Of a DNA stretch of 20,409 nucleotides, positions 1 through 20,409 are shown piece by piece. Within the stretch, counting starts at the first letter, position 1. Each line of letters opens with the position of its first letter. The notes beneath the pieces were generated by a model. The model was given only the letters and a program-made list of their open reading frames with translations. It did not search any database and was not told the DNA's origin. Position numbers and translations under genes: made by a program. Source of the DNA: a bacterium (GTDB lineage Bacteria; SZUA-182; DTGQ01); NCBI GenBank assembly GCA_040752695.1, contig JBFMGO010000108.1:1-20409 (forward strand), given 5' to 3'.

Positions 1-38
1 TGATCTTTGCTTGCCTTGTGATCCTGCTTACCCTATAA
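1..38 (+). CDS. Possible 3' end of an upstream membrane protein gene (partial)
   Basis: Frame from position 3 reads IFACLVILLTL then TAA (36-38), a hydrophobic C-terminus-like stretch. Too short to be sure. Confidence 0.25.
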   Translation, partial: IFACLVILLTL

Positions 39-273
39 TCCTGCTGCTTCCCCTTAATCCTTTTTTTATTCTTTTATCATGTCTTCCTCATCTAACCTGA
101 GGGACTTTCACTTCGGTTTGATCCTGAAAAGCCAGGAGCCTGTCTCGGAGTGATGGAATAAGAAATACCAATTCTTTCTCCGATGACCTGCCAGTTAAAT
201 TTTATCTAATATTATATTTCTATAATTTTTAATAATTTTATATTTAATATTAAAATCAAATACTTGTAGTGCA

Positions 274-1575
274 ATGGATGCAAGGACGATAAACGTAGCG
301 ATTTTGCTATGCAGTTCGACAAATTATGAAAATCCCGATCCTATGCTCTTTTATCTTTTGGATACCAATCCCTTGAAACCGGAAGGGTGGGATCTTGTGA
401 ACCCGAATCATGGAGATGTTCCGAAAGACGATCCCTTATACTGGACCGAAAACCTTGATGAAATCTGTTTGGAAGATCTCCTCAAATATGATTTCGTCTT
501 CATTTCAAGCCATACGGTAACGGATTTTACAGAAGACGATAATGCAAAACTTCAAGAGTTTGTTGCAAAAGGAGGATGTCTTTGGATTGACGATTGTGGA
601 GGCATGGTTGTTTCGAATTTTTTCATAAATTTTGAATTTGTCGGCTATGTTGAGGAGAGTGCAAAGAGTGCCGCCGACCTTTCTCATCCGGTGTTTAATA
701 GTGTATATCCCCTATCGAATGAAGAAATCTCCGTTTTAGGACAGCCAGGTTATGGAGGTCATATACAAAACTACGATCCTTCGTTTCAAGTATTATTAAA
801 AAATGGAATCGATGATACACCGGATATGCTTATGAAAGAACATGGATCAGGTTTGGTGTTCATTTCTGCAGATGATTATGGATGTGCAATAAATGATTTC
901 AGTGAGTATGATAATCCAGAAGATTATAAATTTATTTATAATATTATGAGTATTACCGGTCAGGTATTTCCTCCTTCGGAATGTTCAGAAGATGACTCAG
1001 GAGAGATGGATATTGAGGGGGCCGTGACAATGATAGGAAGAGAGGTTCGAATTCCGGTAAGGATTCAAAACGCGCCCAGTGACGCCTATTCCTTTGGCTT
1101 TGAATTTACTTATGATGCAGGTGTCCTGCAACCTGTCGGATTTGAGCCCGGAGAGTTGGTAGGATCTTTTGAAGCGGTCGAAATCGGCATGATCGAGCCG
1201 GGCAGGCTCATTGTAGGGGGATATTGTGATGAAGCCGCTATTGCGCAGGATTCGAGCGGCTACCTGGCCTGGATATCTTTCATCGTAATCGGCGGGCAGG
1301 AAAATAGCTGTTATCCATTCCAATTAGAGAATTTGAAAGATGATATCGTTCACTTTTCCACAACAGGCGGATGTTTGTGCATCCATGAATGCAATGGAGA
1401 CCTGAACGACGATGGTCAGGTTACTCCTGCCGATGCTCTGCTCGCTTTCAGATGCTATCTCAGGACCGATTATTGCATCGGTTGTTCTGATGCAGACCGG
1501 AATGGCGAGGTAACTCCTGCGGATGCCCGCTGCATTTTCCTGAAATACATGGGAAAGCCTTCCTGTCTGGATTGA
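274..1575 (+). CDS. DUF4159-like N-terminal domain + cohesin domain + C-terminal dockerin domain protein
   Basis: N-terminal YDFVFISSH...LQEFVAKGGCLWIDDC...HPVF is typical of DUF4159. Residues ~250-365 (VRIPVRIQNA...SFGFEFTYDAGVL...G.LAWISF) have a cohesin beta-sandwich pattern. The C-terminus has two Ca-binding dockerin repeats, GDLNDDGQVTPADAL and DADRNGEVTPADAR. The start is uncertain because there is no RBS before ATG 274. Confidence 0.75.
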   Translation: MDARTINVAILLCSSTNYENPDPMLFYLLDTNPLKPEGWDLVNPNHGDVPKDDPLYWTENLDEICLEDLLKYDFVFISSHTVTDFTEDDNAKLQEFVAKGGCLWIDDCGGMVVSNFFINFEFVGYVEESAKSAADLSHPVFNSVYPLSNEEISVLGQPGYGGHIQNYDPSFQVLLKNGIDDTPDMLMKEHGSGLVFISADDYGCAINDFSEYDNPEDYKFIYNIMSITGQVFPPSECSEDDSGEMDIEGAVTMIGREVRIPVRIQNAPSDAYSFGFEFTYDAGVLQPVGFEPGELVGSFEAVEIGMIEPGRLIVGGYCDEAAIAQDSSGYLAWISFIVIGGQENSCYPFQLENLKDDIVHFSTTGGCLCIHECNGDLNDDGQVTPADALLAFRCYLRTDYCIGCSDADRNGEVTPADARCIFLKYMGKPSCLD

Positions 1576-1609
1576 TGCAGGAAAGAGAAATTGATTCACT
1601 GATGCACTG

Positions 1610-1672
1610 AAGATAAAAAGAGGGCAGGTTCCGATGAATATTCAGAGGATATGCCCTCTTCCTTTATCTTTT
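1610..1672 (+). terminator. Long imperfect hairpin after the cohesin/dockerin gene, probable intrinsic terminator
   Basis: AAGAGGGCA (1618-1626) pairs with TGCCCTCTT (1652-1660), flanked by AAGATAAA/TTTATCTT, with an inner palindrome TGAATATTCA and a T-rich tail. Confidence 0.55.
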
Positions 1673-1722
1673 ACCACCCAAAATATTCTGTGCAGTCTGC
1701 CTTTTGGAAAATGAATCACTCC

Positions 1723-1751
1723 TTGATTTTCTCATGATTCTTGATTATACT
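1723..1751 (+). promoter_or_regulatory. Sigma70-type promoter of the ole operon
   Basis: TTGATT (1723-1728) - 17 bp - TATACT (1746-1751), about 85 bp upstream of the oleA ATG. Confidence 0.6.
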
Positions 1752-1834
1752 TTCCGCACCTTGTACGATCTGTTCTATCTTTCTTTGTCCTCTCACAGTC
1801 AAGAGAAAATAAGAGAAAAGAGAAATTGACAAAA

Positions 1835-2899
1835 ATGCGCTTTCGAAATGTTTGTATTGAGGCATTTGGGATTGATTTGCCCGGAAATATCGTGACTTCA
1901 GCCGAGTTGGAAGAGCGGCTGTCGCCGCTCTACGACAGACTGAGACTGCCCTATGGCCGGTTGGAATTAATGACGGGAATCAAAGAACGCCGGTTCTGGA
2001 ACAAAGGCGCTTTGCCCAGTGAGGGCAGTATCAGGGCAGGAGAAAAGGCCATAGAAAGGGCAGAGAATGCAGGCCCGGTCAGAGAGAAGCTGCAATGCCT
2101 GATTCATGCCTCGGTCAGCCGCGATTTTTTAGAACCTGCCACAGCCACTGTCGTGCATCACGCTCTCGGGCTTTCTCCGGCAGCCTTTATCTTTGACCTG
2201 TCGAACGCCTGCCTGGGATTTGTCAATGGAATGATCGTTCTGGCCAGCATGATTGATTCAGGACAGGTGTCAGCCGGCATGGTGGTAGCCGGGGAACATG
2301 GCGGACCTCTGGTCGAGACAACCATAGCCCACCTTCTTTCCGATCCCGATCCATCGAGGGAAAAGCTAAAAAGTGCCTTTGCCTCTTTGACCATAGGCTC
2401 CGGTGCAGCGGCAGTCATATTGACTCACGCCGGCATCTCAAGGACCGGTCACAGGCTCCTTGGGGGTGCAACCCGAGCCGCTTCCCAGCACAACGGCTTG
2501 TGTCGGGGCGGGGTGGGGGGGAGTGACAGCGCACTGGACTCAGAGAGCCAGCCGACTATGAGGACCGATGCAGAGAAGCTCCTCATAGCAGGGTGCCAAC
2601 TGGCCGTAGAGACCTGGGCTGACACCAAAAGGTGCCTTGAGTGGAGCGATGGAGACGCAGACCGGTTTTTCTGTCATCAGGTAGGCACAGCTCACAGGAG
2701 GGCCCTGTTCAGCAGTCTTGAGCTTGACATGGAAAGGGATTTTCCTACCGTGGAATTTTTGGGGAATATGGGGTCGGTTTCCCTGCCGGTAACGATGGCT
2801 ATCGGAATTGAACAGGGGTTTTTGAAGGCCGGCCAGAAGGCCGGGCTTTTGGGTATTGGAAGCGGCATCAGCTGCTGCATGTTGGGAGTCGAGTGGTAG
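1835..2899 (+). CDS. oleA: OleA, thiolase/FabH-fold acyl-CoA condensing enzyme (olefin biosynthesis)
   Basis: MRF..V.IE start, LE.MTGI.ERR, FLEPATA (catalytic Glu), NACLGF (Cys), HQVG (His), GNMGSVS (Asn), LGIGSG..C. First gene of the oleABCD order. ATG 1835 is preferred over TTG 1826. Confidence 0.93.
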   Translation: MRFRNVCIEAFGIDLPGNIVTSAELEERLSPLYDRLRLPYGRLELMTGIKERRFWNKGALPSEGSIRAGEKAIERAENAGPVREKLQCLIHASVSRDFLEPATATVVHHALGLSPAAFIFDLSNACLGFVNGMIVLASMIDSGQVSAGMVVAGEHGGPLVETTIAHLLSDPDPSREKLKSAFASLTIGSGAAAVILTHAGISRTGHRLLGGATRAASQHNGLCRGGVGGSDSALDSESQPTMRTDAEKLLIAGCQLAVETWADTKRCLEWSDGDADRFFCHQVGTAHRRALFSSLELDMERDFPTVEFLGNMGSVSLPVTMAIGIEQGFLKAGQKAGLLGIGSGISCCMLGVEW

Positions 2900-2994
2900 A
2901 TGGAGCGGAGGGGGCAGGTGAAGCAGTGGCAGATGGAGCGAGAGAAGACCAGGCTGTGGCAGGTGGAGCAGGGGCAGGCGAAGCAGTGGAACCT
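2893..2994 (+). repeat. Degenerate ~15/30-bp tandem repeat at the oleA/oleB junction
   Basis: GTGGTAGATGGAGCG.., GTGGCAGATGGAGCG.., GTGGCAGGTGGAGCA GGGGCAGGCGAAGCA GTGG; encodes VxDGA/GAGEA repeats. Confidence 0.8.
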
Positions 2995-3963
2995 ATAAAC
3001 CCCGATGCGTGGAAAGAACTCTATCCCTTTCGTTCTCACTCTCTCCGTCTTGGTGATTACCAATATCATTACCTGGATGAGGGATCGGGTGAGCCTGTCG
3101 TTATGCTTCACGGTAATCCCACCTGGTCCTTCTATTATCGGCACCTGGTGACGGGACTTTCCGATGGCTACAGAATCATTGTGCCGGATCACATGGGCTG
3201 TGGCCTGTCTGATAAGCCTCAGAGCTATCCCTATACCTTGAAACAGCATATCGACAATCTGGAAGCCCTGATGGAAGTCTTGAACCTTAACAATATTACC
3301 CTGGCCCTGCATGACTGGGGAGGGGCTATCGGTATGGGGTATGCCGTCCGGCATCCTGAAAGGATCAGGCGGCTGATTATTTTCAACACCGCAGCCTTTC
3401 TGTCGTCCAGAATGCCCTGGCAGATCGGCCTTTGCCGTATACCTGTCTTCGGCCATGTGGGTATCCGCTGCTTCAACGCTTTTGCCGGTACGGCCATTTA
3501 CCTGGCCTGCCAGCATCATGAGCGAATGACTCCGAAGGTCAGGGCCGGTTATCTGGCTCCGTATCGAAGCTATAAGAACCGGATCGCTCATCTTCGGTTC
3601 GTTCAGGATATCCCCATGCGGCCAGGGGATCAAAGCTACCCTCTCGTAGAGGCAATTCAGCAGCGCCTCTGCGAATTTCGCGATCGCCCCATGCTGATCC
3701 TGTGGGGAGGACGGGACTTTTGCTTCAATCACTCGTTTCTGGAAACCTGGCAAAGGTTTTTCCCCAGGGCCTATGTCCATGTATTCGAGGACGCGGGGCA
3801 TTATGTCGTCGAAGACGCTCATGAGCGGATTCTTCCCCTGGTGAGAAAATTTTTAGGTGATAATCCCCTTCCCGGCCATCAGAACCATTCGCCCGAACAA
3901 CAGGGCATGAAACAAAGGGACATGAAACGACGGGAAATGAAACAACAGGACACGACGATATGA
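2893..3963 (+). CDS. oleB: OleB, alpha/beta-hydrolase (haloalkane dehalogenase-like) beta-lactone decarboxylase
   Basis: YPF.SH, YLDEG.G, HGNPTWSFYY, PDH.GCGLSDKP, LHDWGG (nucleophile Asp), FVQDIP, AGHYV.ED (His). Lies between oleA and oleC. The true start may be GTG 2986, after a repeat-derived N-terminus. Confidence 0.9.
   Translation: MVDGAEGAGEAVADGAREDQAVAGGAGAGEAVEPINPDAWKELYPFRSHSLRLGDYQYHYLDEGSGEPVVMLHGNPTWSFYYRHLVTGLSDGYRIIVPDHMGCGLSDKPQSYPYTLKQHIDNLEALMEVLNLNNITLALHDWGGAIGMGYAVRHPERIRRLIIFNTAAFLSSRMPWQIGLCRIPVFGHVGIRCFNAFAGTAIYLACQHHERMTPKVRAGYLAPYRSYKNRIAHLRFVQDIPMRPGDQSYPLVEAIQQRLCEFRDRPMLILWGGRDFCFNHSFLETWQRFFPRAYVHVFEDAGHYVVEDAHERILPLVRKFLGDNPLPGHQNHSPEQQGMKQRDMKRREMKQQDTTI
3903..3962 (+). 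repeat. Degenerate 15-bp tandem repeat at the oleB/oleC junction
   Basis: GGGCATGAAACAAAG GGACATGAAACGACG GGAAATGAAACAACA GGACACGACGATATG (MKQRD MKRRE MKQQD). Confidence 0.8.
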
Positions 3964-5627
3964 ATATCGCCTCTTACCTGCCGGAAAATGCCCGGAAGAT
4001 TCCTTTTCAGCGTGCAGTGGTTTTCCCCCACAGCCGGGACGCACAGGGAAGGGTCTCCTATACCCATCTCACATTCCGGCAATTGAATGAGGAAGCTGAC
4101 CGCTATGCTCATGGATTCAAAACCCTTGGCATCCAAAGAGGGATGAGGGTATTATTGATGGTCAGGCCCGGCCTGGAATTCATCGCCCTCACCTTTGCCC
4201 TGTTCAAGATGGGAGCTGTGCCGGTCCTGATCGATCCGGGCATGGGCAAATCGAATCTCTTGAACTGCATCGCGTCGGTGGAGCCTGAGGCTTTAATAGC
4301 CATCCCTCTGGTCCATGCGGCCAGGCTCCTCTTCGGGAAGTATTTCCAAAGCGTGCGCTATTCGGTAACGGTTGGATCGAGGCGCTTTCCGGGCGGCGGT
4401 CCCACAATCCATGATGTCCGCAAGCTGGATTCGAAACCCTTCGAGGTTGTGGAAACAAAGGATACGGACACAGCGGCCATTCTTTTTACCACCGGCAGCA
4501 CCGGAAGCCCCAAGGGAGTGGTGTATCTTCACGGCATGTTCGATGCCCAGGTGAGGTTGATTCAGCAAGCTTACGCTATCGGGGAGGGAGAGGTGGACCT
4601 GCCCGGATTCCCTCTGTTTGCCCTGTTCAGCGCAGCAATGGGCATGACCAGTGTCATTCCCGATATGGATCCGACCAAACCCGCTCGGGTTAATCCTGCC
4701 AGGATCGTCGAGGCAATCCAGAATCACGGGGTTACCAACAGCTTCGGTTCTCCGGCCATCTGGAGGCGGGTAACCGAATACTGCCTCGATCAGGGGTTAC
4801 AGCTTCCTTCCCTAAAGCGCGTTCTCATGGCAGGGGCTCCCGTGCCTCTGGCCATCCTTGACCGCTTTACGAAGATCCTCTCGAAAGAGGCCGATACCTA
4901 CACCCCCTATGGGGCGACGGAATCTTTACCGGTCAGTTCGATCAGCGGCAGGCAGATCCTGCACGAGGCACAGGAAAAAATGCTGGATGGTGCCGGAACC
5001 TGCGTCGGATTACCTCTTCCCTCCATCAGGATCAAGATTATCGAGATCAAAGATGCGGTCATTCCCGCCTGGGATGAAGTTCGGGAGCTTCCCTGTGGTC
5101 ACATCGGAGAGATTGTGGTCTTTGGCCCTGTAGTAACCCATGAATATTATAACCGCCAGGAGGCCACAAATCTTGCCAAGATCCGTGACGGCACGAATAT
5201 CTGGCACCGCATGGGGGATGTCGGATATCTGGATGAGAAGGGCCTGCTCTGGTTTTGCGGACGGATGGCACATCGGGTAATCACGCTTAAAAGGACTTTG
5301 TTTACCGTCCCTTGCGAGGCCATTTTCAACCAGCACCCTCAGGTATTTCGCACCGCTCTTGTTGGAATCGGAAAAAAGCCCGATCAGCAGCCGGCGATCA
5401 TTGTAGAACCCAAAGAGGGAAAAATGCCAAAGGGGCAGGCTGACAAAAGGCGGCTCATCGAAGAGCTGAAAGAGCTCGGCCAAAGAAGCCCCCTGACCCG
5501 TGATATAGAGATTTTCCTGTTTCATCCCTCCTTCCCGGTCGATATCCGGCATAATGCCAAGATCTTCCGGGAAAAGCTGGCTGTTTGGGCTGAAGAACAG
5601 GTGAAAAAAGGTGAAAAAAAGAGGTAA
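3960..5627 (+). CDS. oleC: OleC, AMP-dependent ligase-family olefin beta-lactone synthetase
   Basis: MNIA start, LIDPGMG, FTTGSTGSPKG P-loop, FPLFALF, TPYGATE, WHRMGD, LWFCGR, FPVDIRHNAKIFRE (OleC-typical C-terminus). ATGA overlap with oleB. Confidence 0.93.
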   Translation: MNIASYLPENARKIPFQRAVVFPHSRDAQGRVSYTHLTFRQLNEEADRYAHGFKTLGIQRGMRVLLMVRPGLEFIALTFALFKMGAVPVLIDPGMGKSNLLNCIASVEPEALIAIPLVHAARLLFGKYFQSVRYSVTVGSRRFPGGGPTIHDVRKLDSKPFEVVETKDTDTAAILFTTGSTGSPKGVVYLHGMFDAQVRLIQQAYAIGEGEVDLPGFPLFALFSAAMGMTSVIPDMDPTKPARVNPARIVEAIQNHGVTNSFGSPAIWRRVTEYCLDQGLQLPSLKRVLMAGAPVPLAILDRFTKILSKEADTYTPYGATESLPVSSISGRQILHEAQEKMLDGAGTCVGLPLPSIRIKIIEIKDAVIPAWDEVRELPCGHIGEIVVFGPVVTHEYYNRQEATNLAKIRDGTNIWHRMGDVGYLDEKGLLWFCGRMAHRVITLKRTLFTVPCEAIFNQHPQVFRTALVGIGKKPDQQPAIIVEPKEGKMPKGQADKRRLIEELKELGQRSPLTRDIEIFLFHPSFPVDIRHNAKIFREKLAVWAEEQVKKGEKKR

Positions 5628-5684
5628 GATACATAAATTGAGATACGTAAATATGGAAATAATTAAACAGGAGATTGGCTTATT

Positions 5685-6698
5685 ATGAAAGCCCTGGTGA
5701 CTGGTGGAGGAGGATTTATCGGAGGGGCTATTGTAGCCAGGCTGCTTGAGCGTAATGATCGGGTCCGCGTGCTGGGCAGGCGAAAATACCCTGAACTCGC
5801 CAAATCCGGTGTAGAAATCGTTCAGGGGGATATCCGCAACAGGCAGAACGTAGAGGATGCCTGTCGAGGTATGGATTGCGTTTTTCATGTCGCTGCCCTG
5901 ACCGGGATCTGGGGGCCGCGGGATGATTTTTATCAGACAAATGTCGTGGGTACGCAAAACGTTATCTCGGGCTGTCATACGCATGGGGTGAGGATACTGG
6001 TTTATACCAGTTCTCCCAGCGTAGTTCATGATCAGCGTGATCAGATCAATATTGACGAAACCACTCCTTACCCCAAAGAGTATCTATGCCCTTACCCTGA
6101 GACAAAAGCCATGGCCGAGCGGATGGTCCTTCAGGCGAACGGCAGCGGCAATGGGCAGGGGCACCTTTTGACCACATCGCTCCGCCCTCATCTGGTCTGG
6201 GGGCCGGGGGACACCAATCTCATCCCGAGGCTTCTTGACCGTGCCAGGAAGGGAAAATTGATGATAGTGGGAAATGGGACTAACAAGGTTGATCTCACCT
6301 ATGTTGAAAACGTGGCCGAGGCGCATCTATTGGCTGCTGACAGGCTTCAATCCGCATCCGCGTCATCGTCATCCGTAGCTGGAGAGGCTTTCTTTATCAG
6401 TCAGGGTGAGCCGGTGCTCCTGTGGCAATGGATCGATCAGTTTTTGAAGAGAATGGGTATTCCGGGCGTTAAAAAGTCCATATCTCTGGCAACGGCTTAT
6501 AAGGTCGGCCAGGCCATGGAGACCTTCTACCGGATCTTCCGCCTGAAAAGAGAGCCCCTTATGACCAGGTTTTTAGCCTCACAGCTTGGGACGTCTCACT
6601 ATTTTGACATTTCGAAGGCGAAAGAGCGGTTGAACTACACGCCTTCCGTCAGTATGAAAGAGGGAATGGACAGGCTGGTGGCCTATTATTCCCGATGA
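5685..6698 (+). CDS. oleD: OleD, 3-beta-HSD-like extended SDR, 2-alkyl-3-oxoalkanoate reductase
   Basis: TGGGGFIG Rossmann motif, FHVAA..G.WG, YTSSPSV, YPETK (YxxxK), LRPHLVWGPGD. RBS GGAG upstream; follows oleC. Confidence 0.9.
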   Translation: MKALVTGGGGFIGGAIVARLLERNDRVRVLGRRKYPELAKSGVEIVQGDIRNRQNVEDACRGMDCVFHVAALTGIWGPRDDFYQTNVVGTQNVISGCHTHGVRILVYTSSPSVVHDQRDQINIDETTPYPKEYLCPYPETKAMAERMVLQANGSGNGQGHLLTTSLRPHLVWGPGDTNLIPRLLDRARKGKLMIVGNGTNKVDLTYVENVAEAHLLAADRLQSASASSSSVAGEAFFISQGEPVLLWQWIDQFLKRMGIPGVKKSISLATAYKVGQAMETFYRIFRLKREPLMTRFLASQLGTSHYFDISKAKERLNYTPSVSMKEGMDRLVAYYSR

Positions 6699-6742
6699 GA
6701 GGAAAAAAACCGGCAGAAATAAGGGGAAAACGGGATTTTCTC

Positions 6743-6772
6743 TTGCAAGAGAAGGCTTTCTAATGTTATATT
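6743..6772 (+). promoter_or_regulatory. Sigma70-type promoter upstream of the FabF-like gene
   Basis: TTGCAA (6743-6748) - 18 bp - TATATT (6767-6772), with an extended -10 TG at 6764-6765. Confidence 0.55.
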
Positions 6773-6830
6773 GTCTACTCTGGTAAATTTCCCGCCATTA
6801 TGAGTAACTCCTTGGTAGAGTAAAGAAAAA

Positions 6831-8069
6831 ATGTCTTATAATCAAGAAAGAGTCGTTATTACCGGGATCGGCTTAACCGCTCCTAACGGGAATTCTCTTC
6901 AGGAATTCCGGACGAATCTCCTGGAGGGGAAATCCGGGATTCAAAAATTTGAAACACGCTACATGGGCGAAGTCCTGGCCGGAGTCTGTCATTTCGATAC
7001 GCTTAAATATCAAAAAAGAAAAGAGGCCCGGCGAGGGACGAGAGCGGGGTCCATAGCCATTTACTGTGCTCAGGAGGCGGTCAGGAATTCCGGCATCGAT
7101 TGGGCGCATTTTGATAAATCCAGAGTCGGTATTTATCTGGGAATCACCGAACACGGGAATGTAGAAACAGAAAACGAGATTTATAACATTCAACAGTTTA
7201 ACTATGATATACGATACTGGACCCACCATCATAATCCCAGAACCGTGGCCAATAATCCGGCTGGTGAATTATCGCTCAACATGGGCATCACCGGGCCGCA
7301 CTACACCCTGGGCGCTGCTTGCGCAGCCGGAAACTGCGGCTTGATTCAGGGGGTACAGATGCTGCGGCTGCATGAGGTGGATTTAGCTCTGGCTGGCGGA
7401 GTATCCGAAAGTATTCACACCTTCGGCATTTTTGCCAGCTTCAAGAGCCAGGGGGCTTTGGCCAGTCATGAGGACCCGGCCAGGGCTTGCCGGCCTTTCG
7501 ATCTTGACCGCAATGGTATCGTGGTTTCCGAAGGCGGATGCATCTATACCCTTGAGCGCCTGGAAGATGCCCAAAGAAGGGGCGCTTTTATTTATGGAGA
7601 GATCGTGGGTTATGCCATCAATTCCGACGCGCTGGACTTTGTGATTCCCAGCGGCGAGCGGCAGGCCGAGTGCATGGAATTGGCCCTTAAAAGGGCACAT
7701 ATCCTCCCTCACGAGATTGACCTGATCAGCAGCCATGCCACGGCAACGCCGGTTGGGGATATCGAGGAAGCAAAAGCCATGCGGAAAGTTTTTGGCTCCA
7801 GTGTATATATCAATAACACCAAAAGCTATATCGGACACACGATGGGTGCTGCCGGCGCTCTGGAGTTGGCCGGTAATATTCCTTCGTTTCAGGATTCGAT
7901 TATCCATCCAACCATTAATCTGGAAAACCCAGACCCTGAATGCAATCTGAATAACCTGATCAAAATGAAACCACAACACGTTGATCGTGTGGATTATATC
8001 CTCAATAATTCTTTCGGCATGCTCGGAATCAATTCCGTAGTGATTGTCAAACGGTTCGAAAAATGGTAA
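6831..8069 (+). CDS. Beta-ketoacyl-ACP synthase II-like (FabF family, divergent subfamily)
   Basis: RVVITGIG, AACAAG (catalytic Cys), RPFD..R.G, SHATAT (His), KSYIGHTMGAAG (His), NNSFG. The unusual HHHNPRTVANNPAGE segment differs from housekeeping FabF. Confidence 0.9.
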   Translation: MSYNQERVVITGIGLTAPNGNSLQEFRTNLLEGKSGIQKFETRYMGEVLAGVCHFDTLKYQKRKEARRGTRAGSIAIYCAQEAVRNSGIDWAHFDKSRVGIYLGITEHGNVETENEIYNIQQFNYDIRYWTHHHNPRTVANNPAGELSLNMGITGPHYTLGAACAAGNCGLIQGVQMLRLHEVDLALAGGVSESIHTFGIFASFKSQGALASHEDPARACRPFDLDRNGIVVSEGGCIYTLERLEDAQRRGAFIYGEIVGYAINSDALDFVIPSGERQAECMELALKRAHILPHEIDLISSHATATPVGDIEEAKAMRKVFGSSVYINNTKSYIGHTMGAAGALELAGNIPSFQDSIIHPTINLENPDPECNLNNLIKMKPQHVDRVDYILNNSFGMLGINSVVIVKRFEKW

Positions 8070-8081
8070 AACAATGGGGTA

Positions 8082-8107
8082 TATAGGTCAATGAGGAAGA
8101 ACCTATA
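8082..8107 (+). other. Small intergenic hairpin between the ketosynthase and ACP genes
   Basis: TATAGGT-12 nt-ACCTATA inverted repeat. Confidence 0.35.
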
Positions 8108-8142
8108 GCCAATCCAGAAAAGAATAAGGATACGGAGATACT

Positions 8143-8394
8143 ATGACCCAAGAAGAGATCAAGGCCTCAGTCTTAGACATCATTTCCGAAATTGTTCCGG
8201 ATGAGGATACGAGTCATCTTGATCCAGAGGTACGCATCAGAGATCAAATCAATCTGGACTCCATGGATTTTTTGGACATTATCATGGAGCTTCGGAAGAG
8301 GTATCAGGTGGATGTCCCGGAAGAAGATTATCCAAAGCTGGCCTCTCTGAATAGCTGTGCGGCCTATCTGGATCCCTGGCTTAAGGATAAATAA
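8143..8394 (+). CDS. Acyl carrier protein
   Basis: Acidic 83-aa protein with the LDSMD phosphopantetheinylation motif and ELRKRY.V.VPEEDY. RBS GGAG upstream. Confidence 0.93.
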   Translation: MTQEEIKASVLDIISEIVPDEDTSHLDPEVRIRDQINLDSMDFLDIIMELRKRYQVDVPEEDYPKLASLNSCAAYLDPWLKDK

Positions 8395-8402
8395 CAAATA
8401 TA

Positions 8403-9785
8403 ATGGATTACGACGTTATCATCATCGGTGCCGGGCTGTCCGGTCTGGCCGCAGGGATACGGCTGGCTCATTTTGGCCAGCGGGTCTGTATTTTGGAAAA
8501 ACACGGCAGGGTAGGGGGATTGAATTCCTACTATCCCATACAGGGCCGCATTACTGATGTCGGCCTCCATGCCATGACCAATTACGTGCCCAAATCCGTG
8601 AAATCCGCTCCTTTAGTCAAGATATTGCGGCAGCTTCGGCTATCCTATGATGATTTACAACTCTGCCCTCAAGCCACATCCCGCATCATCTTTCCGGAAA
8701 AGGAACTGCAATTTACGAATGATTTTCATTTCCTGGTCCAGGAAATTGCCGACAAATTCCCCGGCCAGGTTGACCGCTTCATGAAGCTCACCAGATCTCT
8801 GGTCAGCTATGACGACTTCTCCCTGGGAGAAAAATCAGTCTCAACCCGCACGGTCTTAAACTCTTTTCTCTCCGACCCTCTTTTGATCGAAATGCTTCTG
8901 TGCCCGGTCCTATTTTACGGAAGCCCGAAGGAAGATGACATTGATTTTTCGCAATTTTCCATTCTCTTTAGAAGTATCTTCACCGAAGGATTTGCCCGGC
9001 CCCGACAGGGAATGCAACAGATACTTCACCTTCTGGTCGAAAAATACCGGGAAAGCGGCGGAGAGTTGAGAACCCGCTGCCAGGCTCATCATCTCGGTAT
9101 CCAAAAGGATCTGGTAGCTGAAGTGCACCTGGCAGATGGAGAGATACTGGGGGCGAAAACCTTCATCTCGAGCATCGGCCTTCCCGAAACACGGGCACTG
9201 TGCTCTCATTGGGAGCCTTTGGCCCAAGAGCCGGAGCCTGGAGAATTATCTTTTATCGAATCCATCCTGTTTACCGATGTTTTCCCTTCTCAAGCCCTTG
9301 GGTTTGAGCCTACCATTCTCTTTTATAGTGATAGCGACCGCTTTTGCTATAAGAAGCCTGACGGCCCGGTCGACCTGTCAAGCGGCGTAGTGTGCTGTCC
9401 CAATAACTACCAACTTACAGAGCCGATGCCAGAGGGAATAATCCGCCTTACTCATCTGGCGAATTTCAGCCTGTGGAATGGGTTTGATGCCAGCGAATAC
9501 CGAATGGCGAAAGACCGCTGGGCCCAGGAATCAGTGAAAAAAGCCGAGCGGTTCATCCCCTGCCTGTCACAGCACATCAAGGCCCAGGATACCTTTACGC
9601 CCAAAACGGTCCTAAAATTTACCGGCAGGTGCAATGGCGCGGTTTATGGTTCGCCAGATAAGGTAAGTGACGGACGGACCCCGATCAAAAACCTCTTTAT
9701 CTGCGGAACGGATCAGGGTTGGGTGGGAATCGTCGGCACTCTTCTCAGCGGCATTACCATTGCCAATAAGTATGTTTTGTATTGA
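8403..9785 (+). CDS. Phytoene desaturase (CrtI)-like FAD-dependent oxidoreductase
   Basis: YDVIIIGAGLSGL FAD-binding motif, LEKH...GG, DVGLHA, FTPKT...FT....GAVYG, NLFICGTDQG..GIVG..LSG. Starts 8 bp after the ACP gene. Confidence 0.85.
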   Translation: MDYDVIIIGAGLSGLAAGIRLAHFGQRVCILEKHGRVGGLNSYYPIQGRITDVGLHAMTNYVPKSVKSAPLVKILRQLRLSYDDLQLCPQATSRIIFPEKELQFTNDFHFLVQEIADKFPGQVDRFMKLTRSLVSYDDFSLGEKSVSTRTVLNSFLSDPLLIEMLLCPVLFYGSPKEDDIDFSQFSILFRSIFTEGFARPRQGMQQILHLLVEKYRESGGELRTRCQAHHLGIQKDLVAEVHLADGEILGAKTFISSIGLPETRALCSHWEPLAQEPEPGELSFIESILFTDVFPSQALGFEPTILFYSDSDRFCYKKPDGPVDLSSGVVCCPNNYQLTEPMPEGIIRLTHLANFSLWNGFDASEYRMAKDRWAQESVKKAERFIPCLSQHIKAQDTFTPKTVLKFTGRCNGAVYGSPDKVSDGRTPIKNLFICGTDQGWVGIVGTLLSGITIANKYVLY

Positions 9786-9953
9786 TGTGCAGCGACTTGC
9801 AGTGATTTGTAGTGGTAGGTTATCATTGCGAATCTTTGAAAGATCGGGTAAGATACCCATATCACCCATATCAGTATTTTAGTAAGATATAAAAAGTTGG
9901 ATATTAACAGCAGATATGGAAATTAATGCATAACCAAAATATGAGAAACAGTT

Positions 9954-11900
9954 ATGTATGTTGATTTAAAAGAATTATCAGCCCGCGAAAGCGAACGGGT
10001 GGAGTGGAAAGAAAATATCGCTGATATAGATGACATTCTTAAGTCTATTACAGCCTTTGCAAATGATTATGCAAACTTAGGCGGTGGATATTTAGTATGT
10101 GGTGCCAGAGAAGGCAAGGATGAGCACGGATTCCAAAAGGTATTTTATACAGGACTGGAGGCTCAGAGGCTGAGGGAAATTAAAAGCAGGGTCTTTTCAG
10201 AGTGCAGAGATAAAGTGAACCCCGAAGTGGTACCCTCAGCCGAGGAAATTTCAGTCCCCACCGATGATTCAAAAAGAATACTTATTTTTATTATTCCAGC
10301 TACAGGGTACGCTCATTCTTATAGAGCCCGGGGGAAAGATGCTTCTACATACTATATAAGAATGGGTGACAATACCATTGAAGCAAGAAACGGCCTGCTG
10401 AGAGAATTATTAATACAAAAGAAACAACTTGAACCCTGGGATAAACGAGTTAATAATGAAGCTACTATTCAAGACATTGATTTAGTAATCTTAAGAGACT
10501 ATCTTCAAGAGATGGGTCTATGGTCTCCTAAGAAAGCCATAGAAGACTATCTTTCCGCAAAAGATAAGATTTCTGATTTTGTGCCCCCTTTAGCTGCCAG
10601 AGTTAACCTGACAAATGTTTTGAAACCAAAAAATTTTACTCTTTTAATGTTTGGCAGAAACCCTTTGGACTTTTTTGAAGGTGCATATACGAATTTTTCA
10701 ATTTATAGAGGAAAAGATAGAAGCGAACCTACTGCGGAAAGACATCAGATTACTGGTACGATTGTCCAGCAGGCAAGAAAATTGATCGAGCTTTTGAATG
10801 CCGAATCATATGTAGCTTTTGATAAAACTGCCGCCATTCCTAATCAGGTTAAATATCCTATCAGAGCTTTACAAGAGGCAGTCGTCAATGCATTAGTCCA
10901 CAGGGATTACGAATCATCTCAGCCTACACGGGTCACCGTTTTTATTGACCGAATTGAAATAAATTCTCCGGGAGCGCTGCCAAGAGCTATTGATAAGCAA
11001 AAATTTTTATCGGGAAAGGCCCACCCTCATTGGCGAAACCAGACTTTAGCCTATTTTTTTAATAAATTACAACTTGCACAAGCTGAGGGGCAGGGAATAC
11101 CGACCATTCTGAGAACAATGAGAGAGGAGGGCTGTCCGAATCCAATTTTCGAACTCGAAACGGAAAGTGTTATCTGTATATTACCAGCCCATCCAAGGCA
11201 TCAGATCATGCGAGAAATCCATGATATCGAGAATAAAATAGTTATTGGAAATTATGTCGAGGCTTTTAGTAGAATAATGGAAATCCTAAAAGAAGATCCG
11301 TATAATTTCAGAGTATTAGATTTATTTTGCGAGGTAAATAACCTTCAAAATACCCAGGAGAAAGTTTATCACTTTATTAATGAAAATAAAATTGAAATAG
11401 AAAAAATTAATCCTAACAGCCTGATAAACATTGCTGAAACACTTTCGTTTGTTAAAAATAATTCTGAAATTTCTGAGTTCGCAAATAAGATATTGTCTGT
11501 AGCAAGCTTAGGGCAACTGGAAGAGAAGTTGATATTAAGATTGGCAATTAACCTTAAGAGATTAGGTAAGGACGAGCAGGTTATTGAATTTTTGGATACT
11601 ATTTTCAAAACTCAACCCTATTTAAGTAAAAATTCCTCTTTGCTCGAAGAAAGGGCAAGAGCCAGAATGAATTTAGCAAAAATATGTATTAATACAGGCT
11701 GGAATCGAAAATATAGTGCAAAGATGAGAGCAAAAGGATGGGAAGAATGCAGGAAATATTTAAAAGATGCTGAAAGCGATTTAAATTTAGCCTTCCAAAA
11801 TGTCCAGAATCCTATAGAAAAAGATTATATACTGCAAGATTTAACATTTCTAAGGAAGATGAAGGAAAAATCACAAAAACCTTCCCAAAGCAAAAAATAG
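9954..11900 (+). CDS. Schlafen/AlbA_2 domain + HATPase_c_4 (RecG C-terminal-like) domain + helical TPR-like C-terminus
   Basis: ESERVEWKE and ITAFAND...GGGYLV.G (AlbA_2); YP..ALQEAVVNALVHRDY, IEINSPG, RN..LA, EGQGI (HATPase_c_4); the last ~230 aa are helical repeats (A...I..ILKEDPYN; L....PYL). Visibly more AT-rich than the flanks. Confidence 0.8.
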   Translation: MYVDLKELSARESERVEWKENIADIDDILKSITAFANDYANLGGGYLVCGAREGKDEHGFQKVFYTGLEAQRLREIKSRVFSECRDKVNPEVVPSAEEISVPTDDSKRILIFIIPATGYAHSYRARGKDASTYYIRMGDNTIEARNGLLRELLIQKKQLEPWDKRVNNEATIQDIDLVILRDYLQEMGLWSPKKAIEDYLSAKDKISDFVPPLAARVNLTNVLKPKNFTLLMFGRNPLDFFEGAYTNFSIYRGKDRSEPTAERHQITGTIVQQARKLIELLNAESYVAFDKTAAIPNQVKYPIRALQEAVVNALVHRDYESSQPTRVTVFIDRIEINSPGALPRAIDKQKFLSGKAHPHWRNQTLAYFFNKLQLAQAEGQGIPTILRTMREEGCPNPIFELETESVICILPAHPRHQIMREIHDIENKIVIGNYVEAFSRIMEILKEDPYNFRVLDLFCEVNNLQNTQEKVYHFINENKIEIEKINPNSLINIAETLSFVKNNSEISEFANKILSVASLGQLEEKLILRLAINLKRLGKDEQVIEFLDTIFKTQPYLSKNSSLLEERARARMNLAKICINTGWNRKYSAKMRAKGWEECRKYLKDAESDLNLAFQNVQNPIEKDYILQDLTFLRKMKEKSQKPSQSKK

Positions 11901-11984
11901 AGAAAACTTGATACCCGCCAACGAGACTTTATCTGAAACTAACTCCGATATCAAGATCTTACATACATCAAGGCATTAGAAACG

Positions 11985-13460
11985 TCAAGACCTTACGAAA
12001 GGCGGCGCATATTCGAAGGGGCGCCGCACCTGCGAGCCGTGACCAAGAGTAAGGAGCATTTGAACGGGCCGAATCCTTTCGTCAACTGCCCAGACATCTT
12101 CAGGTCTCATGTTTCTTATGGCATAAAACCATTCACTGGATTGGAAAAATCCGGGTGTATTCACCACCTCCAGGCTGATCTTCCGTTCCTGCTCGAGCTT
12201 ACTCCAAATTGCAGAGCCTGGTATTGCCCAATACCACTGAAGATATACCCTCACCCCGTAATCGAGAATAAGATTGGTTATAAAATCGAATGTTCTCAGG
12301 CAATCTTCGGTCGTATGCCAGGGGAAGCCGATGATAAAGCTGAAAACCGCCCTCTGGCTGAGGTTGAATTTTTGAAGGTGTAAGGCCGCCTGTTTAATCA
12401 GTTCAGGAGAGACGGCTTTATGGATTTTTTTCGCTTCACCCTCGCTGCTTACTTCTGCACCAACCAGAAGGTCACTGGTAAATGGTTCTAAAGCTTCAAT
12501 AAGTTCCAGGTCCTGCAAATCGACTAAGGCGGCATCATAAGTCAGCCTGTGACGGAACGAGTCTTCCGATAAGGCTTTGCATATATCGATGATTCTTCGA
12601 TGGTCGGTTGTAAAGGTGTTATCTACGATGTTAAGCTTTTTAAACCTCGTTTTTTCACAATACGGGAGTGCATGGACCAGTTGTTCCAAAGCGACTTTGG
12701 CTGAATAAGACCGCCAGCTATTTTTCCCGATAATTGAGCAAAATGTGCAGCTATTTCGACAACCGCGCGATGTTTCCACCGGCATGGTACAGTATTGTGA
12801 AGCCGGGATAAGATCATAGGCAGGGTGCCAATCGAAGGTGGTAAGATCGTGTTCTTGTACGACCTGAGGTATTGTGCCGTTCTTCGCACCAGCGCCGTTC
12901 TTCACACCAATGTCATTCTTTATACCAGCGCCATTTTTCACACCAGTGCCATTCTTCACACTGCCTTTGCACAGGGAAAAACCGGGGATCGTGTTTTCCT
13001 TACCCGGTTTGAGTGTTTCGCCCGACCTTAAGGTTTCATAGACAAGATGGATGTAATTATCAGCCTCTCCTCGAAAAAGACCATCAAAACATTCGCTTAC
13101 CATTACAGACTGAGGATAGTAAGTAGCGTGCGGCCCGCCTATGCAGGTTTTGATACCGGGATTGTTCTCCTTGACCTTTTTGGCCAGGGTTCGGATGACC
13201 GCCCAATTCAGTGAGTTAGCGCTAAAGAATATTACTTCATAGTGAAGAAGTTCCTGGATAACCTCTTCAAGTGAAATGTGGGGAGCGGCTACCCAGTCGA
13301 ATACATCACATTGATACCCCTTACGCCTCAGGTGGGCTACCAGCAGGTATACTCCAAGCGCAGGACTATCCCGGTAGGAATCCTGCATCACAGGAATCAA
13401 GGTATTATTATATAAAGTCATTACTGGACAACTGACAAACACGCAAGGTCTCGAAGGCAT
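11985..13460 (-). CDS. Cobalamin (B12)-binding domain radical SAM enzyme (class B methyltransferase-like)
   Basis: N-terminal PALGVYLLVAHLR..GY.C.VFD and IGGPHAT, GEA (B12-binding domain); ETSRGCRNSCTFC (CxxxCxxC); DNTFT; FIIGFP. The likely start is ATG 13460 (MPSRPC, with GGAG upstream) rather than 13628, because the extension runs through a large hairpin. Confidence 0.88.
   Translation of the reverse strand: MPSRPCVFVSCPVMTLYNNTLIPVMQDSYRDSPALGVYLLVAHLRRKGYQCDVFDWVAAPHISLEEVIQELLHYEVIFFSANSLNWAVIRTLAKKVKENNPGIKTCIGGPHATYYPQSVMVSECFDGLFRGEADNYIHLVYETLRSGETLKPGKENTIPGFSLCKGSVKNGTGVKNGAGIKNDIGVKNGAGAKNGTIPQVVQEHDLTTFDWHPAYDLIPASQYCTMPVETSRGCRNSCTFCSIIGKNSWRSYSAKVALEQLVHALPYCEKTRFKKLNIVDNTFTTDHRRIIDICKALSEDSFRHRLTYDAALVDLQDLELIEALEPFTSDLLVGAEVSSEGEAKKIHKAVSPELIKQAALHLQKFNLSQRAVFSFIIGFPWHTTEDCLRTFDFITNLILDYGVRVYLQWYWAIPGSAIWSKLEQERKISLEVVNTPGFFQSSEWFYAIRNMRPEDVWAVDERIRPVQMLLTLGHGSQVRRPFEYAPPFVRS
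12874..12963 (-). repeat. Five 18-bp in-frame tandem repeats inside the radical SAM gene
   Basis: On + strand: GTGCCGTTCTTCGCACCA GCGCCGTTCTTCACACCA ATGTCATTCTTTATACCA GCGCCATTTTTCACACCA GTGCCATTCTTCACACTG, encoding VKNGTG VKNGAG IKNDIG VKNGAG AKNGT. Confidence 0.9.
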
Positions 13461-13539
13461 TTTTTTTATCCGGTCTCCGCATTTTCGGGTCATCCTAAAA
13501 GAGCGTTTGCCGTCTGGCTTGCTCTTCCGGCAGGATATT

Positions 13540-13596
13540 AGCGCTTTTCCTCTCCAAAGTGGTTGTTTATCCTCTTTGTTGGAGAGGAAAAGTGCT
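13540..13596 (-). promoter_or_regulatory. Strong stem-loop between the putative precursor gene and the radical SAM gene
   Basis: AGCGCTTTTCCTCTCCAA (13540-13557) and TTGGAGAGGAAAAGTGCT (13579-13596): 18-bp arms with one mismatch and a 21-nt loop. Confidence 0.7.
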
Positions 13597-13632
13597 TTAT
13601 TTTTCACTCCAGCCCAATACTGGGTCACTGTT

Positions 13633-14031
13633 TTACATTACCGCCGATGCCTCTTCCTCGAGCGCATCCTGAAGGTTGCCGGAGCCGACAACCGTTCCGA
13701 TGATCACCGCGGCTATGACGAGAGGCGCAGGTGCCTGGCCGAATACTTGAGCCTGCCCGGCGGCAGTGAGCTGTTTCTCCGATGCCCTGTGCCCCAGGGC
13801 CACCAAGATATCTTCATCCGTGATCTTTCCGCCATCTCCAAAGGTAATTTCAATGCCAACCTTAGCCAGCATACCTTGAAAATCTTCTCTAAACTTTTTC
13901 GCCAGTTCGGGATCTCTTACCATGTCTCGGGTCAGATTCGCCAATGCTTCCTGCGAATAAGCATCCGAGAAGGCGAAGGTCATCTTGGAACCGGGTAATA
14001 CAAAAATTTTTTTTGCTCCCTCTTTTTTCAT
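13633..14031 (-). CDS. Small protein, putative RiPP precursor (NHLP/Nif11-like leader, hydrophobic core, acidic tail)
   Basis: RBS GAGGGA upstream of ATG. EALANLTRDMVRDPELAKKFREDFQGMLAKVGIEI resembles the L...A..DP.F...L..DP...L...GI leader helices. Core-like APAPLVIAAVIIGTVVG. Co-oriented and directly upstream of a B12 radical SAM gene. The CDS is confident; the function is inferred. Confidence 0.6.
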   Translation of the reverse strand: MKKEGAKKIFVLPGSKMTFAFSDAYSQEALANLTRDMVRDPELAKKFREDFQGMLAKVGIEITFGDGGKITDEDILVALGHRASEKQLTAAGQAQVFGQAPAPLVIAAVIIGTVVGSGNLQDALEEEASAVM

Positions 14032-14475
14032 AGTCTTTCCCTCATTATATGAATTGCTGGAAAAAACTCATTACGATTAAGTTCTTTCCATTACGCTTTT
14101 CGTTTAAGCAGTTCTTTTAATCCAGTGTACTTACCACTTTTCTTTATTTGATGTCGGTATGTTACTGGTAAAATCGCTATGGAAAAATTCGACTGTGAAG
14201 CCGTGGAAAGAAATGCACATTCCTGTTATGGTTGTTTTCGTATTCTATGGATTGATACCTCTTTGTTCTGATATTTGCCCGTTTTTGTTATACTTGTTAC
14301 TATAATGGAGGTAGATAGTATGAGGACTGCTGATCCAGCACTTAACTCGATCCCAGGACATTCGACAGGTATGGATCATTAGGTATGAATCCTTAACTGA
14401 TAGAGTTCGCGATGAAAATTAGTCGCAATTTTTTTGCTCACCTTTTTTCTTTTTTAAATATGTACAGGGGGAAAA

Positions 14476-14892
14476 ATGGACGGTATCAATATCATAAACC
14501 GGTCTCCTGCTATTGAAGAATACCTCTTTCTTCGAGATTCAGTTGGCTGGGGAATACCTGATGAAGAAGCAGTAAAGGAATCGATAAGAAATGCCTTATT
14601 CTCTATTTGCCTTGAAAAAGATAATAAACTCATCGGTTGTGGGCGTGTTGTCGGGGATGGAGGATTATATTTTTATGTCCAGGATATTATTGTCTTACCT
14701 GAACATCAAGGAAAGGGTTATGGGAAATTAATCATGGACGAAATAATGAGTTATATTAACCGGAAGGCAAGAAAGGGAGCATTCATTGGATTATTTTCTG
14801 CTAAAGGCATTGAAAGGTTTTACAGAAAATATGGCTTTATAGAAAGACCTGGCGATAAGTTTGGTGCAGGTATGTTTTTTGTTATAAAATGA
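14476..14892 (+). CDS. GNAT family N-acetyltransferase
   Basis: LR.SVGW, LIGCGRVVGDG, YVQDIIVLPEHQGKGYG (acetyl-CoA motif A), FYRKYGF. RBS AGGGGG. Confidence 0.92.
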   Translation: MDGINIINRSPAIEEYLFLRDSVGWGIPDEEAVKESIRNALFSICLEKDNKLIGCGRVVGDGGLYFYVQDIIVLPEHQGKGYGKLIMDEIMSYINRKARKGAFIGLFSAKGIERFYRKYGFIERPGDKFGAGMFFVIK

Positions 14893-15086
14893 AGCTATAA
14901 ATTACCTCAGAATCGAGCCTTAGTTGTCCTTTCGCTAAGCACGTAGAGCAGCAATCAATCCGTCAATCGTAGCTGCGGCTCCTGGTAGCCACTTCGAATG
15001 ACTGATGGCCACTTCGAATGGCGCATTTTTTTTAGCGATAGGCCCATTGAGTACAGGCAGCAGTGGGAATTACGCAGCCGGTTGTT

Positions 15087-15142
15087 GTAGGGGCGGCACC
15101 CTGTGGCCGCCCACGATGGGGCAAGGGCAGGCACAGGGACCT
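15087..15142 (+). repeat. GTAG-type REP palindrome plus a truncated inverted partner
   Basis: GTAG GGGCGGC ACCCTGTG GCCGCCC (15087-15112), followed by GGGCAGGCACAGGGACCT (15125-15142), which looks like a broken inverted copy. Located between convergent genes. Confidence 0.65.
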
Positions 15143-15212
15143 CGATATGGCCGCGTATTTACCGCTTACCTGTGCTTATCTCCCTGTGCCTTCTGGTTTA
15201 TTGTTGCCCGGT

Positions 15213-17384
15213 TTATTGCTGCCTTTCCCTTTGCTGGGCAAATATCCGGAAATCCATATCTTTTGAGAAGATATTGTGAACATATTCCAGGGTTGACAGA
15301 AGCTTTTCATCGATGCAACGATCCTCAACCTGCTGAAGAAGCTTTTCGCCCCAATGGATATGCCGCACAATGCGCATCTGCGAGTAGTGGGCTGCCTGTT
15401 TGGTATCAATCAGGAATCCCCAGTCGCTGCTCTGGGCCAGCATCAGCTCCCGTGCCGCCTGATTGAGTGCCCGCTCCTCTATGCCTTTGGCCTTGCTTTT
15501 CTCCGTAGCCAGCTTGCGCATCAGATCGATGAGCCTGAACAGGTGCCGGTATATCCAGTCATTCGGGTGATCGGACCGGCTATTGAGCCAGGTGGCAAAG
15601 TAGTCGCCTTCCCCCCAGCTTGATATTCCTGGAGTGAGACGCTGATGGTGGTGCTGCTCGGACAGATACTCCGACGGGGTAATCGGCCGCACCGCGGTTT
15701 GATCATAGAGCATTCTCCTCGATACCAGTTCCAGCCAATACGGCCCCTCCTCCCACCAGTGGCCGAACAGTTCACCGTCATAGGCGGAAAAGAATATCGG
15801 CTTGCGGTGATTTTTCTCCCAGAAAGTGCGGGCCTGGGCTACCCGGTCATGGATAAACTGGTTGGCGTGTTCGGCGGCAGCCTGGGCTGCCCAGTCAGGA
15901 TGGTAATAATCCTTCTTATCCAGGGGCACATCCTTGCCGGTAACCCGGTAATATTTTAACCCGCTGTTTCTCCGAACTCCGGCGATCTTGAAGTATTCGG
16001 GGATGTAGTCCCAATCGGCATCCCAGACCACGTCCCTGTACCATTCCTTATATCTCGGATCGCCGGGAAAGCCATGCCGTCTGGACCAGACCTGCCCTTT
16101 GGTCTTGTCGTCGATGCCAAAGATGCACAGTCCAGAGTTGGTGATTACCGGGGCATTGATATCATAGAAACACCGGGTGTCTCCCTGGCGAAAGGCATGG
16201 GTATTGACTACGGTCCAGCAGATTCCTTCAGCCAATAAAAATTCATCCAGGCCTGGATTATAGGCATTCTCCGGCAGCCACATCCCTTTCGGTCTTCGGC
16301 CAAAGACCCTCTCGTACTGCCGGATAGCTGTATGGATCTGAGCCCGCACAACCTCTGGAAAATGAAGGTAGAATGGCAAAATGGCATGGGTGGCAGCACA
16401 GGTAATGATCTCCAGTTTCCCCTGATTTTGAAAATCCCGAAATCCCCGGGTAATGTCTCCGCTGTAGTCCTCGAAAATTCTCCTGGCCTGAAAGAGGCGG
16501 TGGAGGGTTTGCTCCACAGTCTGTCGGAAGGGCTTATCCCAGGAGTTGGCGTATTCTTTTTCCGTAAAAGCGATCAACTCACGCAGGTGTATGCGGTAGC
16601 GCTTCTGGAGCAGTGGGTCCTGGAGCATGCTGATTAAGGGGGGGCTCAAGGATATCGTCATCCGAAAGTCCACTCCTTCTTTTTCCATGGTCCAGAAAAT
16701 CCGCAGGATCTGGGTATAAACTGAAGTAATGGCCTCAAACAGCCATTGCTCTTCAAGAAAAACATCATGTTCAGGATGCCTGACAAAGGGGAGGTGATTG
16801 TGCAGGAGCAAAACCCAGTAGCCTTTCTCCTCTTCCACATTGAGAATCCGGCCATGTTTCCGGTACCAATAATAGTTGTACCTCCACTTGTCCTCCAGCA
16901 TAGTCACTTCATGAGCGGGATCGGGGAGAGAAATCTCTCTCCAGTCAGCGTATCGTTGCTCTTTCTGCTCCTGGCCCCGTGGCATCCTGAAGCGGTTAGA
17001 CCGGGCCACCATCTCGAAATTCATCGTGTTATAGGTCTTATAGCCGAGTTCGGCCACATATTCATGATCAGGAAGCAGGTTCAGCCAATAACTGCTCTTA
17101 TCCCCCAGGAAATCATCGACCTCGAACTTGCTATTATAATTGAAGCCATTAAATTCACCCTGTCCATCGACTTGGTAAACGCGCATTACCAGGTAATTCC
17201 GGTTAAAGAAATCTTGCCCCAGCCTTTGCCTGAGCTGTTCCCTGGTAGTTTCCCCGACTTCGTAGATAGCGCAAGCTGAACGAGGATCTTTGGGCAAGAC
17301 CCAGAAGTATGTTTCATTATATTTTTCCTTCAAGGTAGGTTCATCCTGCACTATTGAAAGGTCTACAGCCTCGAAGACTTTCAT
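15213..17384 (-). CDS. GH57 1,4-alpha-glucan branching enzyme (DUF1957 C-terminus) fused to an N-terminal DUF4912-like domain
   Basis: N-terminal KYNETYFWVLPKDP...YE and SYWLNL...Y.AELG......ARSN (DUF4912-like). Then LHNHLPFVRHP, EEQWLFEAI, TCAATH, GMWLPE (nucleophile), YDGELFGHWW.EG (acid/base), SSWGEG, QAARELMLAQSSDW. AGGAG 10 nt before ATG 17384 favours that start over 17402. Confidence 0.88.
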   Translation of the reverse strand: MKVFEAVDLSIVQDEPTLKEKYNETYFWVLPKDPRSACAIYEVGETTREQLRQRLGQDFFNRNYLVMRVYQVDGQGEFNGFNYNSKFEVDDFLGDKSSYWLNLLPDHEYVAELGYKTYNTMNFEMVARSNRFRMPRGQEQKEQRYADWREISLPDPAHEVTMLEDKWRYNYYWYRKHGRILNVEEEKGYWVLLLHNHLPFVRHPEHDVFLEEQWLFEAITSVYTQILRIFWTMEKEGVDFRMTISLSPPLISMLQDPLLQKRYRIHLRELIAFTEKEYANSWDKPFRQTVEQTLHRLFQARRIFEDYSGDITRGFRDFQNQGKLEIITCAATHAILPFYLHFPEVVRAQIHTAIRQYERVFGRRPKGMWLPENAYNPGLDEFLLAEGICWTVVNTHAFRQGDTRCFYDINAPVITNSGLCIFGIDDKTKGQVWSRRHGFPGDPRYKEWYRDVVWDADWDYIPEYFKIAGVRRNSGLKYYRVTGKDVPLDKKDYYHPDWAAQAAAEHANQFIHDRVAQARTFWEKNHRKPIFFSAYDGELFGHWWEEGPYWLELVSRRMLYDQTAVRPITPSEYLSEQHHHQRLTPGISSWGEGDYFATWLNSRSDHPNDWIYRHLFRLIDLMRKLATEKSKAKGIEERALNQAARELMLAQSSDWGFLIDTKQAAHYSQMRIVRHIHWGEKLLQQVEDRCIDEKLLSTLEYVHNIFSKDMDFRIFAQQRERQQ

Positions 17385-18221
17385 AACCGCCACGCTCCTC
17401 ATGTGTATATCCTAAATTTTTATCCTAATTTAACCTTTTATTTTCCACTTAACCTGAACTGCTAAAAAATAAAGCAACTCCTCAAACCCTATGCAGTTTG
17501 AGCGACCTTGTGAGTGACCTTTCGTATGCGAGAAACCTCTTCAATGATCGCTAACAGAACTGCGATAAGCGGTTTAGATTCCTCGTGCTCTCTTTACGAT
17601 GCAGCCTCTCACGAGGAAGCCCCTGTGTAGTTTCAAAATAAATATTATAGGGCTAGTTATTCTTTTCGGCAGAATTCCCTGGTGATTTCGGAAAAATTTA
17701 ACAACACACGAATATTTTTCTCTCTTTATACTGATTATATTTTTGTAATTTTATCGTAACATATTGATAATTAAAACATAAAAATGCCTTGCCTGCCACT
17801 GGAGAAAAAGAAAGAGGAAGGCATAGTCCACTATCCATGGGTTCCCCCATGGATCCGCTACAAATACGAATGAGTGACAAAAATCGACAGGCAGGAGCAA
17901 GGCCCGGAAAGCGGCAGAAATGAGGGTTTTCGCTCTTGAGAACGGACATTTTTACAACTTCGTTTACAGAATGGTAATCGAGGAATTGCAATTTCGTAAC
18001 TCTGCCCCCTCTCCCGTTTCCTGGAGGAGGATCGACAACACTGGAATGATGACCGTAAGGTGTTATAAATTAAGGTCTCCAATGATTCATTACCGTTTTA
18101 TTCAGGTTTTGGCGTCGAAGGCATAGTTTATGCGTTATGAGAAAGTAAAAGACATTGAGATGAAAAACACCCTGATAGGTTCAATATAACCTTTAGTTAA
18201 CCCAAAGGAGGTATATCCAAG

Positions 18222-18521
18222 ATGGAAGCCTTATTGAACGTTATGGTCAGTCTATTCGGCAGTCTGGAGATCACCATCCCCATGAAACAAATTGCTCTCT
18301 TGATCGCGTTAAGCGTGATTTTAATTCTGTTGGGCAAATTTAAATCCGCTTTGGTAGCTAACCTGGTCTTTATCTTTGCCTGGACCTGCATAGCCGGTAG
18401 TTCCATGTCGGGCAAATATACCATCAATAATATTGTCCCTTTTGCCAGCAGCTATGCGGTGATTGGCAGTGCAATCTTTTTCGGTATTGCCCTGATGATT
18501 TTCTATGCCATATCTGAATAG
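18222..18521 (+). CDS. Small hypothetical membrane protein (about 3 TM helices)
   Basis: Perfect RBS AAAGGAGG 10 nt upstream; 99 aa with three hydrophobic segments. Confidence 0.75.
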   Translation: MEALLNVMVSLFGSLEITIPMKQIALLIALSVILILLGKFKSALVANLVFIFAWTCIAGSSMSGKYTINNIVPFASSYAVIGSAIFFGIALMIFYAISE

Positions 18522-18542
18522 GCCATATCTGAATAGGGTATA

Positions 18543-18931
18543 ATTCAGAAGCCAGAATTCAGGATTCAGGATTCAGAATTTAGGAGTCAGGAGTCAGAAG
18601 TCAGAGAGGTAATCCCCTTCTTGTGAGTGGCCGGAAAATGTACATGGGATTCTCCTATGAGTCGAAATGACACAAAGTTACATGAGCCGGGCACGGAGAA
18701 GGGATTCACCTGCCACAAGGAGTCAGGATCCAGTAATCAGTGATCAGTAGCCAGTAATAGCCGCATCTTTCCCTTAGCAAAAAAAAGCCGCCTCTTCCTT
18801 AAGTTCTGGCTTCTGGCTCCTCTCCCTCACTCTGACTTCTGACTTCTGACTTTTGGCCTTCCAGCTTCAGGCTTCTGGCTCTTCTGCCTTTTGACTCCTG
18901 ACTCATCACTCCTATTCTGATCCCTGGCTCC
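18543..18931. repeat. Inverted arrays of degenerate 7-bp tandem repeats in a convergent intergenic region
   Basis: Nine units ATTCAGA/AGCCAGA/ATTCAGG/AGTCAGG/AGTCAGA at 18543-18605; five units AGTCAGG..AGCCAGT at 18721-18755; reverse-complement units TCTGGCT/TCTGACT/CCTGACT at ~18804-18931. Confidence 0.85.
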
Positions 18932-18947
18932 TTTGTCTTATCCTGAT

Positions 18948-20201
18948 TTATAACTCCTGCTCTTTCGCATGAACCTTGGTCAGCAGAAATCCTCCCAGGA
19001 GGAAGAAAATAACCAGGGAAACAATCCCATAGCGGCTTGAGCCTGAAATCTGTCCGACCAGCCCGAAGAGGGCTGGCCCGATGATTCCGGCAAACTTAGC
19101 ACTGATATCATAAAAGGCAAAAAACTCCGCCGATTGGCCCTGGGGAATCATTCTGCCGAAAAATGACCGGCTCAGGGCCTGGCATCCACCCTGGACCATG
19201 GCTACCAGAATAGCCAGCATCCAGAAGTGCAGGGGAGTGTGCATGAAATATCCTCCTACGGCAGCCAGGGTGTAAACAGATAATCCCAGCAGAATACAGG
19301 TTTTTGTTTCCAAAAATCGCGTTGCCCAGCCGAACAGAAGCGTGAAAGGAATACCCAGGAACTGGACCAGAAGGATGGCTCCGATGAGGTGCTTTTGAGC
19401 GATTCCGATCTCTGCCCCGAAAATCGTAGCCATAATGATGATTGTTCCAATTCCGTCGTTGTATAGCCAATAGGCCAGCAGGAATTTCCACGCCTCGCGG
19501 TATTGCCTGACCTTATGGAAGGTGTTGGAGATGCGGCTGAATCCGGCGCGGAGATGATTTTGATCTAGCCGGACACCGCTGCTTCGCGGCTCTTGAACCT
19601 GGATGAAAAGAGGCACGGAAAAAGCTGCCCACCACAGAGATACGGTCAGGAATGAAGCTCGTGAGCCCCACTGTGCATCAGCCAGACCGAACCAGCGAGG
19701 CTTAAGAATCATGGCCAGGTTCAGGGTCAGCAGTAACCCTCCACCAAGATAGCCAAGGGCATAGCCAAGACAGGAGATCCGGTCAAAGTCTTCTTTTTCC
19801 GCAACATAGGGCAGCAGGGAATCGTAAAATACATTTCCACCACCAAACCCGATCCTTCCCAGGATATACAGGCACGATGCCCATAACCAATCCCCCCTGC
19901 CTATACAGGTCAAAAAGCCCGTGGAAAGAGTGCCAAGCAGGGCAAATCGAAAGAGGTAGCTTTTTCGTTTCCCGGCTACATCACCCATAGCACCGAGAAT
20001 AGGGGATAAAGAAGCGATAATCAGCATGGCTACCGTATTGGTGTATCCCCAATAGCTGCTGGCCCGGTTTCCGGGAAGCGTTCCGGCAGCCACGGTGCCA
20101 TAGTAGACCGGCAGCACGGCAGCCATGATAGTAGTGGCAAAAGCGGAGTTTGCCCAGTCATACAGACACCAGCTCAAAGCGGGTAATTTCCTCTTGTCCA
20201 T
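18948..20201 (-). CDS. MFS transporter, UMF1/ATG22-like family
   Basis: SWCLYDWANSAF.TT, SPILGA..D..G.RK, NVFYDSLLP, G.ALGYLGG, LYNDG..T, QALSRS.F..MIP....AEFF.FY, K.A.I.GP; about 12 hydrophobic segments. Confidence 0.92.
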   Translation of the reverse strand: MDKRKLPALSWCLYDWANSAFATTIMAAVLPVYYGTVAAGTLPGNRASSYWGYTNTVAMLIIASLSPILGAMGDVAGKRKSYLFRFALLGTLSTGFLTCIGRGDWLWASCLYILGRIGFGGGNVFYDSLLPYVAEKEDFDRISCLGYALGYLGGGLLLTLNLAMILKPRWFGLADAQWGSRASFLTVSLWWAAFSVPLFIQVQEPRSSGVRLDQNHLRAGFSRISNTFHKVRQYREAWKFLLAYWLYNDGIGTIIIMATIFGAEIGIAQKHLIGAILLVQFLGIPFTLLFGWATRFLETKTCILLGLSVYTLAAVGGYFMHTPLHFWMLAILVAMVQGGCQALSRSFFGRMIPQGQSAEFFAFYDISAKFAGIIGPALFGLVGQISGSSRYGIVSLVIFFLLGGFLLTKVHAKEQEL

Positions 20202-20271
20202 GTGTCAGTTTATGCGTTAGCTTATACGCTAGCTTATGTGTTAGTCTATGTGCTAATCTATGAGTTAGTGG
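20200..20271. repeat. Six degenerate 12-bp tandem repeats abutting the MFS start codon
   Basis: ATGTGTCAGTTT ATGCGTTAGCTT ATACGCTAGCTT ATGTGTTAGTCT ATGTGCTAATCT ATGAGTTAGTGG. Confidence 0.85.
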
Positions 20272-20341
20272 TTTCCTCGCTAAGTACACGGAGCGGGAAT
20301 TACGCGGCCGGATAGATTGTCATCCACGCAGCACGTTATTC

Positions 20342-20409
20342 GTCATTCTGAGCGAAGGCTTAGAATCCAAAAAGCCCTTGAAAAGCCTGGATTCCCGTCT
20401 ACACGGGAA
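20342..20409 (+). repeat. GTCATT/dRS3-like palindromic repeat doublet, cut by the window end
   Basis: GTCATTCTGAGCGAAGGCTTAGAATCC ... GGATTCCC-GTCTACAC-GGGAA. The second half fits the ATTCCC-N8-GGGAAT pattern up to the window end. Confidence 0.6.

Follow-up and report, generated by a model that had tools for sequence, protein, structure and literature searches.

We describe a pair of adjacent genes that encode a small precursor-like protein and a B12-binding radical SAM enzyme, located in a bacterial DNA stretch of 20,409 nucleotides (the window). The two fairly likely make up a minimal, leader-directed C-beta-methylation system that works like the proteusin and clavusporin methylases, and the pair is most likely an uncharacterised, stripped-down variant of this known type of peptide-modifying pathway. 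A stand-alone two-gene system for peptide C-methylation had been proposed in the initial annotation of this DNA; the gene pair and its linkage are borne out here, and methylation would be the probable chemistry. Our literature search, which covered mainly open-access papers, found no publication on this precursor/enzyme family.

The gene pair and its spacer

The features of the pair, with the evidence for each, are as follows.

14039-14043, minus strand: Shine-Dalgarno-like GAGGG, 7 nt 5' of the precursor ATG (sequence)
13633-14031, minus strand: precursor gene, 132 aa, P0001 (ORF; 27-member aligned family; purifying selection)
13786-14004, minus strand: leader domain, residues 10-82 (identity, fold model, Os1348 match, modelled interface)
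13732-13785, minus strand: variable linker, residues 83-100 (low identity, pLDDT below 50)
13687-13731, minus strand: putative core, residues 101-115, Pro and then an aliphatic run (family composition)
13636-13686, minus strand: tail, residues 116-132, GSxNL and then an acidic stretch, a possible follower (family alignment)
13540-13596, minus strand: long spacer hairpin, no U-tract (folding against shuffles)
About 13490-13537, minus strand: second spacer hairpin (folding)
11985-13460, minus strand: B12-binding radical SAM enzyme, 491 aa, P0005, without a detected RRE domain (PF02310 and PF04055, clade, model)
12876-12961, minus strand: 18-bp tandem repeat, 4.8 copies, strain-specific (encodes a disordered insertion that separates the B12 from the radical SAM domain)
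12738-12761, minus strand: Cx3Cx2C iron-sulfur motif, C234, C238 and C241 (invariant, 41/41 aligned enzymes)
12030-12299, minus strand: region with two C-terminal helices (388-399 and 461-477), the predicted binding site of the leader (complex model)

The 132-aa ORF is a real gene under purifying selection, with leader pN of 0.18-0.21 versus pS of 0.50-0.75 against three relatives. The protein segments and the good ribosome-binding site that had been reported for it are both present. Single-sequence scans of P0001 against Pfam and NCBIfam gave no significant match, and precursor and enzyme both fall in unnamed families. ESM Atlas searches with the precursor returned sub-threshold leads only (best feature scores 0.79 and 0.81), with a cluster labelled 'putative NHLP-related RiPP peptide' as the top structural row (TM 0.36/0.50). 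Crov588, the top PDB sequence match of the precursor profile, was dropped as a sum of tiny repeat matches.

The co-oriented downstream gene is, as annotated, a B12-binding radical SAM gene, with both Pfam domains above cut-off (B12-binding, 46 bits against 32; Radical_SAM, 41 bits against 29.5). An ORF finder opened its frame at GTG 13628 (547 aa), whereas ATG 13460 is the start used in the database gene call and by orthologues (491 aa); from the latter start the spacer is 172 nt, in agreement with the earlier estimate of about 170 bp. Judged by its sequence, the enzyme has a class B architecture, with a B12-binding domain at the N terminus, and a radical SAM domain carrying the three-Cys motif; cobalamin binding and methyl transfer are its predicted activities. 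Its model has a pLDDT of 91.6, with values below 50 in the tandem-repeat insertion (residues 167-193), and the host genome encodes cbiD and cobS. Foldseek's best matches were MgmA/QCMT, AprD4, OxsB, CysS, TsrM and TokK, at 10-18% identity. The position aligned with the Trp of the TokK/CysS 'SCYVWN' motif, a Trp that in TokK forms the lower cobalamin face, is hydrophobic in 41/41 enzymes (Met 31, Leu 7, Ile 2, Phe 1).

Kinship to PoyB/PoyC/AerC had been suggested; it holds insofar as the enzyme is of the B12-dependent radical SAM type, but not as to family membership. Against TIGR03975, the PoyB/PoyC-type model, the enzyme scores 44.2 bits for a cut-off of 281.85, and the Cx7Cx2C motif of PoyC and MpcB was not found in the 41 aligned enzymes. 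In quick trees, which do not include EreB, PoyC or MpcB, the enzyme clade comprises 46 rows (SH-aLRT 99); the comparison with those three enzymes is by profile scores, motif and length only. The enzyme thus appears to belong to a separate RRE-less clade that is of neither PoyB/PoyC/AerC nor MpcB type. Members of a related enzyme clade are found clustered with YcaO or LanM and with canonical NHLP precursors that score above cut-off.

The strong hairpin reported between the genes is present in the window (spacer folding z -4.8, with 0/200 shuffles as good), but it is limited to the host family. Strong hairpins were seen only in the five host-family spacers (z -4.4 to -8.0), with a related stem in same-genus relatives, and were not found in the four short spacers (19-72 nt) of distant loci. 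Terminator prediction did not call the window's hairpin. A shared regulatory RNA was rejected because the spacer has no real match in Rfam, is single-copy in the host genome rather than a genomic repeat, and aligns poorly even within the family (47% mean column identity). Our guess is that the hairpin might be a lineage-specific element that stabilises the transcript or damps read-through.

Linkage and distribution

Two enzyme-first scans yielded 10 in-clade loci (5 of the 17 and 5 of the 18 returned). The precursor was present upstream in all seven of these that had upstream DNA; the remaining three start in or at the enzyme, and one such genome has the pair on another contig. When near-identical loci were merged and the window and a further locus (G002) included, the precursor lay directly upstream of the enzyme at 8/8 independent in-clade loci, spanning the host's own phylum, Acidobacteriota, Alphaproteobacteria and one metagenome contig. 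The initial annotation had named homologues unlinked to radical SAM genes as the case that would speak against a two-gene system; at every one of these loci, instead, the leader is kept and the same radical SAM clade adjoins it. Among three more distant loci found by the enzyme profile alone, a blind test, two have an upstream precursor homologue (G344, E 1.9e-7; G1223, E 1.9e-12), and none was found upstream at the third (G937), the weakest enzyme-profile match. Within the host phylum both genes occur in the same 4 of 20 genomes, adjacent to each other, at four different chromosomal sites. Over 8 pairs, which are not independent, precursor and enzyme identities co-vary (Pearson 0.92, Spearman 0.82).

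The precursor was found in 1 of 251 genomes sampled, and the enzyme in 2, 2, 2 and 1 genomes of four samples of 401, each of which includes the centre genome. Mesorhizobium and Pyrinomonadaceae are among the carriers of the pair, and the enzyme P0016 comes from Bradyrhizobium roseum, which is in culture. No in-clade enzyme was found in plasmid or phage records or on viral contigs, the last giving one weak partial match. Mobile or defence-type surroundings were present at 4/10 loci: an AlbA_2 gene in the window, a Gabija-like pair (L022), BREX-type ATPases 4-5 kb away (L001) and a conjugative element (G344).

At all loci examined the cassette consists of two genes, with no other gene common to the loci and with no DUF5825 partner, S9 peptidase or MFS transporter beside the precursor. 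An epimerase, a peptidase and an ABC exporter had been noted as missing from the neighbourhood, and this agrees with our results: none lies in the window, and a scan of 28 of the roughly 82 neighbours gave no peptidase or exporter. Two full-length peptidase-ABC exporters are encoded on other contigs of the host, both below the cut-off of the NHLP-exporter model TIGR03796. A canonical NHLP precursor was not matched in the host genome by a search that found nothing in controls either. At one locus (G043) a YydG-like enzyme lies ~5 kb off on the other strand, adjoining its own precursor-like gene. An ole-type lipid cluster lies 2 kb from the pair in the window, on the other strand and beyond an unrelated gene; a link to it was rejected because no relative keeps ole-type genes near the pair.

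Precursor anatomy and the modelled complex

In the P0001 model (pLDDT 67-87 in blocks 11-70, 64 overall), the leader consists of a beta-hairpin with an LPxS motif, helices at residues 27-39, 41-49 and 51-57, and a fourth helix at 72-78 that ends in a GHR motif. The 'two-helix segment' of the initial annotation is thus modelled as three helices rather than two. Across the 27-member family, mean pairwise identity is 0.38 in the leader and 0.15 in the linker, whose length varies from 9 to 25 residues. A variable, disordered linker followed by a compositionally biased tail is the anatomy of a precursor.

An NHLP-like leader had been proposed, and several matches concur with this, those to curated models staying below cut-off. 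The Os1348 NHLP-clan model (NF038399) was matched by 6/27 members (best E 1.2e-5, best score 25 bits); every member scores below its 40-bit cut-off, and the G344 homologue reaches 36 bits. The family profile matches the Os1348 structure (6LK7) at E 0.0046, five models of the clan in its wide sense (which takes in Os1348, IniB N-terminal, TIGR04351 and TIGR04509) give concordant sub-cut-off matches, and bridging homologues tie the leader to the clan at E 5.2e-9 and 4.9e-7. Against TIGR03793, the NHLP precursor model (cut-off 50.9 bits), P0001 was unmatched, one of the 27 members scored 20.4 bits and the G344 homologue 25 bits. These profile matches indicate that the leader is a distant, Os1348-like NHLP-clan domain that falls under every curated cut-off. 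The alternative of a Nif11-like leader found no significant support, since neither NCBIfam nor Pfam gave a Nif11 (TIGR03798) match with an E value of 1 or less for any of the 27 members. Likeness to a borosin-binding domain gained no significant support either, with the borosin precursor SonA at Foldseek E 3.2 and no borosin methyltransferase among the neighbour genes scanned. The fold searches with the precursor model gave nothing above noise, and this includes both SonA and the proteusin precursor 8TB1, which ranked fifth with Z 2.9 and an rmsd of 4.1 (53 aligned).

The family cores are 41% Val, 17% Ala, 15% Ile and 8% Leu, with an apolar run of 7-15 residues (median 12). The initial annotation expected a conserved leader and a variable core; the leader is conserved, but the core is not classically hypervariable, because its composition is kept and, at 0.36, it differs little from the leader in mean pairwise identity. 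Between G001 and G002 the core is even more conserved than the leader (pN 0.05 vs 0.12). A double-Gly site before the core is, as had been noted, absent from P0001; a G[G/A/S] in the 8 residues that precede the core occurs in 5/27 members, at no common position. The acidic follower holds for the host-family branch (present in P0001, P0003, P0004 and L002, absent in L001) but not elsewhere, most other members ending in PxPA[Y/H/E]. An Asn and a PxP motif come after the aliphatic run in most members.

The modelling of precursor with enzyme that had been suggested as a check yielded a complex, in which the leader docks on the C-terminal helices of the enzyme with a score of 0.75, the best of 3 controls reaching 0.00. 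By counts that apply here only roughly, own alignments having been used, that mark is reached by 116/157 solved complexes and 2/215 mismatched pairs. The runs share at least 26% of contacts, with a partner pLDDT of at least 57. The predicted interface involves leader residues 10-13, 27-48, 60 and 78-81 and the two enzyme helices, where hydrophobic positions 388, 399, 466, 470 and 472 are mostly conserved. Only the leader forms part of the confident interface; the core is unplaced in the model. In one homologue, P0075, the leader stands at the end of a membrane protein and has no core.

Proposed mechanism, alternatives and known systems

The small protein is very probably the substrate of the enzyme and, if it is, the chemistry is likely to be C-methylation. 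In the mechanism we propose, the small protein would be the precursor of a mobile two-gene cassette, and its folded, NHLP-clan-like leader (10-82) would clamp the two C-terminal helices of the RRE-less enzyme while the flexible linker feeds the aliphatic core into the active site. As a class B radical SAM C-methyltransferase, the enzyme would cleave SAM reductively to give a 5'-deoxyadenosyl radical, which would abstract the tertiary C-beta hydrogen of Val or Ile and possibly also act on flanking Pro or on Ala/Thr. The substrate radical would then take a methyl group from methylcobalamin, repeatedly, so that a highly hydrophobic core containing tert-Leu and beta-methyl-Ile would result. In members that have it, the acidic tail may keep the methylated peptide soluble, and leader removal and export, if any, would occur in trans through proteins outside the cassette. 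The product may perhaps be a surface- or membrane-active peptide. Counted against this reading are the G004 locus, where an in-frame TGA takes the place of a conserved Trp in the enzyme and the precursor is intact, the coreless P0075, and the scores of the enzyme far below all characterised-family cut-offs; its top NCBIfam match, ApyD (NF050148), reaches 76 bits for a cut-off of 750.

We think it rather unlikely that the pair is a self-sufficient protein-methylation module, in which the leader would be read without an RRE, an uncut protein whose tail is hyper-methylated to tert-Leu would be the working molecule (membrane-inserting or self-assembling), and the two-gene unit would have moved between phyla, sometimes within defence islands or conjugative elements. 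Unlikely, too, is that the product of the same pair is simply the intact small protein, never cleaved or exported, with its hydrophobic (methylated) tail as a membrane anchor or self-assembling strand; the pair would then be dedicated to modifying a protein within the cell or at the membrane instead of yielding a secreted RiPP. The want of a conserved double-Gly site and of a peptidase or exporter among the scanned neighbours would fit this, as would the mobile or defence-type surroundings, the folded homodimer described for Os1348 (PMC7726476), and a 19-residue Kyte-Doolittle mean of at least 1.6 in 21/27 tails, as expected of a membrane anchor. However, the apolar runs are short and Val/Ile-rich rather than Leu-rich, the alternating Val/Arg/Gly core of the G344 homologue cannot span a membrane, and the two host peptidase-ABC exporters could act in trans.

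That the precursor is the substrate of some other radical chemistry is distinctly improbable; candidates would be QCMT-like alpha-methylation or epimerisation, the formation of cross-links, desaturation, and modification of the conserved Asn/Pro that follows the run, where the Asn and PxP motif lend it some weight. B12-dependent radical SAM enzymes also catalyse non-methylation reactions (PMC11117315), and of the solved structures MgmA/QCMT, a C-alpha methylase with additional epimerase activity in vitro (PMC13469106), matches best in both sequence and fold. AprD4 and OxsB score similarly, but at these identities structure matches cannot rank functions, and in the literature drawn on, all characterised peptide B12-dependent radical SAM enzymes acting on Val/Ile-rich cores are beta-methylases. 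It is very improbable that the small protein serves the enzyme as a structural subunit or as an activator, as MpcC does for MpcB, and that the enzyme acts on a small molecule, lipid or other protein: the tight predicted binding of a folded domain, the core that is not hypervariable, the nearby ole-type cluster and the MpcC precedent (bioRxiv 2024.01.23.576971) would allow it, but that cluster is beside the pair in no relative, the clan to which the leader belongs is one of RiPP precursors, the linker and tail have precursor anatomy, and no other gene is common to the loci.

On the preferred reading, leader-directed C-beta-methylation, no such system would be simpler than a stand-alone enzyme of ~460 aa paired with a folded, portable leader. 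It would be a candidate for introducing tert-leucine into designed peptides and would offer structural access to NHLP-clan leader recognition without an RRE. It also prompts one to ask how a modified peptide gene benefits a cell when neither a protease nor an exporter accompanies it.

Among characterised enzymes, MgmA/QCMT (PDB 9CCB), TokK and CysS share the compact B12-binding and radical SAM architecture; their substrates are methyl-coenzyme M reductase or small molecules, no leader is recognised, and they are at most 18% identical to the enzyme described here. ApyD, of the aminopyruvatide pathway, is a RiPP B12-dependent beta-methylase, acting on Tyr (PMC11117315), but it has an RRE, targets a Tyr motif and belongs to a six-gene cluster. 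The closest named relative of the leader is Os1348 of Pseudomonas sp. [quoted passage not shown]

A radical SAM epimerase is the usual hallmark of a proteusin pathway. In the ere pathway this is EreD, and EreB converts 7 Val to tert-Leu on the NHLP precursor EreA, giving pythonamide, although EreB showed no activity in E. coli (PMC9259500); NHLP precursor leaders end in a double-Gly cleavage motif (PMC2887384). In contrast to the proteusin precursors PoyA (polytheonamide, with the methylases PoyB and PoyC) and EreA, the leader here is below the NHLP cut-off and mostly without double-Gly, and the cassette has no epimerase or other maturase. The core is about 12 residues rather than the 46 of EreA, the enzyme is about 460-490 aa without an RRE found (the EreB gene is 1885 bp and the TIGR03975 model 606 positions), and Cx3Cx2C replaces the Cx7Cx2C of PoyC (PMC11285071). 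The clavusporin cluster of Streptomyces (mpcTPABC) is actinobacterial and includes an S9 peptidase and a transporter, its methylase MpcB carries Cx7Cx2C and depends on MpcC as a partner, and the precursor MpcA, a 39-mer, has only a short leader; none of this applies to the 132-aa precursor with its folded leader and its enzyme. A single B12-dependent enzyme, MpcB, beta-methylates Pro, Val, Ile and Thr of its core iteratively and in a leader-dependent manner (bioRxiv 2024.01.23.576971), and the clavusporins share with our family a short, Pro-flanked, Val/Ile-rich core and an optional acidic follower (bioRxiv 10.1101/2024.01.23.576971).

The gene pair and its surroundings

The initial annotation had read a small ORF and its neighbour as a two-gene peptide C-methylation system, and ORF finding recovered both reading frames at the positions it proposed:

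13633-14031, minus strand: precursor gene, an ORF of 132 aa
11985-13460, minus strand: enzyme gene, encoding a B12-binding radical SAM protein

The database gene call and an alignment of orthologues place the enzyme start at ATG 13460, yielding a protein of 491 aa. The 172-nt spacer contains two hairpins (folding z -4.8, equalled by 0 of 200 shuffles). Evolution of the precursor gene is of the protein type, with leader pN of 0.18-0.21 versus pS of 0.50-0.75 in three comparisons. Within the enzyme, an 18-bp tandem repeat of 4.8 copies (12876-12961) gives a strain-specific disordered insertion.

Elsewhere in the window, the plus strand encodes a single protein joining DUF4159 with cohesin and dockerin domains (274-1575) and a series that begins with oleABCD-like genes and continues with genes for a ketosynthase, an acyl carrier protein and a flavin oxidoreductase (1826-9785). 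The latter genes probably form an olefin or modified-lipid pathway without relation to the pair. A low-GC Schlafen/AlbA_2 plus HATPase_c_4 gene (9954-11900, plus strand), of a type typical of mobile islands, is convergent with the enzyme gene.

The precursor family and the possible fate of its product

Homologues of the precursor numbered four proteins by single-sequence search and 19 by profile search of all representatives. We aligned 27 members (four close proteins, six from loci and 17 of 18 distant ones, with the 474-aa P0075 excluded). The leader (residues 10-82) is conserved, with a mean identity of 0.38, and the linker is variable (9-25 residues, mean identity 0.15). The expectation of a conserved leader and a variable core was thus borne out for the leader, but the core is not classically hypervariable: its mean identity of 0.36, due in part to low complexity, is near that of the leader, and between genomes G001 and G002 it is the most conserved part of the precursor (pN 0.05). 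The aliphatic run mostly starts with Pro. After it come Asn and PxPA[Y/H/E], which give way to GSxNL and an optional acidic tail in the branch of the host. Uninterrupted apolar runs span 7-15 residues (median 12), the best 12-residue core windows contain 41% Val, 17% Ala, 15% Ile and 8% Leu, and G[G/A/S] lies ahead of the core in 5 of the 27.

Among the 27 leaders, matches were obtained to IniB N-terminal (7), Os1348 (6), TIGR04351 (5), TIGR04509 (3) and TIGR03793 (1), and the precursor profile matches the Os1348 structure 6LK7 (E 0.0046). The NHLP-type leader proposed earlier therefore holds as a resemblance, but every NHLP-clan match is under cut-off (best, Os1348, E 1.2e-5). On these sequence matches, we regard the leader as a distant NHLP-clan domain; fold searches with the precursor model gave no match above noise. 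P0075, from an ENA contig, has a signal-like N-terminus, a glycosylhydrolase-like repeat region, a transmembrane segment and, at residues 398-472, a complete C-terminal leader domain of this family without a core. This may be a second use of the docking module, on the cytoplasmic side, or else an artefact of chimeric assembly.

The product may be processed in trans. As the initial annotation had noted, no peptidase or ABC exporter adjoins the pair, either in the window or among 28 scanned neighbours (~82 listed). Alternatively, the product may be an uncleaved, membrane-associated protein: 21 of the 27 precursor tails reach a 19-residue Kyte-Doolittle mean of 1.6, but their Val-rich runs are short and the core from genome G344 contains Arg. 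In G344, a 244-aa membrane protein encoded divergently from the precursor (L064:9777-10508), which has no Pfam or NCBIfam match and by eye resembles glutamic intramembrane proteases, could serve as the leader peptidase.

Linkage, distribution and the enzyme family

Two enzyme-first scans gave ten in-clade loci (5/17 and 5/18). Upstream DNA was present in seven, each with a precursor in the same orientation as the enzyme; six of these precursors were found unaided by a four-sequence profile, and that of L005 was identified by visual inspection. Loci L004, L019 and L021 begin in or at the enzyme, so they offer no upstream DNA to count; L004's genome has a precursor-enzyme pair on another contig. 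With near-identical loci merged and the window and G002 added, the precursor is upstream of the enzyme in 8/8, supporting the B12-radical SAM gene as a conserved neighbour in loci with upstream DNA, a count that covers none of the 18 distant precursors. Enzyme and precursor identities co-vary (r 0.92; 8 pairs, 28 non-independent comparisons). Beyond these two genes, none is common to the loci.

Of 20 genomes from the host phylum, the same four contain the precursor and the enzyme, always adjacent and each time at a different site (an AlbA_2 gene; the rho/argH gap; metabolic genes; a nucleotidyltransferase with BREX-type ATPases). Carriers of the cassette are few and scattered (1 of 251 genomes in Pyrinomonadaceae), as expected for a horizontally moving unit. 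An enzyme-only search in four samples of 401 genomes added three loci. G344, a sister branch in the tree, has upstream a precursor homologue of 134 aa whose core shows an alternating Val pattern and whose tail is charged, the pair lying inside a conjugative element; G1223 has a 104-aa homologue with the core Pro-Gly-Ala-Ala-Ile-Val-Val-Val. No precursor homologue was found at the G937 locus, whose enzyme is the weakest match and falls outside the group.

Several observations concern individual loci. In the enzyme gene of G004, a TGA replaces the codon of a conserved Trp (L001:2383-2385) in an otherwise intact frame, reflecting gene decay or an assembly error; the spacer of this locus contains a long palindrome resembling a REP element. 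G043 has another RiPP-like unit, also uncharacterised, at a distance of ~4-5 kb from the pair and on the opposite strand (L051:5220-8130, minus strand). It encodes a YydG-like radical SAM epimerase, an IniB/NHLP-like protein of 237 aa that is rich in Val, Ile and Ala over a long internal stretch, and an ATP-grasp-like protein. In G937 (L065:4483-11747), the distant B12-radical SAM relative and a second radical SAM gene lie amid genes that we judged VgrG-like and PAAR-like from translated sequence only.

The B12-binding and radical SAM domains of the enzyme exceed Pfam cut-offs, and Cx3Cx2C is invariant in 41/41 aligned relatives. The nearest solved folds to its model (pLDDT 91.6) are MgmA/QCMT, AprD4, OxsB, CysS, TsrM and TokK, at 10-18% identity. 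We built a quick tree with 77 rows, comprising 58 of 63 relatives at E <= 1e-20 (those of at least 400 aa), 14 from loci and five distant enzymes. The enzyme falls within a 46-row clade (SH-aLRT 99; three of these rows repeat a protein) whose named members come from Bradyrhizobium, Mesorhizobium, Pseudomonas, Pyrinomonadaceae and Desulfobacteraceae. The wider enzyme group is RiPP-associated, because the gene clusters of a related 8-row clade also encode YcaO or LanM and canonical NHLP precursors (80-84 bits, cut-off 50.9). In anaerobe metagenome bins, a related B12-radical SAM clade forms arrays of up to five paralogues (L006, L007, L008, L010, L011, L012, L013 and L025), clustered with YcaO or LanM and with precursors of the canonical NHLP or the Nif11-like kind.

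Predicted docking, chemistry and comparison with known systems

Modelling the pair as a complex, as had been suggested, gave a score of 0.75, versus 0.00 for the best of three controls; of 157 solved complexes, 116 attain the score mark, as do 2 of 215 mismatched pairs, counts that apply roughly here (own alignments). The runs share at least 26% of contacts, with partner pLDDT of at least 57. Leader residues 10-13, 27-48, 60 and 78-81 are predicted to contact enzyme helices 388-399 and 461-477. PDB searches found no similar complex, which lowers, without removing, the chance that the score reflects a complex already known to the predictor. The model leaves the core unplaced and therefore speaks for docking but not for a catalytic step.

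The enzyme would take a C-beta hydrogen from the core and then add a methyl group from methylcobalamin, iteratively. TokK and CysS carry a Trp whose aligned position is hydrophobic in 41/41 here; if this Trp belongs to the sp3-methylase arrangement, as we take it to, the enzyme would fit such an arrangement. Cobalamin is made by the host, as read from its genes (cbiD, cobS). The proposed hydrogen abstraction and methyl transfer follow established class B radical SAM chemistry (PMC11285071).

A literature search largely outside subscription journals found no paper on the precursor or enzyme family. The enzyme is far under every NCBIfam family cut-off (TIGR03975, 44 versus 282 bits; ApyD, 76 versus 750). 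The motif of PoyC and MpcB is Cx7Cx2C (PMC11285071; clavusporin preprint, bioRxiv 2024.01.23.576971) and the gene for EreB spans 1885 bp (PMC9259500), which places the enzyme outside the PoyC/MpcB/EreB family. Of the two nearest working analogies, EreB C-methylates Val of a peptide, with seven Val converted to tert-Leu (PMC9259500), and clavusporin has a Pro-flanked Val/Ile core and an optional acidic follower that resemble the tail of this precursor. By their defining criteria, the pair falls outside the NHLP, PoyB/C, proteusin and clavusporin families; by analogy, it appears to work in the manner of C-methylation in proteusin or clavusporin pathways.
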